Source: an uncultured Pseudomonadota bacterium (GTDB lineage: Bacteria > Pseudomonadota > Alphaproteobacteria > Rs-D84). From it: DNA of 64,000 bases. The translations under genes were made by a program, and so were the position numbers. Each line of letters starts with the position of its first letter. Within the stretch, counting starts at the first letter, position 1. The stretch is from contig OOHL01000002.1 in the NCBI GenBank assembly GCA_900321105.1, forward strand, positions 141,656-205,655. The letters run 5' to 3'. Positions 1-64,000 of this stretch are shown here, piece after piece. The notes beneath the pieces were generated by a model. It worked only from the letters and a program-made list of their open reading frames with translations, was not told the DNA's origin and did not search any database.

Positions 1-2
1 GC

Positions 3-584
3 CATATAAATTTGTCTGATATTAGACCTGATTTATGGTCAATTGGGGTATTATTAAGCGTATTAAAACATCAACGGGGGTATGATTCTATGGCGGTTGC
101 ATTTAACAAGGCTTTGGAAAAGCGCGGTTATGAAATTGTGGCGGCGCAAGATTTGGCACCAGAATTAACTTTTGAAAAACCTGGTATTCAAACCAAGACA
201 AAACCATCAAAATCGGACGAACACGATATAGAACGTGCAATTCAGGTTTCACACACAATCGGAATCGAAGACATTGGTGCATCTGTGGTTGTTGATAAAC
301 AAGTTGTCGCAGTAGAAGCAGCCGAAGGCACCGCACGCATGTTGGAACGCGTGGTTGAAATGCGCAAAAACAAAAGAAAAACCGGTGGTGTGTTCGCAAA
401 AATGACTAAGCCAGGTCAGGATTTACGAATTGATATACCTGCAATTGGTATTGATACTGTGCGCGCGGTTGCTGCGGCAAAATTGCACGGAATTATTGTT
501 AATGCAAAAACATGCTTTGTTATCGATAAAGATGCGGTTATCGCGGCCGCGAACAAGGCAAAGATATTTATAAAAGCAATATAA
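3..584 (+). CDS. lpxI: UDP-2,3-diacylglucosamine diphosphatase LpxI (5'-partial)
   Basis: Motifs AVEAAEGT and KxxKPGQDLRIDIPAIG; frame open to window start. Confidence 0.85.
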   Translation, partial: HINLSDIRPDLWSIGVLLSVLKHQRGYDSMAVAFNKALEKRGYEIVAAQDLAPELTFEKPGIQTKTKPSKSDEHDIERAIQVSHTIGIEDIGASVVVDKQVVAVEAAEGTARMLERVVEMRKNKRKTGGVFAKMTKPGQDLRIDIPAIGIDTVRAVAAAKLHGIIVNAKTCFVIDKDAVIAAANKAKIFIKAI

Positions 585-608
585 AAAAACCGCCGTTTCG
601 GCGGTTTT
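583..608. terminator. Bidirectional intrinsic terminator
   Basis: aaaaccgcc-gtttc-ggcggtttt between convergent genes. Confidence 0.75.
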
Positions 609-611
609 AAA

Positions 612-923
612 TTATTTGATATCTTTTACTGTCACTTTGAACACGACATCTTTACCTGCAAATTCAGGATAGTAATCCATCGGGAAAGTAATATTGATAT
701 CACGACTTTCACCAACTTTGACACCGACCAGTTGTTCTTCAAAGCCTGGTACAAAAGTGTGACTACCCAATTTCAAAGGATAATCATATCCGGTTCCACC
801 TTGAAATTGTTCAGTTCCCATAAACCCGGCGAAATCTATAATAACTGTATCACCATTTTTTGCGGTTTTTTCACATGCTGTCAATGCTGCACACATAGCA
901 ATTACTCCTAATACTTTTTTCAT
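612..923 (-). CDS. Lipoprotein with trigger-factor-type FKBP PPIase domain
   Basis: Lipobox LTAC; GDTVIIDF, LKLGSHTFVPGFEEQLVG, ITFPMDY, AGKDVVFKVTVKDI. Confidence 0.8.
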   Translation of the reverse strand: MKKVLGVIAMCAALTACEKTAKNGDTVIIDFAGFMGTEQFQGGTGYDYPLKLGSHTFVPGFEEQLVGVKVGESRDINITFPMDYYPEFAGKDVVFKVTVKDIK

Positions 924-990
924 TTAAAATCCTTTAATCTGTACCCATTTTAAACCTCTACACCCATCGTAAAACCTTTTTCAATTTTTT

Positions 991-1518
991 TTATTTATTG
1001 TAAACGCATCTGAAACCGTATTCGCGCATTGTTTCGCCTTCGGCTTCAACACGATAATCAAAGAAAGTTGTTGGACGCATCACTTCAAATGAAGGACGAT
1101 CATATACAATCACAATGCTTTCTGCATTACGACCACAAACTTTTTTCATTTCATAATCTGCGACATGTGCCAAAACAGTTCGTGCATCCGCATCAATATC
1201 GGCACCATCTGCATTTTGCATCAAACGCAAACGCATTTCACGAACATTGCTGTCACCCAAAAGGATTTCGGTGCGAACCATTGTACCCTTGTATTCTTGC
1301 CATCTGGTTTCTTTACGCGCAGTATCCCAACGCGATGCAGACGCGGTGCGCTCTTTCATTGTGCGCGGCTGATACGAATCGATTTGAGAGTATTCGTTTT
1401 CTTCGGTTATATATTGTGCAGTGCGTTCATCATAATATTCGCCACTATGATTAGAATTTCCGCCGCACCCGACCAGCAAAAGGGATAAACCCATAATAAA
1501 TAAAACAGATTTTTTCAT
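991..1518 (-). CDS. Hypothetical lipoprotein
   Basis: Signal peptide with LVGC lipobox; 175 aa. Confidence 0.7.
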   Translation of the reverse strand: MKKSVLFIMGLSLLLVGCGGNSNHSGEYYDERTAQYITEENEYSQIDSYQPRTMKERTASASRWDTARKETRWQEYKGTMVRTEILLGDSNVREMRLRLMQNADGADIDADARTVLAHVADYEMKKVCGRNAESIVIVYDRPSFEVMRPTTFFDYRVEAEGETMREYGFRCVYNK

Positions 1519-1591
1519 TTCTTTTTCTCTTTTTACTTTTTTTTATTTTAACAAATAAACTTTTTTGATTCAAGCCACGATTTATGATAAA

Positions 1592-2560
1592 ATGAAAATG
1601 ATGTCTAATATAGTTCTTGAATCTTTGTTGAAACCACTGGAAGAATTTTATCGTCCTTCGTTTGTCGAAGAAATTGCGATAAATCATGCCGGCGAAGTTT
1701 GGATGCGCCTTAATGGCGGTCGCGTTCCATGGGTTGCCTATAACGCAGAAATTTTATCAAAACAATACTTGGTTGATTTAATTCATACTGTGGCAAATAT
1801 TTACGAACGTCCATTTGATCCGGTGCATGGGATACCTGTTGTGTATGCAACATTGCCGGGGAATCATCGTTTTTCTGCTATCGCGGGTCCAAACGTTCAA
1901 TACGATGAAAACGATGTGACAGGTGGTGTCGCATTAAATATTCGTGGTGGCGGTGTTAAAGAGACCAGTTTTGAAAACTATCACCTTAGTCGCGGGAAAC
2001 AATTGTTAAAAGTCAAACCACGTGAAAAAACAAGACCAGATGATCCATACGAAAGATTGATGGGTGCTATTAATGATGGCAGTCCGATTTTAATATCTGG
2101 TGCAACATCGACTGGTAAAACAACATTTTTAAATCATATGTTAACATTGATTGACCAAAACAGTCGTGTTATCACTGTTGAAGACGCACGTGAAATTCGT
2201 GTCCCACAAAAGAACCGTGTTCATTTTGTATTATCACGTACAGAACAAACAAACGATTTTAATTATGCACGTTTGTTGGATTTGGTTGTTCGTATGACAC
2301 CTGACGTAATTATAGGTGGTGAAATATCAACTGACAATGCTGCGGTTTTATGGGAAATGTTGGGAACAGGACACGACCATTTCTATACAACAATTCATGC
2401 AGAAAGCGCCGAAGCAGCCTATGCTGCATTTGCAGACCGAATATTACACACACAACCTGCATATGACAGAACAGATTTAATTGCAGAAATGAAAAAGAAA
2501 ATCCGCGTTGTTCAATTATCGCGTGATGGCACACTGCGTGCCGTGACAGAGGTTGTATAA
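1592..2560 (+). CDS. virB11: VirB11/CpaF-family secretion ATPase
   Basis: Walker A GATSTGKTT, TVEDAREI, RMTPDVIIGGE, TGH..TTIHA; start could be 1592, 1598 or 1601. Confidence 0.8.
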   Translation: MKMMSNIVLESLLKPLEEFYRPSFVEEIAINHAGEVWMRLNGGRVPWVAYNAEILSKQYLVDLIHTVANIYERPFDPVHGIPVVYATLPGNHRFSAIAGPNVQYDENDVTGGVALNIRGGGVKETSFENYHLSRGKQLLKVKPREKTRPDDPYERLMGAINDGSPILISGATSTGKTTFLNHMLTLIDQNSRVITVEDAREIRVPQKNRVHFVLSRTEQTNDFNYARLLDLVVRMTPDVIIGGEISTDNAAVLWEMLGTGHDHFYTTIHAESAEAAYAAFADRILHTQPAYDRTDLIAEMKKKIRVVQLSRDGTLRAVTEVV

Positions 2561-4756
2561 TCAGCTGAAATTTTGTGGGTTTACATCAATTTTTACACGC
2601 ACATTTGCTGGCTGTTTTACTTTGCCAATCCAATCACGAACAATCGGTTGTAGATTCGCACGCGCTGAACCCGAAACCAAAAATCGCATACGATACCAAT
2701 TTCGTATTTGATATATCTGTGCTGCAATCGGTCCCATTATTTTACCACCGTTTAATTGCGGCGCCACTGCTGCCAGTGCATCGCAATATTTTTTAAGCGT
2801 TATTTCTTTATCACTTTCCACAATAACCGCAACCAATTGTCCAAATGGTGGCATTTGTGCCGCGCGCCGTGATTCCATATCGGAAGCCATAAATTCATCC
2901 CTATCGCCCGCACAAATGGCGCGTATTACCGGATGTTCTGGTTGATATGTTTGCAATAATACATGTCCTGGGAATTCGCCACGACCGGCACGACCAGCAA
3001 CCTGGAATAATTGTTGGAAAGTATGTTCCCCTGCCCTGAAATCTGTTCCGAACAATCCCATATCTGCATCAACAACACCAACCAATGTCAAATTTGGGAA
3101 ATGGTGTCCCTTGGCCAAAATTTGCGTTCCAATTATGATGTCAATTTCACCGTCTTCCATTTTATGAACCAATCGTTCCAATGCTTCACGTGACATAATT
3201 GTATCGCTTGACACCAATGCGGTTTTTGCATTTGGGAATTTTGCATTGATTTCCTGTTCTATTTTTTCCAGACCAACCCCACGCGTTGAAACATTGTTTT
3301 TACATTGCGGACAAATTTTCGGTACCGATTCAGTATGTCCGCACATATGGCACACCAATTTATTTATATGTTTGTGATAATTCAGCGACATTGAACAATC
3401 AGGACACTGTGCAACCCAACCGCATTTTTTACATTGAACAATTGGCGCAAAACCGCGGCGATTTATAAACAACAAAACTTGCTTTTTATTTTCCAGTGTT
3501 GTCGCAATTTGTTCGCATAATTGTGGCGACAAATTACCAGACATTTCTTCGTCATTGACTTTATAAGATTCAGGGCGCGAATTTCGCATATCTATGGTTT
3601 CAATTGTTGGCATTTGTGCACCACCAAAACGCGAAGTTAAACGCAGCCGTCTGTATTTTCCCAGCGCAACATTATGCATCGTTTCAACAGACGGTGTCGC
3701 AGATGCCAATATTATCGGGAATCCAGAAATATTAGCACGCAAAATTGCCATATCACGTGCATGATAATTTCCCATGTCTTCTTGTTTATACGATGTATCG
3801 TGTTCTTCATCTACAACAATCAAGCCCAAATTTTGCCATGGCAAAAACAGCGCACTGCGTGTACCAACTACAATGCGAATATCACCACGCGCAACACCGC
3901 GCCATATACTGCGCCGACGTGCAGATGTTAAATTGCTGTGCCAAACGACAGGTGGCGCACCAAAACGCTTTTCAAACCTATCCATAAATTGTGCAGTCAA
4001 TGCAATTTCAGGCATCATTAACAAAACAGATTTTCCTGCATTATATGCGCGCAGCACACTGTCAAAATAAACTTGTGTTTTACCAGAACCCGTTATCCCA
4101 TCCAATAAAAATACAGAAAAACCACCATTGTTAATTTCTGTTGATATAGAATCTGCCGCTAATTGTTGTTCATTGTTCAAAACAACCGTATTTGTATCAA
4201 AATATTTGTAGATAAAGCGATTATCAACGATTTCACGAGAATCTGATGAAATTAAAATATTGTTTTTTATCATTGTTTTGACAACAGCATTACTTACATG
4301 CGATATGTTTGTTATATCGCTGATTGACATTGCCTCATTATCATTGGATTGAAACGCATCAGCCACACTTTGTCGCGCAACCGTCATTTTCGCAGACACG
4401 TCAACATTATATTTATATAATTGTTCGATTTTTGGCGCATTAAATGCATCTGGCACATTTAAAATCAGACGCAATACCGCACCTGGCGCCATCAATGTCC
4501 AGGCTGCCATTTTATATATCCAATCAATATCAGATTGGGACATTTTTCCCATATCGCATATTTCGATAACTGACTTTATTTTGGTCTGGTCTAAACCGCT
4601 GTCACCAGCCCCAACAATAACACCAATATATTGGCGATTCATGACCGTCACACGTACAAAATTCCCAATTTCTGCATCAGCACAAAGCCGGTAGTCATAA
4701 CCAGTGTTTATTACATTAGGAATTAAAACCTTTACAATATCGCCAGATTTAAACAT
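2561..4756 (-). CDS. priA: Primosomal protein N'
   Basis: GITGSGKT, DEEH, CxxC zinc motifs, QVAGRAGR. Confidence 0.95.
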   Translation of the reverse strand: MFKSGDIVKVLIPNVINTGYDYRLCADAEIGNFVRVTVMNRQYIGVIVGAGDSGLDQTKIKSVIEICDMGKMSQSDIDWIYKMAAWTLMAPGAVLRLILNVPDAFNAPKIEQLYKYNVDVSAKMTVARQSVADAFQSNDNEAMSISDITNISHVSNAVVKTMIKNNILISSDSREIVDNRFIYKYFDTNTVVLNNEQQLAADSISTEINNGGFSVFLLDGITGSGKTQVYFDSVLRAYNAGKSVLLMMPEIALTAQFMDRFEKRFGAPPVVWHSNLTSARRRSIWRGVARGDIRIVVGTRSALFLPWQNLGLIVVDEEHDTSYKQEDMGNYHARDMAILRANISGFPIILASATPSVETMHNVALGKYRRLRLTSRFGGAQMPTIETIDMRNSRPESYKVNDEEMSGNLSPQLCEQIATTLENKKQVLLFINRRGFAPIVQCKKCGWVAQCPDCSMSLNYHKHINKLVCHMCGHTESVPKICPQCKNNVSTRGVGLEKIEQEINAKFPNAKTALVSSDTIMSREALERLVHKMEDGEIDIIIGTQILAKGHHFPNLTLVGVVDADMGLFGTDFRAGEHTFQQLFQVAGRAGRGEFPGHVLLQTYQPEHPVIRAICAGDRDEFMASDMESRRAAQMPPFGQLVAVIVESDKEITLKKYCDALAAVAPQLNGGKIMGPIAAQIYQIRNWYRMRFLVSGSARANLQPIVRDWIGKVKQPANVRVKIDVNPQNFS

Positions 4757-4782
4757 ATTTGTAATTTAATCGATTTTTTTGT

Positions 4783-5679
4783 TTATTTCAACATATCAAT
4801 CACGCGTTCCAAATCATCAGTATTTGGAACGTTTTTTATTTCAATATCTGCATCGTATTGACCATTAAACCATGTGCGTTGACGTTTTGCATATTGATTT
4901 GTTTTTACCGTCCAATTTTCAATTGCATCTTTTTCAGAAATTTTGCCATTTAACATGTCGCATATTTGCACCGCACCAATTGCACGAGATGCATCAAGAT
5001 TGTTTTCAATAATATAACGGCCTTCGTCAATTGCACCACCTTTTATCATTTCTGGGATACGCGCTGCAATTCGTGCCAACAACATTTCACGCGGCGGCAT
5101 AATGGCCACACACAAAGGATTTTCAACAACACCGCCATCACGCGGATTTTTTTGCCAATCAGTTAGATGCTTTCCTGTTTCAAAAAACACTTCCAATGCA
5201 CGTGCAACGCGTTGCGGATCGGTTGCAGAAAAATCAGACGGCAACAATTGTTTTGCAGCAACAATATCATGTTCAACCATTTCACGTGCACGTGTGCGAT
5301 TTTCAATACTGATTTCTGGGATATTTGAAATACCGTTTGTCAATGCATTTATGTAATAGCCTGTTCCACCAACAAAGATTGGCTTTTTCCCCATTGCGAT
5401 AACATCATCATATGCGCGACGCGCCAATTTCAGATAATCAGCAACACTGATATGTTCATTTAAAGACAAAATTGAAAACAATTTATAAGGCACGCCATCT
5501 ATATCATCGACAAAACCTGTTTCTGCAAATGGGGATGCAGATATATTTTCAATTCCGCGATAAATCTGGACACTGTCTGCATTTATAATTGCACCATTGA
5601 TACGCAGCGCCAAACGGTGCGCAAAATCAGATTTTCCAGATGCGGTTGGTCCCGCGATAATAATTGAATCATATTTCAT
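4783..5679 (-). CDS. miaA: tRNA dimethylallyltransferase
   Basis: GPTASGKS, DSVQIY, VGGTGYY, YAKRQRTW; start moved to ATG at 5679. Confidence 0.93.
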   Translation of the reverse strand: MKYDSIIIAGPTASGKSDFAHRLALRINGAIINADSVQIYRGIENISASPFAETGFVDDIDGVPYKLFSILSLNEHISVADYLKLARRAYDDVIAMGKKPIFVGGTGYYINALTNGISNIPEISIENRTRAREMVEHDIVAAKQLLPSDFSATDPQRVARALEVFFETGKHLTDWQKNPRDGGVVENPLCVAIMPPREMLLARIAARIPEMIKGGAIDEGRYIIENNLDASRAIGAVQICDMLNGKISEKDAIENWTVKTNQYAKRQRTWFNGQYDADIEIKNVPNTDDLERVIDMLK

Positions 5680-5794
5680 ACAAAATATTATAAAGCCAAT
5701 AGATTTGTTTGCAAGAACGATATGCAAAAAATCCAGATGTATTTTTTTATATTTCGTGATAGAATATATGCATATATGAAAGAAAGGAAATAAA

Positions 5795-6793
5795 ATGAAA
5801 AAAATTCGTGTTGCTATAAATGGATTTGGTCGTATTGGACGTTTGGTCTTGCGCGCGGCATTGGAATCTGGTCGCAAAGACATTGAATTTGTTGCGGTTA
5901 ATGATTTAATGCCGATTGAACAAAATGCGTATTTATTACAATACGATTCTGTTCACGGGAAATTGCCAATGGATGTTAAAATCGATGGCGATTATATATT
6001 GGTTGGCGGGCAAAAAATCAAAAGTTTATCCGAACGCGACCCGTCTAAATTGCCATGGAAAAAATTAAAGATTGATGTTGTTATGGAATGTACCGGATTA
6101 TTTACAGCCGCAGACAAAGCGCGCGTTCATTTGGATTGTGGTGCAAAACGCGTTTTGGTTTCTGCGCCATCCGCGGGGGCAGATAAAACAATAGTTTTCG
6201 GTGTTAATGATAATAAATTGACCAAACGCGATTTGATTGTATCAAATGCATCGTGCACAACAAATTGTCTGGCGCCGGTTTTAAATGTATTGGATAAAAA
6301 GTTCGGAATTATAGACGGATGGATGACAACAGTTCATGCATATACCGGCGATCAACAGTTATTGGATAAAAACCACAAAGATTTTCGTCGCGCACGCGCC
6401 GCTAACTTATCAATGATTCCAACATCCACTGGCGCTGCTAAGGCTATTGGATTGGTATTACCAAAACTGGCGGGTAAAATGGACGGAATTGCAATTCGTG
6501 TTCCAACACCAGATGTATCTGTTGTGGAATTGGCATTAAATGTAAACAAGCGCGCAACAATTGAATCTGTAAACAAGGCAATGTTTGCATCGCAATCTGA
6601 AATTTTGGGGTATAATGACAAACCATTGGTTTCCATAGATTTCACACATGATAAACACAGTTCGATTTTTGATGCATCCCAAACACGTGTTATTGATGAA
6701 CACTTGGTTCATGTCACCGCATGGTACGACAACGAATGGGGATTTTCAAATCGTATGTGTGACACCGCTGTTGCAATCGGAAAAACATTATAA
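5795..6793 (+). CDS. gap: Type I glyceraldehyde-3-phosphate dehydrogenase
   Basis: INGFGRIGR, SNASCTTNCL, WYDNEWG. Confidence 0.97.
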   Translation: MKKIRVAINGFGRIGRLVLRAALESGRKDIEFVAVNDLMPIEQNAYLLQYDSVHGKLPMDVKIDGDYILVGGQKIKSLSERDPSKLPWKKLKIDVVMECTGLFTAADKARVHLDCGAKRVLVSAPSAGADKTIVFGVNDNKLTKRDLIVSNASCTTNCLAPVLNVLDKKFGIIDGWMTTVHAYTGDQQLLDKNHKDFRRARAANLSMIPTSTGAAKAIGLVLPKLAGKMDGIAIRVPTPDVSVVELALNVNKRATIESVNKAMFASQSEILGYNDKPLVSIDFTHDKHSSIFDASQTRVIDEHLVHVTAWYDNEWGFSNRMCDTAVAIGKTL

Positions 6794-6810
6794 AAAACAA
6801 ATAAAAAATA

Positions 6811-6844
6811 AAATAACCCCGTAATATACTGGGGTTATTTTTTT
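6811..6844 (+). terminator. gap terminator
   Basis: aaataacccc/ggggttattt stem plus T-run. Confidence 0.8.
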
Positions 6845-6881
6845 ACTGTATTTTAAAACCTAATTTTGCTAAAATTGTGTT

Positions 6882-7060
6882 GTCAGCAAGAGTTTTGCTG
6901 ATGGGACTAGAAACCCATATAGCTTCGTCTGGAATGACGTTAAAATCTCCAACCTGTTGTGGTTGGAGGGTCGCGAATATATTGAATAAGCACGCAATTT
7001 AAGCTAAATTGTTTCTAGCCTCCAACCGCCCGATTTTTCTCTGGCGGTTCTTTTTGGTTT
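6882..7060 (+). ncRNA. Unrecognised structured cis-regulatory leader RNA, copy 1 (riboswitch/attenuator-like)
   Basis: Homologous to the minus-strand copy at 38425-38601 with compensatory changes; follows TGnTAAAAT at 6867-6875; ends in a terminator-like hairpin. Confidence 0.75.
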
Positions 7061-7079
7061 ACGTCGGGGGAAAAATCAA

Positions 7080-7787
7080 ATGAAACGTTTTTTAATATTA
7101 TTATCGATATTGTTTTGCACAACAGTATTTGCACATACCATTGAATGGTATGTCGATAACACACTGCTTTCAACGACAACATGCGAATCTGGGGATAACA
7201 TAACCCCACCAACCGCACCAGACAAGTATGGATATCATTTCATTAGGTGGATGAAATATACACCTGTTGAATATTTAGACATAAATCAGGGACCTTTTAT
7301 AGAGGTAAATTATCCGTTCAATACAGGAAGTACTTTTGAAACGAAATTATCAATATTAGGGGATATGTCAAACGATAATGGACTTTTTGGCAATACATGG
7401 AACACACAAAGTCTTTTGGTGGTTTTTGATAAAAACAAATTTAGATCATATTTTAGTAAAGGTATTGGTTTGGAAAACACAAAACAAATTTTAAAAAATA
7501 CTCCGTACACATTAAAAGTTGGTAACGGTTTTACTATTGTAGATGGTGTGACTGTTATTGGCACACCACTAAATTCGTTATCTGTATATAAATTAAAAAT
7601 ACCTTATAGCCGCTTATCTGGGACTTTTAGATTCTTTTATTTTAAAATATACGATAATGATGTTTTAGTCCGTGACTTTATACCTATTCTTGATTCAAAC
7701 GGCACACCGTGTATGTATGACAAGGTTCAAAGTGAAGTTTACTACAACGCTGGTACGGGTAATTTCATAGCAGGACCGGCAATATAA
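7080..7787 (+). CDS. Secreted protein, InlB-B-repeat-like N-terminus plus beta-rich (LamG-like) domain
   Basis: Signal peptide; TPPTAPDKYGYHFIRW; C-terminal KIYDNDVLVRDFIP...MYDKV...NAGTGNF. Confidence 0.6.
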   Translation: MKRFLILLSILFCTTVFAHTIEWYVDNTLLSTTTCESGDNITPPTAPDKYGYHFIRWMKYTPVEYLDINQGPFIEVNYPFNTGSTFETKLSILGDMSNDNGLFGNTWNTQSLLVVFDKNKFRSYFSKGIGLENTKQILKNTPYTLKVGNGFTIVDGVTVIGTPLNSLSVYKLKIPYSRLSGTFRFFYFKIYDNDVLVRDFIPILDSNGTPCMYDKVQSEVYYNAGTGNFIAGPAI

Positions 7788-7789
7788 TA

Positions 7790-8503
7790 ATGAAAATCAA
7801 ATCTGTATTTTTGTTGTTTATATTTATATCACAACCTCTGTTTGCTGATATGTTGTGTGATATATCCGTTGATAAATATCGTGCTCTGTATAAACCTTAC
7901 TCTTATACTTGTAGTTCTGGACAATATTTACCGGCAAATACTTTGGGATGTGTATCATGTCCAAATGGTTTTACATGTAATGGCGGAACATTTGAATTTA
8001 ATCCAAATTATTTTCAGGGTATTGATTTTGATGTCACAAACATATCAAATATACAAATGAACAATATATGTGCAGCAAATTTTCCATCCGAAATATTCGC
8101 CATATATGAACCAAACATTCACAATTGCACCACCGGATATTATTTACCCGCAAATGTGGATGAATGTACAATATGTCCCAAAAACAATTATTGTGTTGGT
8201 GGGACATATACCTTTAATGAAACATTAACCCAGGGTATTGAACAATGTGAAAACGGATATTTTGCACCAACTGGTTCCGCGGTTTGTTATCCGCATATAT
8301 TACATATTGATAATAATAATGTTTATTTAAAATCAGACAAAACAACAACGCCGTCTTTAAATATAAAAATTGGGGACGATATATTTTATGCAAATATGAC
8401 AACGATTCCGACAACCATAAATAATACAACCGAACAATATTTAAAAATAAAAAACGGCAACACGGTTTATTATGTGTGCGATGATACGGTGTGCGGGGAA
8501 TAA
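7790..8503 (+). CDS. Secreted Cys-rich repeat protein
   Basis: Signal peptide; two CxxGxYLPANxxxCxxCP...CxGGT repeats; C-terminal KTTTPSLNIKIG domain. Confidence 0.7.
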   Translation: MKIKSVFLLFIFISQPLFADMLCDISVDKYRALYKPYSYTCSSGQYLPANTLGCVSCPNGFTCNGGTFEFNPNYFQGIDFDVTNISNIQMNNICAANFPSEIFAIYEPNIHNCTTGYYLPANVDECTICPKNNYCVGGTYTFNETLTQGIEQCENGYFAPTGSAVCYPHILHIDNNNVYLKSDKTTTPSLNIKIGDDIFYANMTTIPTTINNTTEQYLKIKNGNTVYYVCDDTVCGE

Positions 8504-8507
8504 AAAC

Positions 8508-8786
8508 TTAGGCTATTTTGTGTTTTATTTCTTTGATACGTGCCAAAATTTCACGCAAATCATCGTCCGATACCGTTGGTGTTTGATTTTTATTTTGTAT
8601 TTCATCAACTAACACAATGCATAATGTCGCCAACAACGCATTTTCCTGTAAAGGACCTATTTTATCCAAAATCTGACGCGCACGCGCATCAACAATACGG
8701 CCTAATTCAATCAGGCGCCCTTCCTGGCCATCTTCACAGCCCATTGGGTAATTGCGATTAACAATAGGTATCGAAACTACACTCAT
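8508..8786 (-). CDS. zapA: Cell division protein ZapA
   Basis: IVNRNYPMGCEDGQEGRL pattern and size typical of alphaproteobacterial ZapA. Confidence 0.8.
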   Translation of the reverse strand: MSVVSIPIVNRNYPMGCEDGQEGRLIELGRIVDARARQILDKIGPLQENALLATLCIVLVDEIQNKNQTPTVSDDDLREILARIKEIKHKIA

Positions 8787-8995
8787 TTTTTCAGTTTTTC
8801 CAATATTGACACAGATTTTTCAATCAATTGTTTCGCATTTTCGTTCTTTTCACGCAAGGTTTTAACCTGTTTCGTTAAAATTGCAACCTCTAAATCAGTT
8901 TGCTTGCCCGCATCGTTGGCATCCGCACGCAAATGCATCGCCAAAGATTCCAGCGAATCCAATTCTTGAAAAATTTGTTCTTTGATATTTGCCAT
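8783..8995 (-). CDS. Small coiled-coil protein upstream of zapA
   Basis: 70-aa heptad-rich ORF overlapping the zapA start by 4 nt. Confidence 0.65.
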   Translation of the reverse strand: MANIKEQIFQELDSLESLAMHLRADANDAGKQTDLEVAILTKQVKTLREKNENAKQLIEKSVSILEKLKK

Positions 8996-9077
8996 ATTTG
9001 CATTTTAAGACATTTTTTATATGCGTTCAACCCTAAAATGTGATATAATAAGGCATATTAAATGGGGGAATTGTTTC

Positions 9078-10028
9078 ATGAAAACCAAAATTATCTATAT
9101 TTCCGGGGATGAAGTTTTTGATATGCGTGATATTCGCGCCGCATTTGAAGAAGTCCGCAACGCATTGAATCTGGATAAATCAACTGTGTTATTTGGTGTG
9201 CCGGTTGACGCTGACGATGCGTGTTTAAGCACAACAGAAAAAAATGAAACCATCATCGAAACAGCACCTGTTATAGATAAAGAACCTGAAATTGTCGAAC
9301 CAATTATTGATGAAGAAACAATTAAAGAAATCCCTGAACAAGAATCCGAAGAAATCATTGAAGAAGTTGTCGAAGAAACAACCCTGGTTGAAAAGCCGAA
9401 GAAACGTGGCCGTCCACGCAAAGAACAAATTGTAGAAGAAGTTGTTGAACCAGAATCCGAATCAGAAATTATCAACGAAGCAGACGAAAAAGTTGTTCCT
9501 ATATTATCCATACTTTCAACCAACGATAAAGTAGAAGAAGTTGCAGAAGACAGCACACCTGAAAATGTTGAAATTATCTCAGAAATATCTGACGATGCCG
9601 ACACTGAAAGTGTTGAAATTCCAGAAACAGTCGAAGATTCCGCCGGAGAAAAAATCGTTGATACAGCCGATGAAGACGAAGGTGATTTAGAAAAATTATT
9701 ATCTGCAATGACGCCTTTGGATATTGTTGAAGAAAAACAAATTGAAGAACCAGCGCAAGAAATCAAAAATGAAGACGAAGATATTTCCGTTGATGCAACA
9801 TTGGAACAATTAGCAACTGAATTCGCAGAAACCCAAGACAAAATCGCATCAGAAAACAAATCTTCATCACGCAGCAAGATTGGAAAATTGCGTAACATTT
9901 TACCGTTCAAACAATCAAAACACAAAGATACCGGATTGGGGGATTTATTTGGATGGGCGGGCATTGCCGCAAATGATGAAGATTTTTCTGTACCTGGATT
10001 CTTTACGAATGCCGTCGGTAAAAAATAA
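9078..10028 (+). CDS. Highly acidic low-complexity hypothetical protein with an AT-hook-like motif
   Basis: Glu/Asp-rich; KPKKRGRPRK; SD-like GGGGGA before ATG 9078. Confidence 0.7.
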   Translation: MKTKIIYISGDEVFDMRDIRAAFEEVRNALNLDKSTVLFGVPVDADDACLSTTEKNETIIETAPVIDKEPEIVEPIIDEETIKEIPEQESEEIIEEVVEETTLVEKPKKRGRPRKEQIVEEVVEPESESEIINEADEKVVPILSILSTNDKVEEVAEDSTPENVEIISEISDDADTESVEIPETVEDSAGEKIVDTADEDEGDLEKLLSAMTPLDIVEEKQIEEPAQEIKNEDEDISVDATLEQLATEFAETQDKIASENKSSSRSKIGKLRNILPFKQSKHKDTGLGDLFGWAGIAANDEDFSVPGFFTNAVGKK

Positions 10029-10030
10029 AA

Positions 10031-10513
10031 ATGGAAGAAACAACCATTATAAATTTGCTTACTAATTCCGGGCTGAAAGTATTCGGCATGGATTCTGATT
10101 TTATTTATTTTGAAGATCCGTCTTGTATTTTTCCTGCATTTGATACTTTCCTTGAATACGCATGGATGTTCATATTGATTATGTTTGCAATAACGCTTCT
10201 TGGTTGGGGTATGTTATATATCAAAAATGGAATAAAAATAAATACACTTTTCAACAATGCCAAGACTGTTCTTTTGATACTTGGAACATTGGCGGTTGTA
10301 AAACCAGCAGTTAATATTGTTTATGGTGACGATTTATTTGCGAAACAATGCGAAGTGAAACAGGTATCGCGTGCCGCTGTAAATGAATTGCTGGAAACCA
10401 GAAATAAAAAATTTGGTAAATCAGATGAGTATTTATTATACGAAACTTTTACTGTTGTAGATTCAGGCCCGGTCTTTTCAGATACTGATTATATAGAAAA
10501 TACAGATGAATAA
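10031..10513 (+). CDS. Hypothetical membrane protein
   Basis: Two hydrophobic segments; starts just after the previous stop. Confidence 0.65.
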   Translation: MEETTIINLLTNSGLKVFGMDSDFIYFEDPSCIFPAFDTFLEYAWMFILIMFAITLLGWGMLYIKNGIKINTLFNNAKTVLLILGTLAVVKPAVNIVYGDDLFAKQCEVKQVSRAAVNELLETRNKKFGKSDEYLLYETFTVVDSGPVFSDTDYIENTDE

Positions 10514-10517
10514 TAAA

Positions 10518-11207
10518 TTATTTATCCAGCAAATGCATATTTCGTGCTGAATATATAATATCACCAGATACCAACAGATGATCGTATAAACTTATGCCCA
10601 GTTTTTCCAGTGCACTTTCTGTTTCTTGGGTAATTAAAATATCTTGTGATGAAAAAGAATTATAAGAACCAGGATGATTATGTAACATAACAATACTTTG
10701 CGCATTTAAATCCAACGCTTTCTTTGCAATTTCACGAACATATACCGCCGCCCAATCAATGGTTCCTGTGCTGTGCAATTCGTCTTTTATCAATCTGTAT
10801 TGCCCATCCAAATAAAACACATGAAATTCTTCTTTCGTTTTACCAGCCAACAATATCTTGCAATAATTTGTCAGCTTTTCGAAATTATGAAATATAGGCG
10901 CACCATCAAATGCAACCTTGTATTCCAATTCCATTAATTTATGAACCACTTTGAAAAACGTTGCAGTGTTTTCTTTGATACCATCGTTTTCCATCAAAGA
11001 TTCCATTGGTGCAGATAACAATTTATGAATACTGCCATATTTCTTAAAAAGTTGTCTTGATAATGCCCTGACATCGCGTCTTGGTATCGCATATGTCAAA
11101 AGCAATTCCAGAATTTCATATTCTGCCAATTGACCATCCAGAAACTTTTTACGCAAACGCGCACGATGTCCAGATTGCAAAGATTGTAATTCATCAGATT
11201 TAATCAT
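10518..11207 (-). CDS. radC: RadC/JAB-domain protein
   Basis: GHRARLR, YEILELLL, HNHP.S...S.QD, DHL. Confidence 0.92.
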   Translation of the reverse strand: MIKSDELQSLQSGHRARLRKKFLDGQLAEYEILELLLTYAIPRRDVRALSRQLFKKYGSIHKLLSAPMESLMENDGIKENTATFFKVVHKLMELEYKVAFDGAPIFHNFEKLTNYCKILLAGKTKEEFHVFYLDGQYRLIKDELHSTGTIDWAAVYVREIAKKALDLNAQSIVMLHNHPGSYNSFSSQDILITQETESALEKLGISLYDHLLVSGDIIYSARNMHLLDK

Positions 11208-11970
11208 GTGGCATTTTTTCTGTGAATATAATCACACCATCTTCGGTTATACCCAATGTATGTTCCCATTGTGCGGATAATCCACCATCTGCAGTACGTA
11301 CAGTCCAACCATCTTTTTCATCAGTCACACATTTATATGTTCCTGTGTTTATCATTGGTTCAATCGTAAACACAAATCCAGGCTGCATAATCAATTTATC
11401 ATATGCCTTGTCATAGAAATGCAATATATTTGGATTATCATGCATAACCTTGCCAATACCATGTCCACAATAATCACGAACAATAGAATAACCATGCGGA
11501 TGCACGACACTTTCTATGGTCTTACCAATTTCAGAAAGAGGCACGCCTGGTGCACAAATTGAAATTGCCGCATTAAGAGCATCTTGGCATACCTGAACTA
11601 ATTTTCGCGCCTGATTAGAAACATTACCAACCATAAACATACGCGATGCATCACCATGGAAACCATGATATTCAGCGGTCAAATCTATATTTACAATATC
11701 ACCATCTTTTAAAATTTCGTTATCGTTCGGAATACCATGACACACAACATCGTTAATCGAAGTACAAATACTTTTTGGATATCCCATATATCCCAAATCA
11801 GATGAACGCGCACCATTTTCTTTTAAAAACTGTGCAACCAATCTATCTATTTCACCGGTTGAAATTCCCGCAACAATATGTGGCGCAATAAAATCAAAAC
11901 ATCGGGCAACCAAGTCCCCAGACACACGCAACCTTTTAAAATCTTTTGGTGCATACACAGATGATAACAT
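11200..11970 (-). CDS. map: Type I methionine aminopeptidase
   Basis: CTSINDVVCHGIP, GHGIG, FTIEPM, AQWEHT. Confidence 0.96.
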   Translation of the reverse strand: MLSSVYAPKDFKRLRVSGDLVARCFDFIAPHIVAGISTGEIDRLVAQFLKENGARSSDLGYMGYPKSICTSINDVVCHGIPNDNEILKDGDIVNIDLTAEYHGFHGDASRMFMVGNVSNQARKLVQVCQDALNAAISICAPGVPLSEIGKTIESVVHPHGYSIVRDYCGHGIGKVMHDNPNILHFYDKAYDKLIMQPGFVFTIEPMINTGTYKCVTDEKDGWTVRTADGGLSAQWEHTLGITEDGVIIFTEKMPHD

Positions 11971-11972
11971 TT

Positions 11973-12959
11973 TTATTTCCTTCTTTTTAAAGCCAATTTG
12001 GCAGCACGCACAGATAACTTCAACGAAAAATCACGAATCAAAATTTCCGGCTGCATACCACTGGTACGACACATCTTTTCCAAATCGTTCAATTTAGATA
12101 AAACATTTACAATTTCGCTTTCCGGCCAAATTTTCATAGCCATATTAAATTTATCAGCAACCTTCCAAAAAAGTTTTGGCAATTGCCCATCAACCACGGC
12201 TATCAATAAACGCGTAAAATGATTATACAACATTCGCACCAACATATTCGCATCTGCACCACCGTAAAGCAATCTGTCCAGCGCAACCATGGTTTGATTT
12301 ATATGTCCAGCAGTCAAAGAATACATATAATCATCCGCACTGGTCGCAGAAGTATCCGGCAAACATTTTTCAACATCTTCCAAATCAACAACATGTTTAT
12401 CGGAAACATAGATTGCTATTTTTTGCAAGAAACTGCGCGTGATACCACGATCGCCGCCCATATGTGACAACATATAAGACATTGCATCTGGTGTCACCTG
12501 ACGAATTCCAGATGCAGCGGATAATTCTTTGTGAATTAAAGCTTCCAGGGTTTTAGTATCATCTGAATAACATGCAATTGCGGCGATATTTGAACCATCT
12601 TCAAATAATTTACGCAGTGATGCAGGTCTTAAATCCCCGGCCGTCACAATAACTGTTGCACACAAAGATGAAGATGTCACTAAATCAGATATTATCTTTG
12701 TATCACTGTCCCCCGCACCAGATATTATGACAGCCTTGCGACCACCAAACATGGATGGACTGCAACTTTCTGCGAACACCGCATCTTGTTTATCGCGCAA
12801 TTCATTTGCATCCAATGCCAATAAATTATCTTTTTCTATTTCCAGTTTTTCGATTGCCTTGTCACACAATTCATCAACCAAACCCGCATCTGGTCCATAT
12901 ATCAACACTGCATTGATATTTGTAATTCCAGAATTAAAATCTGATTCACGCCATTTCAT
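11973..12959 (-). CDS. holA: DNA polymerase III delta subunit
   Basis: LIYGPDAGLV, SMFGG, LRKLFE; lptE-holA synteny. Confidence 0.85.
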   Translation of the reverse strand: MKWRESDFNSGITNINAVLIYGPDAGLVDELCDKAIEKLEIEKDNLLALDANELRDKQDAVFAESCSPSMFGGRKAVIISGAGDSDTKIISDLVTSSSLCATVIVTAGDLRPASLRKLFEDGSNIAAIACYSDDTKTLEALIHKELSAASGIRQVTPDAMSYMLSHMGGDRGITRSFLQKIAIYVSDKHVVDLEDVEKCLPDTSATSADDYMYSLTAGHINQTMVALDRLLYGGADANMLVRMLYNHFTRLLIAVVDGQLPKLFWKVADKFNMAMKIWPESEIVNVLSKLNDLEKMCRTSGMQPEILIRDFSLKLSVRAAKLALKRRK

Positions 12960-13417
12960 TATTTATTTTCTTGTTTTTGTATTTCGGCAATAACACGCAT
13001 ACTGATTTTTTCAGACAATTGGTGTATAGAATTCATAACCGCATTATTATACGACGCATTTGATGCCACCAAATAACGCACAAAAGTATAACTTTCCGCT
13101 GCAGATTCAGATGATGAAGCAATAACTTTATTGCCCTGCTTTAATGTATAGGACGCGTTTAATTTTACTTCTTGCCAAACCGCATCACCCGCACGTTCAA
13201 ATGCCTTGTATTGTGTTGTTGGTTCATGCAAATTAACTGTCAGTGTATATTTAGCATTCTGTTCATGAATTCCACCAAATTGTGAATTCAAAGAATTACG
13301 CAATTCAATACCGTTAATACCACTTATTGGGCCAACATACACATCTGTTTTATCGCCTGAATAAATAGGTCTGAAACTGCACGCAGCCAATGTTAAAAGT
13401 AAAATTAGTTTTTTCAT
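12959..13417 (-). CDS. lptE: LPS assembly lipoprotein LptE
   Basis: Lipobox LAAC-SFRPIY; directly upstream of holA. Confidence 0.75.
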   Translation of the reverse strand: MKKLILLLTLAACSFRPIYSGDKTDVYVGPISGINGIELRNSLNSQFGGIHEQNAKYTLTVNLHEPTTQYKAFERAGDAVWQEVKLNASYTLKQGNKVIASSSESAAESYTFVRYLVASNASYNNAVMNSIHQLSEKISMRVIAEIQKQENK

Positions 13418-13482
13418 GTCTTTTTCCTGTTGAACTTTACCTTAATATTAGCTACACTTTTCATAAATCGCAAGGGGGAATC

Positions 13483-14724
13483 TTGAATATTTTTTTAATT
13501 CTTTTGTCCGTAATAATTATGGCGGGGTATTATGTTATATCATCCCCATCCCAGCGAATAATTGAACACGAAACAGAATACGCTATAAAACGGGCTGATT
13601 TACGTTCGATTGCAGAATGTGTTGTATCTGCACAAAATGCTGCAATGTACGGTGAAAAATTCACTGATATATGCACCGCTAAATACGACATTGTCAGCCA
13701 ATATATATGTATGAACAATAAATACAATATTGTTTCCTGCGATTCTGGCGATGCCAAGGCACCTGAATATAATTTCATTATCACGACCAGTTCGCCATTA
13801 CCAGACAACGAATATAATAACATGTTGGAAATATTAGAAAAATATTATCCAGATGCCGGGACTTTTGGTGTTTTCATAAATCCTGATTTGATGTCGGCAG
13901 GTTCTGTGTCACGTCGTACAATACCAAAGAAAGTAATTGACGCCGCAAAACTGGAAACAGGTCAATTAATGTATATGATGCAATATAAAATACCAGATGA
14001 AACTATTGATTATCCTGTTGTTGACGGTTCGAACATTCTTTGCCCGGCTGGAACAATGAAAACTTTCCGATTTGGTCGTTGGCAATGCATTGATTATAAC
14101 TATAAAATCTCATGTACTGGTGATACAATATGGGATCCAGATTTGATGGAATGTGTCGCAGATGAAAATCGCAAACCATTATGTTCCAACAATCAAACCG
14201 CCGTTATGATTGACGACATATGGGAATGTGTTGATCCTTTTTCGGATCAAACATGCGACGCAGGTATGATTGCACGTCTTAATTACAGCACATTGACATG
14301 GGAATGCGTTACAGATCCAAACGCAACCAAAAATGTAAAAAAATGCGATAACATCGCATTAAACACACCAAACCGTGGTGGTATTGGTGCAACATTACGT
14401 GTGCGTTCTGTGTCATGTACAGATTGTGAAATTCCGGTTGTTGATAACGAAACATGCGAAACATATTGTATTGCAGACGCGAATAAATTGAATGACCCAA
14501 AATGTTATGATGGTGATATATCCGAATGCAGTGGTGTAAACCGTGGATTATATTTTGGTTTTTCATCTAAATCACGTATTGACGGAATCAAAGCCTTGGA
14601 AAACGCAACGGTTATTTTAGACAGAAACCACAGCCAAAACAGAATGTTTAATTGTATGGATTGTGGCGATGGCGAAATAGACACAAAACAATCAATATCG
14701 CCATACACCGCCGTTTGTAAATAA
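13483..14724 (+). CDS. Membrane-anchored Cys-rich repeat protein
   Basis: SD plus TTG at 13483; N-terminal TM; repeated W/M-ECV..C motifs. Confidence 0.7.
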   Translation: MNIFLILLSVIIMAGYYVISSPSQRIIEHETEYAIKRADLRSIAECVVSAQNAAMYGEKFTDICTAKYDIVSQYICMNNKYNIVSCDSGDAKAPEYNFIITTSSPLPDNEYNNMLEILEKYYPDAGTFGVFINPDLMSAGSVSRRTIPKKVIDAAKLETGQLMYMMQYKIPDETIDYPVVDGSNILCPAGTMKTFRFGRWQCIDYNYKISCTGDTIWDPDLMECVADENRKPLCSNNQTAVMIDDIWECVDPFSDQTCDAGMIARLNYSTLTWECVTDPNATKNVKKCDNIALNTPNRGGIGATLRVRSVSCTDCEIPVVDNETCETYCIADANKLNDPKCYDGDISECSGVNRGLYFGFSSKSRIDGIKALENATVILDRNHSQNRMFNCMDCGDGEIDTKQSISPYTAVCK

Positions 14725-15204
14725 ATTAAATTCTTGCCTGCGGCGATTTGATAACCCCGCCATAACGCATCCAGAAGATTTATTCCATGTCATCCATGCA
14801 GATTCTAAATTCGGGTATACAGAACTGTAAAAATTCGGATTATTTACATATTTAACGACTGTTGAGTTTGTAAAATTTTTGACACCTATGTTGTAAGCCA
14901 AAGATACAAGTGCATCAAATTGATTCTGCGATAAAGGTACCGTTATATTTTCTTGTACACCACGTTCTGCCGTTGCAATATCAACGCGTAATAATTCGGT
15001 GGCTTTAGCTTCAGAAATCCCATTTTTAAAATCTTCGCCTTGCTTTATCAAATGTCCATAACCAATTGTTGCACCACGCGGCAAAGGTTCGTTTGTGTTC
15101 ACAGGTTTTCCGGTTTTATCGTCATAAATGATATGAATATTGCCGTATTTTACGCATCCTTCACATTGTTTCAAGAATAATATCCCATTATCACTGATTT
15201 TCAT
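14692..15204 (-). CDS. GH24 (phage-type) lysozyme
   Basis: LKQCEG, TIGYGH, LSQNQFDALVSLAYNIG, GLSNRR..E. Confidence 0.9.
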   Translation of the reverse strand: MKISDNGILFLKQCEGCVKYGNIHIIYDDKTGKPVNTNEPLPRGATIGYGHLIKQGEDFKNGISEAKATELLRVDIATAERGVQENITVPLSQNQFDALVSLAYNIGVKNFTNSTVVKYVNNPNFYSSVYPNLESAWMTWNKSSGCVMAGLSNRRRQEFNLFTNGGVWRY

Positions 15205-15216
15205 ATTCTATCCTTT

Positions 15217-15312
15217 TAAAACAAAAAATCCCGCGTGTACGGGATAAAAAAAGACGGTAAAAACCGTCCGTCAAATCATAGATATTATATCACAAAATCG
15301 TTCAAAAATCAA
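15217..15312 (-). promoter_or_regulatory. Promoter plus double-hairpin leader, copy 1
   Basis: TTGATT..TGTGATATAAT followed by gacgg/ccgtc-T and cccg/cggg-T hairpins; homolog at 20462-20558. Confidence 0.55.
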
Positions 15313-15516
15313 GATAACCTATTTTAATACACCGGGTAATTGCGTGGATAATCTGGATCATGTTGCAAATCTGATTTTACACCACAGCCGCCCAAAACCA
15401 GTGCGCACAACAAAACCATACAAATTAAAAATAATATCTTTTTCATACGCATATTATAAAAAGATTTATTTACATTGTCAATTTATGAAAAATCCCGATT
15501 GCGCACCGGGATTATT

Positions 15517-15990
15517 TTATCGTGTATAAAATTTTAATTGTTCTACGATTACCCTGTTAATTTCAGGTGTAATATAATAAGGCCATGGATATTTATCTTG
15601 TTTTTCGAAATGAACAACTATTGACGGTATATCTTTATGTTTTAAATTAGGGACAATATAAATATTTTTACCATCACCAATTTTGATAACAGAAACCGTT
15701 CTGTATTTTGCATCTTGGATTGTTTCAAAATCTGCATCCTTTAATTGTTGCAGGAAATTTCTTATTTGTAGTTTATTTGGCAATAATATGGTCTTATTCC
15801 AACCTGTACCGGATTTCTGTTCGTACGCAACAGGTATAGTCTTGCTTGATTCGAACAAAGAATAATCTGTCAATAATTTATTTGGGGGCACCAAAGTATA
15901 TTGTTCAACTATCTTATATTGTGATTGTTTTTGATAAGTTTGTTGAATATTTTGATTTGATCCCATTTTCTTTTTTAAAAATTCAAACAT
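15517..15990 (-). CDS. Hypothetical protein
   Basis: 157-aa ORF with SD AAGG. Confidence 0.6.
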   Translation of the reverse strand: MFEFLKKKMGSNQNIQQTYQKQSQYKIVEQYTLVPPNKLLTDYSLFESSKTIPVAYEQKSGTGWNKTILLPNKLQIRNFLQQLKDADFETIQDAKYRTVSVIKIGDGKNIYIVPNLKHKDIPSIVVHFEKQDKYPWPYYITPEINRVIVEQLKFYTR

Positions 15991-16126
15991 TGCCTTACCT
16001 TTTATTAACAGCGATAGGAAATATAGAATAAAATCCTTGCAAAAGTCAACATTTATAGAAAAAAATAGTTTTATGAAAAAAATGCTTGATTTTAATGATA
16101 TTTCAGTATAAGATTGGTCTTGCTCT

Positions 16127-16204
16127 GGGGTGTTAGCTCAGCTGGTTTAGAGCGTCTGCCTGTCACGCAGAAGGTCGAGGGTTCGAGCCCCTTACATCCC
16201 GCCA
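16127..16204 (+). tRNA. tRNA-Asp(GTC)
   Basis: Cloverleaf, GTC anticodon, TTCG T-loop, 3' CCA. Confidence 0.95.
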
Positions 16205-16213
16205 GAGATTTTT

Positions 16214-16288
16214 AGCCCCATCGTCTAATGGTTAGGACACCGCCCTTTCAAGGCGAGAATCCCGGTTCAAATCCGAGTGGGGCTGCCA
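16214..16288 (+). tRNA. tRNA-Glu(TTC)
   Basis: AGCCCCA/TGGGGCT acceptor stem, TTC anticodon, CCA. Confidence 0.92.
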
Positions 16289-16533
16289 AAATTCAAAAAT
16301 CGGGTTTTATGCCCGATTTTTTAATTTTGCTAAAAAGCCCCACGAGGATTGCGCAAGAGTGTCAACGGCACGATATGTGCCGTTAGAAAACGAAGTTTTC
16401 GTTGGCGATAGCCAACAAGACACGCATGGCGAAAACGAAAATACACAATTAGAAAAATCATAAAAACGGAGTTTTTAAATACGAGTTTTTATAGATTTTT
16501 ATTATTGCGTATTGAGGCAAGCAAGTGGGGCTG

Positions 16534-16602
16534 TTTTCCAATACTTTCAGTGGTTCGTAAGTTAGCTGTCAAAAACACACACCGTTTCACACATTTACGA
16601 AC
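16534..16602. repeat. Intergenic repeat family A, copy 1
   Basis: ccaata..gttcgtaagttagctgtcaaaaac..cacatttacgaac; internal inverted repeat gttcgtaa/ttacgaac. Confidence 0.85.
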
Positions 16603-16655
16603 TTTTTACCGACACGCTTGACATTTTATGAGTTTTTTCTATAATATAGCGTGAG

Positions 16656-16736
16656 ATGATGAAAGATAGTTTGAATCTTAATAGTATTATTAAATCTGCA
16701 CATTTTTGTGCATGTGGTTTTTATTACGCCTATTAA
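16656..16736 (+). CDS. Putative tyrS leader peptide (26 aa, ends FYYAY)
   Basis: MMKDSLNLNSIIKSAHFCACGFYYAY*; Tyr codons clustered next to the attenuator hairpins. Confidence 0.7.
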   Translation: MMKDSLNLNSIIKSAHFCACGFYYAY

Positions 16737-16805
16737 CCCCTTATGGTGTTATGGGTTTGATTGGCTTTGGCACCATAAGGGGATTTTGCCAAAGCCAATT
16801 TTTTT
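16737..16805 (+). promoter_or_regulatory. Attenuator (antiterminator/terminator) upstream of tyrS
   Basis: 16737-48 pairs with 16771-82; competing 16760-72/16787-99 stem plus T-run. Confidence 0.75.
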
Positions 16806-16833
16806 ATTCATAACAAAAACAAAGGATTAAGTA

Positions 16834-18030
16834 ATGAAAACCAAAGAACAAATTATAGATGAAATATTGGACCGTGGGGTAATTGTTGATATTTTACCAT
16901 CACGAGAAGAATTCAAGAAAAAACTGATGACTGAAAAGTTGCGGTTTTTCATAGGTGCCGACCCGACCAATGCATCGTTGCACCTGTCGCATGCCAAGAA
17001 CTTTATGTTGTTGGAAGAATTTCGAAAACTGGGACATGAAGTATTTGTACTGTTCGGTGATTTTACCGCGTGCATCGGCGACCCCAGCGACCGAAACTCT
17101 GCACGTGCCAGATTAACCCCAGAACAAGTACACGAATTTTCAAAAGATTGGGTTCGACAGATTTCGCCACTTATAAATTTCGACGATGCAGATAATCCCG
17201 CACACATTGTTTTCAATGGCGATTGGTTGAATAAACTTTCTATGCGTGATTTGATAGAACTCGCATCAAATACCACTGTACAACATATGCTAGAACGAGA
17301 TATGTTTCAAAAAAGGATGGCAGAAAACCGACCAATTCACCTGCATGAATTTCTGTACCCAATTTTCCAAGGTTTTGATTCTGTGGCATTGGATGCCGAT
17401 GTTGAATTGTGCGGTGTTGACCAAACATTTAATGCATTGATGGGACGAACTTTGTTGAAAAAATTAAAAAACAAAGAAAAGTTCATTGTGTGCAACAATT
17501 TGATGGAAAACCCAATAACCGGCGAACTGATGTCTAAATCTCGTGGAACTGGCGTATTTTTGAATACGGATGCAAATACTATGTTTGGGCAAATAATGGC
17601 TCAACCAGATGAAATGATACGTATTTTCTTGATAAATAATACTCGTGTTCCATTGGATGAAATAGATGCGTTAGACATTGAAAATAATCCAATGAATGCC
17701 AAATTATTTACAGCACATAAAATCGTAGAAATATTCCACGGTGTCGATGCGGCAAATTCCGCGATGGAACATTTTAAGAATACTTTTTCAAATAAAGTGT
17801 TTCCCGAAAATGCGACTGAATTTACAACAGATAAACCGGAATTATCTGTAATAGAAGTGTTACAAATTGGTATGCCTGATGTATCAAAAACTGAATTACG
17901 AAGATTAGTTTCACAAAATGCCGTCACAATAAATGATGAAAAGGTTGCTGATATAAATCAGATTATACCAACCAATAGTACATTGTTTGTTCGTGTAGGA
18001 CGTAAAACATTCTTCAAAATAGTAAAATAA
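16834..18030 (+). CDS. tyrS: Tyrosyl-tRNA synthetase
   Basis: GADPT..SLHLSH (HIGH-like), EFLYPIFQGFD, GVDQTFN, LMSKS, C-terminal S4 domain. Confidence 0.93.
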   Translation: MKTKEQIIDEILDRGVIVDILPSREEFKKKLMTEKLRFFIGADPTNASLHLSHAKNFMLLEEFRKLGHEVFVLFGDFTACIGDPSDRNSARARLTPEQVHEFSKDWVRQISPLINFDDADNPAHIVFNGDWLNKLSMRDLIELASNTTVQHMLERDMFQKRMAENRPIHLHEFLYPIFQGFDSVALDADVELCGVDQTFNALMGRTLLKKLKNKEKFIVCNNLMENPITGELMSKSRGTGVFLNTDANTMFGQIMAQPDEMIRIFLINNTRVPLDEIDALDIENNPMNAKLFTAHKIVEIFHGVDAANSAMEHFKNTFSNKVFPENATEFTTDKPELSVIEVLQIGMPDVSKTELRRLVSQNAVTINDEKVADINQIIPTNSTLFVRVGRKTFFKIVK

Positions 18031-18042
18031 TGATACGTTATC

Positions 18043-18069
18043 TAAACCGACCTTTTGGGTCGGTTTTTT
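18043..18069 (+). terminator. tyrS terminator
   Basis: aaaccgacc/ggtcggttt stem plus T-run. Confidence 0.75.
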
Positions 18070-18074
18070 CTTTG

Positions 18075-18143
18075 TTTCCCAATACTTTCAGTGGTTCGTA
18101 AGTTAGCTGTCAAAAACACCCACCGTTTTGCACATTTACGAAC
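18075..18143. repeat. Intergenic repeat family A, copy 2
   Basis: Near-identical to 16534-16602. Confidence 0.85.
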
Positions 18144-18152
18144 TGTTTATTG

Positions 18153-18695
18153 TTATTTACTGGTATTTACCCATACACGATGTTCTTTATGTCCGTCAAC
18201 AACACTATCTTCTATCTGTTTGCCACCGTACATATTCATCAACCCTATTATTGCACGATATGAAGCAGAATTCTTTTCATCGCAAGTCATAAGGACACGA
18301 TCCAAACCAAGTTTATGGGCTTCTTCTAAACACAATTTTATACCAATGAAACTTGAATACTTGCCACGATATTTTGGCGATATATTAGCTGCAATATGTC
18401 CACCAATTTGTTCTAGGTGTGGTGTCAAAGCATGACGAATAGAAAAAGAACCGACAAAATTATCGTCGTCAAGCAACCAAAATCTAGTTTCTGGAACCCA
18501 TCCTTCTGGTAAATTTTTTGCATTTTCATAATCCGATAATTGTTTTAAATATTCATCGGCTTTGTTTTCGTCTATAGCTTTTATCAATGGGTCAATACCA
18601 CCACGTCCAAAATGATTAGTGTCGAACTTGTAATCGTTAATAATTTGCAAGAATGAATTCAGATATTCTTTTGAAGGTTTTACAAGTTTCAGCAT
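18153..18695 (-). CDS. GNAT family acetyltransferase
   Basis: WVPETRFW, IRHALT..L..GGHI, ISPKYRGK, TCDEKNSAS. Confidence 0.85.
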   Translation of the reverse strand: MLKLVKPSKEYLNSFLQIINDYKFDTNHFGRGGIDPLIKAIDENKADEYLKQLSDYENAKNLPEGWVPETRFWLLDDDNFVGSFSIRHALTPHLEQIGGHIAANISPKYRGKYSSFIGIKLCLEEAHKLGLDRVLMTCDEKNSASYRAIIGLMNMYGGKQIEDSVVDGHKEHRVWVNTSK

Positions 18696-18705
18696 TTATG
18701 TTCTC

Positions 18706-19470
18706 CTATCTCTTTTCAATCTTTCTTTTACCACGAAATTGACCAATATCAAATCCCCCACCAGATTTCATAACAAAATTATACAGTTTTGTAATTGCTG
18801 GTATTTTGTCTTTCTGTTTTGCATTGAAACAATCCAATAAAAGTTTTGTAAATTTCTTATCTGGTAAAATATCTGCATGATACCGTTTTGCAAAATCTTT
18901 ATCGGTCAGAATCTTTTGTATTTTTGCATGTGATACGTGGGGTAAACAGTTAAAGTCATAATAACATTCAATCAATTTATCAACCAATGTCCAATAGAGC
19001 AAATCAATTGGATAGCCGTCTTGTTTTAATGACAGCATATCGTCATATCTACACCATATTCCATATTTCCTAAAATCATTAGAATATTTAGAAAATGGTT
19101 TTATTTTCATTTTCAATTCACGAATAGATTGTTGTTGCAGTTTTTTCATTACACCGTTTTTATCATACAAAATCTTGCCATAAGCAAACATGTTTTGATT
19201 TATTGGTGCATGACTATCCAAACCAGATTTCATATATTCCTGGTTTTTCCAAATGGGATTTATCGTATATTCAAACAAGAAACCATCAACATAACAATTT
19301 GATTTTTCTTGCCAACCCAAATCATCCGAAGCAATAATTGTGACATCTATATCTGAAAACTTGTTCTGATTTCCACTGGCATAACTTCCACAAAGAACAG
19401 CACCTTCAAACCAGGGTTTATCAATATACTGCTTCATAAATTTATCAAGTGCCTTTTCCCATTTTTGCAT
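18706..19470 (-). CDS. Nucleotidyltransferase-domain protein
   Basis: CGSYASG....SDID motif (Pol-beta superfamily). Confidence 0.8.
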   Translation of the reverse strand: MQKWEKALDKFMKQYIDKPWFEGAVLCGSYASGNQNKFSDIDVTIIASDDLGWQEKSNCYVDGFLFEYTINPIWKNQEYMKSGLDSHAPINQNMFAYGKILYDKNGVMKKLQQQSIRELKMKIKPFSKYSNDFRKYGIWCRYDDMLSLKQDGYPIDLLYWTLVDKLIECYYDFNCLPHVSHAKIQKILTDKDFAKRYHADILPDKKFTKLLLDCFNAKQKDKIPAITKLYNFVMKSGGGFDIGQFRGKRKIEKR

Positions 19471-19517
19471 TTTTAATCCTTTTTTATCGTTCAGAAATAA
19501 TTATATCACAAAATCTG

Positions 19518-19586
19518 CAAAAATTCTTTAATATCTTTGCCAAATTGCAATAAATCTTTGATTTCATTAGTTCGTAAATTGCACAG
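19518..19586. repeat. Intergenic repeat family B, copy 1 (gene 3'-end remnant)
   Basis: Minus strand reads LCNLRTNEIKDLLQFGKDIKEFL; homologs at 20380 and 22852. Confidence 0.75.
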
Positions 19587-19704
19587 ATGACCCTGCCACT
19601 ATGAGTAGCAGAGCGATTTATCGCGATGCGTCAGGAATGCCGCACAGACACAACGTGCCGAGCGAAACTAGATAAAACCGCATTTTTGCGGTTTTTTTGA
19701 TTGG

Positions 19705-19773
19705 TTTTCCAATAATTGCACGAGTTCGTAAGTTAGCTGTCAAAAACCACCACCATTTCACACATTTACGAAC
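19705..19773. repeat. Intergenic repeat family A, copy 3
   Basis: Same core gttcgtaagttagctgtcaaaaac..cacatttacgaac. Confidence 0.85.
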
Positions 19774-19849
19774 TTTTTTCAGTTGCTCGTATTGATAATT
19801 TTGTATATTGGTATATAATTTATGCAGATAATACAATGGAGATACCAAA

Positions 19850-20374
19850 ATGATTTATTACAATGTGAATGATATAATTGTTAGAGATATGATTGAAACA
19901 GACCCAGAGATAATCACTCATGAAGAACATTTACAAGGCTGGACAAACCAAAAAGTTGAAAAATACACTCAACGATTAAAAGATGTTGCAGATGGGAAAT
20001 GTGTTGCTTTGGTTGCTGAATATAAGGGCAATGTCGCTGGATATTTCAATGTGTATCCAAATTCAATGGGCGGTTCTTTTGGTGGTAAAGGATTACCTGA
20101 ATTGGTTGATTTTGGGGTGTTGGCAAAATACAGAAGACATGGTATCGGTAATGTTTTAATGCAAGTAGCAGAAGATATAGCAAAACGATATTCTGATACT
20201 GTTTATTTGGGGGTTGGTTTACATCGTGATTATGGTTCTGCACAAAGGTTATATATCAAACGTGGTTTTATTCCGGATGGTACAGGTTTATGGTGGAATG
20301 GTAAAAACCTTGAACCTTATGCTGATATGAAAAACGATGATGAAACCGCGATTTACATGTCAAAGAAGTTGTAG
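19850..20374 (+). CDS. GNAT family acetyltransferase
   Basis: V..KYRRHGIG acetyl-CoA motif; YGSAQRLYIKRGF. Confidence 0.88.
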   Translation: MIYYNVNDIIVRDMIETDPEIITHEEHLQGWTNQKVEKYTQRLKDVADGKCVALVAEYKGNVAGYFNVYPNSMGGSFGGKGLPELVDFGVLAKYRRHGIGNVLMQVAEDIAKRYSDTVYLGVGLHRDYGSAQRLYIKRGFIPDGTGLWWNGKNLEPYADMKNDDETAIYMSKKL

Positions 20375-20379
20375 TGTAT

Positions 20380-20449
20380 CCAAAAACATCTTAACATCTT
20401 TCCCGAACGACAACAAATCATGTATCTCATTAGTTCGTGAATTGCACAG
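20380..20449. repeat. Intergenic repeat family B, copy 2
   Basis: Minus strand reads LCNSRTNEIHDLLSFGKDVKMFL. Confidence 0.75.
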
Positions 20450-20461
20450 GGTGTTTCAGTA

Positions 20462-20558
20462 TTGCTTTTTTACGTGATTTGTGATATAATAAATACAAAT
20501 TGATAGACGGCATTTACACCGTCTTTTTTGTTTTACCCCGCCACGTGCGGGCTTTTTT
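20462..20558 (+). promoter_or_regulatory. Promoter plus double-hairpin leader, copy 2
   Basis: TTGCTT..TGTGATATAAT followed by gacgg/ccgtc-T and cccg/cggg-T hairpins. Confidence 0.55.
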
Positions 20559-20779
20559 ATTGTCTACATAGCAGTTCGCAAATATCAACGATTGTGGATT
20601 AAATGGGGCAATTCAATTATCAAATTAGTGAAAAATCATTGTATATGCTGGATTTCTAAGGTTTTTATCATTTTAAATTTCATCGAAATAAAAATTCGAA
20701 TTAGGAAAAAACAGTTTGCATTTAACGTTGGTGTGTGTATCATAAGTGTATACAGCAATTTATAACAAAAGGATATTCT

Positions 20780-21850
20780 ATGAAAAAATCTTTAATTTTA
20801 ACATCTGTATTGGCATTGGCTGCCTGTGGTGGTGGTTCTGGTGGTGGCAACAGTGCGGTGGCGCCAGGTATGACTGATTTTGAACGTGTGGCTGCAAGTA
20901 ATGCAAAAATTACTGGTATGGTATCAAGAATTAAAGATGGTGATTCGTATAGTAATTTATCCCGTGGCGCAACGACGCACCGTGCAGCTTCTGTTGGTAA
21001 TAATATAACAGGAACGGTTTACTTGGATGATGTGTTATTTGAATCATCAGATAAAGAATATGGTGATATAAATGAAGATTTTCAAATGCGTTTTCATGTG
21101 AATGCCAATGGAAAGATTGACGGAATATATGCTGTTGATGATGGCGAAGAAGGATTGGTAGATCGTGTTGGTGACGAAAATAAATTTTCTATGCAAGATG
21201 ACGAAGGTGAAGTGACTTTCTCTGTTGCTTTGTTAGGTCGTGAGAAAAACTTAAAATATTCTGACTTTGGATTCTTAACTATTGATGGTGTAGAATACGG
21301 AGAAAGCGAAAATAATATCACACATTTTGTTATGCCTATTGCTGGTGGATATAAAACAAAAAATATTACAGATACAATGAATGCCGATGATTTAACAAAC
21401 GATGTTGTGTTTAATGGTATTGCAGTGGCAGGTGTTGGTGAACCAGACACCACAGTTTCAGGTGAAAGATTAACATTGCGGGATAATAATGCAACGTTGA
21501 CTTTTGATAAAGAAAGTGGCAATGAAATATTGTCTGCAAATTTTGTAGGTTATACAGATTCTGAAACAGGTATTAAATATAATGATTGGTATAACGTTGA
21601 AGCAACTAAATACGCAGACGGTGATGCAAAGATTGCTTTTTCAACACCTTCTGGCAGAATAATCCCAACAGGATTTGAAGCAACGGATTCTGGTAAAGTT
21701 CAAAACAATTCTGCTGAACATCAATTAAGCATTGGTTTTAATTATTATGGAGACAGTGCTAATAATCCGAATGAAGCAACTGGTATCATCCATTATCAAT
21801 GCGAAGGATGTCAACCGTTGTTAATGGGATTTGGTGGAAAAGCCGAATAA
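20780..21850 (+). CDS. Surface lipoprotein, TbpB-like beta-barrel type
   Basis: LAAC-GGGSGGG lipobox and linker; YSDFG; C-terminal EATG...MGFGGK. Confidence 0.65.
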   Translation: MKKSLILTSVLALAACGGGSGGGNSAVAPGMTDFERVAASNAKITGMVSRIKDGDSYSNLSRGATTHRAASVGNNITGTVYLDDVLFESSDKEYGDINEDFQMRFHVNANGKIDGIYAVDDGEEGLVDRVGDENKFSMQDDEGEVTFSVALLGREKNLKYSDFGFLTIDGVEYGESENNITHFVMPIAGGYKTKNITDTMNADDLTNDVVFNGIAVAGVGEPDTTVSGERLTLRDNNATLTFDKESGNEILSANFVGYTDSETGIKYNDWYNVEATKYADGDAKIAFSTPSGRIIPTGFEATDSGKVQNNSAEHQLSIGFNYYGDSANNPNEATGIIHYQCEGCQPLLMGFGGKAE

Positions 21851-21865
21851 TGCATAAAATCATGT

Positions 21866-22447
21866 TTGCTAATTATATCATTGATATTACTGCCCGGTTT
21901 TGTCCGGGCAGAATCAACTGTGGTAAAAAAAGATAACAAAACAACAGAAATAACAGTGTCGGCATTGGATGCGGTTAAACTTGCTGGAAGGATGGTTGAA
22001 AACGGTGATATACATATTATATACGATGATAAAACAGGAAAACCAGTTAACACAAACGAACCTTTGCCGCGTGGTGCAACAATTGGATATGGGCATTTAA
22101 TAAAATCTGACGAAGATTTTAGAAATGGAATAAATGAAACAACCGCAACCGAATTATTACGCACCGATATCACAACCGCAGAACATGCAGTAAAAAATAA
22201 TATATCTGTTCCGTTAAAACAAAATCAATACGATGCGTTGGTGTCTTTGGCTTATAACATAGGTGCCAAGAATTTTGCAAATTCAACAGTTGTTAAATAT
22301 ATAAACAATCCGAATTTTCATAGTTCTGTATATCCAAATTTAGAATCTGCATGGAAAGCATGGAACCGTTCACAAGGTGAGATATCAAACGGTTTAATTA
22401 ACCGCAGACAAAACGAATGGGATATGTATAATCGTGGTATATATTGA
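21866..22447 (+). CDS. Chimeric GH24 lysozyme with an unrelated signal-peptide N-terminus; possible pseudogene
   Basis: Highly similar to 14692..15204 from IHIIYDDKTGKP onward, but lacks the LKQCEG segment. Confidence 0.65.
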   Translation: MLIISLILLPGFVRAESTVVKKDNKTTEITVSALDAVKLAGRMVENGDIHIIYDDKTGKPVNTNEPLPRGATIGYGHLIKSDEDFRNGINETTATELLRTDITTAEHAVKNNISVPLKQNQYDALVSLAYNIGAKNFANSTVVKYINNPNFHSSVYPNLESAWKAWNRSQGEISNGLINRRQNEWDMYNRGIY

Positions 22448-22484
22448 TTTGATTTCTGTTGCCATATGACTTACAATAAGGTGT

Positions 22485-22820
22485 ATGAAAAAAAGTATTG
22501 CGTTTTTTGCGTTCTTGATTGGCTGTAGTTCTGTATACAGCCAATCGTGTGATTTATGTGGTAACTGGTCTTTTGATAAATTTGAATATGTCGGGCATAT
22601 AACCACAGATTGTGAAAGCACTGCTCAGCATTTTTATGCAAACACTTATATTAAAATAGATGTTCGCAATTTTACTGTTGGAGAATATGATTTGGATGAG
22701 AAAGCCCAAGAACTTTTCGTAAAAACCGATGACGGTTTAACAGAAAAGTTTTACGTATCAAGTAAAGATTCTATTTATATTCTTTTAGATGGGTGTCGTT
22801 TTTATTTTAAACGCGATTAA
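22485..22820 (+). CDS. Hypothetical exported protein
   Basis: Signal peptide; 111 aa. Confidence 0.55.
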   Translation: MKKSIAFFAFLIGCSSVYSQSCDLCGNWSFDKFEYVGHITTDCESTAQHFYANTYIKIDVRNFTVGEYDLDEKAQELFVKTDDGLTEKFYVSSKDSIYILLDGCRFYFKRD

Positions 22821-22851
22821 TTCTGTTTGTGTTTTGTATAATTACAAAGTT

Positions 22852-22913
22852 TCCAAAAACACCTTAACTTCTTTCCCAAACAGCAATAAATCTTTGATTT
22901 CATAAAAATTGCA
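22852..22913. repeat. Intergenic repeat family B, copy 3 (degenerate)
   Basis: Minus strand reads EIKDLLLFGKEVKVFLE. Confidence 0.7.
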
Positions 22914-23033
22914 TATATAATACAAATTATTCTGATATGCGTGTATGGCGTCTACGAAGTGTCGCCATCATCGTGTAAAAATGAGAGCATGTTCCAACGA
23001 AAAAGAATATGCACAAAGAATAGAGTTGGTTTT

Positions 23034-23118
23034 GCGGGTATGGCGAAACTGGTAGACGCGCTGGATTTAGGTTCCAGTGGGGAAACCCTTAAGAGTTCAA
23101 GTCTCTTTACCCGCACCA
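23034..23118 (+). tRNA. tRNA-Leu(TAG)
   Basis: Cloverleaf with long variable arm, TAG anticodon, CCA. Confidence 0.95.
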
Positions 23119-23126
23119 AGAGCTTC

Positions 23127-24350
23127 TTATACTTTCTTGAATATCAGCGAAGTATTTATACCACCAAATGCAAAATTATTATTCATCACATATTGGGTTT
23201 CGATTTCGCGCCCTTTTCCCATTATGTAATCCAGTTTTCCACATTCAGGATCGACATCTTTTAAATTCAATGTTGGTGCAAACCAATTATTGTTCATCAT
23301 TTCAATCGACCATATTGATTCCAGCGCACCACACGCACCAAGTGTATGTCCAACATAACCCTTTTGCGTGCTGCATGGGGTATGATTTCCGAACACTGAT
23401 TCCGTTGCCAATGATTCTGCAACATCACCATGTTTGGTTCCGGTACCATGCATATCAACATATCCGATTGCATCCGGTGTTAAATTTGCACACTGCAACG
23501 ACAATTGCATACATTTTGCCATTGTATCTTTGTTTGGCTGGGTTATATGCGTGCCGTCTGTATTTGTACCAAATCCAACAATTTCTGCATATATTTTTGC
23601 ACCGCGCGCCTTGGCATGTTCGTATTCTTCCAAAATCAAGGTTGCAGCACCTTCGCCGATAACAAGGCCGTCACGATTCACATCAAATGGTGATGGTGTT
23701 TGCGATGGTGTATCGTTTTTAATACTGGTTGCATAAAGTGTATCAAACACAGCCACCTGGGTTGCATCAAATTCTTCTGCGCCACCGGCAATCATAATAT
23801 CCTGGGCACCCGATTTAATTGCTTCGTATGCATAACCGATTGCCAAACTGCCCGATGTACATGCGGTACCACTTGGTATCAAACGGCCCGTGGTTTTGAA
23901 ATAAAGCGATATGTTAACCGCCGTTGTCTGTGGCATAATTTTTATATAAGACGACGATGTAATCGGTCCTACTTCGTGTGTTTGCACCATGGAATAAAAA
24001 TCCAGAACTGGACCCGCCGAACCAAATGACGAACCATACGCAACCCCAACGCGCCCAGATGTCAACACTTCATCATCCAACATATTTGCATCCTTTAGTG
24101 CATTTTCAGATGCAACAACCGCCATTACAGAAACCGGTCCCATTGTGCGCAAAACCTTGCGATTAAAATGTGATGGGATTTCAAAATCTTTAATTGGTGC
24201 CGCCAAACAAGTATTTAATCCCTTGATTTCGCGCAAACTGTCCAACGATTCAACAGCATTTTGATAAACATGCAAACGATCAAACGAAGATTTAACATCG
24301 TTTCCCAATGCAGAAATCAAACCCATACCTGTGACAACAACCCTTTTCAT
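23127..24350 (-). CDS. Beta-ketoacyl-ACP synthase (ApeR/FabF-like)
   Basis: TACTSG, HGTGT, GHTLGA, NNFAFGG. Confidence 0.9.
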   Translation of the reverse strand: MKRVVVTGMGLISALGNDVKSSFDRLHVYQNAVESLDSLREIKGLNTCLAAPIKDFEIPSHFNRKVLRTMGPVSVMAVVASENALKDANMLDDEVLTSGRVGVAYGSSFGSAGPVLDFYSMVQTHEVGPITSSSYIKIMPQTTAVNISLYFKTTGRLIPSGTACTSGSLAIGYAYEAIKSGAQDIMIAGGAEEFDATQVAVFDTLYATSIKNDTPSQTPSPFDVNRDGLVIGEGAATLILEEYEHAKARGAKIYAEIVGFGTNTDGTHITQPNKDTMAKCMQLSLQCANLTPDAIGYVDMHGTGTKHGDVAESLATESVFGNHTPCSTQKGYVGHTLGACGALESIWSIEMMNNNWFAPTLNLKDVDPECGKLDYIMGKGREIETQYVMNNNFAFGGINTSLIFKKV

Positions 24351-25075
24351 TAAATCATTCCCCCATTTACTGAAATAACCTGACGTGTGATATATGCGGC
24401 GTCATCACTTAACAAATATGCAACCAATGATGCGATTTCTTTTGGTAATCCCATACGACGCATAGGTATCATTTTTTGAATTTCTTCAATTGGTAAATCC
24501 GCGGTCATATCTGTTTCAATTACACCCGGCGCAATACAATTCACAGTAATATTGCGTTTTGCCAATTCCACAGCCAATGATTTAACAGCGCCAATTATAC
24601 CTGCCTTGGATGCAGCATAATTAACCTGGCCACGATTACCCATTACACCTGAAATTGATGACATTGCGATAATACGACCACCCCGGCGCGCCGATATCAT
24701 TGGCATAACACATGGATGTAATACATTATAAAGCCCATCAAGGTTTGTATGCAGGACTTTGTCCCAAGATTCACCATCCATAACAGGGAAAGGATTATCT
24801 GCATTTATACCCGCATTACAAATCACACCGTAATATGCACCATTTTGTTCAATATCTGCGTTTAAAACTTTTTCTGCATCTTCACGATTTGAAATGTCAA
24901 AAGATAATATGCGCGCATGTCCACCCAAAGATTCAACTTCCTTCAAAGTTTTTTCAGCAGCCTCTTTATTGGAATTATAATGCAACACCAAATCATATCC
25001 CAATGGTGCCAAATATAGCGCAATTGCACGTCCTATGCCACGTGATGCGCCTGTTATCAAAACTGTCTTATTCAT
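24350..25075 (-). CDS. fabG: 3-oxoacyl-ACP reductase (ApeQ/FabG-like)
   Basis: TGASRGIG, GNRGQVNYAASK, TRQVISVNGG. Confidence 0.88.
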   Translation of the reverse strand: MNKTVLITGASRGIGRAIALYLAPLGYDLVLHYNSNKEAAEKTLKEVESLGGHARILSFDISNREDAEKVLNADIEQNGAYYGVICNAGINADNPFPVMDGESWDKVLHTNLDGLYNVLHPCVMPMISARRGGRIIAMSSISGVMGNRGQVNYAASKAGIIGAVKSLAVELAKRNITVNCIAPGVIETDMTADLPIEEIQKMIPMRRMGLPKEIASLVAYLLSDDAAYITRQVISVNGGMI

Positions 25076-25535
25076 TATTTACCCCCATAAAAGTTGTTAT
25101 ATCATCTGGTCTGAATGCGTTCAAAGTCGCGCTTGCCATCAAATTGTTTTTTGAATCAAAAATATTACATTCAAATGCCGCCATATTTGAATCACAGAAT
25201 ACAGATTTAACATTTATGTAATAACTTTCATTAATATTGAACACAGGTGCACAGATATGTAAATCGCGCGATCCCAGGACAAATCCCGCCGCAGCTTTCG
25301 TTACGCCTGTTTTATGAATTTCTTCTGTGCCGATATAACATGCAATTGCCTGGGCCATATATTCCAATGCGGCGGTTGTTGCGACACCATTTATGTTTTT
25401 TTGGAACAATAAATCTGTATCACGAACATCAACACGCGCAACCAATGTTTCATTATCAAAATCAGCAGATTCAATTGCAGTTATGAATTGCATAGGTGGC
25501 TGTTGCGGTAAAATTTTCGTTACATCATATTCCAT
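25068..25535 (-). CDS. Hotdog dehydratase (ApeP-like)
   Basis: LPQQPPM, LEYMAQ, GFVLGSR. Confidence 0.8.
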   Translation of the reverse strand: MEYDVTKILPQQPPMQFITAIESADFDNETLVARVDVRDTDLLFQKNINGVATTAALEYMAQAIACYIGTEEIHKTGVTKAAAGFVLGSRDLHICAPVFNINESYYINVKSVFCDSNMAAFECNIFDSKNNLMASATLNAFRPDDITTFMGVNNE

Positions 25536-25536
25536 T

Positions 25537-26673
25537 TTATTTCCCCATAATCAAACTGGCATTGCTGCCCCCGAATGCAAAGGCGTTACACAAAATACGA
25601 TTGATGTTTTTATTATCACCGACATTTGCCAGTTTTATTTTTGCACAATCATCCGCAAATTCGCCGTCATATACATGCGGTATAATAAATTGATGTTTTA
25701 ACATTAACCAAGACAACCCCATGCTGATTGCACCAGCCGCACCCAAGGTATGTCCTGTCAAAGGTTTAGTTGATGCACATAACACACCGTCACCAAAAAC
25801 ATTGTTTATCGCAATTGATTCCATTGCATCGTTTGCGATTGTTCCGGTTCCATGCATATTTATAAAATCTATATCTTTTGCATCCAGATGTGCATCTTTC
25901 AATGCCGCCGTCATAGATGCGATTGCGCCAGTCCCACTTGGGTCTGGACTGGTTAAATGATACGCATCAGAACTTTCGCCAATACCCAATAATTTAATAC
26001 CGCAACAACCCTTTTCCATTATGAATAATGCCGCGCCTTCGCCCAGATTGATGCCATCTCTGTTTTTTGACATTGGGTTTGTATGATTTTTACTTAACGC
26101 CCCCAGTGCATTAAACCCATTTAACGCAAAATCACATTGACCATCAACACCACCAACCAACATTGCATCACAAATACCAGTTTCTATCAGTTGACGTGCG
26201 GATTGAAATACCTTTAAACTAGACGAACATGCCGTAGATACAGTGAAAGCCGGCCCCATAAATCCTGTCTTTTCGCGAATATACTCGGATACAGAACCCA
26301 ATTCCAGTTCTCGTAAAACATCTTTATCAATTTCAATATTTTGCTTTAATGCAGATTCAATGTGTTTTTGTGCCTCATGCACGGCAGTATTAGAAGAACC
26401 AACAATTATCCCAAGGCGATTAACATCATAAGTTTCTTTTAATAAATTGATATCTGCCTTGATTTGATTCAATGCTGCATCGACCAAATCATGGAATCGG
26501 TCATTATGTGTTTTTTCAACTGGCGCATGTCCAAAAGGCACTTTCTCGCCGCCAACCAATATATCCGCGCTGAACATGCCTGATGCATTACCCTTGCTGG
26601 CATTTTTAATTATGTCTTCGTGATTTGCGCCCAGCGCACACACGAAACCAAGATTTTTTAACACATATTCCAT
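25537..26673 (-). CDS. Beta-ketoacyl-ACP synthase (ApeO-like)
   Basis: STACSSS, GINLGEGAA, HGTGT..ND, GHTLGAAG; start moved to 26673. Confidence 0.88.
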   Translation of the reverse strand: MEYVLKNLGFVCALGANHEDIIKNASKGNASGMFSADILVGGEKVPFGHAPVEKTHNDRFHDLVDAALNQIKADINLLKETYDVNRLGIIVGSSNTAVHEAQKHIESALKQNIEIDKDVLRELELGSVSEYIREKTGFMGPAFTVSTACSSSLKVFQSARQLIETGICDAMLVGGVDGQCDFALNGFNALGALSKNHTNPMSKNRDGINLGEGAALFIMEKGCCGIKLLGIGESSDAYHLTSPDPSGTGAIASMTAALKDAHLDAKDIDFINMHGTGTIANDAMESIAINNVFGDGVLCASTKPLTGHTLGAAGAISMGLSWLMLKHQFIIPHVYDGEFADDCAKIKLANVGDNKNINRILCNAFAFGGSNASLIMGK

Positions 26674-26748
26674 TTCAAATCCGACTTGCAAAATAGGAAT
26701 CTTTTTATATAATGCGTAAGTATTGCATAAAAAAACGAATTTTCAAGT

Positions 26749-27378
26749 ATGAACAAAACATTATATATTGATAAATTTATTTTTTGGAACGAAACAGACG
26801 CGGAAAATATTCCCGATGTGTCGTTTATACCGCCTATGGCACGACGCAGAATGAGCATCTTGGAAAAGATTGCGGTATCTTTGGCATCTAAAATTGCACC
26901 AGAAACCCCAGATTATCGTGTTGTTTTTGCATCTCAATTTGGTGAATGGGACCAAACAATCAGATTGATAAAACAATTTTATTCTGACTGCGAAATGTCA
27001 CCAGCAGGATTCAGCAATTCGGTTCACAATGCCGCGCTGGGTCATTTGTCATTACTAACTAAAAATCACGAAAGTTATACTTCTATTGCCGCCGGGGCGC
27101 AGACTTTGGAAATGGGATTACTGGAATCCTTTACAACAAAAACACCTGTCCTGTTCATATATTCCGAAGAAAAAACACCAGACGAATATCAACATATGTT
27201 TAATGAACCAATAAAGTCCCATGGATGTGCATTGTTCATAAATAATGATGGAAAAAACGAATTTGAATTCATTTCACAAACAAATGATTGCAACACAATC
27301 AAATATCAGGATTTAAAAGATTTCTTTGAAAACGGCAACGAATTAAATGCACAAAAATGGAAACTGATAAAAAAATAA
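26749..27378 (+). CDS. Ketosynthase chain-length factor (ApeC-like)
   Basis: IPPMARRRMS, VFASQFGE, SPAGFSNSVHN. Confidence 0.82.
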   Translation: MNKTLYIDKFIFWNETDAENIPDVSFIPPMARRRMSILEKIAVSLASKIAPETPDYRVVFASQFGEWDQTIRLIKQFYSDCEMSPAGFSNSVHNAALGHLSLLTKNHESYTSIAAGAQTLEMGLLESFTTKTPVLFIYSEEKTPDEYQHMFNEPIKSHGCALFINNDGKNEFEFISQTNDCNTIKYQDLKDFFENGNELNAQKWKLIKK

Positions 27379-28109
27379 TGAAAAAAATTATACGTTCTGT
27401 TTTAAGTGGTTTTTGTTTTACCGTTTTCGGTCTGGGTGGAATAATTGCCGGAACGCTGATTGTCCCAATCCCACTATTATTATTAAACAAACGCAATCAA
27501 AGACGCGTATTGTCAGGGACTGTTCATTATTTGTGGCGCGCATTTATCTGGTTAATGTGCGCGCTTAAATTGATAGATGTAAAAATTCAAGGTGCTGAAA
27601 AATTAAAGAATATGCGTGGCAAGATAGTTATCGCAAATCACCCATCCCTTATTGATGTTGTTATATTGGTCGCAAAAATTCCACGTTCAATCTGTGTTGT
27701 CAAAGGCAGTCTTTTTCAAAATATATTCGTAAAATATGTTATACGACATGTTTACCTGTCTAATTCAATGGAACCAGAAACATTTATCAAACAGGCTTCA
27801 ACCATCTTGGACGATGGATATAATATAATAATTTTTCCCGAAGGCACCCGCACAATTCCAAACAAACCAATTCATATGCATCGCGGATTTGCGTATTTAC
27901 ATCTGAATTCAAGACATGACATACAACCAATCCACATAGAAAACAACCCTTATATTTTGGGTAAAGGTCATAAATGGTATTCGGTTGGCGACAAAACATC
28001 CGTTTATACATTAAAAGTCTTGCCAACCATAAAATCTGCAAAATTTGAAAACAATCGTCAAAACGCAATTAAAATCACTCAGCGCGCCCAAAAAGCCCTA
28101 TTTTCTTGA
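27378..28109 (+). CDS. PlsC-type acyltransferase (ApeD-like)
   Basis: ANHPSLID, FPEGTR. Confidence 0.85.
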   Translation: MKKIIRSVLSGFCFTVFGLGGIIAGTLIVPIPLLLLNKRNQRRVLSGTVHYLWRAFIWLMCALKLIDVKIQGAEKLKNMRGKIVIANHPSLIDVVILVAKIPRSICVVKGSLFQNIFVKYVIRHVYLSNSMEPETFIKQASTILDDGYNIIIFPEGTRTIPNKPIHMHRGFAYLHLNSRHDIQPIHIENNPYILGKGHKWYSVGDKTSVYTLKVLPTIKSAKFENNRQNAIKITQRAQKALFS

Positions 28110-28177
28110 TATAAAAATTTGACAATCGCACTTTCTTTGTCTAATATCTATCAGGTATAAAACCCCAGGAATAAGAT

Positions 28178-28453
28178 ATGAAAAGACAAGAACTTGAACA
28201 AGAAATCAAAGAAATTATTATTTCTGCTTTGGATTTGGAAGATGTGACTGTGGCAGATATTGATTCTGCGGCACCTCTTTTCAACGAAGGTTTGGGATTG
28301 GATTCTATTGACGCTTTGGAATTAGGCATGGCTTTGAAAAAGAAATATGATGTTAATTTCAAATCCGACAAGGAAGAAAACAAACAATTCTTTAAATCTG
28401 TCGCCGCATTGGCAGAATATATTGCACAATCTAAAAACATCACATTGGAGTAA
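28178..28453 (+). CDS. Acyl carrier protein (ApeE-like)
   Basis: GLGLDSIDALEL. Confidence 0.9.
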   Translation: MKRQELEQEIKEIIISALDLEDVTVADIDSAAPLFNEGLGLDSIDALELGMALKKKYDVNFKSDKEENKQFFKSVAALAEYIAQSKNITLE

Positions 28454-28457
28454 ACAC

Positions 28458-28712
28458 ATGCACACAAAACAGGAAATTTTTGATACTATCAAAGAAATTT
28501 TAGTAAAAGATTTTGATTGTGATGAATCAAAAATCAAAATGGAATCTAATCTGGTTGAAGATTTAGATTTGGACAGTATCGACGCCGTTGATTTGGTCGT
28601 TAAATTGCAAGGTATTATCAACCGCAAAGTAGATCCTGAAGATTTTAAACAAATTCGTACATTACAGGATGTCGTAAATGCAGTTGAAAAAATTGTTAAC
28701 GCTGACCGCTAA
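28458..28712 (+). CDS. Acyl carrier protein (ApeF-like)
   Basis: DLDLDSIDAVDL; ATG at 28458. Confidence 0.88.
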   Translation: MHTKQEIFDTIKEILVKDFDCDESKIKMESNLVEDLDLDSIDAVDLVVKLQGIINRKVDPEDFKQIRTLQDVVNAVEKIVNADR

Positions 28713-29235
28713 GATAATATTTGGCGGTTTTGCGATTGCATACCCTTTTATCGTATTCTGGGCGCTAAAGAAAGATATAGCCATAAAGTTCATCGGCCTT
28801 GTATTGTTGATGTCGGTTATATTTTCATGGACACGTTCCAAGAATACGATTTTGTTTATTTTGGGTTTATTGCTGTGTTCATCAATAATATTTTTTAATC
28901 AGGAAATATTCTTAAAATTATATCCTGTGTTGATGAATGCTGGTGTATTCGCATTATTTGCATTGTCTTTACGAAAAACACCGCTTGTTACACAATTCGC
29001 AGAAAAAATACACAAAACATTGGACGAACAGACAATAAATTATACGTATCGTGCAACATATGCATGGGCTATTGTTATGGGAATTAACACTATTGCATCT
29101 TTAATAACCGTATTTTTATCTGATGAAATATGGGTATTATACAATGGATTGATATCATATATAATAATTGGCGCAACTATGTTGATTGAATATATTGTTC
29201 GTAAAAAGGTTTCACATGACAAATCAGATAAGTAA
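28678..29235 (+). CDS. Membrane protein (ApeG-like)
   Basis: AYPF, LKLYPVLMN, WVLYNGLISY; start uncertain. Confidence 0.75.
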   Translation: MQLKKLLTLTAKIIFGGFAIAYPFIVFWALKKDIAIKFIGLVLLMSVIFSWTRSKNTILFILGLLLCSSIIFFNQEIFLKLYPVLMNAGVFALFALSLRKTPLVTQFAEKIHKTLDEQTINYTYRATYAWAIVMGINTIASLITVFLSDEIWVLYNGLISYIIIGATMLIEYIVRKKVSHDKSDK

Positions 29236-30913
29236 GTTTTTTATCGAAAACATCGATAACAATCGTATTTTATTTCTTGATAAATCAAGAACGATTACAA
29301 TGCGCCAATATATGAACGATGTCGCAAAATACGCAAAACTTTTTTCAAAAATATCTGATGATGTACTCGTGCTGTTTATTCCTGATAATTTATATTTGTA
29401 TTATGTTTGCTTTATGGCCTTGATGCAGGCCGGCAAAGAAATTATATTACCGGCGCTGTTAACAACTGAAAATGCAAAGCCATTATTGGATATGACGCAT
29501 TATTTAATAACTGACAAATTTGATTCATTTGGCGAATTTAATATTGTTGATTTAAATTGTGAAGATAATACCGATTGGCAATTCAAAGATATGAGTGATG
29601 GTGTAATATACTTTTTTACATCGGGATCAACAGGCACGCCAAAACGCATAAAAAAACAACTGAAAATGTTATCAGCCGAAGTTGCATTTCATTGTGAAAA
29701 TCAAAAACATTTATTATCACAAAACCCAGTTATGATTTCATCGGTTGCACCGTATCATATGTATGGATTGCTATGGCGTTTTTTATATCCATTAAATGCA
29801 GGTACCGTTTCTGATTTAGATATTATTTTTACACCAGAAGAATTACAATACAAACAATCAATTTATGATTGTGTGTTATTTGCAACAACGCCTTCATTCT
29901 TAGATGGAATAACACGATATCAAAATCAATACCAATTCAAAGATAATTGCATTGGAATCTATTCATCGGGCAGCTTGCTGGATACAAAAACATCACAAAA
30001 CGCATACAATATGTTTGGTGTATCGCCATTTGAAATATTCGGCAGCACTGAAACAGGAGGTGTTGCATCGCGCCAACAAATAAATGGGCAACCATGGACA
30101 ATATTCGAACCGGTAAATGTCACATTAACCAGCGAAAGTATGTTATCGATAGAATCTGATTTTTCATGTCAAAACCCGTATTTGATGTCTGATATTGTAG
30201 AATTTGTTAATGACAATCAATTCCTTTTAAAAGGACGCGGTGACCGCATGGTAAAAATTGCCGAAGAACGTGTATCCTTGCCAGAAATGGAAGAAAAACT
30301 TTGCGCATATCCATATATCAATAAAAGTTATGTATCAACATTAATCCGCAAAGACAGAACAATTATATGTGCCGCAATCACATTAAATGATGAAGGCAAA
30401 AAACATATTATCCAAAACGGGCGACATAATTTCATCAATGAATTAAAACAATACATGTTGAAATTCTTTCCAAATGTTGTCTTGCCACGAAAAATAAGAA
30501 TTGTTGAAAATATACCTGTGAATATTCAGGGTAAATATATCAAATCTGATATCGCGGCGATGTTTGAATCCAATGTCGCAGAACCAATTATGCAAAATGT
30601 AGTAAAAACAGATTCTGAATTGATTGCCGATCTTACTTTCTTGAAAGACGGTTCTTATTTCACCGGTCATTTCCCTGGATTTCCTGTATTGCCTGGTGTT
30701 ATTCAAATACATTTTGTTTTGATGTTTATTAAACAATATTTCAATATAACACCAAACGATTATCATATTTTGAAATTAAAATTTTCCAGTCTGATTTTAC
30801 CAGACACATCTGTTCATTTCGAATTGAAAAAATCTGGAGAAAATGAATTCGTTTTCAATTTTTCAAATGGTGACACAAAATATTCAAACGGAAAAATTTC
30901 CATAAAGGAATAA
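29216..30913 (+). CDS. AMP-binding enzyme fused to a dehydratase (ApeH-ApeI-like)
   Basis: TSGSTGTPK, FGSTETGG, GRGDR; C-terminal YFTGHFPGFPVLPGV hotdog domain. Confidence 0.85.
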   Translation: MTNQISKFFIENIDNNRILFLDKSRTITMRQYMNDVAKYAKLFSKISDDVLVLFIPDNLYLYYVCFMALMQAGKEIILPALLTTENAKPLLDMTHYLITDKFDSFGEFNIVDLNCEDNTDWQFKDMSDGVIYFFTSGSTGTPKRIKKQLKMLSAEVAFHCENQKHLLSQNPVMISSVAPYHMYGLLWRFLYPLNAGTVSDLDIIFTPEELQYKQSIYDCVLFATTPSFLDGITRYQNQYQFKDNCIGIYSSGSLLDTKTSQNAYNMFGVSPFEIFGSTETGGVASRQQINGQPWTIFEPVNVTLTSESMLSIESDFSCQNPYLMSDIVEFVNDNQFLLKGRGDRMVKIAEERVSLPEMEEKLCAYPYINKSYVSTLIRKDRTIICAAITLNDEGKKHIIQNGRHNFINELKQYMLKFFPNVVLPRKIRIVENIPVNIQGKYIKSDIAAMFESNVAEPIMQNVVKTDSELIADLTFLKDGSYFTGHFPGFPVLPGVIQIHFVLMFIKQYFNITPNDYHILKLKFSSLILPDTSVHFELKKSGENEFVFNFSNGDTKYSNGKISIKE

Positions 30914-30917
30914 CATA

Positions 30918-31646
30918 ATGATAAAAAATATTATTATTGTTCCATGTTTTAATCACGCAGATGCATTTGTAAATATTGCATCTAAATTGATCGATTTTAA
31001 AACACCTGTCGTTGTTGTTGATGACGGCAGCACCCCGGCGCAATCCCGCAAAATAAAAAGCATTTGTTCAAAACACAAATTCTTTTACGTAAAAAATACC
31101 GTTAATGGTGGCAAAGGCGCCGCAATGATTTCCGGATTTAAATTCGCGATTGATAAAGGCTTTACACATGCCCTGCAAATTGATGCGGACGGACAACATG
31201 ATATTCGCGATATACCATTATTTTTCCGCGTTTCGTCCGAACATCCAAAAGATTTAATTATTGGCAATCCGATTTATGATGAATCTGCACCGCGTTCGCG
31301 CCTGATTGGTCGTAAAATTACCAGCTTTTGGGTTATGGTCGAAACATTTAACAGACATATGCCGGACACAATGTGTGGATTTCGTGTTTATCCATTGAAA
31401 GCGATTGAGCCGGTATTAAATACTATAAAATTCAAACGCATGGGATTTGATATTGAAATTATAGTAAAAGCATACCGCAATCGTATAAAAATTATTTCGG
31501 TACCAACACGTGTTATTTATCCAAAAGATGGCGTTTCACATTTTAATGCATTTCGCGATAATTTCTATATCAGCTTGCTTCATACTTATTTATGTTGTTT
31601 AATTCCATCATGGTTGATACGGGGTTTTTTTCATCATGCGAAATAA
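30918..31646 (+). CDS. GT2 glycosyltransferase (ApeJ N-terminal-like)
   Basis: VDDGS, GKGAA, QIDADGQH, DTMCGFRVYP. Confidence 0.88.
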   Translation: MIKNIIIVPCFNHADAFVNIASKLIDFKTPVVVVDDGSTPAQSRKIKSICSKHKFFYVKNTVNGGKGAAMISGFKFAIDKGFTHALQIDADGQHDIRDIPLFFRVSSEHPKDLIIGNPIYDESAPRSRLIGRKITSFWVMVETFNRHMPDTMCGFRVYPLKAIEPVLNTIKFKRMGFDIEIIVKAYRNRIKIISVPTRVIYPKDGVSHFNAFRDNFYISLLHTYLCCLIPSWLIRGFFHHAK

Positions 31647-32220
31647 AATAATATCTTTTTTGTTCATATTGATTTCAAATGTGTGCTTTGCCATGCCGAT
31701 TGATTCAATGCCAACAAAGATAAAAACTTTCACAGATAATCTGGAAACAGTATCTGCAACATTTAACCAAACCAAGATATTACCAGAATCAACAAAACGC
31801 TTTATTTCCACCGGATACGTCAAATTTGTAAAAAACACTGGATTTACATGGCATATTACAAAACCATCTAATACAGTATTTACATCAACATTATCAACAT
31901 ATTGCGTAAATGGTGAATCTGCAGAATTATCGAAACTGCCCTATTTCTATCAAATTCAGAACATGATTGATAAAATGTTAAATGGCGACATGAATGATTT
32001 CTTGTACGCATTTAATGTTGATTATGTTGAAAAATCGGACAATTGGACAATGTTCGCAACACCACGTTTGACAAACATCGCAGATTTAATCCAAGATTTG
32101 ACAATATACGGTTCGGAAACCGATTTAGATAAAATCATAATGACATACAGTGATGGCACGATTGTTATATTGGAATTCAAAAAGATGAAAACGGAATTAA
32201 GCGATGAAATTGCTTGTTAA
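31636..32220 (+). CDS. LolA-like carrier protein (ApeL-like)
   Basis: Signal peptide; FNQTK..STG..W...KP pattern; cluster context. Confidence 0.7.
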   Translation: MRNKIISFLFILISNVCFAMPIDSMPTKIKTFTDNLETVSATFNQTKILPESTKRFISTGYVKFVKNTGFTWHITKPSNTVFTSTLSTYCVNGESAELSKLPYFYQIQNMIDKMLNGDMNDFLYAFNVDYVEKSDNWTMFATPRLTNIADLIQDLTIYGSETDLDKIIMTYSDGTIVILEFKKMKTELSDEIAC

Positions 32221-34378
32221 AAGAATTTTATTTTGCGCAATAACGGCAATTGGCTTGATTGCCACATTGGTTTTCAAAACACCGTTTCATGTGCAGTCTG
32301 ATTTAATGTCCTTGATGAATACGGATAATGTTGAACAACAATGGCCTGTTAATGAAATATCTAATAAGTTTTCATCGGTTGCCAACATAATTATCGAATC
32401 TAAAAATGAAAATGCGGCAACAAATACTGCAAATCAAATTATTCGTGATATAAACAATCCTGAATTTAATACATTGCATGTTCAATCTAATAATTTTTCA
32501 ATTAAATCGTTTACAAGGGATTTAATTCCTTTTAAAAACGGTTTAATCAGCGCAAATAATAAAACATTATTACAAAATAAAAACACACGACAAATTGCAG
32601 ACAATCAAATAAAACAGATTTCTGAATCAATGATGCCGCCATTGATACCTTTGCGCGACGATCCGTTTGGTTTATTATCTGATTATATTATGAATATTGG
32701 ATCTGGCACTGCAACATGGGCATTAAATAATGGATTACTTTGGCAAAATATTGATGGTGTAAATTATTTTATGATTCCGATTGATACAGATAATTTAAAC
32801 GCGACATTATGTGCAAATCAGATCAATTCATTAAGGAAAAAATTAAACACATACAACAATGAAAATGTTACAGTGCATTTTTCCGGTGTTCCGCTGCATA
32901 CTGCAATAATGGTTCAAAAAAGTCAGATTGAAATGGGAATAATTTCATTTCTGGCATTATTTGCAGCAATTTTATTAAATTATTTATTGTTTAAAAAATT
33001 ATTCACTTTAATCCCGGTAATATCCAGTTTATCGCTTGGCTTTTTATGTGGCACAATTGCATTATTTTTATGTTTTAATGCACCACATATATTGACCTTT
33101 GTCTTTGGAACTACATTGATAGGACTGGGCATAGATTATTCGTTTCATTTTATCAGCGCATCTGCAACAAAACAGAAAAATCAGATTTATAAAAACATGC
33201 TACATTCGTTTTTAACAACAATAGTGTGCTTTTTACCGCTTTTGTTTTCCCAGGTTTCGCTTTTGCAACAAATTTCTGTATTTACCATTGTCGGTTTAAC
33301 ATCTATCTATGTTGGATTGGGATTATTTATGCCGAACAAATTAAATATCAAAATAAAACCTATGAAAATGCCACTTGTTTTGAATAAACGCATCAAAGTT
33401 ATTATCGCTTCAATTATAGGCATTGTAATTATTGCAACATTACCTTTTACTCGTATCGAAAATAATATGCAACAACTTTACAGACCAAATCAGGAAATCG
33501 CCAATGCCGATGCATTTTTCCAAAAACTTAATAAATCAAATAATTCGGATATTATGTTGATTCGCGGACAAAGCATCGATGGTATTTTAACAACAGAAGA
33601 AGAATTAAAATCAAATGGACTTCAATTCTTTTCGCTTTCAAACATAATTCCGTCGCAATCAACACAGATGGAAAATAAAGAATTAGTGAAACAACTTTAT
33701 GCGCGTGAATCGAAATATTTGCAAAAACAATTGGAATTAAAGAATGCACCAACATTTATTGACGGCGAAATCTTAACCATTGATAATATAAAATCAGAAT
33801 TTTTAAAGGATTGGGTTAACAAATTGATAATCCAAGATGCAAATTATATATATTCAATCGCACAGATTAACCCGGATGCAAAAATTGATAATCAAAATGT
33901 AAAAATCTTTTCTCCGTCAAATATATTGAATCAATATATCACACAATACAGCATTGAAACATATTATCTGTTAATCATTTGTGCAATATGTTTGGTCGGA
34001 TTGCTAAGCCTGATTTACGGGAAACGCGCGATTATTTACCTGATTCCGTCAACATTTGGTATTTTATTAGCCGTATCAATTTTGACATGGTTTAATCAGC
34101 CAATAACTTTCTTTCACATGTTGTCGTTCTTTATCGTCATAGGTCTGGGATTAGATTATACAATATTCAATATAAACGCCGACAATAATATTGAAATGCG
34201 CCCGGTATTGTTTTCTTTCCTGACCAGTTTTATTGGTTTTGGATTATTGGCATTTACATCATTCTTTTTAATTAAATCAATGGGCATAACATTGGCATTG
34301 GGATTGGGATTGTCATATTTAATATCGCTTTTGCTGTTTACAAAGGTAAAATCTGTACATCACAATCGACACAAATAA
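32204..34378 (+). CDS. MMPL/RND-type exporter (ApeM-like)
   Basis: DPFGL, FGTTLIGLGIDY, GLGLDYTIF; two TM bundles. Confidence 0.82.
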   Translation: MKLLVKRILFCAITAIGLIATLVFKTPFHVQSDLMSLMNTDNVEQQWPVNEISNKFSSVANIIIESKNENAATNTANQIIRDINNPEFNTLHVQSNNFSIKSFTRDLIPFKNGLISANNKTLLQNKNTRQIADNQIKQISESMMPPLIPLRDDPFGLLSDYIMNIGSGTATWALNNGLLWQNIDGVNYFMIPIDTDNLNATLCANQINSLRKKLNTYNNENVTVHFSGVPLHTAIMVQKSQIEMGIISFLALFAAILLNYLLFKKLFTLIPVISSLSLGFLCGTIALFLCFNAPHILTFVFGTTLIGLGIDYSFHFISASATKQKNQIYKNMLHSFLTTIVCFLPLLFSQVSLLQQISVFTIVGLTSIYVGLGLFMPNKLNIKIKPMKMPLVLNKRIKVIIASIIGIVIIATLPFTRIENNMQQLYRPNQEIANADAFFQKLNKSNNSDIMLIRGQSIDGILTTEEELKSNGLQFFSLSNIIPSQSTQMENKELVKQLYARESKYLQKQLELKNAPTFIDGEILTIDNIKSEFLKDWVNKLIIQDANYIYSIAQINPDAKIDNQNVKIFSPSNILNQYITQYSIETYYLLIICAICLVGLLSLIYGKRAIIYLIPSTFGILLAVSILTWFNQPITFFHMLSFFIVIGLGLDYTIFNINADNNIEMRPVLFSFLTSFIGFGLLAFTSFFLIKSMGITLALGLGLSYLISLLLFTKVKSVHHNRHK

Positions 34379-34859
34379 ATTCTACATTTGAATCATTTGT
34401 GCAAACACATATCATGTAATTACCTAATTTATAAAAAAGATGATTTGCGGTTTCAGATTCATCGCCATATTTTACATCTGATTCATATTGTGTAAAGTTT
34501 TTATAGAAAAATTCCGCATCATTGGTTGGTTTTATGCCTAGTAATTCAGATTCAGAAATAAAATCGCGTTTTATTGATGCATTTTCAATATCAATTCCGA
34601 CATTTTGTCCCGAAAGCGCAACAACGACCCAATTATCTTTGTGTGCAACACTGACAAATCCGTTTTGTAAATGCAATTTGCCATTTTTATCAGATATTGG
34701 ATGTTCACAGGTTTTATCAAATATAATTGCATGCGCCATCAGATATTGATTGCGACGCGTTTGATTTGAAAATTTATTATATTGTAATATTTCATCATCT
34801 GATAATTTTGTATCAGAAATCTTGCCTATTGAATCTAAATTTGCTATATAAACTTTCAT
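34338..34859 (-). CDS. 4'-phosphopantetheinyl transferase-like protein
   Basis: SVAH....VVAL...VGIDIE; degenerate WxxKE (FTQYES); start uncertain. Confidence 0.65.
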   Translation of the reverse strand: MKVYIANLDSIGKISDTKLSDDEILQYNKFSNQTRRNQYLMAHAIIFDKTCEHPISDKNGKLHLQNGFVSVAHKDNWVVVALSGQNVGIDIENASIKRDFISESELLGIKPTNDAEFFYKNFTQYESDVKYGDESETANHLFYKLGNYMICVCTNDSNVEFICVDCDVQILPL

Positions 34860-34898
34860 AGGGCTGATTATAACCCAAAAATAAAAAAAGGCAAATGT

Positions 34899-35816
34899 AT
34901 GAATAATTGGTACCAGATGCACGAACAAAGTGCCGGCAAATATCGCCTGGAAATATTATGGTGGATATATAAAATCTGCGGCATACGTATTTTGAAAATC
35001 GTTTTATATCCCATTGTCACAATTATATCATTATTTGCACGTGGTGCACGAACCTATTCATGCCAATATCGCAATATATTGAATACATATCAGCGCAAAC
35101 ATAATCTGCCCGAAACCCAATTTTCATCACTTTTACATATCTATGAATTTGCAGCGGCGGCTGTTGATAAAATGTCTGCATCATGCGATAAACATCGCAA
35201 GATTAAGTTTTCAGTATTAAACAATGCCGATTGGGCGGCATTTAATGAATATCTGAAATCAAATACAGGTGTATTTTTAATATGTTCACATTTGGGAAAT
35301 ATAGAGGCCCTTTCTGCGTTCCCAGGTGGCAAAGGCAAAAAAATGCATGCATTTATGCAGGTATCACAAACCGGGACTTTTCATCAATTTATGGTGCGAC
35401 ATAATATCGCGACAAATACAACAATTTATCCCACAGAATCCATAGGTATCGAAACCGCGGCACAAATGTATGACAATTTGCAAAACGGCGATTTGGTTAT
35501 GATGGCGGGCGACCGCACATCCCCGAACAGTCCGGACAGATTTGAAACGGTTAATTTTCTGGACCACGAATGCAATTTCCCAATTGGCACATTTAAATTT
35601 GCACGCGCGCAATCACATCCGATATTTGCAATATGTTTAATGCACATAAAACACGAACGTTATGCCATTTATGTTCATCAGATAAAATCAGCGACAATCC
35701 ATGAAATGATCGGCGAATATGCGCGTTTTCTGGAAAAATTAGTCTTAAAATATCCGAAACAATGGTTTAATTTCTTTAATTTCTTTGAAACGACAGAAAA
35801 AACAGCACAAAATTAA
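34899..35816 (+). CDS. LpxL/LpxP-type acyltransferase (ApeJ C-terminal-like)
   Basis: SHLGNIE, AGDR, PKQWFNFFNFF. Confidence 0.82.
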   Translation: MNNWYQMHEQSAGKYRLEILWWIYKICGIRILKIVLYPIVTIISLFARGARTYSCQYRNILNTYQRKHNLPETQFSSLLHIYEFAAAAVDKMSASCDKHRKIKFSVLNNADWAAFNEYLKSNTGVFLICSHLGNIEALSAFPGGKGKKMHAFMQVSQTGTFHQFMVRHNIATNTTIYPTESIGIETAAQMYDNLQNGDLVMMAGDRTSPNSPDRFETVNFLDHECNFPIGTFKFARAQSHPIFAICLMHIKHERYAIYVHQIKSATIHEMIGEYARFLEKLVLKYPKQWFNFFNFFETTEKTAQN

Positions 35817-35881
35817 AAAAAACTTGATTTTCGGTAAAATATAACATACAATGCCCGAAGTAATTAAAAAAGGCAATAAAA

Positions 35882-36061
35882 ATGGCATCTAAAAAAGGTT
35901 CTAAAGAAGTTGTAAAACTGGAAAACAAGGAAACCGGTTTTTATTACACAACAACAAAAAACACAAAATCTGAAAATACCCAGGGTAAAATGAAATTCCG
36001 TAAATACGATCCAAAATTACGTAAACACGTTGTATTTACCGAAGCAAAAATGAGCCACTAG
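35882..36061 (+). CDS. rpmG: 50S ribosomal protein L33
   Basis: Translated by hand (absent from ORF track): MASKKG..TGFYYTTTKN..KFRKYDPKLRKHVVFTEAK. Confidence 0.93.
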   Translation: MASKKGSKEVVKLENKETGFYYTTTKNTKSENTQGKMKFRKYDPKLRKHVVFTEAKMSH

Positions 36062-36204
36062 GGTTTTCATAATACAGTTTAAAAAAAAAAACACCCGCAA
36101 TTGCGGGTGTTTTTTAATCTCGGGTGCAGTCTAATTCTCCCCTGTGTGTGGGGGGGGGCGGAACGCCGGGGTGGTCTTTCCAAGTATTTGTATTCTCTTA
36201 CCAC

Positions 36205-36238
36205 CTCCCCCTGCGGGGACTCCTCCAAAGGAGGAGAA
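36205..36238. repeat. GC-rich REP-like palindromic element, copy 1
   Basis: ctccccctgcggggactcctccaaaggaggagaa; 32/34 identical to 36825-36858. Confidence 0.75.
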
Positions 36239-36247
36239 ATTTTAATT

Positions 36248-36274
36248 CCCGACACCACTTGCCGTGGTGTCGGG
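36248..36274 (-). other. Perfect 11-bp GC-rich hairpin downstream of the putative DGR variable region
   Basis: cccgacaccac-ttgcc-gtggtgtcggg, no U-tail. Confidence 0.65.
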
Positions 36275-36331
36275 CGCATTATCGTGTCACGCCGTGTCAC
36301 GCGTGTTCGTGCCACGGCCCTTGCGCACACA

Positions 36332-36802
36332 TCATTGCGCGACCGAACCGAACAGCCCGCCGCGCAAAGCGGCGTAGTCCCGGACGTAGGCACCGCAGTA
36401 AATCGTACAGTACGAAGCGCAATCCGAAGCACTCCCGTTGTCGTAGCCGAACGCCCAAAGCGAAGACACGGGATGAGTCAATCGACACCAACAATAACGA
36501 CCATATTTTTCGGAACCAACAACAAGATTTGTTTCGCCTTCATTATTTGTGTCCGTTAAACGCGCAACAGTGCCCCCACGGGATTTACCTTGGTTGCTGT
36601 TTAAACATGCACTGATACCATGAACGGTGCCCTGGGCAGACCAGGCCTTCCAGGTTCCCATAGTGTTATCGTATGTATAACTGGTGATACTGACACTGGG
36701 GTCTAAAACAACCGCAACCGTATCATCCGCTGCGCACATAGTGGTCGCGTATGATGACATTGTCATCATTATCGTTAATACACATATAAATATCTTTTTC
36801 AT
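36332..36802 (-). CDS. Secreted Cys-rich protein; putative DGR target (variable region ~36338-36481)
   Basis: Signal peptide; YCWC..W.F..CASYC..YC; 48 consecutive codons near the 3' end have no third-position A and are rich in NNC codons. Confidence 0.75.
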   Translation of the reverse strand: MKKIFICVLTIMMTMSSYATTMCAADDTVAVVLDPSVSITSYTYDNTMGTWKAWSAQGTVHGISACLNSNQGKSRGGTVARLTDTNNEGETNLVVGSEKYGRYCWCRLTHPVSSLWAFGYDNGSASDCASYCTIYCGAYVRDYAALRGGLFGSVAQ

Positions 36803-36824
36803 TTTTTCTTCCTTTTGTTTTATT

Positions 36825-36858
36825 CTCCCCCTGTGGGGACTCCTCCGAAGGAGGAGAA
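36825..36858. repeat. GC-rich REP-like palindromic element, copy 2
   Basis: ctccccctgtggggactcctccgaaggaggagaa. Confidence 0.75.
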
Positions 36859-36861
36859 CCC

Positions 36862-37377
36862 TTACCACACCGATTCAAACACTGCGTGTCTGAATCCAGA
36901 ACTGTTGGTTGCACCTGCCGGTGACAAACTTGAATTATGATTCAATGCCATTGCGTTCGCACATGCAGATGCACATGACGATGCACAACTTGATGATGTG
37001 GTATAATCATGCAAAAACACCCAATATGATGTTATGCCTGTTTCATAGTGATAATTTGTTGTGTCGTCGTCATCATATATCGGCCACATTTCACACCAAC
37101 AATATTGCCCCGCATCGCCTGCATTCGTATATAAATTCGTTTGCGGTGTCGCAAAAGTCCCTGAAATTTCATTACATGCCGCATAGCCTGTTATCGTTTT
37201 ATAATCGTATTCAACCGCCCATTGTTTTTTAGACGCAGTATTCGTCACATTTGCAACGGTGCCATTTACACCCTTTCTTACGACACCAACATACGTGTTC
37301 AATTTTGCACATATTGTGTATGCGTGTGCTGAATATATTCCCATTATCATTATCAAAAATATCATTATGCGTTTCAT
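36862..37377 (-). CDS. Secreted Cys-rich protein, paralog of 36332..36802
   Basis: Signal peptide; G.AAC, YCWC..WVF..CASSCASAC..FR.AVF.SV. Confidence 0.75.
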   Translation of the reverse strand: MKRIMIFLIMIMGIYSAHAYTICAKLNTYVGVVRKGVNGTVANVTNTASKKQWAVEYDYKTITGYAACNEISGTFATPQTNLYTNAGDAGQYCWCEMWPIYDDDDTTNYHYETGITSYWVFLHDYTTSSSCASSCASACANAMALNHNSSLSPAGATNSSGFRHAVFESVW

Positions 37378-37488
37378 TGTTGTTCCTTCCTTTGTTTTTT
37401 ATCTCGGGCGCGGTGATGTTGGGCGGAACTTATAAGGTTCTTCCACCAGGGCAATTTTTTATAAAATTACTTCTTTCTTTTTCATCCT

Positions 37489-38403
37489 TTATTTCACCGT
37501 ATGGTATGTTGTGTTGTTATACTTTATATTTATCGCATCATCTGATGCACCGCTGACCAAATTCACATAACATACATTATTACCAACCTGTATATTCAAC
37601 GATGGCGTGATTTGTTTTTCTGAATACATTGGGAATATCAAGCCAGTTGATGTCCGTAATGTGGTATGTTCACCAGGACATATCGCGGCACATGTTCCGA
37701 TATCTGTATAATTTAATCCACCTGTGCATAATATCCCACATATTGCATCATCGGTATTTTCATCACATTGCTGATTTAAAAGAAATGTTTGATATCCACT
37801 GGCGCACGAACCATTTGTCAATGTTGCCATTGTGTTAGAATTTAACAAGATGTCTTGATAATTCGTTGGACAATCACCCGCAGAATATGTAGAACACGAA
37901 CCATTATTAACCTGAAACCCGTTATCGCAAAGTGTGACTTCTGCGCCCATTACGAAGCCATTATATACAGGATACACATCTTCTGGCATTTCTTTGGCAC
38001 TGTATCCACCTATTTTACATAACCCGTTATCCAAAGCCATAAAAGAAGATGAATTTAATTCCAAATTATCATCGTCTTGCTGACATGTGCCCTGGGTATA
38101 TGCAACACACGCACCGTTGTTCGGTGCATAACCTTCGTCACAAAGCGTGACCGCCGTTCCCATAACAAAACCATTATAAACCGCAACAACATCATCTGGA
38201 ATTTCCAATAATGCATAGCCACCAATTTTACACAAACCACCTTCAACCGCCATAAATGTTGATTCTGAAAAATCGGTATATTGTGTATCTATGTGTTTTT
38301 CAACACCCAATGTTGCATACCCAGATGGACAAGATGAAGAAAATCCAGCATTTACGTAAATAAATACCGATAACATAATAAAAAACTTGTAACCCCGTAT
38401 CAT
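37489..38403 (-). CDS. Secreted Cys-rich tandem-repeat protein
   Basis: Repeats of FMA...GLCKIGGY...VYNGFVMG..VTLCD; C-terminal KQITPSLNIQVG domain; SD GGGGG before ATG 38403. Confidence 0.72.
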   Translation of the reverse strand: MIRGYKFFIMLSVFIYVNAGFSSSCPSGYATLGVEKHIDTQYTDFSESTFMAVEGGLCKIGGYALLEIPDDVVAVYNGFVMGTAVTLCDEGYAPNNGACVAYTQGTCQQDDDNLELNSSSFMALDNGLCKIGGYSAKEMPEDVYPVYNGFVMGAEVTLCDNGFQVNNGSCSTYSAGDCPTNYQDILLNSNTMATLTNGSCASGYQTFLLNQQCDENTDDAICGILCTGGLNYTDIGTCAAICPGEHTTLRTSTGLIFPMYSEKQITPSLNIQVGNNVCYVNLVSGASDDAINIKYNNTTYHTVK

Positions 38404-38424
38404 TTGTCCCCCTGGCGTGTTTGC

Positions 38425-38601
38425 CAAAATAACCGCCAAAACAACAAAGGCGGTTGGAGGTTAAGAACAATTTAAAGACGAAATTGCACCGTTTATTCAA
38501 TATATTCACAGTCCTCCAACCAATCGTTGGAGATTCTTTTACGTCTTTTTCGACGGTCTTCAAATAGGTTCTTAAGCCTAATCAACAAAACCCTTGCTGA
38601 C
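38425..38601 (-). ncRNA. Unrecognised structured cis-regulatory leader RNA, copy 2
   Basis: Homolog of 6882-7060 with covarying helices, identical GAATATATTGAATAA loop and terminator aaccgcc/ggcggtt. Confidence 0.75.
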
Positions 38602-38673
38602 ACAGCAATTTTATAACAAATAAGTATTTAATTACAAGTAAAAAAATACCCGCATTTTGCGGGGAAACATAAA

Positions 38674-40911
38674 TTATTTTCCGAATTTACCACTGCGTGG
38701 AAAGCCTACTGGTATTGTATGACCCTGGGATGCACGTTTCGCCAACCATGGTTTAATATCATCCAATTTTGTTGTTCCGCGGCCCGTTGTCCATCCAAAT
38801 CCATCCACCATATTAAAGAACATAGCATCAATAGTATATGTGCGTTCAGCGTTATATTTTTGTAATATTACACCCTTGCCACGTGTCATTTCTGGGATTT
38901 GGTTTGCTTCAAATATCAGCAATTTATCGTTTGAGCCCGACAATGCAACCATATCACCATCAACGCGCACACATAATACCGCCGGATTTTTATCATCAAC
39001 GTTCATAATCTGTTTACCGTTTTTGGTTTGTGCAACACAATTTTCACCGGCAACGATAAATCCTGTTCCGTGTCTTCCCACAACCAGATATTTCGCGTTT
39101 GTATCCAATACGAACGCTTTTACAATCGTTTCTTCGGCACTGATGTCTGCCATCATACGCACTGATTCACCAAAACCACGTGCCGATGGCAAATCGTTTC
39201 CAGATAATGTGAACATTTTACCGCCACTTGCAAACAAATTGATTTTATCGGTTGTTTGTGCGTGAAACGCGAATTGTAATTCATCACCTTCCTTGAATTT
39301 CATATCAAGGTTGTTCAAATCCAAGTGACCCTTGGCCGCGCGTATCCATCCCATTGTGGACAACACGACAGTAATAGGTTCTTTTTCTATAAATTCATCC
39401 GCATTAACAACGATTTCTTCACCGACTGGCACCCATTGAGTGCGACGGCGCCCCAGTGCTGTTGTTTTTGCATACTGTTTTTTAATATCATCAAACCAGG
39501 CGTGCAATTGTGCATTTTGAATTTCTTCGCTGTTCAACAATGCCTGTAATTTATCTTTTTCTGCACGCAATTCTTTGTCTTCGCGTTTGATTTCCATTTC
39601 TTCCAATTTACGCAAAGAACGCAAACGTGTATTCAATATCGATTCAACCTGAATTTCAGTCAGTTTGAATTCATCCATCAATACAGCCTTTGGATCATCT
39701 TCGTTACGGATTATTTCAATAACGCGATCCAAATTCAAATAAACTATCAATAATCCGCCCAAAATCTCCAATCTGCGTTCTATATTCCCCAGACGCCATT
39801 TAGTGCGACGCAATAAAACATTTTTCTGGTGCGCAATAAATTCACGCAACACATCACCAATTGGCATAACACGTGGTGCGCCTTTTGAATCAACGACATT
39901 GAAATTCATATTGAATTTATATTCCAAATCAGTCATTGCAAACAAATGCGCCATCATTTTATCAATTGGAATATTGCGACTTTTTGGTGTAATAACGATA
40001 CGCACATCGGTCGTTGATTCATCAACAATATCTTCGACCAGTGGCAATTTTTTTGCATCAATTAAATCTGCAATTTGTTCCACTAATTTAGATTTTATAA
40101 TACCGTATGGGATTTCGGTGATAACAACCTGTTCTGCACCACGTTCTAATTTTTCAGTTTCCCATTTTGCACGAATACGAAATGCACCGCGTCCAGTATC
40201 ATAGTTTTTACAAATTGTTGCAAAATCATCAATTAAAACGCCACCAGTTGGGAAATCAGGTCCAACCAATTTTTTCATAATTTGTTCTGTGGTTGCGTCT
40301 TTTTTATCAACAACCAGATTTAACGCATCCATAATTTCAGATACATTATGTGTTGGAATATTCGTTGCCATACCAACCGCAATACCCATACCACCATTGG
40401 CCAATAAATTAGGAAATGCGCCTGGCATAACCGTTGGTTCAACCGTTGTCCCATCAAAATTAGGCATCATGTCAACGCTGTCTTCGTCAATGCCTTCCAT
40501 AATCAGCATTGCTGCCGCCGTCATTTTTGATTCTGTATAACGATATGCAGCCTGGGGATCGCCATCAATATTACCAAAGTTTCCCTGGCCATCAATCAAT
40601 GGATAACGAACCGAAAAATCTTGAGCCAAACGCACCATCGCATCATAAACAGATGAATCACCATGTGGGTGATAATGCCCCAGCACGTCCCCAACAACCG
40701 TTGCGCATTTACGAAAAGCCGCATTTGGCGACAATTTTTGCCGCAACATAGAATACAAAATTCGACGATGCACAGGCTTTAAACCATCCCTTACATCAGG
40801 CAATGCGCGCGCCACAATCGTACTTACCGCGTACGACAAATAACGTTCAGACAATGCATCTGATAATTGTTGACCTGATATATTTTCAACTGTATTTTCG
40901 ACTTTTCTCAT
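38674..40911 (-). CDS. parC: DNA topoisomerase IV subunit A
   Basis: [29 protein letters not shown]; short CTD without a GyrA box; start moved to 40911. Confidence 0.92.
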
Positions 40912-41010
40912 GATTCTTTCCGCTTTTATCAGGTAAAGATTAAAACATTTGAAAAAATAAAACAAGCAAAAAACCGCCATATAGGCGGTTTTTTTGAAAT
41001 TGGACACAAA

Positions 41011-41217
41011 TTAGAATCCAAAGACCATACGTTGTTTCGATTGACGTTTCTTTTCGTTACGAACCGCTTCTTCTTTCAAGCGTTTACGTTTGGTCGTTGG
41101 TTTTTCGTAACGTTGACGTTCTTTCATTTCGCGGTACAGACCTTCTTTTTGTGATTTACGTTTCGCAACACGCAAAGCCTGTTCAACGTTGTTATCACGA
41201 ACCAAAACTTTAACCAT
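41011..41217 (-). CDS. rpsU: 30S ribosomal protein S21
   Basis: [18 protein letters not shown]. Confidence 0.95.
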
Positions 41218-41370
41218 TATGTATTCACCCCCTTTGGCGAATTTGTATTGTATTTGTTAATGCTGATGACGATTTTATATTATAAAAACCGAAAACACAA
41301 GAAAAATCTTGACTTTTATTTGATAAATGAATAAAATATGTGGGCTTTCAAAAGAAAGTCGCAAAGTTCT

Positions 41371-41443
41371 GGGGTTGTAGCTCAGTTGGTAGAGCACCTG
41401 CTTTGCAAGCAGGGGGTCGTCAGTTCGAGCCTGATCAGCGGCT
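41371..41443 (+). pseudogene. tRNA-Ala(TGC) with a damaged 3' acceptor strand
   Basis: Normal D, anticodon and T arms; 3' strand CAGCGGC gives G.G mismatches with GGGGTTG; no CCA. Confidence 0.75.
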
Positions 41444-41534
41444 TTATTGCCCTATATAAAAATATTTTACAAAAATCTTGACAAACACAAAAATATGTCT
41501 ATAATAAGTGATGTTACAAAAGGAAAAATAACAA

Positions 41535-42269
41535 ATGACAGAAACAAACAATATTTCGTTTAGACAAAACGTGTTGGAAACTGTTGTGCAAACGCTTCAT
41601 TATGAAGAGCCTCGCACAAGAAATTTTCAACCAATAACAGAAATAACCAGATTAGATGAAGATTTAGACCTTCAATGCTGGAGCGTCGCTTTCTTTATAA
41701 ACGCTCTTGAAGAAGTCACACAATTAAATTTAGATACACTTTTAAGCGATTTGAACACTATTGGTGATATATGTGATTTAGTTGAACAAAGATTTAAATC
41801 TGCAGACAAAAGATTATTAATGCATAAAGTTTTTGCAACTAAAATTTTACCTTATCTCAACACTGCACCATCTATTATAGCAACAAAAACAGCGACAACT
41901 TTAAAACAAAAACAAGTAACCCAACCAAAGGAACAAAAAATGATACAACTTTTAGAAGGTTATAATCATGCAATAACACCTGAATCTGTTTTTTATAATG
42001 TTAAACAGATTTTATTGGTTCAAAACAATAAAAAAGCATTGAATTTGTCAATGGATTTTCAAATGATTAAAGATTTGAAAATGTTCGGATCAAAACTTAC
42101 AAACTTGGTCAAAGAATTGGAAAATCGCTATCAATTGCCTATCGTATCACAGGCACAAATTCAACGTGCAAAAACTCTGCAAGAATTCTGTGCAATATGT
42201 GCTGGCGATTTGAACAAAGGCAGAATAGCAGTTATTTCCGGACAACAAATGGCTCAAAACAAACGATAA
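41535..42269 (+). CDS. Hypothetical protein with two degenerate ACP-like domains
   Basis: ITEITRLDEDLDL..FINALEE..TIGDICDLV; second copy near the C-terminus; no DSL motif. Confidence 0.6.
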   Translation: MTETNNISFRQNVLETVVQTLHYEEPRTRNFQPITEITRLDEDLDLQCWSVAFFINALEEVTQLNLDTLLSDLNTIGDICDLVEQRFKSADKRLLMHKVFATKILPYLNTAPSIIATKTATTLKQKQVTQPKEQKMIQLLEGYNHAITPESVFYNVKQILLVQNNKKALNLSMDFQMIKDLKMFGSKLTNLVKELENRYQLPIVSQAQIQRAKTLQEFCAICAGDLNKGRIAVISGQQMAQNKR

Positions 42270-42287
42270 TATAAAAGGCAAAATAAA

Positions 42288-42929
42288 ATGGCAAAAACAG
42301 AAATCACTTATAATCAGTTGTTCAAAGCAGCCCAAGAATATTTAGTGCAAGAAGATAAAGAATTGTATTTAAATCCACGCGATGTGACTGCTACATCAAA
42401 ATTAAGTGATTTACATTTTGATGATGCCGTAAAAATACAATTAATCAAATATGTGGAAGAAAAATTCAATATTCCACAGGTTGATGACGACGAAATAGAT
42501 TACAGAAAATATAGTAATCTGGGTGAATTTTGTCGTGCATTATTCGTCATCATAAACAGACCAGATGTTAAAAAAGAAAACCCACAAACACGCGAAGAAG
42601 TTTTCTCGATTATAAACAAACATCTTTACGAACACTATGGCATTTATTTTGCAAAACCAATATCAAATTGGTCTAAAGATTTTGGGTTAAAAGATTTTGA
42701 CATTCCAAACTTTTATGATTGGGTACAAAGAACATTTTCAATAGAATTGCCTTATTTCTATTTCAAAGATTTAAACGCTTTGTGCGACATTGTTTGGTTG
42801 CAAATAAACAAGAAAAAAGAAAAACAAAAATTGAAATTGAAACAACAACAATTCAAAGAAAATATTAAATTAAAAGCACAACAAACTTTCAATAAAGTTG
42901 CGAATTTGTTCAAATCTCATACAAAATAA
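42288..42929 (+). CDS. Hypothetical protein with two degenerate ACP-like domains
   Basis: VTATSKLSDLHFDD..LIKYVEEKFNI; DFGL..WVQRTFSIEL..LNALCD. Confidence 0.6.
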   Translation: MAKTEITYNQLFKAAQEYLVQEDKELYLNPRDVTATSKLSDLHFDDAVKIQLIKYVEEKFNIPQVDDDEIDYRKYSNLGEFCRALFVIINRPDVKKENPQTREEVFSIINKHLYEHYGIYFAKPISNWSKDFGLKDFDIPNFYDWVQRTFSIELPYFYFKDLNALCDIVWLQINKKKEKQKLKLKQQQFKENIKLKAQQTFNKVANLFKSHTK

Positions 42930-42951
42930 AAAACGCCCGCTTGGGCGTTTT

Positions 42952-43776
42952 TTATTTGTTCTTAACATGCACATCCATTTGTGGAAATGGAAAATGTAAT
43001 TTATTTTTTGGGAACTTTTTATATACAGTTTCCAATACTGCCGCTTTGGTTGGTAATAAATCATCAAAAGTTGTCCAATAACGAATCGTTATTACAACCG
43101 CGCTATCATCCAGGGATGCAACGAAAACGATTGGCACAGGATCTTTCAAGACACGTTTATCTTTCTTTAATATTTTCAAAGCCAATTCACGCGCATGTTC
43201 CACATCATCACCATAAGATATCGCAACATTTAAATCTGTTCTGCGTGTTTCGCCCATTGCCAGATTAGTTATAACACCATTTGCCAATGCACCATTTGGT
43301 AAAAACAAAACCTGGTTATCAAAAGTATTTACTTGCGTTGTAAATATCATAATTTTCTTTACGACACCAACAGTACCATCGGCCGTTTCAATTGCATCAC
43401 CAACACGAAATGGTTTGAACAATAATATCACAATTCCGCCGGCTACATTTTGCAGCATTCCTGACAATGCCATACCTATTGCCAATGATGCGGCACCTAG
43501 CACTGCTACAATAGATGTCATTTGAACACCCATTGTTGTTAATATGATAATAAACACAAACACTTTCATTGTGATGTTCAAAAACGATAATGTGAATGTT
43601 GCAAGTGACGGTTCAACATTGTGTATTTTCATACCATATCCAACCGAAGCAATAACTTTCTTCACAACCCAAAAACCAACCAGCCATATCGCGATTGCGG
43701 CCAATAGTTTCATACCGAAATCAGCAACCAATTGACCAATTGTCATTACCAGGGAATCAAGTGTCATATTTTGCAT
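42952..43776 (-). CDS. mscS: Small-conductance mechanosensitive channel
   Basis: LGAASLAIGMAL, KPFRVGD, LPNG, FPFPQMDVH. Confidence 0.92.
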   Translation of the reverse strand: MQNMTLDSLVMTIGQLVADFGMKLLAAIAIWLVGFWVVKKVIASVGYGMKIHNVEPSLATFTLSFLNITMKVFVFIIILTTMGVQMTSIVAVLGAASLAIGMALSGMLQNVAGGIVILLFKPFRVGDAIETADGTVGVVKKIMIFTTQVNTFDNQVLFLPNGALANGVITNLAMGETRRTDLNVAISYGDDVEHARELALKILKKDKRVLKDPVPIVFVASLDDSAVVITIRYWTTFDDLLPTKAAVLETVYKKFPKNKLHFPFPQMDVHVKNK

Positions 43777-43875
43777 TTTTTAATCCTTTCCTTACCAACA
43801 AAAATCTAACAAAAAAACCTGATTTTATGCAAGAAAAAAACACCGCCAAAACGGCGGTGTTTTTTCATAATTTTT

Positions 43876-45933
43876 TTATTGTATCAATAATTCTTTGCCA
43901 TGTACATCAACATTGACTGTCGAGCCTTCACCAACCGCGCCAGACAAAATCAAATCTGCAATTTTATCTTCCACTGCGGTTGTTATAAGTCGTTTCAATG
44001 GACGTGCACCAAAGACTGCATCATAACCATTATCAGCCAACCATTGAATTGCCTTGTCACTGACACGCAAAGATATTTGACGTTCAGATAACCTTTTTTC
44101 CAATATCTTTAACTGGATTTTAACAATATTGCCCATAACGTCTTTACCCAGCGCATTAAAGAAAACAATTTCATCGATACGGTTAATAAATTCAGGTCTG
44201 AATTGTTTTTTCACTGCATCCATACTTGGCAAATTACTTGTCATAATAATGATAGTATTTGTGAAATTAACAATGCGCCCCTGCCCGTCTGTAAGACGTC
44301 CATCATCCAATATTTGCAAAAATACATTGAACACATCAGGATTTGCTTTTTCAATTTCATCGAATAACAATACCTGATATGGACGACGACGTACAGATTC
44401 TGTTAATTCGCCACCTTGTTCATACCCCACGTATCCCGGGGGGGCACCGATTAAACGCGCAACCGAATGTGGTTCCATATATTCAGACATATCGATTCGT
44501 GTCATTGCGGTATCATCATTGAACAGATATTCAGCCAATGCTTTTGCAACCTCTGTTTTACCGACACCGGTTGGTCCCAAGAACATAAATGAACCAGATG
44601 GACGACGTGGGTCACTTAACCCTGCGCGTGAACGACGAATCGCACGTGCAACAACAGACAGCGCGTGATCTTGACCAACAACACGTTTACGTAATTCATC
44701 TTCGATATTTAATAATTTAGATTGTTCTTCGACCGACAATCTGTCCGCGGGAACACCTGTCCATTTTGATACAACAGCTGCGATATGTTCTGGTAATACG
44801 GTTTTATATTCTTTGGATTCGGTGTTTTGTTTTTTGATTTCTTCTTCCAATTCTGGAATTTTACCGTATTGTAATGCCGATGCTTTTTCATAATCGCCAT
44901 TACGCATTGCGATTGCAACCTCGGCACGTGCGGCATCCAGTGCAGCCATCGCATCAGACAAACCTTTCATTTTCTTTTGTTCATCAACCCATTTTGCAGT
45001 CATCTCGCGGGATTCAGATTCCATTTTTTCAATCAAAGATTCCAAATCTTTCAAACGTTTTTTTGATTCTTCGTCTTTTTCTTTTTTCAAGGCTTGTTGT
45101 TCAATTTTAAGTTGCATTAAATGACGGTCCAGTTCATCCAGTTTTTCCGGTTTGGATGCAATTTCAATACGAACACGCGCAGCTGCTTCATCAATTAAAT
45201 CGATTGCTTTATCTGGTAAAAATCTGTCTGTAATATAACGATTCGATAATTTTACCGCCGCTACCAGTGCGGAATCCGCAATACGAACACCATGGTGTCC
45301 TTCGTATTTATCTTTCAGCCCACGCAAGATGGAAATTGTATCATCAACTGTTGGTTCGTCTACATAAACAGGTTGAAAACGACGTGCCAATGCCGGATCT
45401 TTTTCAATGTATTGACGGTATTCATCCAATGTTGTCGCACCAACACAGTGTAATTCACCACGCGCCAACATAGGTTTTAATAAATTACCAGCATCCATGG
45501 AACCTTCGCCCTTGCCTGCGCCGACCATAGTGTGCAATTCATCAATAAATAAAATTATTTCACCATTGGCTTCTTTGACTGCCTTTAATATTGCTTTCAA
45601 TCTTCCTTCGAATTGACCACGGAACATTGCACCCGCCATAAGCGCACCCATATCAAGTGATAATAATTTTTTGTTTAATAAATTTTCAGGCATATCACCG
45701 GAAACTATTCTTTGTGCCAGCCCTTCAACAATAGCTGTTTTACCAACACCAGGATTTCCAATCAAAACCGGATTATTTTTCGTACGACGCGACAATACTT
45801 GAATTGTTCTGCGTACCTCGTCTTCACGACCGATAACAGGGTCTAATTTACCTTCGCTTGCCAATTTAGTAAAATCAGTAGTGTATTTTTCAATTGCTTG
45901 CTGTGGTGTTTCTTGAACTTCATCTGGATTCAT
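43876..45933 (-). CDS. clpB: ClpB chaperone lacking the N-terminal domain
   Basis: [15 protein letters not shown], coiled-coil M domain, [15 protein letters not shown]. Confidence 0.9.
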
Positions 45934-46102
45934 TGTAATACCTCTTTTTTTATTATCAATGTCTATATAGTCACACTTTTTGAAAATTCAAGACTTTCGG
46001 AATACACACCTAGGCGAACAAAATAATATAAAAAATGAAAACATTACTTGACTTTTACCAAATTATATTATAAATTATTGCCCAGTAATTAAAGGATTTA
46101 AA

Positions 46103-46483
46103 ATGCCACGTACATGTAAAGTAACTGGAAAAAAGACAATGGTTGGAATGAATGTATCGCATTCTATGCGTCATACAAAACGTACATTCTTGCCAAATTT
46201 ACAAAAATTATCGTTCCACAGTGATATTTTGGGACGTGATTTCAGCCTGCGTATTTCTACTGCTGGATTGCGCACATTAACAAAACACGGTGGATTGGAT
46301 GCCTATGTAATGGCGAAACCTGTATCCCGTTTGACACCAGAAATGGCTGCAATTAAAAAAGCCATTGAAAAGAAAAACGGCAAAGCCGAAAAGCCTGCAA
46401 AAAAACCGGTTCACAAACCAACACGCAGCGCACGTTTGGTAAAAAAGGTCGAAGCTAAAAAAGCAGCCGCAAAAGCAAAATAA
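46103..46483 (+). CDS. rpmB: 50S ribosomal protein L28 with a Lys/Ala-rich tail
   Basis: CKVTGK...NVSHS..TKR.FLPNL. Confidence 0.93.
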   Translation: MPRTCKVTGKKTMVGMNVSHSMRHTKRTFLPNLQKLSFHSDILGRDFSLRISTAGLRTLTKHGGLDAYVMAKPVSRLTPEMAAIKKAIEKKNGKAEKPAKKPVHKPTRSARLVKKVEAKKAAAKAK

Positions 46484-46502
46484 GCGACTGTGATTAAGTT
46501 AT

Positions 46503-46587
46503 GGCCCTGTGGCGGAACTGGTAGACGCGCTTGACTCAAAATCAAGTTCTGCAAGGAGTATCGGTTCGATTCCGATCAGGGCCACCA
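46503..46587 (+). tRNA. tRNA-Leu(CAA)
   Basis: GGCCCTG/CAGGGCC acceptor stem, CAA anticodon, CCA. Confidence 0.95.
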
Positions 46588-47004
46588 GAAATAAGAAAAC
46601 GTTCCCTTGTGGGACGTTTTTTTATTTATGCTTGGATATGACGAAGAGAACCGAAGGTTCGGAGACGATAGTTGGCGAAAACGAGCATAGCGAAGTTTAA
46701 GCCTTACGAGTCGATGGGGACCCAATGTGAAACATTGGGGTATAACATTCCGATCAGGGCCACCAGAAACGAAGAAATACACACCATTGAGGTGTGTATT
46801 TTTTTGTTTGTTATGTTTTGTTGATCGGAAGCGAACAGCGGTTCGTAACGTAGCGAAGCGAAGTGAAAAGGGCCCGCGTTCATCAGTTAAAAAAATAAGG
46901 GACAACAAGTAGATTTTGTAAATGTAAATGCAACAAAATCGTTACGGTTGCCGCATAGGCACCAAGTGCCGAGCGAATCTACATTCCGATCAGGGCCACC
47001 AGAA
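46569..47004 (+). repeat. Three direct copies of the tRNA-Leu 3' end
   Basis: attccgatcagggccaccagaa at 46569, 46747 and 46983. Confidence 0.9.
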
Positions 47005-47108
47005 TACAAGTAGATTACACAAGTAAAACGCAGTGTAATCGTTACGGTATCCCCGAAGACACGAAGTGTCGAGGGAAATAAAGACAAACACCCCGCACGG
47101 GGTGTTTT

Positions 47109-47813
47109 TTAATTATTTCTCCAAATCACACTTTCAAATAAACTTTCTATTTTTTTCTTTAATTCATCATCGTTAAAGAATTGTTCGCGCTGTGCTGGGG
47201 TTGTCTGTGCGGCCTCTTCTTCGTGATATGGTGTATATTTTTGCACTGCGAAATGTTTTGCGCCCATACCACTTGCGATATTTGCGATTTCCAGCAAGTC
47301 TTCCTTGCTTACATAACGCGGATCGCATGTTGTACGCACTTCCAATCCACGTCCTGTTGATATCCAATATTTCAGAGATTCAATCATACGATCATAAGCA
47401 ATATCGATTTTGGTTAAATCTTTATAGTGTTCTTTGGTGGCTTTGAAATCAAGACCAACCCAATCAACAGTATCAGAAACCTTTTTCAATAAATCTGGAT
47501 AAAAACCATTTGTATGCAAACCGATTGAAAAACCAAGTTCTTTCACACGTTTCATATAATCGATTGTAATGTCTGCCTGCATCAAGGCTTCACCACCCGA
47601 AAACACGATGCCTTCCAGTTTTCCAACACGTGCCTTTATCCAATCAAAGACTTTTTCTGGATCGTATTCGCCCTGTTCCACAGCAATCAGATGCGAATTC
47701 GAACAATATTCGCATTTCAGCGGGCATCCTTTTAAAAATAATACAGCGGCCAGTTTTCCCGGATAATCAATAGTCGTAAAGGAAACCAGGCCGCCGATTT
47801 GTAAATCTTTCAT
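47109..47813 (-). CDS. nrdG: Anaerobic RNR activating radical-SAM protein
   Basis: DYPG..GCPLKCEYC, SGGEA; downstream of nrdD. Confidence 0.9.
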   Translation of the reverse strand: MKDLQIGGLVSFTTIDYPGKLAAVLFLKGCPLKCEYCSNSHLIAVEQGEYDPEKVFDWIKARVGKLEGIVFSGGEALMQADITIDYMKRVKELGFSIGLHTNGFYPDLLKKVSDTVDWVGLDFKATKEHYKDLTKIDIAYDRMIESLKYWISTGRGLEVRTTCDPRYVSKEDLLEIANIASGMGAKHFAVQKYTPYHEEEAAQTTPAQREQFFNDDELKKKIESLFESVIWRNN

Positions 47814-47827
47814 ATTGAACCTGATAA

Positions 47828-48010
47828 CTAGGCAGCCTTTCTCATCAATTCTTCGTGACGTGCACCAGCGGTCAAAGAATTTGCTTCTGTAAAAGTATTT
47901 CTTTCTTCGAATTCAGCACGTTTGCCGATGTTAAAATTGCTGATTGGTCTGATGTATCCCATTGAACGTGAAAATGTTTCGCATGGTGTTCTTTGTGCTT
48001 GTGGGTTCAT
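47828..48010 (-). CDS. Stand-alone NrdD glycyl-radical domain
   Basis: RTPCETFSRSMGYIRP...NIGKRAEF; SD GGAG before ATG 48010. Confidence 0.8.
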   Translation of the reverse strand: MNPQAQRTPCETFSRSMGYIRPISNFNIGKRAEFEERNTFTEANSLTAGARHEELMRKAA

Positions 48011-48045
48011 TTTTTTCTCCTTTCCCTTTTTATTTGTTTTTTTAT

Positions 48046-50100
48046 TTATTCGTGGTCGCCGCATTTGCATTGGCAATCGTTATTGTTTGCTGCGATTTCT
48101 GCATCACATTTTGGACAGAAATCGTGTCTTCCTGGTAAATAGCCGTGTTTCGGACAAATTGAAAATGTTGGTGTCAATGTCATATATGGCACTTTGTAAT
48201 TTTCAAAGATTGTGCGAACGATTTTTTCGGCCGCTTCCCCGGATGAAACTGGTTCGCCCATATAAAGGTGCAACATTGTGCCGCCTGTATATTTGCGTTG
48301 TAATTCTTCTTGGTGTTCCAAGGCGACAAATGGGTCATCTGTGAAATACACCGGTAATTGTGTTGAATTTGTATAATAAGGCGCATCTTCTGTTCCAGCC
48401 GTAATAATATCTGGGAAATTCTTTTTATCTGTTTTTGCAAACCGATATGCACAACCTTCGGCTGGGGTGGCTTCCAAATTATACAAATTGCCTGTTGTTT
48501 CTTGATAATCAGCCAGGTTTGTTCTGATAAAATCCATCACTTCCAAAACCAAGTTTTTACCAAATACTGTTGCAATGTTGTCTGTACCATTTGTGAAATT
48601 CATAACCATTTCATTTGCGCCGTTAACACCGATTGTCGAAAAGTGATGATTCCAGTTTCCAAGATAGCGTTTTGTAAACGGATAAAGACCACGTTCCAAA
48701 TTCTTGGAAATAATTTTACGTTTGATTTCCAATGAATCACGTGCCAAATCAAGCAGGCGTTTCAATTCGCGCAATAAACCTTCGCGGTCGCCTTTGTGTG
48801 TATATCCCAGGCGCGCCAAATTGATTGTCACAACACCGATAGAGCCTGTCTTTTCCGCAGATCCAAACAAACCGCCGCCACGTTTCAATAATTCACGAAC
48901 ATCCAAACGCAATCTGCAGCACATTGAACGCACATCGGTTGGGTTCAAATCTGAATTCAAGAAATTCTGGAAATTTGGGATACCATATTTTGCCGCCAAA
49001 TCAAACAAAGGTTTCACATTTGGATGATCCCATGGAAAATCGTCTGTGATGTTATATGTTGGAATTGGGAATGTAAAAGGACGACCCTGGGCATCACCTT
49101 CGGTCATAACTTCAATAAAGGCCTTGTTAATCATATCCATTTCGGCCTGCAAATCGCCATATGTGAAATCGACCATCTTTTTATTGATGAATGGACGTTG
49201 TTCACGTAAATCTTTTGGACAAGTCCAATCAAAAGTAAAGTTAATAAATGGTGTTTGTGTTCCCCAACGACAAGGCACGGAACAATTAAATACCAATGTC
49301 TGCATTGCGTTTTTAACATCTGCATATGATAAATTATCCACACGAACATATGGTGCCAGATAAGTATCAACCGATGAAAACGCCTGGGCACCGGCAAATT
49401 CGTTTTGCAATGTCCCAAGGAAATTCACCATATGGGAAATTGCCGTTGCCATGTGTTTCGCCGGTGCGCATTGCAAATATCCTGGAACACCGTTAAATCC
49501 TTCGTATAACAATTCACGCAATGACCAACCGGCACAATATCCAGTCAACCATCCCAAATCATGAATATGAAACGCGGCCGATTTATGTGCATCTGCGATA
49601 TCTTTTGGATATAAACTTAACCAATATTCCGCTGTCATACGTTCAGAAGAACGTAAAATCAAACCACCAATTGAATAACCAATATTTGCATTTTCTTTCA
49701 CGCGCCAATCGGCTTCGCTTACATAATCACCGATAACAGACACTGCATCAACCAATGCTGCACGTGTTTCAGCACGTTTTTGACGGTATACGATATAAGA
49801 TTCAGCTGTTTTATATGCATGCGAATCCATCAATGTTTGAATAACAATATCTTGAATATCTTCGACACTTGGGATTTGACCAGAATATTTTTTATCCAAT
49901 CTTTTCAAAACATCTTGGGTAAATTTAACAATATCAGCATCAGATACTTCATGTGTGACAGCGACCGCCGCTTTTATAGCCTCGAAAATCTTTTTTGCAT
50001 CAAATGGCACAGTTTCACCAGAACGTTTTTTCACAGATTCCAATTCACATGTCAATGTGGACACAACCTGAATCTTTGTTTCGTTTTTATCGTTCGCCAT
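48046..50100 (-). CDS. nrdD: Anaerobic (class III) ribonucleoside-triphosphate reductase with ATP cone
   Basis: KKRSG ATP cone, HIHDL, RSMCCRL, EATPAEG, YYTNS, CPKHG..CPKC. Confidence 0.92.
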   Translation of the reverse strand: MANDKNETKIQVVSTLTCELESVKKRSGETVPFDAKKIFEAIKAAVAVTHEVSDADIVKFTQDVLKRLDKKYSGQIPSVEDIQDIVIQTLMDSHAYKTAESYIVYRQKRAETRAALVDAVSVIGDYVSEADWRVKENANIGYSIGGLILRSSERMTAEYWLSLYPKDIADAHKSAAFHIHDLGWLTGYCAGWSLRELLYEGFNGVPGYLQCAPAKHMATAISHMVNFLGTLQNEFAGAQAFSSVDTYLAPYVRVDNLSYADVKNAMQTLVFNCSVPCRWGTQTPFINFTFDWTCPKDLREQRPFINKKMVDFTYGDLQAEMDMINKAFIEVMTEGDAQGRPFTFPIPTYNITDDFPWDHPNVKPLFDLAAKYGIPNFQNFLNSDLNPTDVRSMCCRLRLDVRELLKRGGGLFGSAEKTGSIGVVTINLARLGYTHKGDREGLLRELKRLLDLARDSLEIKRKIISKNLERGLYPFTKRYLGNWNHHFSTIGVNGANEMVMNFTNGTDNIATVFGKNLVLEVMDFIRTNLADYQETTGNLYNLEATPAEGCAYRFAKTDKKNFPDIITAGTEDAPYYTNSTQLPVYFTDDPFVALEHQEELQRKYTGGTMLHLYMGEPVSSGEAAEKIVRTIFENYKVPYMTLTPTFSICPKHGYLPGRHDFCPKCDAEIAANNNDCQCKCGDHE

Positions 50101-50126
50101 CTTTTAACCCCTTAAATTGACAAAAA

Positions 50127-50175
50127 ATACTATATATAGTGTTTTTTAGGTTCCTTTAGACACAATATACAGTAT
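50127..50175. promoter_or_regulatory. Tandem NrdR boxes
   Basis: atactatatatagtgt (50127-42) and acacaatatacagtat (50160-75) match acaCwAtATaTwGtgt, just upstream of nrdD. Confidence 0.72.
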
Positions 50176-50460
50176 TTTGAGTATATTCTCATTACAAAAA
50201 AAATTTTTTTTATTATTTTTCCACTTGCTTTTTTGTGTTGCCCACTGGATGCGGTTTTGCGACTGTTTTCACAATATCGATTCGGTACTTTTTTACATAC
50301 AAAACATAGTTTTGTGTCAAAAAACACAAAAAATTCGATTCGAAATTGGTAAAAAAATCAAAATATAGATAAAAATTTACCGATTCGAATCAAGATATTG
50401 ATTTTTAGTGTTATCTTATTGATTATTGCTTGTTTATGAAATAAACATATAAAAATAAAT

Positions 50461-50563
50461 AAAAAAAATGGGATGATGGGACGACCCAAACAAAAACTGT
50501 GAAAGCTTCGTTGCGAAAGCCACCACCCCATTTATATTCTCTCTTCTCTGCTTTCGCATGCCT
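50461..50563 (-). ncRNA. Candidate small RNA or structured leader
   Basis: TTGCAA..TAAAAT promoter-like site, two competing stems, U-tail. Confidence 0.45.
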
Positions 50564-50645
50564 TAATTTTAACATAAAAAAATTTTTTTGCAAAAAAAGA
50601 ATGCCGTACCGGCATTCCTTAAAGATACAAGGTAAGAAACCATTA

Positions 50646-50876
50646 TTAATTACGATGTTTGTGTTCGTATTCACATGATGGTTTATCGCCAAAAATCCAT
50701 ATAAACAACCAAATCAACGCGGCTAAACCAATAATGGCATAGACTAAACGAGACAAGATTGTCATTGGACCAAAAATCCAGGCAACTAAATCGAATTTAA
50801 AAAATCCGACCAATCCCCAGTTCAATGCCCCAATAAGAGACAAAGGTTTCAAAACATAATGTGTAAATGCACCCAT
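50646..50876 (-). CDS. DUF378-family small membrane protein
   Basis: IGALNWGLVGFFKFDLV..IFG..SRLVY.IIGLA. Confidence 0.85.
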   Translation of the reverse strand: MGAFTHYVLKPLSLIGALNWGLVGFFKFDLVAWIFGPMTILSRLVYAIIGLAALIWLFIWIFGDKPSCEYEHKHRN

Positions 50877-50991
50877 TTTTTTCTCCTGTGGTTTGTGTTA
50901 AGTCTTTCAAGACAATTTCATTATATCGCAACACAATATATAATTCCGCAGGAATGAAATCGCATAATAAAACTGGATTTGAAATTCAGTT

Positions 50992-51420
50992 TTATTCAGA
51001 TTTTGTTTGGATTACATTGCCGGAACCGTCATATACTTTTATATCTTCGGCGTTACCGTTAACCCAATTTATTTCCATATACAATTTACCATCTTCATTG
51101 TAAAGCTTGCTTAAACCATCGGCTTGGCTGTTAATAACATTTGTTTCAACGCGTAATTTACCATTTTCATAGTATTCACGTTCAATACCATTTTCACGAC
51201 CGTCGCGTATTGTCATTTCACGTAAAACATTTCCATTTTCAAAATATTCAATAACACGACCATTGATTGGCTGATCCTTTTCATCAATACAATATACAGA
51301 TTCCGCGCTGGTTTCTTCTAATCCTTTGCAAAAAGCACTTTCACCGACAATATATGTCTTTTCGTGATCGCATGCAGCCAAAACTAGTAATGGCAAAATA
51401 AATAATAATACTTTCTTCAT
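50992..51420 (-). CDS. MORN-repeat (YwqK-like) lipoprotein
   Basis: LAAC lipobox; repeated Y(F/Y)ENG motifs. Confidence 0.8.
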   Translation of the reverse strand: MKKVLLFILPLLVLAACDHEKTYIVGESAFCKGLEETSAESVYCIDEKDQPINGRVIEYFENGNVLREMTIRDGRENGIEREYYENGKLRVETNVINSQADGLSKLYNEDGKLYMEINWVNGNAEDIKVYDGSGNVIQTKSE

Positions 51421-51545
51421 GGTTTTTCCTTCTGCTTAATACAATTTTATATTAAAAACACTGTTAACAAATGTCAATTATTAAAAATATTGACATTTTT
51501 ATATTTTGTCCTATAATAAATTCAACAAAAGAACAGGAAATTATT

Positions 51546-52307
51546 ATGGATATAAGATTAGATGGAAGAATTGCTTTGATTACTGGCGCCACTGGTGGTA
51601 TCGGTTCTGCAATTACAAATGAATTTTTTCATTCTGGTGCAACGGTTATTATAAACGGTCGTTCCCAGGAAAAAATTGATGCATTGACAGACAAATTGTT
51701 GACAGGCGGCGACAAAAAAGATGCCGCGCGCATTTTTGGCGTTGCAATGGATTTGTCAGCATTGGATTCTGAAACAGTTATTATTCAACGTGCAATCGAA
51801 AAATTTAAAAAACTGGACATTCTGGTCAACAATGCAGGAATGGTTGATGGTAATTTAATGATGGTTTCTAATCCAGAATTTGTATCACGTATGATGCTGA
51901 TAAATTATGAAAAACCATATCAATTAACAAGAAACGCCTTGTATTATATGCGCAAAGCCCGTTATGGTCGTATTATCAATATAACTTCTGTTTCCGGACA
52001 ATTTGGTGATGCAGGACTGTCTGTATACGCATCAAGCAAGGCCGCCATGCACGCATTATCACAATCAATCGCCGCCGAATACGGCAGATATAATATCACA
52101 GCTAACAGTATCGCACCTGGTGTTGTTGATACAGATGCCATCAAGAAAATGCGCGAAGAATATAAACAAGATACAAAAAAACTTATTCCTTGTCATCGCT
52201 TTGCAAAGACAAATGAAATTGCAGATTTGGCAACGTTCTTGGCTTCGGAACGTGCGGCATATATTAATGGTCAGCAAATAGCAATAAACGGTGGACTTTA
52301 CAGATAA
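51546..52307 (+). CDS. SDR oxidoreductase (FabG-like)
   Basis: TGATGGIG, NNAG, YASSK, APG. Confidence 0.85.
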   Translation: MDIRLDGRIALITGATGGIGSAITNEFFHSGATVIINGRSQEKIDALTDKLLTGGDKKDAARIFGVAMDLSALDSETVIIQRAIEKFKKLDILVNNAGMVDGNLMMVSNPEFVSRMMLINYEKPYQLTRNALYYMRKARYGRIINITSVSGQFGDAGLSVYASSKAAMHALSQSIAAEYGRYNITANSIAPGVVDTDAIKKMREEYKQDTKKLIPCHRFAKTNEIADLATFLASERAAYINGQQIAINGGLYR

Positions 52308-52348
52308 AAACAAACCCCGCATTTGCGGGGTTTTTATTTTACGCATTA

Positions 52349-55009
52349 TTATTTCTTGCGTGGGAATTTAACCGCAGCTTGTGCTGCCGCAAGGCGTGCA
52401 ATTGGCACACGGAACGGCGAACAAGATACAGAATTGAATCCAACTTGGTGGAAGAATTGAATTGATTCAGGATCCCCACCATGTTCACCACAAACACCCA
52501 AATGGATATTTTCACCCTTGGTTGTGCGTGCTTTTGCAACAGCGTCTTTAATCAACAAACCTACACCCAATTGATCAACAGATGCAAATGGGTCTGCGAC
52601 ATATACACCGCGTGCACGATATTCATCCAAGATTTTACCGGTATCATCGCGGGACATACCCAATGTTGTTTGTGTCAAATCGTTTGTTCCAAATTCAAAG
52701 AATTCACAACTTTCTGCAATTTCGTTAGCCAATAATGCAGCGCGTGGCAATTCAATCATTGAACCAACCTTGTATTCGACACTGTCGCCGGTTTCTGCAA
52801 ACAATGCAGATGCAGTTGCATCAATTACAGATTTAACGATGTCAACTTCTTTCTTAGAACCAACCAATGGAACTTCGATTTCTGGGAATACGCGAACGCC
52901 AGATTTCTTGCATTCAATTGCTGCAGATAAAATTGCGCGTGTTTGCATTTCACAGATTTCAGGATATGTAATTGCCAAACGACAACCACGATGTCCCAAC
53001 ATTGGATTTTGTTCTTTTAATGCTTCGCTTCTGGCCTTTACGAATTCAACAGATTTACCAATGTGTTTTGCGAGTTCTGCCATATCAGCTTCGGTATGTG
53101 GCAAGAATTCATGTAAAGGTGGATCGATTAAACGAATTGTCACTGGCAGACCATCCATAATTTTGAACAATTCGATAAAGTCAGCCTTTTGATAAGGCAA
53201 CAATTTATCCAGCGCAGCACGACGACCCGCTTCATCATCAGCCAAAATCATTTCACGCATGTCTTGGATACGGCTTGGGTCAAAGAACATATGTTCTGTA
53301 CGTGCCAGTCCGATACCTTCGGCACCAAAATCGCGTGCTTGTTTTGCATCTTTTGGTGTTTCAGCATTTGCTTTGACTGTCAAAGATTTGATTTCATCAA
53401 CCCATTTCATCAATGTACCGAAATTACCAGTTAATTCAACAGATACTGTTGGAACCGCGCCTTCGATAATTTGACCTTTGGCACCATCAATAGAAACCCA
53501 ATCACCTTCGTGGATAACCGCGCCAGATGTTGTTTTCATTGTTTTTGATTCATAATCGATTTTGATGTCAGGTGAACCAGACACGCATGGTGTTCCCATA
53601 CCACGTGCAACCACCGCCGCGTGAGAAGTCATACCACCACGTGCAGTAATAACACCCTGGGCTGCGTTCATACCCGCAATATCTTCTGGGGATGTTTCAA
53701 CGCGGATAAGCATAACTTTTTTACCTTCTTTCTTCCAGGCTTCAGCATCTTCTGCATTAAATACAGCCTGACCAACTGCAGCACCTGGGGATGCAGGCAA
53801 ACCAGTTGCGATAACTTTCTTTTCAGCCTTCGGATCCAACATCGGATGCAAAAGGTGATTTAATTGATCTGCACCAACACGCAATATTGCTTCTTCCTTG
53901 GAAAGCAGCCCTTCATCAACCATTTCTACGGCCATACGAACCGCAGCAGCAGCTGTTCTTTTACCGTTACGGCATTGTAACATCCACAATTTTTTGTGTT
54001 CAATTGTGAATTCCATATCTTGCATGTCTTTGTAATGTTGTTCCAATTTATCACGAACATCTACCAATTGTGCATAAACTTCTGGCATGGCTTCTTCCAA
54101 AGATACGCGACCAGAATCATCCTTTGCCATTGGTTGTGGTGTTCTGATACCGGCCACAACGTCTTCACCCTGTGCGTTAATCAGATATTCACCATAGAAT
54201 TTATTTTCACCAGTTGCTGGGTCACGGCTAAAGCAAACACCAGTTGCAGAATCATCACCGGAATTTCCAAATACCATTGCCTGAACATTCACAGCGGTTC
54301 CCCAATCGCCTGGGATATTATTCAATTTACGATATGTGATTGCTTTTTTGGACATCCAAGAACCAAACACAGCACCGATACCCAATTTCAATTGTTCCCA
54401 TGGATCTTGTGGGAAAACTTTACCGATTTTAACACCGATTTCTTTGAATTTTTCAACCAATTCTTTCAAATCTTCGGCGGTCAATTCTGTATCAACTTTA
54501 TAACCTTTGTCTTCCTTCATACGTTCTAATGTGTGTTCAAACAAATCAATATCTGCGCCCAACACAACGTCACTGAACATCATGATAAAACGACGATATG
54601 AATCATATGCAAATCTTTCATTATTAGCAGCCTTTGCCAAAGCTTTCACTGTTTCATCGTTCAAACCCAAATTTAATACTGTATCCATCATCCCAGGCAT
54701 TGAAACACGTGCACCAGAACGAACAGACACCAACAATGGATTTTCGTTATCTGCGAACTTTTTGCCCATAATAGATTCAATATGTGCAATACCTGCTTTC
54801 ACTTGGTCCATTAAATCAGATGGATATGTTTGACCATTTTCATAGTAATAAGTACAAACTTCAGTTGTCACCGTAAATCCCGCAGGAACCGGCAAACCAA
54901 CCAAATTCATTTCTGCTAAATTGGCACCCTTGCCCCCCAAAAGATTACGCATATCTGCACGACCTTCGGCGGCACCATTACCAAACGTATAAACCCATTT
55001 ATTAGCCAT
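52349..55009 (-). CDS. ppdK: Pyruvate, phosphate dikinase
   Basis: LLGGKGANL, GGMTSHAAVVARG, GTNDLTQ, CGEHGG. Confidence 0.97.
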   Translation of the reverse strand: MANKWVYTFGNGAAEGRADMRNLLGGKGANLAEMNLVGLPVPAGFTVTTEVCTYYYENGQTYPSDLMDQVKAGIAHIESIMGKKFADNENPLLVSVRSGARVSMPGMMDTVLNLGLNDETVKALAKAANNERFAYDSYRRFIMMFSDVVLGADIDLFEHTLERMKEDKGYKVDTELTAEDLKELVEKFKEIGVKIGKVFPQDPWEQLKLGIGAVFGSWMSKKAITYRKLNNIPGDWGTAVNVQAMVFGNSGDDSATGVCFSRDPATGENKFYGEYLINAQGEDVVAGIRTPQPMAKDDSGRVSLEEAMPEVYAQLVDVRDKLEQHYKDMQDMEFTIEHKKLWMLQCRNGKRTAAAAVRMAVEMVDEGLLSKEEAILRVGADQLNHLLHPMLDPKAEKKVIATGLPASPGAAVGQAVFNAEDAEAWKKEGKKVMLIRVETSPEDIAGMNAAQGVITARGGMTSHAAVVARGMGTPCVSGSPDIKIDYESKTMKTTSGAVIHEGDWVSIDGAKGQIIEGAVPTVSVELTGNFGTLMKWVDEIKSLTVKANAETPKDAKQARDFGAEGIGLARTEHMFFDPSRIQDMREMILADDEAGRRAALDKLLPYQKADFIELFKIMDGLPVTIRLIDPPLHEFLPHTEADMAELAKHIGKSVEFVKARSEALKEQNPMLGHRGCRLAITYPEICEMQTRAILSAAIECKKSGVRVFPEIEVPLVGSKKEVDIVKSVIDATASALFAETGDSVEYKVGSMIELPRAALLANEIAESCEFFEFGTNDLTQTTLGMSRDDTGKILDEYRARGVYVADPFASVDQLGVGLLIKDAVAKARTTKGENIHLGVCGEHGGDPESIQFFHQVGFNSVSCSPFRVPIARLAAAQAAVKFPRKK

Positions 55010-55179
55010 GGTTTCTCCTTTAATATTAAGTTTATTAAGCCGGGCGTATTTTGGAAAAAAACATCAGCAAAAGCAAGGATAAAATCATAAAAAATTTAAA
55101 ATTTTGTTTTTTTTCAGAAATATTGACTTTTTTCTAAAAATTAGGTAATCTTGTCCAGGAATAAAAAACAGGATAAGAA

Positions 55180-56976
55180 ATGGAAAAATTATCTGCTGCG
55201 GTAAAAAGGCAAGTTTTAGAAAATATGTTTGTAAAAAATTACAAACGCATGTGGCCATATGTAAAACCAGTTTGGTTTCGCGCATTGTTAACGTTGTTGT
55301 TGGCGATACCAGTTGGTTCCATGGATGCAATTATTGCATGGGCAATCAAGCCATATACAGATGCGGTTATGATTGAACAAACTATGACGACCAGTTGGTA
55401 TATTCCTGTCGTTATTGTTGCATTTACTGCGGTCCAGGGCGGCTTAACATATATTTTAAATTACCTTAATACATGGGTTGGCGGAAAAATTACAAATGCG
55501 TTAAAAGCAGACTTGTTTAAAAAATTGCTGACATTTGAAACAGAATTTTTTACATCTAAGAATTCAGGTGAAATTCTGGTTAAATTCAGCACCAATGCAG
55601 ATAGTGCATGTGCCGGATTATTAAGTAATTTGAAAACATTTGTGCAAAGATTTTTTACATCTGTATCATTGATAGTCGTTTTGTTTTTAAATTCATGGCA
55701 GTTGGCTTTGGTAACAACGGCAGTATTATTGTTTGCGTTCTTGCCAATGGCACAATTAAGAAGACGCGTATCACCTGTATTGAATGATGCAATGATGATT
55801 TCATCTTCATTAACAACAAAATACAACGAAACGTATTCTGGAAACCGTACAATCATTTCATATAATCTGGAAAAATATCAAGAAAACAGATATATTGATG
55901 TTTTAAACAAACACTTTAATCTTCAAATGAAAGTTTTCCAGCACACACGTTGGTTATCGCCTGTGATGCACGTGATATTATCGGTTGGTATTGCATTGGC
56001 GCTTTGGTTTGGATCGCATTTGATTTTAACCCATCAATTAACACCAGGTGAATTTGTATCATTTTTAACAGCATTAATATTGTTATACACCCCAATGAAG
56101 GGTATTGGAAACACATATGGATCTGTAATTATGTCGTTCTGGGCAATTGATGCATGTTTTAAAATGTTAGATATGCAACCAAAAATCGTTGATAGACCGG
56201 GTGCAATTGAAATGCCAAAAACACATAAACAGATTACATTTAATGATGTATCGTTCAACTATCTTGCCGATGTACCGGTATTAAAGAATATAAATTTAAC
56301 GGTAAATCACGGTGAAACACTTGCCATTGTTGGTAATTCTGGTGGTGGTAAAACAACATTAGTAAATTTATTGCCGCGTTTCTATGATGTGACAAGTGGT
56401 TCGATTACAATTGATGGCACAGACATTCGTAATTTCACATTGAAATCGTTACGTCAAAACATAGCTGTTGTTTTCCAGGACAATTTCTTGTTCGAAGGAA
56501 CAATTCGTGAAAACATAATGCTGGGCAATGAAAACGCATCGGATGAACAGGTTCAACGTGCTATTAAATTGGCATATTTGGATGAATTTGTTAAGACATT
56601 GCGTCACGGTCTGGACACACACATTGGCGAACGCGGTGTGACATTGTCGGGTGGTCAACGTCAACGTGTTGCGATTGCACGTGCATTTTTAAAGAACGCA
56701 CCAATATTGGTTCTGGACGAAGCCACATCTGCATTGGATAACAAATCCGAAGCCATTGTGCAAAAGGCTATTGAAAACCTGATGCAAGATAAAACAGTGT
56801 TTGTTATTGCACACAGATTATCAACTATTCGCAACGCGACAAAAATTATTGTTGTGAACGATGGTCGAATTGTAGAATCTGGAACGCACGAAGATTTGTT
56901 AAAATTGGAATGCGGCGCATATAAAATGTTATACGATATGCAATTCAAAAACACTGAAGAAGAAAAGACAGAATAA
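55180..56976 (+). CDS. msbA: MsbA-like ABC exporter (TMD-NBD)
   Basis: GNSGGGKT, LSGGQRQR, LDEATSALD, IAHRLST. Confidence 0.8.
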   Translation: MEKLSAAVKRQVLENMFVKNYKRMWPYVKPVWFRALLTLLLAIPVGSMDAIIAWAIKPYTDAVMIEQTMTTSWYIPVVIVAFTAVQGGLTYILNYLNTWVGGKITNALKADLFKKLLTFETEFFTSKNSGEILVKFSTNADSACAGLLSNLKTFVQRFFTSVSLIVVLFLNSWQLALVTTAVLLFAFLPMAQLRRRVSPVLNDAMMISSSLTTKYNETYSGNRTIISYNLEKYQENRYIDVLNKHFNLQMKVFQHTRWLSPVMHVILSVGIALALWFGSHLILTHQLTPGEFVSFLTALILLYTPMKGIGNTYGSVIMSFWAIDACFKMLDMQPKIVDRPGAIEMPKTHKQITFNDVSFNYLADVPVLKNINLTVNHGETLAIVGNSGGGKTTLVNLLPRFYDVTSGSITIDGTDIRNFTLKSLRQNIAVVFQDNFLFEGTIRENIMLGNENASDEQVQRAIKLAYLDEFVKTLRHGLDTHIGERGVTLSGGQRQRVAIARAFLKNAPILVLDEATSALDNKSEAIVQKAIENLMQDKTVFVIAHRLSTIRNATKIIVVNDGRIVESGTHEDLLKLECGAYKMLYDMQFKNTEEEKTE

Positions 56977-57003
56977 AAAAAGGTCGCAAATGCGACCTTT
57001 TTA

Positions 57004-57201
57004 TTAGCTTCTTTTTTTCTTTGGTTCACTGTTATAAACAGCCCAAATCAATGCGACAACCCAACCGACCAGTGTATATCCCAGAAATAAATTCAAAATA
57101 AATATCGCCAGCGCATTTTTATGCCCACGTGAATAAGCCACGATTGTTGGCACAAAATAAACAAAGCACAATATCAGTGCGAACAAGAAATCAATTATCA
57201 T
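57004..57201 (-). CDS. Superinfection immunity (Imm)-family protein
   Basis: YFVPTIVA..RGH.N..IFILNLFLG.TLVGWVVALIWA. Confidence 0.85.
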   Translation of the reverse strand: MIIDFLFALILCFVYFVPTIVAYSRGHKNALAIFILNLFLGYTLVGWVVALIWAVYNSEPKKKRS

Positions 57202-57331
57202 TATTTTCCCCTTTTGTTTTTAGTTAATTCGTATGATACATGTAATATATCACAAAAAAACAGATTTTATTACTTGTTTTTAGAAATAAAAGGGCTTATA
57301 CTGCGCATCCCAGACTTAAAAAGGTTATAAA

Positions 57332-57931
57332 ATGAATGATCTTGATTGCAACAAAAGAAAAGACATCCCTTTTCATCCGGCAATAAATCCGCCATATGGC
57401 GCAATGGAAAGCAATTTTAAGTTTTATCTTGAAAATGTGAAACCATTGGTTGCCGAAATTTGCACACAAAAAATGAACGGCATGCATGGCCTTGACACAC
57501 ATACGAACGCAGTGGTATTTCGCGGGATTGATTATGCATTATCTTTACGTCAAAATCCAACACCAGTTATATTCGCATGTGCATTTCACGATATGGCGCG
57601 CATTGATGATGGTCTGGATTTGGAACATGGCAAACGCGCGATTCCAATGGCGATAAAAATTATGAAACAATTCCCAAATTTATTGGACAAAGAAACACGT
57701 TTAAACATTATGTCTGCGGTTTTAAATCATACAACAGGCACAACCGCCCCAGATTATATTTCTGCGTGTCTGTGGGACGCGGACAGAACCCGCCTGGCAT
57801 GGAAATATGGATTTGAATCGAAATTTTTTAATACATTGCGTGGCGCGCATGTGGCATCAAATTATTTTTTAAGATATCTTGAATTTCAAAGAAAATGCTT
57901 TCCATATTTAACATGGGCAAAGCAATATTGA
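57332..57931 (+). CDS. HD-domain protein
   Basis: HG..H, FHD, HG, WDADR. Confidence 0.75.
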   Translation: MNDLDCNKRKDIPFHPAINPPYGAMESNFKFYLENVKPLVAEICTQKMNGMHGLDTHTNAVVFRGIDYALSLRQNPTPVIFACAFHDMARIDDGLDLEHGKRAIPMAIKIMKQFPNLLDKETRLNIMSAVLNHTTGTTAPDYISACLWDADRTRLAWKYGFESKFFNTLRGAHVASNYFLRYLEFQRKCFPYLTWAKQY

Positions 57932-58016
57932 TTTATGTAAAAACTCCTTGTTTATATCTTTTTGTGGGGGTATAATATGCGTGTGTAAAGAAAGCACAAG
58001 CAAAGGAGATATTATT

Positions 58017-58628
58017 ATGAAATCAAATACATTATTGATGGGAATGTCTGCATTATTGTTGTCTGTGACTGGCGCAAATGCTGCGGTTTTTAAACCTTTT
58101 GTTGGTTTAACATCTGGGATTCAGGGTGTAATCTATGATGACGCTTTTGAAGACGGGGCTGCCGGTGTGGATTTACCAAAAGACTTTTTGGCGATTGGTT
58201 TGGAAACCGGTGCACGTTTTGGTTCATATTCATCAATTTATAACGGCGGATTCACATTAGGTGCCGACACATCCACCAAAGAAGATGTTGAAGATAAATT
58301 CACAAACGCAAAATATGCCAAGATTAAAACATCTGAATTTACAGCAACATACGATAACTATATCCGTTTAAGCGGCGACAAAATCAAACGTATTGATTTG
58401 GTATTGGGCGGCGGTATGGGCGTAATGAATTATCACATTGATGATTTGACCGGTGATCCAGACGAAACAATATGGTCAACCGCAATGGTATTCAAAGCCG
58501 GTGTAGATTTCGAATTGACGAAACATTTAACATTGTCTGCAACAACACGCGTATTTGTTCCAACACGTGAACATTATGCCGTTGCATCGCATTACATCGC
58601 CGGTGGTGCGGTTAAATACGTATTTTAA
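58017..58628 (+). CDS. Small outer-membrane beta-barrel protein
   Basis: Signal peptide; amphipathic strands; terminal VKYVF. Confidence 0.72.
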   Translation: MKSNTLLMGMSALLLSVTGANAAVFKPFVGLTSGIQGVIYDDAFEDGAAGVDLPKDFLAIGLETGARFGSYSSIYNGGFTLGADTSTKEDVEDKFTNAKYAKIKTSEFTATYDNYIRLSGDKIKRIDLVLGGGMGVMNYHIDDLTGDPDETIWSTAMVFKAGVDFELTKHLTLSATTRVFVPTREHYAVASHYIAGGAVKYVF

Positions 58629-58737
58629 TGGTATTTATCATTTAAAAATAAAAAACGCCCCCACGGGCGTTTTTTTTGTGTTTCGCGGGGGATAAAAAAA
58701 ATGGGCTATGCCCATTTCAAAAATAAAAACGAATTCT

Positions 58738-59046
58738 TTATTGAACCCAGATTGTTGCATAGGTTGTTGGGTTAGTTGCGCTGCCCACTGGGATTGTGAC
58801 TTCACCTTTGGCAACGGTAACCGTACCATTATTCGCTGTAACCCCGGTCACAACAGCCCCCGAACCAGAAGTAGTCACATTGGTCGATGTCAATTTATCC
58901 TGTTTGGTACCAGACAAAGCATCATACGCACCACGCACGTATTCAGCACTGGCCACACTGGTTTCATAAACCGTTAAGGGATCGCCCTCTGCAAATGCGG
59001 GGGTAGTTATTGTTAAAATTGATAAAATACAAAATATCTTTTTCAT
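58738..59046 (-). CDS. Secreted fibre-like protein
   Basis: Signal peptide; ASAEYVRGAY, TKQDKL. Confidence 0.65.
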   Translation of the reverse strand: MKKIFCILSILTITTPAFAEGDPLTVYETSVASAEYVRGAYDALSGTKQDKLTSTNVTTSGSGAVVTGVTANNGTVTVAKGEVTIPVGSATNPTTYATIWVQ

Positions 59047-59131
59047 TACACAAACAAAATATTTTTTATTGTACTAACTTTCTTTAATGAATGATTGCAC
59101 ATTTTTGTGCAATCATTCACTATATTTCTAA

Positions 59132-60406
59132 TTAAGATGCCGCAGGAACATGTTCAGGTGTTGTGTCACTGGCATTATCATAATATCCAGTAGAAGCGAC
59201 ATCAAATGTGACATTGTTTTGTGTTGCAGTACCAGAAACTGTCAAACCAGTCAAAGTATTAGATATTGATCCACTGGTCACAGTCGCATTAGCCAATGAT
59301 GAAGACACTGCCGTCCCAGAAACGTTTGATGCAGTGCTGTTTGTTGCTGTACTTGCAACCGTCACATTACTTAAATTTGTTGGTTCTGTATCACCCCAAT
59401 TTACCATAACTGGTGCTGTTCCAGACCACGCGGTTGCATATGGGACCGTCACAGAACCCTGGGTTACAGTATTTGTAATGGTTCCACCACCAATTTTCAA
59501 AGCACTGGTATTAGAAGTCAAAGTTCCTCCAACAGAACCACTTACAGTTGCGCTGACATTACCTTTTGCAGTCGCTTTATCGATAGATGCTGAAACACCT
59601 TCTTTTGTTGCTGCGTTTGATGTGGCTGATGTAATTGCCTCACGAACAGCTTGTTCGGTTGGCAATGCAGTATCAGAACCTGTCGCACCAACAGTTGTGA
59701 CAATTGTTCCAGATTTAAAGTTTGTTGTCTTCAAATTTGTAATTGAATTACCTGTGCCTTCTGCATCGATTGTTTTATTTGTAAATGTTGTTGTACTGCT
59801 GGCTGTCACCATACCATTTGTTGCACCTGCAACTTTTTCATCAACATAACCTTTGGTTGTTAAACCTGTTCCAGTATAAGTTGCTGTATTTGTTGCACCT
59901 TGAACGCCATTAGTAAGGCTTACACCATTTGCATCAACAGTAATACCACCACCGGTTTTTGCCTTGACCGCAACACCGGTGCTTGCAACACTTATACCAT
60001 TTCCAGCCTTTACAGCAATTCCAGATGATGACACATCGATACCATTGGCAGCCTTTGCCTTAAGATTAGAACCATCTTTTGTTAAACCGTCCCCGGCACC
60101 GGTAATTGCATTTGCGGCCGCGGCGGACGCTGCATCTGCAGTTTCTGCAACTTTGTTAACTGCTGAAATTGCGGCATTATATGCACCCTTGACGTATGCG
60201 GCAGATGCCGTAACGGCTTTATCAGTATCGGTTATTGTTTCACCGGCATAATATTTACCTTTTGTCGCAGTGACAACATTTGTGGCATTAGATGCCAAAC
60301 CAGATTTTGCAGCAGCCACCGCAGATGGCGCAACATCAGCAGCAGACGCCATCAATGGTGTGACGGCCAAAATTGCAACCAGTGATATTCCGAATAATTT
60401 TCTCAT
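59132..60406 (-). CDS. Secreted Ala/Thr/Gly-rich fibre-like protein
   Basis: Signal peptide; ASAAYVKGAY; repeats of GxGIxVxxxGVAV; TKGYVD. Confidence 0.7.
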   Translation of the reverse strand: MRKLFGISLVAILAVTPLMASAADVAPSAVAAAKSGLASNATNVVTATKGKYYAGETITDTDKAVTASAAYVKGAYNAAISAVNKVAETADAASAAAANAITGAGDGLTKDGSNLKAKAANGIDVSSSGIAVKAGNGISVASTGVAVKAKTGGGITVDANGVSLTNGVQGATNTATYTGTGLTTKGYVDEKVAGATNGMVTASSTTTFTNKTIDAEGTGNSITNLKTTNFKSGTIVTTVGATGSDTALPTEQAVREAITSATSNAATKEGVSASIDKATAKGNVSATVSGSVGGTLTSNTSALKIGGGTITNTVTQGSVTVPYATAWSGTAPVMVNWGDTEPTNLSNVTVASTATNSTASNVSGTAVSSSLANATVTSGSISNTLTGLTVSGTATQNNVTFDVASTGYYDNASDTTPEHVPAAS

Positions 60407-60524
60407 CTCTCTTTCCCTTTTTTTAATAAAATAAAAAATATTTCAATTAAATATTTTCTATTTCATCCGAACCGGATGATTGGGTTTCCCCAACCATCCA
60501 ATTCAAATTTATCACACCATCAAA

Positions 60525-61313
60525 TTATGATGGATTTGCAGGATTGGCTGTTGCATATGATACAGAATTATCATTGATGTCAGCTGTAATTGTAGAGATA
60601 CTAACAGCAGAAGCAATGTTACCCTTGTTAACATCTGTAACAACTGTTTTTGTTGTAGGAGCTGTCTGACCAGACCAATCCGTTGCAATTGTCAAAGTAT
60701 CTGTTGTTTTGTCAACTTCACCTGTTATTGCACCATTTGTAATTGCACCACCAGAAACCGTAATTGTTGCAGCTTTAATTGTGTTATCAACACCTGTTTT
60801 TGTTGCATAATCAGCCAAATCCGCAGCTTGCAAAGCAGTATCTGCTTTTGCACCTTGTGCTGCTGTTGCAAATTCAGCTGCATTATGTGTCACAACATCA
60901 CCATATGTTGCAACTGTCGCTGCTGTTGCATCTGCTGTTGCACCTTGTGCTGCTGTTGCATAATTTGTATCCGATTCCGTCTTTGTGTAAGCATCTGTGA
61001 TACCATAACCAGCCAATGTTGTTGCTTTATCTGCTTTTCCGCTTTCTAAATTATCAATATCACCTTCTGCCGCTGTCATACGTGTTTGTAAATCCCCAAC
61101 GCCAGAGATTGCATCCAATTGTTCCTGGGACAATTTATCTTGCTTTGTGTTGATTACTTCTCCCAATGCATTATATGCACCCTTGACATAAGATGTTGAT
61201 GCAACATCTGTTGTAGCAGCGTTAGGCGTAATCAATGTTACGTCAGTAGCACCGGCCATCAATGGTGTTGCGGTCAATACTGCGACCAAAGATATTCCAA
61301 GTATTTTTTTCAT
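60525..61313 (-). CDS. Secreted fibre-like protein
   Basis: Signal peptide paralogous to the previous gene; ASTSYVKGAY, TKQDKL, TTLAGYGITDAYTK, ATAAQG repeats. Confidence 0.7.
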   Translation of the reverse strand: MKKILGISLVAVLTATPLMAGATDVTLITPNAATTDVASTSYVKGAYNALGEVINTKQDKLSQEQLDAISGVGDLQTRMTAAEGDIDNLESGKADKATTLAGYGITDAYTKTESDTNYATAAQGATADATAATVATYGDVVTHNAAEFATAAQGAKADTALQAADLADYATKTGVDNTIKAATITVSGGAITNGAITGEVDKTTDTLTIATDWSGQTAPTTKTVVTDVNKGNIASAVSISTITADINDNSVSYATANPANPS

Positions 61314-61463
61314 TTTGTTCTCCCTTCCTTTAAGAGTTTGTTTTTGTTTGTTTTTCCCAAAACTTTTTTAAGGTAATGGGAGTTTTTTTATTTTTGTTTG
61401 ATACCTTTACCTGAATCTTATTATATCATAAAATGGGTATTGGTTCCAAACGGTTTTTTTGAA

Positions 61464-62036
61464 TTAGTTTCCACCGGTCAATATACTGGCATCCCATGTG
61501 TCTTCGACATCTAATGGGACCCATGCACCATTTTTATATACATAAGGGTTTCCATCAGTTGCAGCAGCCGCCGGCACAGATAAACCGACCTTGTGCGTTG
61601 TGTTATCAACAGCCACACCTTTTTCACCAGTGTATGTAGATGTATCTATTGCGTTAACCTGAGTCTGCAATTCAGAAATCGCAGTTGTATGACCCGCAAC
61701 AGTTTCAGATAATGTATCCAAATCAGATTGGTCTGCCTTGCCTGCGATATCGTCAGCAGTTAAATAATCAGCAGCTTTTAAATCGTTAACATCTTTAATC
61801 AAACCAGATGTTTCACCATCACCCAATGTTGTTTGGATGTTGGTAATGGCATCCGCATTTGTTGCCGCCGCACTGGCTGCATTGTCTGCCTTGGTTTCAG
61901 CCGTCTGGGCCTTTTGATACACGGCACGCAAACCAGAATCAACATAATTCTTGGTCGTCAATGTCGTATGATCGTCAGCAAATGCCGCACCAGTCGCAAC
62001 TAATATTGATGCCATGGTAAATGCTATTTTCTTCAT
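61464..62036 (-). CDS. Secreted coiled-coil fibre-like protein
   Basis: Signal peptide; TTKNYVDSG, KAD, YTGEKGV. Confidence 0.65.
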   Translation of the reverse strand: MKKIAFTMASILVATGAAFADDHTTLTTKNYVDSGLRAVYQKAQTAETKADNAASAAATNADAITNIQTTLGDGETSGLIKDVNDLKAADYLTADDIAGKADQSDLDTLSETVAGHTTAISELQTQVNAIDTSTYTGEKGVAVDNTTHKVGLSVPAAAATDGNPYVYKNGAWVPLDVEDTWDASILTGGN

Positions 62037-62062
62037 TTCGGTCTTCCTTCTTTTGTTTTTTG

Positions 62063-62821
62063 TTAATTATTCAAAACTTCTTCATCAAATGTATCAATTA
62101 TAGATACATATTTACGTGTTTGGGTCGCACTGTCGTATATTGTGTTTAATGGTTCGACTGTGATACCGTTTACAATTTGATTAACCTGATTTATAGTATA
62201 ATAATTTTCATTTAATTCTTCGGTTGAAACCTTGCCCTCCACCTGAGCAGATAACCCATCAAGATTATCAGCCAATTCATCAAGCTGTCCCGACATTTCG
62301 TCCAACATTTCCGGCATCTGGGTAATTTCGTCATCCAATTCCAAAAGATTGTCTTCTAATATCAATCCGTTACCAACCGATAAAGCATCCTGTTTAAAAT
62401 CAATGTCTGTTTCTAAATCCGATACACGATCAGATAAATTTATAAAATCATCAGATGAAACAGCCGGTTTTTGTTGTGCCGCAGGTATTTTTGCAATCAC
62501 TGGCGCCGTCGCAACACCAGGCACGCTGATATATTTTCCCATTCCAAGACGCGATGTATCCCCCGCCGCGCTTAAATTTTGTGTTGTTGTCGAATTGTTA
62601 ACGGTTACTGGGGCCGCTGATGTGGATTGAATTTTCCGAATCGTTCCCAATCTTTGCGCAGACGATGATGTATACGGCGCATTAACGACCGTTGTATTTG
62701 CCCCAATACGTGCTGTATTAGCCCCCAGTTTTTTCACCGTAGGCGCGGCATACGCATCAACCACGCCGAAAAGGCACAGCACCAAAACACTTGATAAAAA
62801 CCTTATGTTTGACATGGTCAT
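62063..62821 (-). CDS. Secreted protein with coiled-coil stalk-like C-terminus
   Basis: Signal peptide; KQDALSVGNG; start uncertain. Confidence 0.6.
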   Translation of the reverse strand: MTMSNIRFLSSVLVLCLFGVVDAYAAPTVKKLGANTARIGANTTVVNAPYTSSSAQRLGTIRKIQSTSAAPVTVNNSTTTQNLSAAGDTSRLGMGKYISVPGVATAPVIAKIPAAQQKPAVSSDDFINLSDRVSDLETDIDFKQDALSVGNGLILEDNLLELDDEITQMPEMLDEMSGQLDELADNLDGLSAQVEGKVSTEELNENYYTINQVNQIVNGITVEPLNTIYDSATQTRKYVSIIDTFDEEVLNN

Positions 62822-63103
62822 AATACAAATCCTTGCCATATATGATATCACAAAATAACCCATTTTCCAAATCGATTGTGAAAGAATTTTTATTTTTCGC
62901 AGAAAATCAAGCGTATCATACGGAATTTATTTATCCCAAGACACCATAACAACACAATAAAAAAATCTTGTGAACTTCGATTTTTAACATTTTATTAATT
63001 GTTCATCTGCGGATTGGTCATGCGCTTCGCTCTGACCTATCCCTCGCCATCCGCCGTTAAAATTAAAAAATCCACCAGTTGGTGGATTTTTAAAATTTTA
63101 ATC

Positions 63104-63193
63104 TGGCGGATGGTGAGGGATTCGAACCCCCGGACGAGTTGCCCCGTCAACGGTTTTCAAGACCGCCGCATTCGACCGCTCTGCCAACCATCC
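63104..63193 (-). tRNA. tRNA-Ser(TGA)
   Basis: Reverse complement GGATGGT...ct TGA aa..., long variable arm, ends GCCA. Confidence 0.95.
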
Positions 63194-63317
63194 TGATTAC
63201 TTAAAGCAAATGCAGTTTATATTTTGCACTGCCAAATGTCAATTTATTTTTAATCTTGATTATCGTCTTTAAGAATATGCATGTTATTTCCTTTGGTTTC
63301 CTTCAATATGATTATAA

Positions 63318-64000
63318 TCACTTTTTCCGCAAAGCGCAAATCAAAACTGTTATTCCAACAATCATCATTATCCCAGACAGCAACATTCCCTGGGTCAATC
63401 CCCATGATGTCAAAAATCCAATGTGGGCATCTGGTGCGCGGAATTGTTCACAGAATATTCTGAAACACGCATACAAAATACAAAACATGCCTGACAATGC
63501 GCCCGAATATCGCCGCAGGTTCGTTTTATAATAAAGCAACAACATTATTATGAATAAAACAACACCTTCCAGTGCAAATTCATAAAGTGGACTGGCATGG
63601 CGCGGAACTTGTGGTCCGCCAACAAAGATTACACCCAAAGGCGAATCGGTAACGCGCCCCATTATTTCCATATTTATAAAGTTAGCTATACGCCCCAAAC
63701 CCAGTCCCAATGGAACCAAAACAGCCAAAACATCCAGAATCCTGAATGAATTACGAATGACTGATTTGTCTGGGAAACTGTTGTTTTTAACAAATAAAAA
63801 TGTTGCAGCTATCACGCCCAGTAATCCACCATGAAAACTCATTCCGCCATGCCAAAGCGCGAATATTTCCAGTGGATTCGCAATAAAATATCCCAGATTA
63901 TAAAACAGTACATAGCCAAGTCTGCCACCCAATATAACGCCCAACACAAAATATGTCAGCAAATCATCCATCTGTTTTTTAGACAGACAAATTTCACTGT
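63318..64000 (-). CDS. lgt: Prolipoprotein diacylglyceryl transferase (5'-partial)
   Basis: LGGRLGYVLFY, GGMSFHGG, GRIANFIN.E, RH.S.LYE. Confidence 0.95.
   Translation of the reverse strand, partial: SEICLSKKQMDDLLTYFVLGVILGGRLGYVLFYNLGYFIANPLEIFALWHGGMSFHGGLLGVIAATFLFVKNNSFPDKSVIRNSFRILDVLAVLVPLGLGLGRIANFINMEIMGRVTDSPLGVIFVGGPQVPRHASPLYEFALEGVVLFIIMLLLYYKTNLRRYSGALSGMFCILYACFRIFCEQFRAPDAHIGFLTSWGLTQGMLLSGIMMIVGITVLICALRKK

Follow-up and report, generated by a model that had tools for sequence, protein, structure and literature searches.

The locus and its downstream genes

The window, by which we mean the whole 64,000-nucleotide stretch of DNA analysed here, contains two copies of a structured leader RNA, copy A on the forward strand and copy B on the reverse strand, each located ahead of open reading frames (ORFs). 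An earlier sequence-only reading had described two diverged copies sharing a series of helices, -10-like boxes, an identical loop, a terminator and an alternative pairing, and all of these were recovered where it had placed them. The two copies exhibit 80% column identity in our alignment, with compensatory changes. Model scores below are those of the covariance model R1.

6867..6875, +, extended -10 box TGcTAAAAT of copy A; transcript start inferred at ~6881-6883
6881..7055, +, copy A, full model match (175.8 bits, E = 7e-42); minimum free energy -59.5 kcal/mol, z = -4.0 versus shuffles
7066-7071, +, ribosome-binding site (RBS) GGGGGA of copy A
7080-7787, +, first ORF after copy A, 235 aa, signal-peptide-like N-terminus
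7790..8503, +, second ORF after copy A, 237 aa; DUF7631 match, sub-threshold only
38608..38618, -, -10 region TGtTATAAAAT of copy B, read from the sequence
38425..38602, -, copy B, full model match (154 bits, E = 2e-36); fold z = -5.7 versus shuffles
37489..38403, -, first ORF after copy B, 304 aa, hydrophobic N-terminus; no Pfam match
36862-37377 and 36332-36868, -, further ORFs following the first ORF of copy B

The product of the first ORF of copy A has a weak match to the Listeria-Bacteroides repeat (18.3 bits, below cut-off). Across the family, the genes associated with the leader encode surface proteins, small XRE-type HTH regulators, DegT, GT2, ABC exporter and outer-membrane beta-barrel proteins. 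The earlier proposal that the leader co-regulates operons for secreted or surface proteins consequently holds only in part, as XRE-type HTH, DegT, GT2, ABC exporter and outer-membrane protein genes are found behind it too.

Helices and covariation

The helices are listed below with their positions in copy A. Pairs are called double-changed when both sides vary, and the percentages give the alignment cells that pair among 98 aligned copies.

6882-6889 / 6895-6902, +, P1, 5'-terminal hairpin; 8/8 pairs double-changed, 94% of cells pair
6903..6916, +, P2, local hairpin, GGG 6903-6905 / CCC 6914-6916; 82.6% of cells pair
6907-6914 / 7011-7018, +, Pb, long-range helix; 6/6 counted pairs double-changed, 98.6% of cells pair
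6920-6925 / 7001-7006, +, Pc, long-range helix; 6/6 pairs double-changed, 93.3% of cells pair
6926-6929 / 6936-6939, +, P3, hairpin CGUC/GACG; 4/4 pairs double-changed, 98.2% of cells pair
6947..6969, +, P4, hairpin, CUCCAACC 6947-6954 / GGUUGGAG 6961-6968; 6/9 pairs double-changed, 91.4% of cells pair
6961-6969 / 7019-7027, +, PX, antiterminator helix, GGUUGGAGG / CCUCCAACC; 5/9 pairs double-changed, 98.5% of cells pair
6970..6993, +, P4b, stem capping the 15-nt loop GAAUAUAUUGAAUAA (6975-6989); 4/4 stem pairs double-changed
6995-6999 / 7007-7011, +, P5, local hairpin, CAAUU / AAUUG; 87.6-92.8% of cells pair, UA 58 / AU 28 at one pair
7024..7056, +, intrinsic-terminator-like hairpin and T-run, AACCGCC 7024-7030 / GGCGGUU 7043-7049; 6/7 pairs double-changed, 90.1% of cells pair

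The leader is a real structured RNA, with covariation in every helix. Overall, 93-94% of cells pair and 40-41 of 45 pairs are double-changed, while none of 500 shuffles matched the observed pairing and covariation. Registers slid away from the true one pair at 36-48% only, and none approaches it. The pairs of Pb rank among the top mutual-information pairs. Fitting our alignment (A4) to the off-state model biases the figures for P1, Pb, Pc, P3, P4, P4b and the terminator in that direction; PX, P2 and P5 were absent from the covariance model used for alignment, and a 47-copy MAFFT alignment fitted to no structure gave the same covariation picture. The copies are also related to one another, which limits the weight of these counts.

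The local hairpins covary more modestly than the long-range helices. Support for P2 in particular is modest: one of its three pairs shows one-sided variation only (G-C to G-U) and the other two are double-changed in one copy each, although a shifted register with a G-C / A-U pair does covary (GC 61, AU 16, GU 12). The loop of P2 is also the 5' strand of Pb, and the 3' strand of Pc sits within the loop of P5. The sequence-only reading had the local hairpins replacing the long helix; this we amend, for the two overlap by 1-2 bases only and might coexist as pseudoknots, making replacement unnecessary.

P3 is dispensable, one subclass of leaders being devoid of it. All 12 of these P3-less leaders precede ORFs of 71-103 aa coding for XRE-type HTH proteins, which indicates that the leader subtype tracks the downstream gene family. 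The 15-nt loop GAATATATTGAATAA capped by P4b is identical in copies A and B and near-invariant across 47 copies. It is the largest conserved unpaired element of the leader.

Two competing folds share one strand

The middle strand GGUUGGAGG is able to pair either with the upstream CUCCAAC (6948-6954), yielding P4, or with the downstream CCUCCAACC, yielding PX. The latter helix covers 4 nt of the 5' arm of the terminator, within the conserved CCUCCAACCGCC; its last pair varies as GC 73, UA 12 and UG 7. PX encloses P4b and P5, giving a three-way junction of PX, P4b and P5.

Several copies carry coordinated changes in all three strands, listed here in the order upstream, middle and downstream:

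CUCCUGAC / GGUCAGGAGG / CCUCCGACC
CUUCUGCC / GGCAGGAGG / CCUCCUGCC
UUCCUAC / GGUAGGAGG / CUUCCUGCC (copy D of the source genome)
CUCCAGCC / GGCUGGAGG / CCUCCAGCC
UUCCUAC / GGUAGGAAGG / CUUCCUAUC

As all three strands change together, both the P4 and the PX folds appear to be under selection. In an energy model restricted to nested pairs, the off state, in which the terminator forms, is the minimum-energy fold of 71 of the 97 copies, with a median advantage of 12.8 kcal/mol. This gap is overstated because pseudoknots were not modelled. An off state that is the default minimum fits a switch needing a positive signal.

Promoter, terminator and gene start

In 90/97 copies a TAnnnT box precedes the start of the model by 2-10 nt, compared to 17% of random genome 22-mers; an extended TG accompanies it in 33 copies. 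Upstream of the leaders we also found a -35 TTG and a T-rich stretch, and besides these no further conserved motif was found upstream of the copies. At the other end, 91/98 copies have a T-rich 3' tail (5 or more T among the final 9 nt). The exception to be noted is G076, a genome from a distant lineage, whose last hairpin is followed by an A-run rather than a U-run; termination consequently cannot be the universal output. Translational control in G076, through pairing of CUUCC with the Shine-Dalgarno sequence, was not shown by minimum-energy folds.

An ORF start (RBS or ATG) was found within 40 nt downstream of 74/97 copies, 7/97 having insufficient flank, a distance so short that it leaves no room for a separate promoter. 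A crude stop-to-stop count of orientation gave 65 copies with the ORF on the same strand, 19 on the opposite strand and 13 with too short a flank; it was set aside in favour of the RBS-based count, because short HTH genes have open frames on their antisense strand that distort it. Alignments judged by eye show no start codon or reading frame common to the copies that would denote a leader peptide.

The generic features of a transcription-attenuating leader, namely position and orientation in the 5' UTR, an intrinsic terminator at the 3' end and an alternative pairing that excludes this terminator, are accordingly present, with the exception of G076 and with termination itself remaining inferred. 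Most of what the sequence-only reading had put forward in this respect held. Its call for covariation to be tested in a larger alignment was answered by the 98 copies, its 5' UTR placement by the -10 boxes and ORF starts, and its hairpin with T-rich tail by the tail counts. Its two alternative folds held as well, through the three-strand co-variation, with more modest support for the local hairpins.

A leader family of the order

Two copies, the number noted initially, proved too few. R1 detects 4-5 copies in the 874-kb source genome (completeness 93.85%) and up to 46 in relatives. The third and fourth copies of the source genome are the following:

G000:C5:151789-151965, -, third copy
C6:28112-28281, +, fourth copy

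Five relatives counted in full carry 17-46 copies each (46 in G133; 17 in G087, on one contig). R1 was run on 151 genomes sampled from the order, in which the named relatives are Candidatus Enterousia and other Alphaproteobacteria MAGs; matches at E <= 1e-5 were obtained in 136, among them 106/107 of the genus and 13/19 of family f3, for a total of well over 1,000 copies (> 1,190 matches). Copy number varies widely among species, from 1 to 46. Copies within a genome are only 72-79% identical and bear compensatory changes in their stems. Three IMG/VR contigs bear the leader RNA as well.

Some copies form tandem arrays of 2-4 complete units, each consisting of promoter, RNA and terminator, separated by spacers of ~70 nt. 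Such arrays were found at these loci:

L106, tandem array
G062:C1:71252-71913, tandem array
G123:C2:68171-69064, tandem array

Relation to known regulatory RNAs

A search of the whole window with Rfam 15 (4227 models) at the gathering score returned 6 tRNAs only, and E-value searches with 20 further leader copies gave nothing on the element (E <= 10). The earlier view of the RNA as an unrecognised one held, as no family reached threshold in this cmscan-type search. No description of this leader was found in the open-access literature searched, subscription journals and supplements being out of reach. Taken together, we regard the leader as a new, highly structured RNA family of ~175 bases, of a known mechanistic kind but without an Rfam family or a prior description that we could find.

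The best Rfam match for positions 6700-7200 was sRNA-Xcc1 (RF02221), with 30.6 bits against a gathering score of 53 (E = 0.002) over 6961-7035. sRNA-Xcc1 resides in integron cassettes. Both RNAs have a 9-bp closing helix around two hairpins, followed by a C-rich and U-rich tail; however, the similarity is restricted to the portion made up of PX, P4b and P5, and our family occupies 5' leaders. The match, sub-threshold in copy A only and absent from 20 other copies at E <= 10, was rejected as chance-level.

T-box leaders and "on" riboswitches such as the pbuE adenine riboswitch use terminator, antiterminator and anti-antiterminator strands. Our leader resembles them in its 5' position, in a terminator 5' arm common to the alternative helix and in its default termination (here inferred), and PX closes the three-way junction as P1 closes the aptamer in those RNAs. 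It differs in that no Rfam model matches, that every copy has its own consensus promoter and that tandem arrays occur. Its architecture also stands apart, with a single 3' strand that serves three upstream segments as a double pseudoknot and with a conserved 15-nt loop, and it has no known ligand.

With regard to the genes that follow, the closest pattern is that of the c-di-GMP-I (GEMM-I) and c-di-GMP-II riboswitches, of which a genome may contain many copies, placed ahead of a mixed set of surface, secreted and regulatory genes. Yet the leader has no Rfam match to them, its fold is unrelated and the source genome has no detected GGDEF protein. The ydaO/kimA c-di-AMP riboswitch finds an echo in the c-di-AMP synthase (DAC) of the source genome, although again there is no Rfam match and the distributions of DAC and of the RNA disagree.

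Leaders subject to protein-dependent antitermination (ANTAR, BglG/RAT, PyrR, LoaP/RfaH-type) and the cis-acting antitermination RNAs EAR and put offer a further comparison. As in these systems, a terminator in the leader stands before surface, polysaccharide and accessory genes, and the loop is a potential protein site. The shape of our RNA differs, by eye, from RAT and from the two-hexaloop motif of ANTAR targets as generally known. Moreover, the overlap between antiterminator and terminator speaks for local attenuation rather than for processive antitermination.

Search for an effector or partner

Neither GGDEF (PF00990) nor RelA_SpoT (PF04607) domains were found in the 93.85%-complete source genome, while controls gave matches for both; a riboswitch for c-di-GMP or ppGpp would call for the corresponding synthase, and this expectation is not met. 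Hfq, CsrA and ProQ were likewise not found in this genome. NusG is encoded by a single gene (one PF02357 match) without any paralog in the source genome, so that the paralog expected of an RfaH/LoaP/UpxY regulon was not found. No match to ANTAR (PF03861) was obtained in the source genome, but the control genomes were equally silent.

The only known second-messenger synthase detected in the source genome is the c-di-AMP synthase DAC (PF02457). DAC is present in 83/151 sampled genomes, 72/107 of the genus and 0/19 of family f3, and is lacking from genomes with at least 15 leader copies (e.g., G069, G087 and G036). We consider c-di-AMP disfavoured as a universal ligand, the distribution of DAC not following that of the RNA (136/151 genomes overall; in f3, 13/19 with the RNA versus 0/19 with DAC). 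The genes surrounding the leaders lend support to no particular ligand either.

The 15-nt loop was also examined for targets in trans. Its perfect complement occurs only antisense to the three strong copies and nowhere else in the source genome. Allowing 2 mismatches gives 30 near-complements, of which 27 lie outside these three copies. With shuffled patterns averaging 11 and reaching 28 at most, this excess is modest and not compelling. The sequence GGTTGGAGG was found in leaders only, and the self-complementary loop stretch AAUAUAUU is not kept in variants. As a separate candidate partner, the small HTH protein encoded after tandem arrays beside mreB was rejected, the source genome having no homolog (tblastn best E = 4).

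A proposed termination switch

The structure of the leader, both of its alternative helices, its promoter and terminator signatures, its position and its orientation are shown. What they do is inferred, in the absence of any RNA data for switching, termination, read-through or control by a signal. On balance, we lean towards a cis-acting 5' leader serving as a transcription-termination switch that is off by default. The ligand- or protein-responsive termination switch that had been suggested for the two copies is to that extent supported computationally, its actual switching and its trigger being inferred.

According to this model, a strong sigma-70-type promoter would initiate transcription a few bases ahead of P1, and the nascent RNA would fold into a pseudoknotted sensor domain in which a single 3' strand pairs three upstream segments in turn (Pc, P5 and Pb). 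Pairing of GGUUGGAGG with CUCCAAC in P4, the putative anti-antiterminator, would leave CCUCCAACCGCC free, so that the terminator forms and RNA polymerase halts before the ribosome-binding site. Pairing of GGUUGGAGG with CCUCCAACC in PX would instead occupy four bases of the terminator 5' arm and allow read-through into the gene. We infer that PX is favoured by an as yet unidentified effector, which might be either a small molecule or ion binding to the three-way junction and the pseudoknots or a protein recognising the conserved 15-nt loop.

Several observations sit uneasily with a switch. The downstream genes are heterogeneous, which is unusual for a metabolite riboswitch, and the tandem arrays of units look more like arrays of sRNA genes than like leaders. 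A conserved 15-nt loop is more typical of contact with a protein or RNA than of a ligand pocket, and the off state is favoured by a wide, though overstated, energy margin.

Alternative explanations

The copies could be stand-alone sRNA genes, each a promoter, an RNA of ~175 nt and a terminator, acting in trans by protein titration or loop pairing, with downstream expression as incidental read-through. In favour of this, each copy has a -10 box and a terminator of its own and so amounts to a full transcription unit, the units recur in tandem arrays of 2-4, the terminated fold is the minimum-energy one in 71/97 copies and the 15-nt loop is conserved as a seed or protein site would be. Against it, 74/97 copies have an RBS/ATG ORF start in the same orientation within 40 nt, without space for another promoter, and the leader subtype matches the downstream gene family. 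Covariation of three strands that preserves an antiterminator would be purposeless in a pure sRNA. Furthermore, the perfect complement of the loop is absent elsewhere, near-complements being modestly above shuffles, and Hfq, ProQ and CsrA were not found in the genome, which is 94% complete. We judge this explanation unlikely.

A constitutive structured 5' UTR module, which would not switch upon a signal but act as a stabiliser, a processing element or a leaky terminator with fixed low expression, and which would have been copied with promoters in expanding gene families, is hardly easier to sustain. Our searches gave no effector or cognate regulator, and a copy number of 1 to 46 between species is expected if a cassette spreads with paralogs. 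P1, at the 5' terminus, is also reminiscent of hairpins that stabilise mRNAs. However, two mutually exclusive pairings are selected via triple changes where a static element needs only one, and a pseudoknotted domain of ~125 nt with a conserved loop exceeds the needs of a fixed attenuator; this alternative, too, seems improbable.

Finally, a mobile or selfish repeat (MITE-, REP- or Correia-like) or a relative of integron attC or sRNA-Xcc1, spreading as DNA with an incidental RNA structure, is very unlikely: while the element occurs in multiple copies, as many as 46 per 0.9 Mb, is found on three IMG/VR contigs and gives a weak sRNA-Xcc1 match in copy A, its 72-79% intragenomic identity with compensation in every stem denotes old divergence under RNA-level selection rather than recent transposition, its orientation versus the downstream gene is fixed, its ends are a promoter and a terminator with no terminal inverted repeats visible by eye in aligned copies, and the sRNA-Xcc1 score lies 22 bits below the gathering score and does not recur in 20 other copies.

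Implications

Returning to the termination switch, a bolder reading is possible, though no more than that. The leader would then be a new riboswitch class, or a new RNA that senses a signal from the cell or from a partner, and a master post-initiation regulator of envelope and surface proteins and of small transcription factors in Rs-D84 / Enterousia, alphaproteobacteria of the gut with reduced genomes. One shared pseudoknotted aptamer with its three-strand terminator switch might gate up to 46 transcription units per 0.9-Mb genome, RNA in that sense taking the place of most of the lost protein-based regulation. The source genome appears to be without the usual global regulators, as GGDEF, RelA/SpoT, Hfq, CsrA and ProQ were not found and a single NusG is encoded.

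With well over 1,000 natural copies to align, the family lends itself to structure determination and to ligand hunting. If the switch reading is true, the leader would count as a new orphan switch, whose expression platform is unusually clear and backed by triple covariation, and as a ready annotation marker for surface and accessory gene sets in these MAGs. A single RNA fold would then control a few percent of the transcription units across an order of uncultured, host-associated bacteria with genomes of ~0.9 Mb. Identification of its trigger would reveal the signal for surface remodelling in these bacteria, with a bearing on their gut lifestyle and on a possible life on or inside other cells.

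Two window copies and a widespread family

Two copies of the leader RNA were read directly in the window:

6881-7055, plus strand: copy A
38425-38602, minus strand: copy B

This reading confirmed the first observation, made from the sequence alone; every element it had listed was found where it had been placed, in identical order in both copies. From the -10-like box onwards, each copy shows a 5' hairpin, a two-segment long-range helix in which the differences between copies are compensatory, and two inner hairpins; the same 15-nt loop (GAATATATTGAATAA) follows in both, closed by differing stems, and then a GC-rich hairpin plus T-run. Aligned, the copies share 80% column identity, and they are more stable than their dinucleotide shuffles (z = -4.0 and -5.7 for A and B). 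The gene upstream of copy A (window 5795-6846) resembles glyceraldehyde-3-phosphate dehydrogenase, judging its C-terminal translation by eye, and has its own terminator hairpin and T-run at ~6813-6846, directly before the copy A promoter.

The two-copy picture was too narrow, as BLAST and R1, a covariance model built from 47 copies, revealed a large RNA family. The own genome (874 kb, 93.85% complete) carries further copies:

C5:151789-151965, minus strand: third, strong copy (copy C; BLAST and R1)
C6:28112-28281, plus strand: fourth copy (copy D; 84 bits)
C6:132947-133154, plus strand: weak fifth copy (30 bits)

BLAST matched all 36 sampled same-genus relatives (E <= 1). The covariance-model search of relatives proposed by the sequence-only reading was run, and R1 at E <= 1e-5 matched 136 of the 151 genomes sampled from the order, covering 17 of 22 genera and 106 of the 107 genomes in the genus. 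Per-genome counts in this survey are lower bounds (at most 18 candidates scored each); full counts gave 46, 43, 20, 18 and 17 copies in five genomes of 0.8-1.0 Mb. Three genomes from other families hold 20, 19 and 23. Enterousia has been placed in the uncultured order Rs-D84, throughout which genome reduction is common (PMC12306168). An exact-pattern scan, one genome per species, returned at least 120 stretches. The 80 whose labels were examined came from Candidatus Enterousia, Alphaproteobacteria, Rickettsiales, proteobacterium and Pseudomonadota MAGs, with three exceptions: an unclassified "bacterium" MAG and bins named Bacteroides fragilis (contig L077) and Muribaculaceae (contig L099). The protein downstream on L077 is like those of alphaproteobacterial MAGs and the flank of L099 is too short for judgement; both contigs are probably mis-binned.

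Structural selection

The leader is an RNA under structural selection. In a 47-copy MAFFT alignment not fitted to any structure, 88.7% of cells pair and 30 of 45 pairs show both-side changes, values reached by none of 500 shuffles, while slid registers pair at 37-47%. Since the copies are related, the shuffle counts are not probabilities. A model-based alignment of 98 copies, drawn from 84 sources, gives 93.1% paired cells for the terminator-state structure (both-side changes in 41/45 pairs) and 94.3% for the pseudoknotted antiterminator-state structure (40/45). The terminator-state model to which this second alignment was fitted lacks PX, P2 and P5. An independent mutual-information scan ranked the same helix pairs top.

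Table. Paired cells per helix in 98 copies.
P1 (5' hairpin): 94.1%
Pb (long-range): 98.6%
Pc (long-range): 93.3%
P2 (local): 82.6%; mainly G-C to G-U changes, weakest support
P3 (inner hairpin): 98.2%
P4 (inner hairpin): 91.4%
P4b (closes the 15-nt loop): 87-97%
P5 (local): 88-93%
PX (antiterminator helix): 98.5%
Terminator helix: 90.1%

One further Watson-Crick covarying pair, copy A 6907:6994 (alignment positions 27:114; C-G in 44 and U-A in 34 of 97 copies), lies outside every helix drawn and might be a tertiary contact or else a subfamily signal.

Two states

The 3' strand 7001-7027 pairs successively with four separate upstream segments:

6920-6925: Pc
6995-6999: P5
6907-6913: Pb
6961-6969: PX, in one state only

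Because this strand pairs with several segments in turn, P5 with Pc and P2 with Pb form pseudoknots. The local hairpins had been claimed to replace the long helix, which need not be so; P5 and P2 overlap the long helices by just 1-2 bases, and we infer from sequence alone that they can coexist with them rather than alternate. The true either/or strand is 6961-6969 (GGUUGGAGG), whose partner is 6947-6954 (P4) or 7019-7027 (PX). The latter pairing had been proposed and held in the 98 copies (Table). PX occupies the AACC of the terminator 5' arm AACCGCC (7024-7030). All three competing strands change together in variant copies:

CUCCUGAC / GGUCAGGAGG / CCUCCGACC
CUUCUGCC / GGCAGGAGG / CCUCCUGCC
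UUCCUAC / GGUAGGAGG / CUUCCUGCC (copy D, own genome)
CUCCAGCC / GGCUGGAGG / CCUCCAGCC
UUCCUAC / GGUAGGAAGG / CUUCCUAUC (lineage of genome G076)

Of all the evidence, this three-strand co-variation argues most strongly that the two states are both functional. Under a nested-only energy model, the minimum-energy fold is the terminator state in 71 of 97 copies, favoured by a median 12.8 kcal/mol, a figure overstated because pseudoknots are ignored. The model thus predicts an off default state.

Promoter, terminator and downstream genes

In 90 of 97 copies a TAnnnT box ends 2-10 nt ahead of where the model begins, versus 17% of random 22-mers from the genome; its most frequent form is TATAAT, and an extended TG is present in 33 copies. 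When the upstream regions are aligned, a -35 TTG and a T-rich stretch stand out, with no further conserved motif seen. At least five T fall within the final 9 nt in 91/98 copies, and an RBS- or ATG-marked ORF start follows within 40 nt in 74/97; of the other 23, seven lack sufficient flanking sequence and several are internal units of tandem arrays. The -10 box, T-tail and close ORF start mark the element as a promoter-proximal leader on whose read-through, inferred without RNA data, the downstream genes would depend.

The expectation that these genes form secreted-protein operons held only in part. Signal-peptide-like first ORFs numbered 33 of 75 by a crude heuristic. A Pfam scan of 71 first ORFs matched HTH_31 (10), HTH_3 (6) and HTH_19 (6; overlapping sets), the Listeria-Bacteroides repeat (3) and, once each, DegT, ABC transporter, GT2, OMP beta-barrel, Gly-rich and Ephrin-receptor-like domains; the majority had no Pfam match. 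Two proteins of ~235 aa are encoded behind copy A, and three ORFs lacking any Pfam match follow copy B; downstream of copy C lies a paralog of copy A's first gene, and downstream of copy D a DegT aminotransferase. A P3-less subclass lies ahead of 71-103 aa XRE-type ORFs in 12 of 12 cases, one unit being monocistronic.

Effector search

Nothing in the analysis identifies the effector. The own genome (G000) has one NusG gene; no GGDEF, Hfq, RelA/SpoT, CsrA or ProQ was found in its 93.85% complete assembly. ANTAR gave no match there either, in a search that was uninformative as control genomes were silent too. One candidate source of a signal lies outside the window:

G000:C6:198575-198925, plus strand: DAC-domain (c-di-AMP synthase) protein, 261 aa

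The distribution of DAC does not follow that of the leader RNA. As DAC occurs in just 83 of 151 genomes of the order, is absent from all 19 of family f3 and is missing from genomes with 15 or more leader copies, c-di-AMP is unlikely as a general signal. Within the genus DAC is patchy (72/107 sampled genomes).

Comparison and alternative explanations

The proposed Rfam check was run and no Rfam 15 family reached threshold for the leader RNA; six tRNA genes (16127-16285, 23034-23115, 41371-41443, 46503-46584, 63107-63193) were all that passed the gathering threshold in the window. No description was found in the literature searched. None of the families tested includes the leader RNA. It would work like terminator/antiterminator leaders of the riboswitch or attenuator kind, with an upstream competitor strand added. 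On balance we lean towards a cis-acting, default-off termination switch of unknown effector, with termination, read-through and signal control all inferred in the absence of RNA data.

Several observations stand against this switch. Complete promoter, leader and terminator units form tandem arrays of 2-4 with ~70-nt spacers, and tandem pairs occur at other loci also:

L106:47-1113, minus strand: four units
G062:C1:71252-71913, minus strand: three units
G123:C2:68171-69064, minus strand: three units
G162:C2:213635-214055, minus strand: tandem array

The final unit of several arrays is followed by an HTH-like ORF of 62-71 aa that is convergent with the adjoining mreB; no homolog of this ORF was found in the own genome. 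The diverged copies of G076 (L201, L204, L212, L216, L223), a genome from a different family within the order, keep the sensor helices and three-strand complementarity, and all lie upstream of one paralogous signal-peptide protein family. After their last hairpin comes an A-run, then GGGAGAG (SD) and ATG, so intrinsic termination is not the universal output. This lineage may have a different, perhaps translational, expression platform; minimum-energy folds showed no obvious SD-sequestering alternative in its copies. Copies also occur on three IMG/VR contigs, one of which, classed viral (L191:9000-14363), places its copy beside DNA-methyltransferase-like, PLD-like nuclease and lysozyme-like ORFs and upstream of two signal-peptide proteins.

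Among the rivals, a stand-alone sRNA family, with which complete tandem units could be squared, is unlikely; no perfect trans complement of the 15-nt loop, and none of the switch strand, was found elsewhere in the own genome. We rate slightly lower still a structural leader that does not switch; the three-strand co-variation speaks for two functional states. A mobile repeat or attC-like element, for which the high copy number and the IMG/VR contigs might be invoked, is the least credible reading given the structural selection, and a small remainder of weight is left to some other explanation.

The leader is a new RNA family, and under the favoured termination-switch reading its mechanism would be of a known kind. 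It is unusual in reaching 46 copies per 0.9 Mb, in carrying its own promoter cassette, in forming tandem arrays and in having one strand with four partners.

Follow-up and report, generated by a model that had tools for sequence, protein, structure and literature searches.

A cysteine-rich protein gene as probable remote target of a diversity-generating retroelement in a reduced-genome gut alphaproteobacterium

Introduction

Can a gene for a small cysteine-rich protein be diversified by a retroelement that lies elsewhere in the genome? This question is raised by a gene in the 64,000-nucleotide stretch of DNA analyzed here (the window), which is part of a 247-kb contig (C3) in a metagenome-assembled draft genome of 6 contigs and <0.9 Mb (completeness 93.85%, contamination 0.33%). 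The gene lies between rpmG-like and parC/gyrA-like genes, with neither a template repeat (TR) nor a reverse transcriptase (RT) nearby.

To our knowledge, targeted protein hypermutation occurs naturally only in adaptive immunity and in diversity-generating retroelements (DGRs), and every DGR variable protein that we know to have been solved so far adopts a C-type lectin fold. The variable repeats (VRs) of DGRs have been divided into the classes CLec1-3, Ig1-2 and UVR1-6 (Wu et al. 2018, PMC5758913), and a later survey described 24 target protein clusters, in which the annotated VR regions are systematically C-type lectin folds (Roux et al. 2021, PMC8144416). Several targets may share one element: the DGR of Treponema denticola serves TvpA together with seven scattered targets, and Wu et al. 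describe this DGR and other chromosomal ones with remote targets as not phage-associated (PMC5758913). We found no mention of Enterousia together with DGRs in the literature searched, and neither "retroelement" nor "reverse transcriptase" occurs as a word in the mSphere 2025 paper on these genomes.

Results

The 3′ end of the gene has an unusual composition. Codons 108-155 (36481-36338) contain no third-position A (0/48), compared with 25 of the 107 remaining codons. The longest A-free run of this kind among the 543 other ORFs of at least 200 aa in the same genome spanned 27 codons; third-position A has a genome-wide frequency of 0.34, and the probability of 48 such codons from a fixed start is about 2e-9. 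G+C content reaches 0.62-0.68 across 36250-36450, compared with 0.37 for the window, and adenine makes up 10% of the 130-nt VR compared with 29% of the remainder of the gene. The original prediction had started from the 48 consecutive codons at 36338-36481, the abrupt rise in G+C and the exclusive use of TAC for tyrosine. All three features are present, with TAC at five of five Tyr codons in the tract. The features of the locus are collected in Table 1.

Table 1. Features of the target locus (positions in the window)
Feature	Position	Strand	Description
Probable remote DGR target gene	36332..36802	(-)	156 aa: signal-peptide-like N-terminus, Cys-rich beta region, C-terminal variable region
Predicted export signal	36743..36802	(-)	approximately residues 1-20, MKK + hydrophobic stretch + ..SYA, by eye
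VR2	36339..36468	(-)	130 nt, residues 112-155 of 156; gap-free match to TR on contig C6
IMH-like VR 3′ end	36339..36368	(-)	A-free, G+C-rich; final 30 nt identical to TR
Conserved post-stop block	36217..36325	(-)	common to both targets, absent from TR; candidate target-recognition region
First imperfect hairpin after VR	36291..36318	(-)	10 pairs, one mismatch, 6-nt loop, 20 nt past VR end
Perfect G+C-rich hairpin	36248..36274	(-)	11 bp, loop GGCAA (5 nt), 64 nt past VR end
Short hairpin repeat unit	36205..36238	(-)	ctcctcc-ttt-ggaggag plus neighbour; 4 copies at <=4 mismatches
Terminator-like stem	36086..36115	(-)	13-bp stem + T run; closes three-gene cassette
Non-diversified paralog	36862..37377	(-)	171 aa, same Cys-rich domain, VR absent
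First cassette gene	37489..38439	(-)	larger Cys-rich exported protein

A whole-genome DNA search located the TR, also 130 nt long, at C6:135681-135810 (of 223769), adjoining the only RT of the genome. The TR/VR sequence occurs in three copies only: the TR, a cis variable repeat (VR1), and VR2 in the target gene, at 177994-178123 (of 247018) on contig C3. VR2 differs from the TR at 16 positions, 15 of which are TR adenines. Counted over the TR, 15 of 28 A but only 1 of 102 non-A positions are altered in VR2 (Fisher p 3e-11), the sole non-adenine change being C to T at index 67. The last mismatch falls at VR index 99, and no IMH/IMH* difference within the repeat was visible in the VR2-TR alignment. 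VR1 shows the same pattern, with 13 of its 14 mismatches at adenines. In the part that precedes the VR, the two target genes agree at only 48 of 105 residues (46%) and have 57% nucleotide identity, yet VR1 and VR2 each match the TR at 101 of 102 non-A positions; the TR has therefore been copied over both repeats, long after divergence of the two genes. The near-copy that was expected elsewhere in the genome, differing almost only at adenines, thus exists, and its position upstream of a DGR-clade RT on another contig supports diversification in trans.

The TR contains twelve AAY codons and four codons with a single A that can be rewritten, which corresponds to a theoretical diversity of about 3e16 proteins (15^12 x 4^4, by hand arithmetic on the TR codon table). 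Across 120 family members, columns at the TR A-containing codons had a mean entropy of 2.88 bits (16 columns), compared with 1.10 bits for the other 26 (Mann-Whitney p 8e-7). If C3 and C6 share one replicon, the minimum path from VR2 to the TR over the contig ends is 68,895 + 87,959 = 156,854 nt (hand arithmetic). At a minimum of ~157 kb on that assumption, VR2 is a remote target by the >100 kb criterion of Wu et al. 2018.

The element on C6 is ordered as cis target (VR1), 130-nt TR, approximately 400 nt of non-coding DNA, a gene for a 108-aa protein that we refer to as the helper, and the RT. The closest solved relative of the RT is 8ub7_A, which we take to be the BPP-1 RT (E 2e-48 over residues 2-318), followed by a retron-type RT (E 3e-18); against PHROG 1423 the RT scored E 2.7e-99. 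The motifs IGNLTSQ and Y[CS]DD were retained in 12 of 12 related RTs, and (I/L)GxxxSQ is a mark of DGR RTs. One component that had been expected beside the TR and RT, Avd, was absent: nothing in the genome exceeded the PF05635 cut-off, and the best candidate reached 14.2 bits and contained 2 stops. Avd was reported in 74% of DGRs and is hence not obligatory (PMC5758913). Its absence here suggests that the biochemistry may differ from that of the prototype.

The helper, encoded directly upstream of the RT, is conserved and is predicted to form a beta-barrel with one helix. It matched no family in Pfam or NCBIfam, and its profile matched no PDB sequence. Foldseek of the helper model returned nothing at E <= 0.001, with HIN-200, RPA, Teb1 and SSB OB-fold domains among the top matches at E 0.05-0.4. 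The predicted strand-strand-strand-helix-strand-strand order suggests that the protein is OB-like. We considered the CH1 accessory class of Wu et al. and rejected it: CH1 proteins are acidic and 160-169 aa long, whereas the helper has 108 aa and, counted by hand from its residues, a net charge of about +3. A homologue is encoded by the archaeal virus ANMV-1 (KP703175.1; 41.6% identity over 82% of the helper, E 4e-12).

Both VRs are followed by the same downstream DNA. Apart from one 10-nt indel, the post-stop block of the two targets agrees in all 99 aligned columns. A DNA fold of 36190-36345 that includes the first imperfect hairpin gave z = -6.7, and a shorter version of this hairpin forms past the cis VR. 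Further downstream, the perfect 11-bp hairpin that the original prediction had placed after the stop codon is present as well, and its 27-mer has two occurrences in the genome at <=3 mismatches, one after each VR, each with 0 mismatches. It is a candidate DGR-type hairpin: it is confined to the two VRs, but its distance of 64 nt and its 5-nt loop depart from the phage form, described as a 7-10 bp stem with a 4-nt GRNA loop at 4-34 bp from the VR (Guo et al. 2011, PMC3240598). Among related loci (66 surveyed, 15 excluded, mostly as partial matches), 31 of 51 carried a perfect stem of >=8 bp within ~190 nt downstream; the stem sequences differ, and several resemble plain terminators. The hairpin block may have a role in target recognition.

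The target gene belongs to a three-gene cassette. The original prediction had used the adjacent paralog as an internal control, and it proved to be a real but distant paralog with ordinary codons, of which 22 of the final 60 end in A. It aligns with the target at BLASTP E 7e-10 (31% over 111 residues), the alignment stopping at the YCWC motif; the family profile recognizes it at E 4.1e-14, and the whole-genome DNA search found no match to the TR in it. The first cassette gene matched no Pfam family above cut-off, and at its 3′ end it is 89% identical in nucleotides to the corresponding gene of the cis cassette. Both cassettes are mosaic duplicates of each other; their several near-identical patches include 91 nt at 100% and 113 nt at 93%. 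All 4 copies of the short hairpin repeat unit are confined to the two Cys-rich gene cassettes, and the unit is also present 3′ of the non-VR paralog, at 36825-36859; it probably lies outside the DGR. An Rfam scan of 35500-39000 identified no RNA family and gave only sub-threshold leader/terminator-type matches, at the cassette terminator.

We compared the target protein and its AlphaFold model (mean pLDDT 84) with known families and folds. The target is the top match of its family profile within its own genome (E 3.9e-76), and none of its 125 homologues carries a Pfam domain or a name. No family was found for it in Pfam (0 families at E <= 1), NCBIfam or PHROG, and it matched no phage record; a PDB profile search gave only an unrelated match at E 0.19, and Foldseek against PDB and BFVD returned nothing at E <= 0.001. 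Lectins were absent from the Foldseek matches listed, and the only antibody chains among them had E 0.5-1.1 and TM 0.11-0.17. There were no Ig-family Pfam matches, and for the VR the model predicts mainly helix, with a strand at 113-121 and helices at 125-142 and 144-155. By none of the tests applied does the predicted fold correspond to a C-type lectin, nor does it appear Ig-like; the suggestion of a scaffold unlike either fold therefore holds for the model in the Pfam, NCBIfam, PHROG, PDB and BFVD comparisons.

In the same model, residues 3-18 form a helix with low pLDDT. Nearly invariant cysteines lie in a predicted strand (C104-x-C106) and in a predicted helix (C128-x3-C132-x3-C136). On a helical wheel at 100 degrees per residue, drawn by hand arithmetic, the variable sites occupy 80-220 degrees and the cysteines 200-280 degrees, which would place the variable sites on one face of the predicted helix. 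The domain was also found in giant surface proteins with Listeria-Bacteroides repeats and appears to be a lineage-specific extracellular Cys-rich module.

Related elements share this architecture. A TR-VR pair was found at 9 of 11 related RT-bearing loci, and in 7 of these 9 pairs all mismatches lie at adenines (8/8, 12/12, 9/9, 11/11, 9/9, 13/13 and 13/13). A single TR in a horse-gut MAG has matching targets distributed over 5 contigs, including one with 15/15 adenines.

Four public metagenome runs (X1-X4) were compared as contigs. A 173-nt contig with 0 differences from VR2 is present in both X1 and X2, which come from two studies; this argues against very fast turnover, unless one of these runs is the source sample or the pair is related. 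In the goat-gut run X3, the target gene body is nearly unchanged (2 differences in 371 nt and 1 in 511 nt), and a further contig, bearing a VR, has 22 differences over 155 nt and equals neither VR of the genome; it could represent the VR2 or the VR1 locus. Among 15 listed differences of this contig, 13 fall at TR adenine sites by manual mapping. The VR2 flanks and the TR contig co-occur in each of runs X1, X2 and X3. We did not accept the contig "variation" over 36379-36476 as polymorphism, because much of it reflects alignment of the genome's own TR and VR1 to VR2, and stretches left uncovered by X4 were given no weight.

Discussion

We consider it very probable that this gene is a genuine second target of the single DGR of the genome. 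The TR, VRs and RT have the anatomy of such an element, substitutions are adenine-specific, and sequence was transferred into both VRs after the genes diverged; we infer that the DGR also acts on VR2 today. It is unlikely that VR2 is instead a fossil, diversified in the past or duplicated with its VR and no longer hit, with VR1 alone still active. The identical VR2 contig in two runs from different studies, the hairpin 64 nt away with its 5-nt loop and the one non-adenine substitution would all suit such a relic, but 101 of 102 non-A positions remain TR-like while the gene upstream is only 57% identical in nucleotides to the other target, and no change has entered the 30 nt of the A-free 3′ end. 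A fossil would also have to account for a 99-nt downstream block that is the same as at VR1 save one 10-nt indel, for an open gene with its predicted export signal kept, and for the recurrence of several targets per TR in relatives.

Two further explanations dispense with the remote target or with the retroelement itself. If C3, with the target, and C6, with the TR and RT, came from different strains or cells, the target would not be remote, and a 6-contig metagenome-assembled draft does leave contig order and linkage unfixed. We place both loci in one cell because they were binned together at an estimated contamination of 0.33%, and the VR2 flanks accompany the TR contig in all three runs; a binning artefact is thus very improbable, and whatever the bin, the absence of a TR and RT near the target on a 247-kb contig means that a TR in trans is needed. 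We give hardly any credence to an origin without retroelement action, through gene conversion or recent paralog duplication, with the A-poor codons derived from a foreign or G+C-rich source. The mosaic cassettes indicate that recombination between them occurs, but gene conversion would not make 15 of 16 differences coincide with adenines in a third copy that is non-coding, nor would it align the family-wide hypervariable columns with the AAY codons of the TR, and an intact DGR-clade RT adjoins that non-coding copy.

Under the favored reading of a genuine second target, established DGR biology suggests that the TR would be transcribed and that the RT and helper would copy it into cDNA, misreading adenines. 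This cDNA would replace the VR of any gene with a matching A-free 3′ end and downstream recognition block, including the target gene at least ~157 kb from the TR. The product would be an exported protein of ~135 aa, in which Trp, Cys and Gly from A-free codons would keep the fold.

The element resembles the prototype BPP-1 DGR (mtd-VR, avd, TR, brt) in its RT clade, its TR and VR of ~130 nt with adenine-only differences, the position of the VR at the gene 3′ end, the A-free G+C-rich VR 3′ end and the G+C-rich hairpin downstream. Unlike BPP-1, it is chromosomal, has two targets, carries the 108-aa OB-like helper directly upstream of the RT in place of Avd, has YCDD rather than YMDD as catalytic motif and, by the tests applied to the model, appears to diversify a target without the C-type lectin fold. 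Its hairpin also differs: the stem has 11 bp, the loop has 5 nt and the distance to the VR is 64 nt, compared with 8 bp, a 4-nt GRNA loop and <=24 bp as described for BPP-1 (PMC3240598). Like T. denticola and other chromosomal remote-target DGRs, it has one RT and TR serving several genes, some of which lie >100 kb away in the described cases; their targets, however, are reported as FGE-type C-type lectins with HRDC or Avd helpers, whereas the target here is a family-less Cys-rich protein and the helper is neither (PMC5758913). The DGR of the archaeal virus ANMV-1 (Paul et al. 2015, PMC4372165) shares a homologue of the helper beside the RT gene, but there it directly follows the RT gene, whereas it precedes it here; the ANMV-1 target AdtA is described as a C-type lectin-fold protein (PMC5006420). 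As in the VR classes and target clusters described by Wu et al. and Roux et al., the VR occupies the C-terminus, and conserved scaffold residues are interspersed among its variable ones. In contrast to the annotated VRs of Roux et al., it is predicted to comprise one strand and two helices (PMC8144416).

Remote DGR targets are already known, and the unusual parts of this system are its scaffold and its helper. Defensins and scorpion toxins contain a cysteine-stabilized helix motif, in which a strand carries CxC and a helix CxxxC. The arrangement predicted here, C104-x-C106 in a strand and C128-x3-C132-x3-C136 in a helix, may be comparable, except that the chain order is reversed and the domain is much larger. 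We tentatively propose that the Cys-rich module gives DGR-driven massive variation another structural basis, distinct from the C-type lectin fold. It would present about a dozen rewritable residues on one helix face (127, 131, 134, 135, 138, 139, 142) and at the preceding hairpin tip (119-124), with the helix pinned to the beta-sheet by three cysteines at i, i+4 and i+8. It would be served at no fewer than two loci per genome by an Avd-less DGR whose OB-like helper is common to archaeal-virus DGRs. If true, a compact, disulfide-braced domain of ~135 residues with helix-face variability would extend the range of structures known to tolerate hypervariation, and the Cys-rich domain would offer a small scaffold for directed evolution. 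A helper other than Avd is relevant to the mechanism of mutagenic reverse transcription in systems that lack Avd.

Since the module appears to be extracellular and recurs in giant surface proteins, its most likely role in this gut alphaproteobacterium, which has a reduced genome and probably depends on a partner, would be variable binding of a surface ligand. DGR enrichment has been reported in other ultra-small, partner-dependent microbes. The use of one RT at distant loci would parallel that enrichment and, in a genome of <0.9 Mb, represent a notable investment for a reduced-genome gut organism.

A cysteine-rich gene with an unusual 3' end

The 156-aa Cys-rich gene belongs to a three-gene cassette on the minus strand of the window, flanked by a parC/gyrA-like gene and an rpmG-like gene. 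As originally noted, it contains 48 consecutive codons without third-position A: 0/48 in codons 36481-36338, the last 48 before the final Gln codon, versus 25/107 elsewhere in the gene. Third-position A has a frequency of 0.34 in the genome, and among the 543 ORFs that reach 200 aa the longest run without it is 27 codons. The 3' end is also GC-rich, with local G+C up to 0.68 versus 0.37 for the window, and the perfect 11-bp hairpin described after the stop is present. The adjacent 171-aa protein proved to be a distant paralog (E = 7e-10) with ordinary codons, again as claimed. A short hairpin repeat of the ctcctcc-ttt-ggaggag type lies behind both target and paralog; it has four genome copies at ≤4 mismatches, all within two cassettes.

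A template repeat on another contig

We searched the whole 874-kb, six-contig genome with window positions 36240-36520. Short matches at E > 1 aside, this gave three places, of which one was the query and the others lay on contig C6. The original prediction had placed a reverse transcriptase (RT) and a template repeat (TR) elsewhere in the genome, and both lie on C6 in a single locus, L009, together with a second three-gene cassette ending in another 156-aa gene (the cis target) and a 108-aa ORF (the helper).

The TR is the predicted non-coding near-copy differing almost only at adenines, and it contains many AAC and AAT codons. In a gap-free alignment, the variable repeat of the window gene (VR2) shows 16 mismatches to the TR, 15 of them at TR adenines; 15/28 adenines were changed versus 1/102 other bases (Fisher p = 3e-11). 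The variable repeat of the cis target (VR1), likewise gap-free, shows 14 mismatches, 13 at TR adenines. This adenine-confined pattern is the defining signature of the TR of a diversity-generating retroelement (DGR) and its VRs. The sole non-adenine difference between VR2 and TR is a C to T at window 36401 (VR index 67), where a goat-gut run has the TR base. The non-coding gap between TR and helper is the expected site of a structured DGR RNA element.

Features of the window cassette, of locus L009 and of the giant ORFs in the same genome
Feature	Position	Strand	Remark
parC/gyrA-like gene	window 38674..41007		flanks cassette
Cys-rich protein, 316 aa	window 37489..38439	-	cassette gene
Protein, 171 aa	window 36862..37377	-	cassette gene; upstream neighbour of target
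Remote target, 156 aa	window 36332..36802	-	cassette gene
VR2	window 36468-36339 (C3:177994-178123)		on 247,018-nt contig
Perfect 11-bp hairpin	window 36248-36274		after target stop
Short hairpin repeat	window 36205-36238 and 36825-36859		behind target and paralog
13-bp terminator	window 36086-36115	-	closes cassette
rpmG-like gene	window 35882..36061		flanks cassette
Cis target, 156 aa	L009 5903..6373		last gene of second three-gene cassette
TR, 130 nt	L009 6682-6811 (C6:135681-135810)		non-coding; ~330 nt beyond cis target; on 223,769-nt contig
Gap, ~400 nt	L009 6812-7213		no convincing gene; between TR and helper
Helper ORF, 108 aa	L009 7214..7540
RT, 342 aa	L009 7545..8573
Giant ORF, 5093 aa	G000:C5:192108-207386 (L077)		Flg_new repeats and target's Cys-rich domain, no VR
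Giant ORF, 1406 aa	G000:C4:22908-27125 (L076)		Flg_new repeats and target's Cys-rich domain, no VR

Retrohoming into two diverged targets

The target genes are far apart in sequence upstream of their VRs, where they have only 48/105 aligned residues in common and agree at 57% of nucleotides and 48% of third positions. Inside the VR, 101/102 non-adenine positions equal the TR in VR1 and 101/102 in VR2. Duplication or conversion alone could be proposed for the similarity of the two VRs, but it would not yield differences confined to the adenines of a third sequence, the TR. Diverged paralogs whose 3' ends are near-perfect copies of the TR save at its adenines thus argue for repeated mutagenic retrohoming into both targets. 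Even if the nearest ends of the two contigs abut, VR2 and TR would be 156,854 nt apart (hand arithmetic), beyond the 100-kb remote-target criterion stated in Wu et al. 2018 (PMC5758913), provided that both contigs belong to one replicon.

Beyond the stop, past the end of TR homology, 99 aligned nucleotides are the same in both targets, apart from one 10-nt indel. Within this block lies the perfect 11-bp hairpin, a 27-nt sequence with exactly two genome copies, one behind each VR. Since the block is outside TR homology, retrohoming cannot explain its conservation, and it is probably kept as a target-recognition region, as in Bordetella phage, where the IMH and hairpin are described as enough to direct homing (PMC3240598). 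The likeness to phage hairpins is partial: those are reported with 7-10 bp stems, 4-nt GRNA loops and a distance of 4-34 bp from the VR (PMC3240598), whereas the hairpin after VR2, at a distance of 64 nt, combines an 11-bp stem with a GGCAA loop of 5 nt. A second, imperfect hairpin is closer in, 20 nt past the end of VR2.

The two cassettes are mosaic (window 37330-37420 and 36764-36876 versus L009 5392-5482 and 5829-5941). Between the genes and over the signal-peptide codons they show 93-100% identity, whereas divergence of the gene bodies is beyond the reach of blastn. From sequence comparison, this suggests either recombination or a selective constraint on the signals for expression and export.

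The reverse transcriptase and its probable helper

The closest solved relative of the RT was 8ub7_A (E = 2e-48, residues 2-318 aligned), which we take to be the Bordetella phage DGR RT, the search tool naming the entry only "Reverse transcriptase". Retron-type and group II intron RTs ranked after it (~1e-18), and PHROG 1423 matched at 2.7e-99. Two motifs, IGNLTSQ and Y[CS]DD of the catalytic site, were retained in 12/12 related RTs aligned. A genome-wide search found no other RT.

Avd, the usual DGR accessory protein, had been expected beside the RT; instead, no match to its family (PF05635) exceeded the cut-off genome-wide, and the helper occupies that place. The helper showed no match in Pfam, NCBIfam or PDB sequences. 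In its predicted model (pLDDT 85), three strands, one helix and two further strands follow each other as in an OB-like barrel, and a Foldseek search with the model gave no significant rows. None of the four accessory classes outlined in Wu et al. 2018 (PMC5758913) matches the helper. Two viruses have a homologue next to the RT: the archaeal virus ANMV-1, in its DGR (E = 4e-12, 41.6% identity), and a Methanosarcinales virus (E = 3e-17). The protein likely represents a non-Avd DGR helper family.

Distribution among relatives

The target has 125 homologues of similar length at E ≤ 0.001, all of them unnamed and lacking Pfam domains. Profile searching of 1.84 billion cluster representatives identified 1236 matches at E ≤ 0.001, of which 409 reached E ≤ 1e-10, mostly stand-alone proteins of ~150 aa, although some of 4750-6218 aa hold up to six copies. 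Scanning of species genomes yielded 66 loci, each comprising the match plus up to 6 kb either side, in 33 MAGs, all labelled Candidatus Enterousia or uncultured (alpha)proteobacteria and many of ruminant or horse gut. These organisms are described as having genomes below ~1 Mb and lacking the TCA cycle and respiration (PMC12306168).

An RT was present in 11/66 loci, and the helper ORF accompanied it in all 11, directly upstream in 10. We recovered a TR-VR pair in 9/11 RT-bearing loci; all mismatches were at adenines in 7/9, with 13/17 (L074) and 10/14 (L045) in the others. For the RT-bearing loci L022 and L015, the query window used did not recover a pair. In one horse-gut MAG, a single TR matched five targets on five contigs, with adenine mismatches of 13/13, 15/15, 15/21, 15/19 and 13/16. 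The RT is patchy in this family of reduced genomes, occurring in 22/81 searched genomes (own genome included) and 10/18 genera, and in 7/38 other genomes of the same genus.

Possible present-day rewriting

Public runs were compared as assembled contigs only. Two runs from different studies each held a 173-nt contig identical to VR2. In the goat-gut run, the gene body was nearly identical (2/371 and 1/511 differences), while a VR contig showed 22 differences in 155 nt. Of the 15 differences listed, hand mapping assigns 13 to TR adenines and one to a non-A site; the remaining one brings back the TR base. This contig differs from both VR1 and VR2 of the own genome and could belong to either locus. 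These results support diversification within the lineage; for VR2 itself we infer it, and this is the weakest point of the case.

Scaffold of the target

No family was found for the target in Pfam (E ≤ 1), NCBIfam (E ≤ 1) or PHROG (E ≤ 0.1), which gave only two chance-level NCBIfam rows, and its profile returned nothing from PDB sequences but an unrelated match (E = 0.19). We utilized AlphaFold2 to model the target from 42 family members (mean pLDDT 84, pTM 0.73; block means for residues 31-150 of 82-96, ≥91 in all but two). The model places strands within residues 41-121, followed by helices at 125-142 and 144-155, so that the VR would code for the last strand and both helices. A Foldseek search with the model reached E ≤ 0.001 in neither PDB (best 0.3) nor BFVD (best 0.097), and the matches listed included no lectin.

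Among 120 family members, entropy reaches 3.0-3.5 bits at residues 119, 120, 122, 127, 131, 134, 135, 138, 139, 142 and 143, which coincide exactly with the AAC and AAT codons of the own TR, and is near zero at W116, C128, C132 and C136. On a helix wheel at 100 degrees per residue (hand calculation), the variable positions of the helix fall at 80-220 degrees and the three cysteines at 200-280 degrees. On this wheel, the variable residues would line one helix face, the adjacent face being held by cysteines, perhaps to the invariant C104-W-C106 strand through a hypothesized disulfide pairing.

An additional remote target with a predicted different scaffold

Remote DGR targets are already established in Treponema and others, as described in Wu et al. 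2018 (PMC5758913), and as such the window gene is an additional, clean example. The system departs from described DGR kinds in two respects, both of which are predictions as to fold and helper role: it is Avd-less with an OB-like helper, and its VR-bearing domain failed every C-type lectin and Ig test run, in keeping with the original prediction of a scaffold unlike these folds, here judged on a predicted model. We found no paper linking Enterousia with a DGR in the literature searched, and the target family may be listed in supplementary catalogues.

In the TR, 12 AAY codons can each yield 15 residues but never a stop, and four single-A codons can each yield 4 residues, allowing ~3e16 proteins by hand arithmetic. 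Without a VR, the target domain also occurs in the 171-aa neighbour and, in one or two copies each, in two giant ORFs of the own genome whose remaining sequence consists of Flg_new (Listeria-Bacteroides) repeats (E = 6e-158 to 2e-34). These sequence contexts point to an extracellular, surface-associated module with a predicted binding role.

Follow-up and report, generated by a model that had tools for sequence, protein, structure and literature searches.

A leader RNA built like a switch ahead of three cysteine-rich genes of secreted type, the last of them a remote target of a diversity-generating retroelement, in Candidatus Enterousia

The DNA analysed here, referred to as the window, is a stretch of 64 kb from a genome of around 0.87 Mb that belongs to Candidatus Enterousia, a gut alphaproteobacterium. 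It carries a remote (trans) copy of a gene cassette lacking both reverse transcriptase (RT) and template repeat (TR), plus a second leader unit. The whole three-gene locus as described in the first-pass annotation is present in the sequence. A sigma-70-like promoter on the minus strand is followed by a leader some 180 nt long, after which come three Cys-rich genes of secreted type, g1, g2 and g3 (Table 1). The second copy of the leader, the Cys-repeat protein g1, the constant paralog g2 and g3 do lie on one strand, and the signal peptides that had been attributed to the three proteins correspond to a hydrophobic signal-like segment at each N-terminus, judged by eye. Each gene is preceded by a purine run similar to a Shine-Dalgarno sequence. 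The terminator that closes the locus is shared with rpmG (L33, by Pfam), which converges from the plus strand.

Table 1. Coordinates of the genes, leader elements and retroelement parts (window positions, except those on contig C6).
Feature	Position	Strand	Details
Leader copy 1	~6882-7060	+	covariance model R1, 122.2 bits; heads secreted pair
Secreted pair, gene 1	7080-7787	+	Flg_new-like N-terminus
Secreted pair, gene 2	7790-8503	+	Cys-rich, TPSLNI C-terminus
Bidirectional intrinsic terminator closing the putative operon	36086-36115	both	13-bp stem, T-runs on either side
GC-rich 3' flank common to VR2 and VR1	36205-36338	-	11-bp stem-loop 36274-36248; hairpin-repeat pair 36236-36205
g3	36802-36332	-	156 aa, 8 Cys, secreted Cys-rich, DGR target
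VR2, variable repeat at the 3' end of g3	36339-36471	-	residues ~113-155; 133-nt register with TR
GC-rich hairpin pair, g2-g3 spacer	36825-36856	-	dispersed-repeat copy (direct repeat D19), 94% identical to 36205-36238
g2	37377-36862	-	171 aa, 7 Cys, secreted Cys-rich, paralog of g3 ('constant' subunit)
g1	38403-37489	-	ATG start, 304 aa, 16 Cys, two ~60-aa internal repeats
g1 C-terminal domain	residues ~230-304	-	conserved, beta-rich 'TPSLNI' domain
Leader copy 2	~38601-38424	-	R1, 125.7 bits
Leader copy 2, H1	38601-38581	-	
Leader copy 2, H2	38580-38565	-	loop 38575-38568
Leader copy 2, H3	38555-38542	-	
Leader copy 2, A box	38532-38526	-	
Leader copy 2, B (P1 5' strand)	38521-38513	-	
Leader copy 2, P2	38512-38488	-	conserved 15-nt loop 38507-38493
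Leader copy 2, P3	38486-38468	-	
Leader copy 2, J3/1	38468-38461	-	
Leader copy 2, C (P1 3' strand)	38460-38452	-	
Leader copy 2, terminator hairpin	38455-38431	-	U-tract 38430-38424
Leader promoter	38637-38608	-	-35 TTGTAA 38637-38632, 18-nt spacer, -10 TAAAAT 38613-38608 (consensus scan)
Template repeat (TR)	C6:135678-135810		133 nt, 28 A (21%), codes a run of AAC codons
RT ORF	~C6:136545-137573		342 aa; RVT_1 52.2 bits (cut-off 29.6) at C6:136787-137335

Neither Pfam nor NCBIfam gave any family match for g1, g2 or g3. The proteins g2 and g3 are related to each other (28.6% identity across 154 aa, E 1.8e-8), and g3 has 125 database relatives at E<=0.01; a Pfam family was found in none of the 120 that are listed. 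The AlphaFold2 model of g3 reaches a pLDDT of 86.9, the variable repeat forming the end of a strand and two C-terminal helices. Its comparison with the PDB by Foldseek gave no match at E<=0.001, a wide VIA-align search gave at best Z 3.8 over 41 residues, and the ESM Atlas gave no usable match and contains no model of the protein. A C-type-lectin fold is therefore not evident from the Foldseek and VIA results, bearing in mind that lack of a structural match is no proof of another fold. The model of g1 is poor (pLDDT 51.2), being confident only in the C-terminal 75 residues or so (~230-304), and its sole VIA match had Z 2.7. Prediction of a complex of g1, g2 and g3 scored 0.15, 0.33 and 0.00, the mark being 0.32, and this weighs neither for nor against binding.

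The first-pass annotation had also placed a copy of the leader ahead of a secreted pair elsewhere in the window, and this is supported by its R1 score and by its alignment with copy 2 (80% mean column identity, 332 columns). The matches of the two proteins of this pair to Flg_new and DUF7631, respectively, are sub-threshold in Pfam and NCBIfam. In the source genome R1 detects four strong and two weak copies of the leader at E<0.01, far beyond chance, and paralogous units made of leader plus pair are found on contigs C5, C2 and C4. The promoter of copy 2, with its putative transcription start, was recognised by a consensus scan, and a TTGnnn / TAnAAT pair is equally placed upstream of 31 other leaders once these regions are aligned.

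Leader matches are present in 52 of the 61 genomes searched and in 35 of the 36 of the genus Candidatus Enterousia, with numbers that go from 1 to 48 per genome among its species. A genome-wide association of the leader with genes of the YCWC and TPSLNI families had been anticipated. All six leader matches of the source genome at E<0.01 adjoin genes of these families, and the cassette of relatives has the leader upstream in 27 of 35 testable loci, the remaining 8 being without a leader match at E<=0.01; likewise, no leader match is listed for a CWC-family paralog of the source genome (C5:193497-193826). In other Enterousia genomes the leader also heads genes of other kinds: small HTH genes of XRE type, OMP-like genes and genes for further secreted proteins. 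It is therefore not specific to the families of g1-g3.

Such a distribution is also what would be seen if the leader were only a promoter-bearing repeat that lacks any regulatory role, was spread by a small mobile element or along with duplicated genes for surface proteins, and is similar among copies by shared descent alone: copy number varies widely within one genus, each copy brings its own promoter and the genes behind it belong to unrelated families. This reading is disfavoured, and its probability is judged to be very small, on account of the way in which the copies differ from one another. In 33 copies, RNAalifold predicted 22 pairs, compensatory changes being observed in 15 of them, and the helices P1, P2 and P3 covary; shared descent gives no compensatory changes. 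In leader alignments fitted to R1, which was built from four copies of the source genome, the following pair counts were obtained: the A box forms at least 7 Watson-Crick pairs with its own B in 37 of 68 leaders and changes along with B; the H2 loop pairs with J3/1 over 7 bp or more in 54 of 68 (mean length 6.9, vs 4.6 against the J3/1 of other leaders), most of the 42 distinct J3/1 sequences having a matching H2 loop in their own leader; and the P3 loop pairs with the upstream H2-H3 linker over 6 bp or more in 46 of 68 (mean 6.1, vs 4.2 in the cross-leader control), so that P3 loops also have private partners. In 62 of 68 leaders, despite differing stem sequences, a hairpin begins within the final 3-5 nt of C, and a run with at least 5 U per 8 nt comes after it. 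The A box is weak (3-6 pairs) in a leader subfamily with a B of GUCGGGG type, which heads many DGR-linked cassettes. The AU-rich P2 loop is nearly invariant over its 15 nt.

The plain fold of copy 2 consists of A:B plus the terminator (-71.2 kcal/mol), and with P1 forced the energy is -60.2 kcal/mol, both values belonging to a pseudoknot-free energy model. P1 and the terminator are mutually exclusive because the terminator stem begins inside the 3' strand of P1. A conserved structured RNA, a terminator and mutually exclusive pairings together mean that the leader is built like a switch. The description of the leader as a switch RNA, proposed at first sight, thus agrees with its build, as seen in covariation, A box and terminator.

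On this basis, the locus may work as follows. The sigma-70-type promoter would drive transcription of the leader and then of g1, g2 and g3. In the OFF state, which the plain energy model favours, the 9-nt B would pair with the A box, leaving C free to form the intrinsic terminator. In the ON state B would pair with C and close the three-way junction P1-P2-P3, which would remove the base of the terminator stem and allow read-through into g1-g2-g3. In the ON fold the H2 loop would also contact J3/1, and the P3 loop the H2-H3 linker; together with the P2 loop, these contacts would make the fold elaborate. A ligand or an RNA-binding factor would choose between both states. As regards the P2 loop, a trans antisense partner was considered and rejected because its complement, with up to 1 mismatch, is absent from the genome outside the leaders. 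A leader peptide was also discarded: the sole candidate frame seen by eye, which opens with a UUG of the P2 loop, meets a stop codon after 7 codons in copy 1 and stays open in copy 2.

The pbuE/ydhL adenine riboswitch is a three-way junction of ON type in which the 3' strand of P1 is common to aptamer and terminator. The leader resembles riboswitches of this type in being a 5' leader with its own promoter, in its covarying P1-P2-P3 junction and in a terminator stem that starts in the P1 3' strand. It differs from them in its extra upstream anti-P1 box, in the length and conservation of its AU-rich P2 loop and in two long-range pairings with copy-specific sequences. Besides, unlike metabolic riboswitches, it fronts surface-protein and XRE genes and reaches up to 48 matches in genomes of less than 1 Mb.

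Comparison with Rfam brings in another kind of RNA. When three leader copies were scanned singly, sRNA-Xcc1 (RF02221) was the top match on all of them (30.6, 26.1 and 27.8 bits), and it was also matched once among 20 loci of other genomes (35.2 bits); in the four matches, model positions 1-87 of 87 aligned to the core that extends from B to C. The leader could accordingly be an RNA of phage-C4/sRNA-Xcc1 type and not a ligand-sensing one, its junction core being excised or serving as an antisense module in cis; core segments would pair with boxes in their own transcript, and possibly in other copies, deciding transcription or translation. The leader has in common with sRNA-Xcc1 and C4 a closing helix around two hairpins. 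The annotated phage P1 record lists a promoter, a1/b1 boxes, the c4 RNA, a2/b2 boxes and icd-ant, and the leader shares with that layout an RNA situated inside the leader of the operon governed, with complementary boxes upstream; these are the H2 loop and the A box, whose pairings with two core segments are nested. As in immunity modules, an HTH gene of XRE type follows many of the leaders. The leader is multi-copy, as homologs of sRNA-Xcc1 can be (7 in Xylella, according to the part of PMC12189769 consulted).

Nevertheless, this assignment is considered unlikely. All the scores (26.1-35.2 bits) fall far short of the gathering score of RF02221, which is 53, and the Rfam scan of the window found no family at gathering score for the leader. 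C4 (RF01695) was not among the matches at E<=10 on the three leader copies, and R1, applied without filters to immI of phage P1, did not match c4 (2344-2420), its best score being 12 bits at 2088-2202. The arrangement of the boxes is also different: in phage P1 the antisense segments are interior to c4 and the second box pair lies over the icd ribosome site, whereas in the leader one 'antisense' segment is a P1 strand itself, its partner downstream being the opposite strand of P1, after which comes an intrinsic terminator. Downstream, only C repeats the A box, as part of P1 and terminator; by eye, no box lies over the ribosome site of g1 and no second copy of the H2 loop is seen downstream in copies 1 and 2. 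In addition, the leader is about twice as long as sRNA-Xcc1 and C4, is chromosomal and occurs in an alphaproteobacterium of reduced genome. A RAGATH-21 match of 22.4 bits (gathering score 70.3), found on one copy only, was taken as due to chance.

If the leader acts as a terminator-type switch, the question is how far its control would extend. The first-pass annotation had proposed co-transcription of the three genes, to be contradicted by promoters or terminators of their own between them. The minus strand has no terminator-like site from 38403 to 36332, and promoter-like matches in the same stretch are at the level of shuffled sequences (10 vs 7.8 +/- 3.2), which speaks indirectly for a common transcript. 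The other possibility is that g1, g2 and g3 are neighbours transcribed separately, the leader controlling g1 only. In its favour, several promoter-like hexamer pairs occur within the region, and the spacers of the window (111 nt between g1 and g2, 59 nt between g2 and g3) are longer than in relatives and contain stable GC-rich hairpins, which might affect transcription or RNA stability. These hairpins, however, are a dispersed repeat of the genome (further copies of the one in the g2-g3 spacer are found on contigs C6, C2 and C4), and the U-tract that an intergenic terminator would have is absent after those of the g2-g3 spacer. Moreover, the g1-g2 and g2-g3 match boundaries are only ~18-33 nt apart in six loci of relatives (L066, L068, L071, L073, L080 and L082). 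In relatives, homologs of g1 stand at the head of the cassette, the position of g2 is conserved and the order leader-g1-g2-g3 is observed again in 22 loci, so the leader-headed three-gene cassette is a conserved arrangement. Separate transcription is hence regarded as improbable.

The gene g3, initially labelled as a putative target of a diversity-generating retroelement (DGR), is a true target: RT and TR are located outside the window, on contig C6, beside a paralogous cassette, and no TR was found inside the 64 kb. The gene order at the C6 locus is target gene, TR, a 108-aa ORF and the 342-aa RT. In NCBIfam the RT matches generic RT families only, every one under its cut-off. The 108-aa ORF, a candidate accessory gene, is without match in Pfam and NCBIfam; it lies directly upstream of the RT and is present in 12 of the 12 loci of relatives that have an RT match.

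TR, VR2 and VR1 (the repeat of the C6 target) can be aligned in a single register. VR2 differs from TR at 17 positions, 15 of them TR adenines, and VR1 also at 17, of which 13 are TR adenines; by eye, 1 of the 2 non-A mismatches of VR2 and 3 of the 4 of VR1 fall in the first 3 boundary positions. The final ~30 nt are identical in the three repeats. The GC content of VR2 is 62%, vs 44% in the remainder of g3, and its end lies 7 nt upstream of the stop codon. The sequence that follows is near-identical after both VRs, although the target proteins are only 51% identical, and this flank is likely to be a cis element for retrohoming. No TR-like match was found in g2 in a DNA search with the 3' end of g3, which agrees with the pairing of a constant paralog with a diversified protein. 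The 3' end of g2 had itself been considered as the DGR template, a candidate that was dropped once the true TR was located on C6.

Bordetella phage BPP-1 Mtd, Treponema denticola TvpA and Legionella LdtA are examples of remote-target (trans) DGRs. The system described here resembles known DGRs in its RT, its small putative accessory ORF, its AAC-rich TR and the position of the VR at the 3' end of the target; in mismatches almost restricted to TR adenines; in the invariant GC-rich end of the VR and the stem-loop downstream; and in one template serving more than one target. In contrast to known targets, g3 is a Cys-rich protein of 156 aa without Pfam/NCBIfam family, and the accessory ORF matches no family either. 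The gene g3 is also peculiar in closing a conserved cassette, which includes a non-diversified paralog, g2, and is headed by a structured leader. According to the mechanism proposed, the last ~43 codons of g3 would be rewritten by the C6 DGR through adenine-specific mutagenic retrohoming, guided by the GC-rich 3' flank that g3 has in common with the DGR's own adjacent target.

Among relatives of g3, 10 near-identical pairs show 0-2 differences among 85-93 aligned residues outside the VR; within the VR, 9 of the 10 pairs have 10-21 differences in 43-45 aligned residues and the tenth has 3. On the evidence of these sequences, the g3 family is diversified in nature. As to g3 itself, VR2 is letter-identical in contigs from two runs of two studies (two contig records with 0 deviating letters), and the exact g3 protein, present on 7 contigs, is the lone member of its 90% cluster. 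There is therefore no sign of present variation in g3, and these data, together with the location of RT and TR on a different contig, agree with g3 being a former target; the cassette would then be a duplicate of that on C6, with a VR frozen after one or a few homing events. Contigs lose rare variants, and so their identity is also compatible with variation of VR2 within the population. In contigs of four DNA runs, the letters that deviate at VR2 are mostly due to contigs of the TR and VR1 copies, recognisable by loose ends, and are for this reason uninformative on VR2 variation. Other data are at odds with a frozen target: the VR2 ORF is intact; the 15 differences at adenine sites show that homing took place at least once since the copies separated; and both the GC-rich 3' end of the VR and ~130 nt of flank with its stem-loop have remained near-identical to those of VR1 in spite of the divergence of the proteins. 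A frozen VR2 is given a low probability, and rewriting of g3 by the C6 DGR is the preferred reading.

The combination of a leader built like a terminator-type RNA switch with a remote-target DGR, each of known kind, is real at this locus. It is probable that leader and g1-g2-g3 make up a single RNA-gated transcription unit whose last gene is rewritten by the trans DGR. In such a unit, g1 would provide the Cys repeats and a C-terminal beta domain common to other operons controlled by the leader, and the paralogs g2 and g3 would provide the constant and the variable part. For the DGR field, the locus would contribute a target family without annotated domains or similar solved structures, a diversified subunit that is regularly accompanied by an invariant paralog, and an evident remote target whose competence is maintained by its conserved 3' flank.

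A wider proposal, which is put forward tentatively and is more doubtful than the previous one, is that the leader represents a new orphan class of RNA switch, gating genome-wide the repertoire of surface proteins of a host-dependent bacterium with reduced genome. Enterousia would then possess a high-copy, well-covarying orphan leader of ~180 nt with a junction, two pseudoknot-like contacts and a terminator. Dozens of operons would have in common a sensor core made up of the B/C helix plus the invariant P2 loop and would differ in private 'address' pairs of pseudoknot type; one signal could turn on the whole set, each copy folding only with itself, or the copies could be switched singly. In DGR cassettes, an on/off layer would be added to sequence hypervariation of a target protein whose fold lacks a solved counterpart, giving two stacked levels of surface variation.

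Among the papers listed by literature searches with mixed terms, a small share of all matches, none dealt with a DGR or an RNA motif of Enterousia, which is a weak negative; in PMC12306168, a paper on Enterousia, the terms 'diversity-generating', 'retroelement', 'surface' and 'cysteine' are absent. Enterousia is described there as uncultured and as lacking respiration and standard transporters (PMC12306168). Its secreted proteins, putatively gated and diversified, would be the most likely handles on the partner on which it depends. If the leader is a regulator, up to 48 matches in a genome of less than 1 Mb would be among the densest uses known for one cis-RNA.

The presence of a conserved three-gene cassette coding for putatively secreted proteins, whose last gene is a trans target of a DGR, is a real and coherent finding. 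The assembly in which it lies, the window being C3:141656-205655, consists of 874,442 bases in six contigs, is around 94% complete and has a GC content of about 36-38%. Named records encoding relatives of the third protein (g3) are MAGs from ruminant and horse gut, titled Candidatus Enterousia, Alphaproteobacteria or uncultured proteobacterium. The excerpted text of PMC12306168 describes genomes of these bacteria as smaller than 1 Mb and devoid of respiration or standard transporters, and makes no mention of retroelements or cysteine-rich proteins.

The first-pass annotation had described a leader RNA (copy 2) followed by three genes for signal-peptide proteins on the minus strand (g1, g2 and g3), and another copy of this leader (copy 1) before a similar secreted pair. 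This description is correct, since the gene order, the N-termini and the repetition of the leader can all be recognised in the sequence (see table). All three proteins start with one or two basic residues and a hydrophobic run, which by eye are putative signal peptides. The two leader copies show a mean column identity of 80% over 332 columns.

Coordinates of the cassette, the leader copies and related elements (window positions unless a contig of the same genome, C2, C4 or C6, is named)
Feature	Position	Strand	Remarks
parC terminator	38663-38649		minus-strand unit starts downstream of it
Promoter-like pair	-35 38637-38632, -10 38613-38608	-	
Non-coding leader, copy 2	between promoter-like pair and g1	-	~180 nt
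g1	38403-37489	-	304 aa, 16 Cys, two ~60-aa repeats
g1-g2 spacer			111 nt
g2	37377-36862	-	171 aa
g2-g3 spacer			59 nt
g3	36802-36332	-	156 aa
GC-rich stretch	after g3		~215 nt
Bidirectional terminator	36115-36086		common to converging rpmG
Leader copy 1	~6882-7060	+	precedes 7080-7787 and 7790-8503
GC-rich double-hairpin units	36205-36238, 36825-36858		CTCCTCC..GGAGGAG hairpin, then TCCCC..GGGGGAG
Further double-hairpin units	C6:134197-134308, C6:134846-134879, C2:66657-66732, C4:35097-35208		
g2 homolog on C6	C6:134434-134839 (L025:3311-3843 in the extracted locus)		

The cassette was surveyed by tblastn with its proteins in 43 loci of other genomes encoding a g3 relative. In most of them, g1 and g2 homologs are found directly upstream on the same strand, and the match boundaries are ~18-33 nt apart in the six loci inspected. 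The greater length of the spacers in the window is explained by insertions of GC-rich hairpin units, which have further copies in the genome; these hairpins lack U-tracts, and no terminator-like site was detected between g1, g2 and g3 in a scan of the minus strand. The double-hairpin units recur around Cys-rich genes and are also present in other parts of the genome. A pair of putative accessory gene and RT follows the cassette on the same strand in 10 of the 43 loci and on the opposite strand in two, many loci ending too early to include this region. In some g1 homologs (loci L062, L063 and L096), the TPSLNI domain is replaced at the C-terminus by a Listeria-Bacteroides (Flg_new-type) repeat, which indicates that g1 is modular and that Cys-repeat proteins swap their C-terminal modules. 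The proposal that the cassette proteins may form a surface apparatus is plausible.

The 3' end of g3 and its flank contain 58-62% GC, vs 44% in the remainder of the gene. Across window 36079-36615, which covers the variable repeat and flank, long ORFs are open in several frames of both strands; they result from a GC-rich composition with few stop codons and do not point to extra genes. When the 3' stretch of g3 was compared with the whole genome, two matches were obtained, both on C6 (81% over 286 nt and 88% over 132 nt), and the single RT found in the genome by a Pfam RVT_1 search is likewise on this contig. The order on C6 is leader, g1 homolog, g2 homolog, g3 homolog (51% identical to g3), the 132-nt match, a 108-aa ORF and a 342-aa RT. 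The C6 g2 homolog is probably broken, because it matches g2 in two pieces lying in different frames, as would be consistent with a frameshift or deletion.

When the matches are aligned in one register, the 132-nt element is seen to be the template repeat (TR), with a reading frame rich in AAC codons and 28 adenines. The variable repeat of g3 (VR2) differs from TR at 17 of 133 positions, 15 of which are template adenines, and the variable repeat on C6 (VR1) shows 17 differences, 13 of them at template adenines. TR, VR1 and VR2 do not differ in the terminal ~30 nt of the repeat, and the ~130 nt located 3' of both variable repeats, which hold an 11-bp stem-loop and a hairpin pair, are nearly identical except for a 10-nt indel. 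The adenine bias of the mismatches, the location of RT and TR on C6 and the conserved end and flank of the variable repeats together indicate that g3, previously annotated as a putative DGR target, serves as remote target for a DGR that has its enzyme and template on another contig. Related to this, diversification was analysed by counting residue differences inside and outside the variable repeat for each pair among 80 aligned g3 relatives. In ten pairs, the residues outside the repeat (85-93 aligned) are nearly identical, with 0-2 differences; in nine of these, 10-21 of 43-45 aligned residues within the repeat differ, and in the remaining pair, three. These differences coincide with the AAC positions of the template. 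The exact g3 protein is the sole member of its 90% cluster, yet it occurs on seven contigs; no variants of VR2 were seen, and contigs from two studies carry it unchanged.

In a large protein collection, g3 has 125 relatives at E<=0.01. No Pfam domain is present in any of the 120 relatives listed, whose only source name is "hypothetical protein", and g3 itself has no match in Pfam or NCBIfam. The AlphaFold2 model built from 80 sequences is confident (pLDDT 86.9, pTM 0.76) and predicts about seven strands in a sheet and, after them, two helices at the C-terminus, the variable repeat (residues ~113-155) spanning the last strand and both helices. A Foldseek search of this model against PDB gave no match at E<=0.001 and the best Z in an exhaustive VIA search was 3.8 over 41 residues, so the C-type-lectin fold usual in DGR targets is not evident in the model, a missing match being no proof.

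As regards the leader, RNAalifold analysis of 33 copies gave a consensus of 22 pairs comprising P1 (formed by its 5' strand, B, and its 3' strand, C), P2, P3 and part of a terminator; 15 of the 22 pairs are maintained through double changes. Distant copies replace P1 wholesale, from the GGUUGGAGG type to the GGUCAGGAG and GGUCGGGG types, and the complement changes accordingly. In their upstream part, the aligned copies have in common a TTGnnn / TAnAAT promoter together with the hairpins H1, H2 and H3; the first two are retained in the RNAalifold consensus. Three further pairings were scored with our own scripts, each with the equivalent segments of other leaders as a control. The 34 nt upstream, where the A box complementary to B is located, form at least seven Watson-Crick pairs with their own B in 37 of 68 leaders (at least six in 45/68), the control mean being 3.0-4.7 per leader. 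The segment J3/1 (9 nt before C) forms at least seven pairs with the H2 hairpin loop in 54/68 (own mean 6.9 vs control 4.6), with 42 different J3/1 sequences. The P3 loop makes at least six pairs with the segment between H2 and the A box in 46/68 (own mean 6.1 vs control 4.2). Besides, 62 of the 68 leaders have a hairpin that starts within the final 3-5 nt of C and precedes at least five U in 8 nt. Four copies of this genome have four distinct pairs of H2 loop and J3/1, and three of them have identical B box, C box and P2 loop. The long-range contacts look copy-specific.

Two states of the leader can be proposed, because B would pair with A or C but not both, and C would close P1 or form the terminator base but not both. 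In the first state, A:B pairing and the terminator would stop transcription; in the second, P1 and the three-way junction would allow read-through. The unconstrained minimum-energy fold predicted for copy 2 is the A:B and terminator state (-71.2 kcal/mol), and the fold with P1 forced has -60.2 kcal/mol, an energy that gives no credit for pseudoknots. B covaries with A among leaders, and the outermost B:C pair (49/110) covaries as well, a change that the A box does not follow in one such leader (L038, by eye), which argues that both states are under selection. From the exclusive states, the stop state being the predicted minimum and the apparent selection on both, we read the leader as an attenuator that would terminate by default, read-through depending on a factor that stabilises the junction fold. 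The candidate contact for such a factor is the P2 loop, whose 15 nt are nearly invariant.

Regarding known RNAs, no Rfam family other than tRNAs reaches its gathering score in the window. Three leader copies were scanned individually, and each has sRNA-Xcc1 as its top sub-threshold match, as has one of 20 other loci (26-35 bits vs a gathering score of 53); every match spans the full model over the core of the leader from B to C. In the C4 layout of the annotated phage P1 record, a1/b1 boxes precede the RNA and a2/b2 boxes follow it; inspection of the phage sequence locates antisense segments inside c4. The covariance model R1, built from the four leader copies of this genome, does not match phage P1 c4, and RF01695 (C4) was never among the Rfam matches of the three leader copies at E<=10. 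Given these results and the low sRNA-Xcc1 scores, the likeness to sRNA-Xcc1/C4 is one of architecture, perhaps of distant ancestry, and not of membership. In its logic, the leader is closest to an ON-type terminator riboswitch, from which it differs by the additional anti-P1 box.

R1 recovers its four source copies at 104-126 bits and finds two weak ones on C2 and C4 (24.8 and 26.8 bits). As both weak copies adjoin homologs of the 7080/7790 pair, all six matches at E<0.01 in this genome appear to head operons of the Cys-rich or 7080-7790 families. A further paralog of the g2/g3 family, at C5:193497-193826 (~29-30% identity), has no leader match listed in its vicinity, its leader being possibly diverged or missing. 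In a sample of 60 relatives plus this genome, matches at E<=0.1 were obtained in 52 of 61 genomes: 35/36 of the genus (between 1 and 48 matches each) and 16/24 in other genera of the order. In 35 of the 43 g3 loci, the available sequence extends upstream of the cassette; 27 of these have the leader immediately before the first gene and on its strand, and the remaining eight have no match to it there.

The association of the leader with these families holds for 27/35 cassettes and the six matches of this genome, but it is not exclusive. An ORF of at least 70 aa starts within 200 nt downstream of 26 of 33 leaders from 30 genomes; by eye, 16 of these ORFs have a signal-like start, nine encode small HTH proteins and one neither. 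The HTH proteins, from other Enterousia genomes (loci L033-L061), are of XRE type with 72-108 aa, and the four scanned all match HTH_31 at E<=2.4e-4, one above the curated cut-off (Pfam HTH_31/HTH_3). Since about 9/26 downstream ORFs are such proteins, the leader also heads regulator genes. It would gate many gene families in general and is not specific to the DGR cassette. It constitutes an undescribed, high-copy, structured RNA family that appears to be built as a terminator switch.

Other repeats of the window are a 367-nt inverted repeat (14783-15149 vs 21999-22365, 81% complementary, arms 6.8 kb apart) and a 106-nt direct repeat in three copies (16502-16607, 18043-18148 and 19673-19778), both near tRNA-Asp/tRNA-Glu genes.
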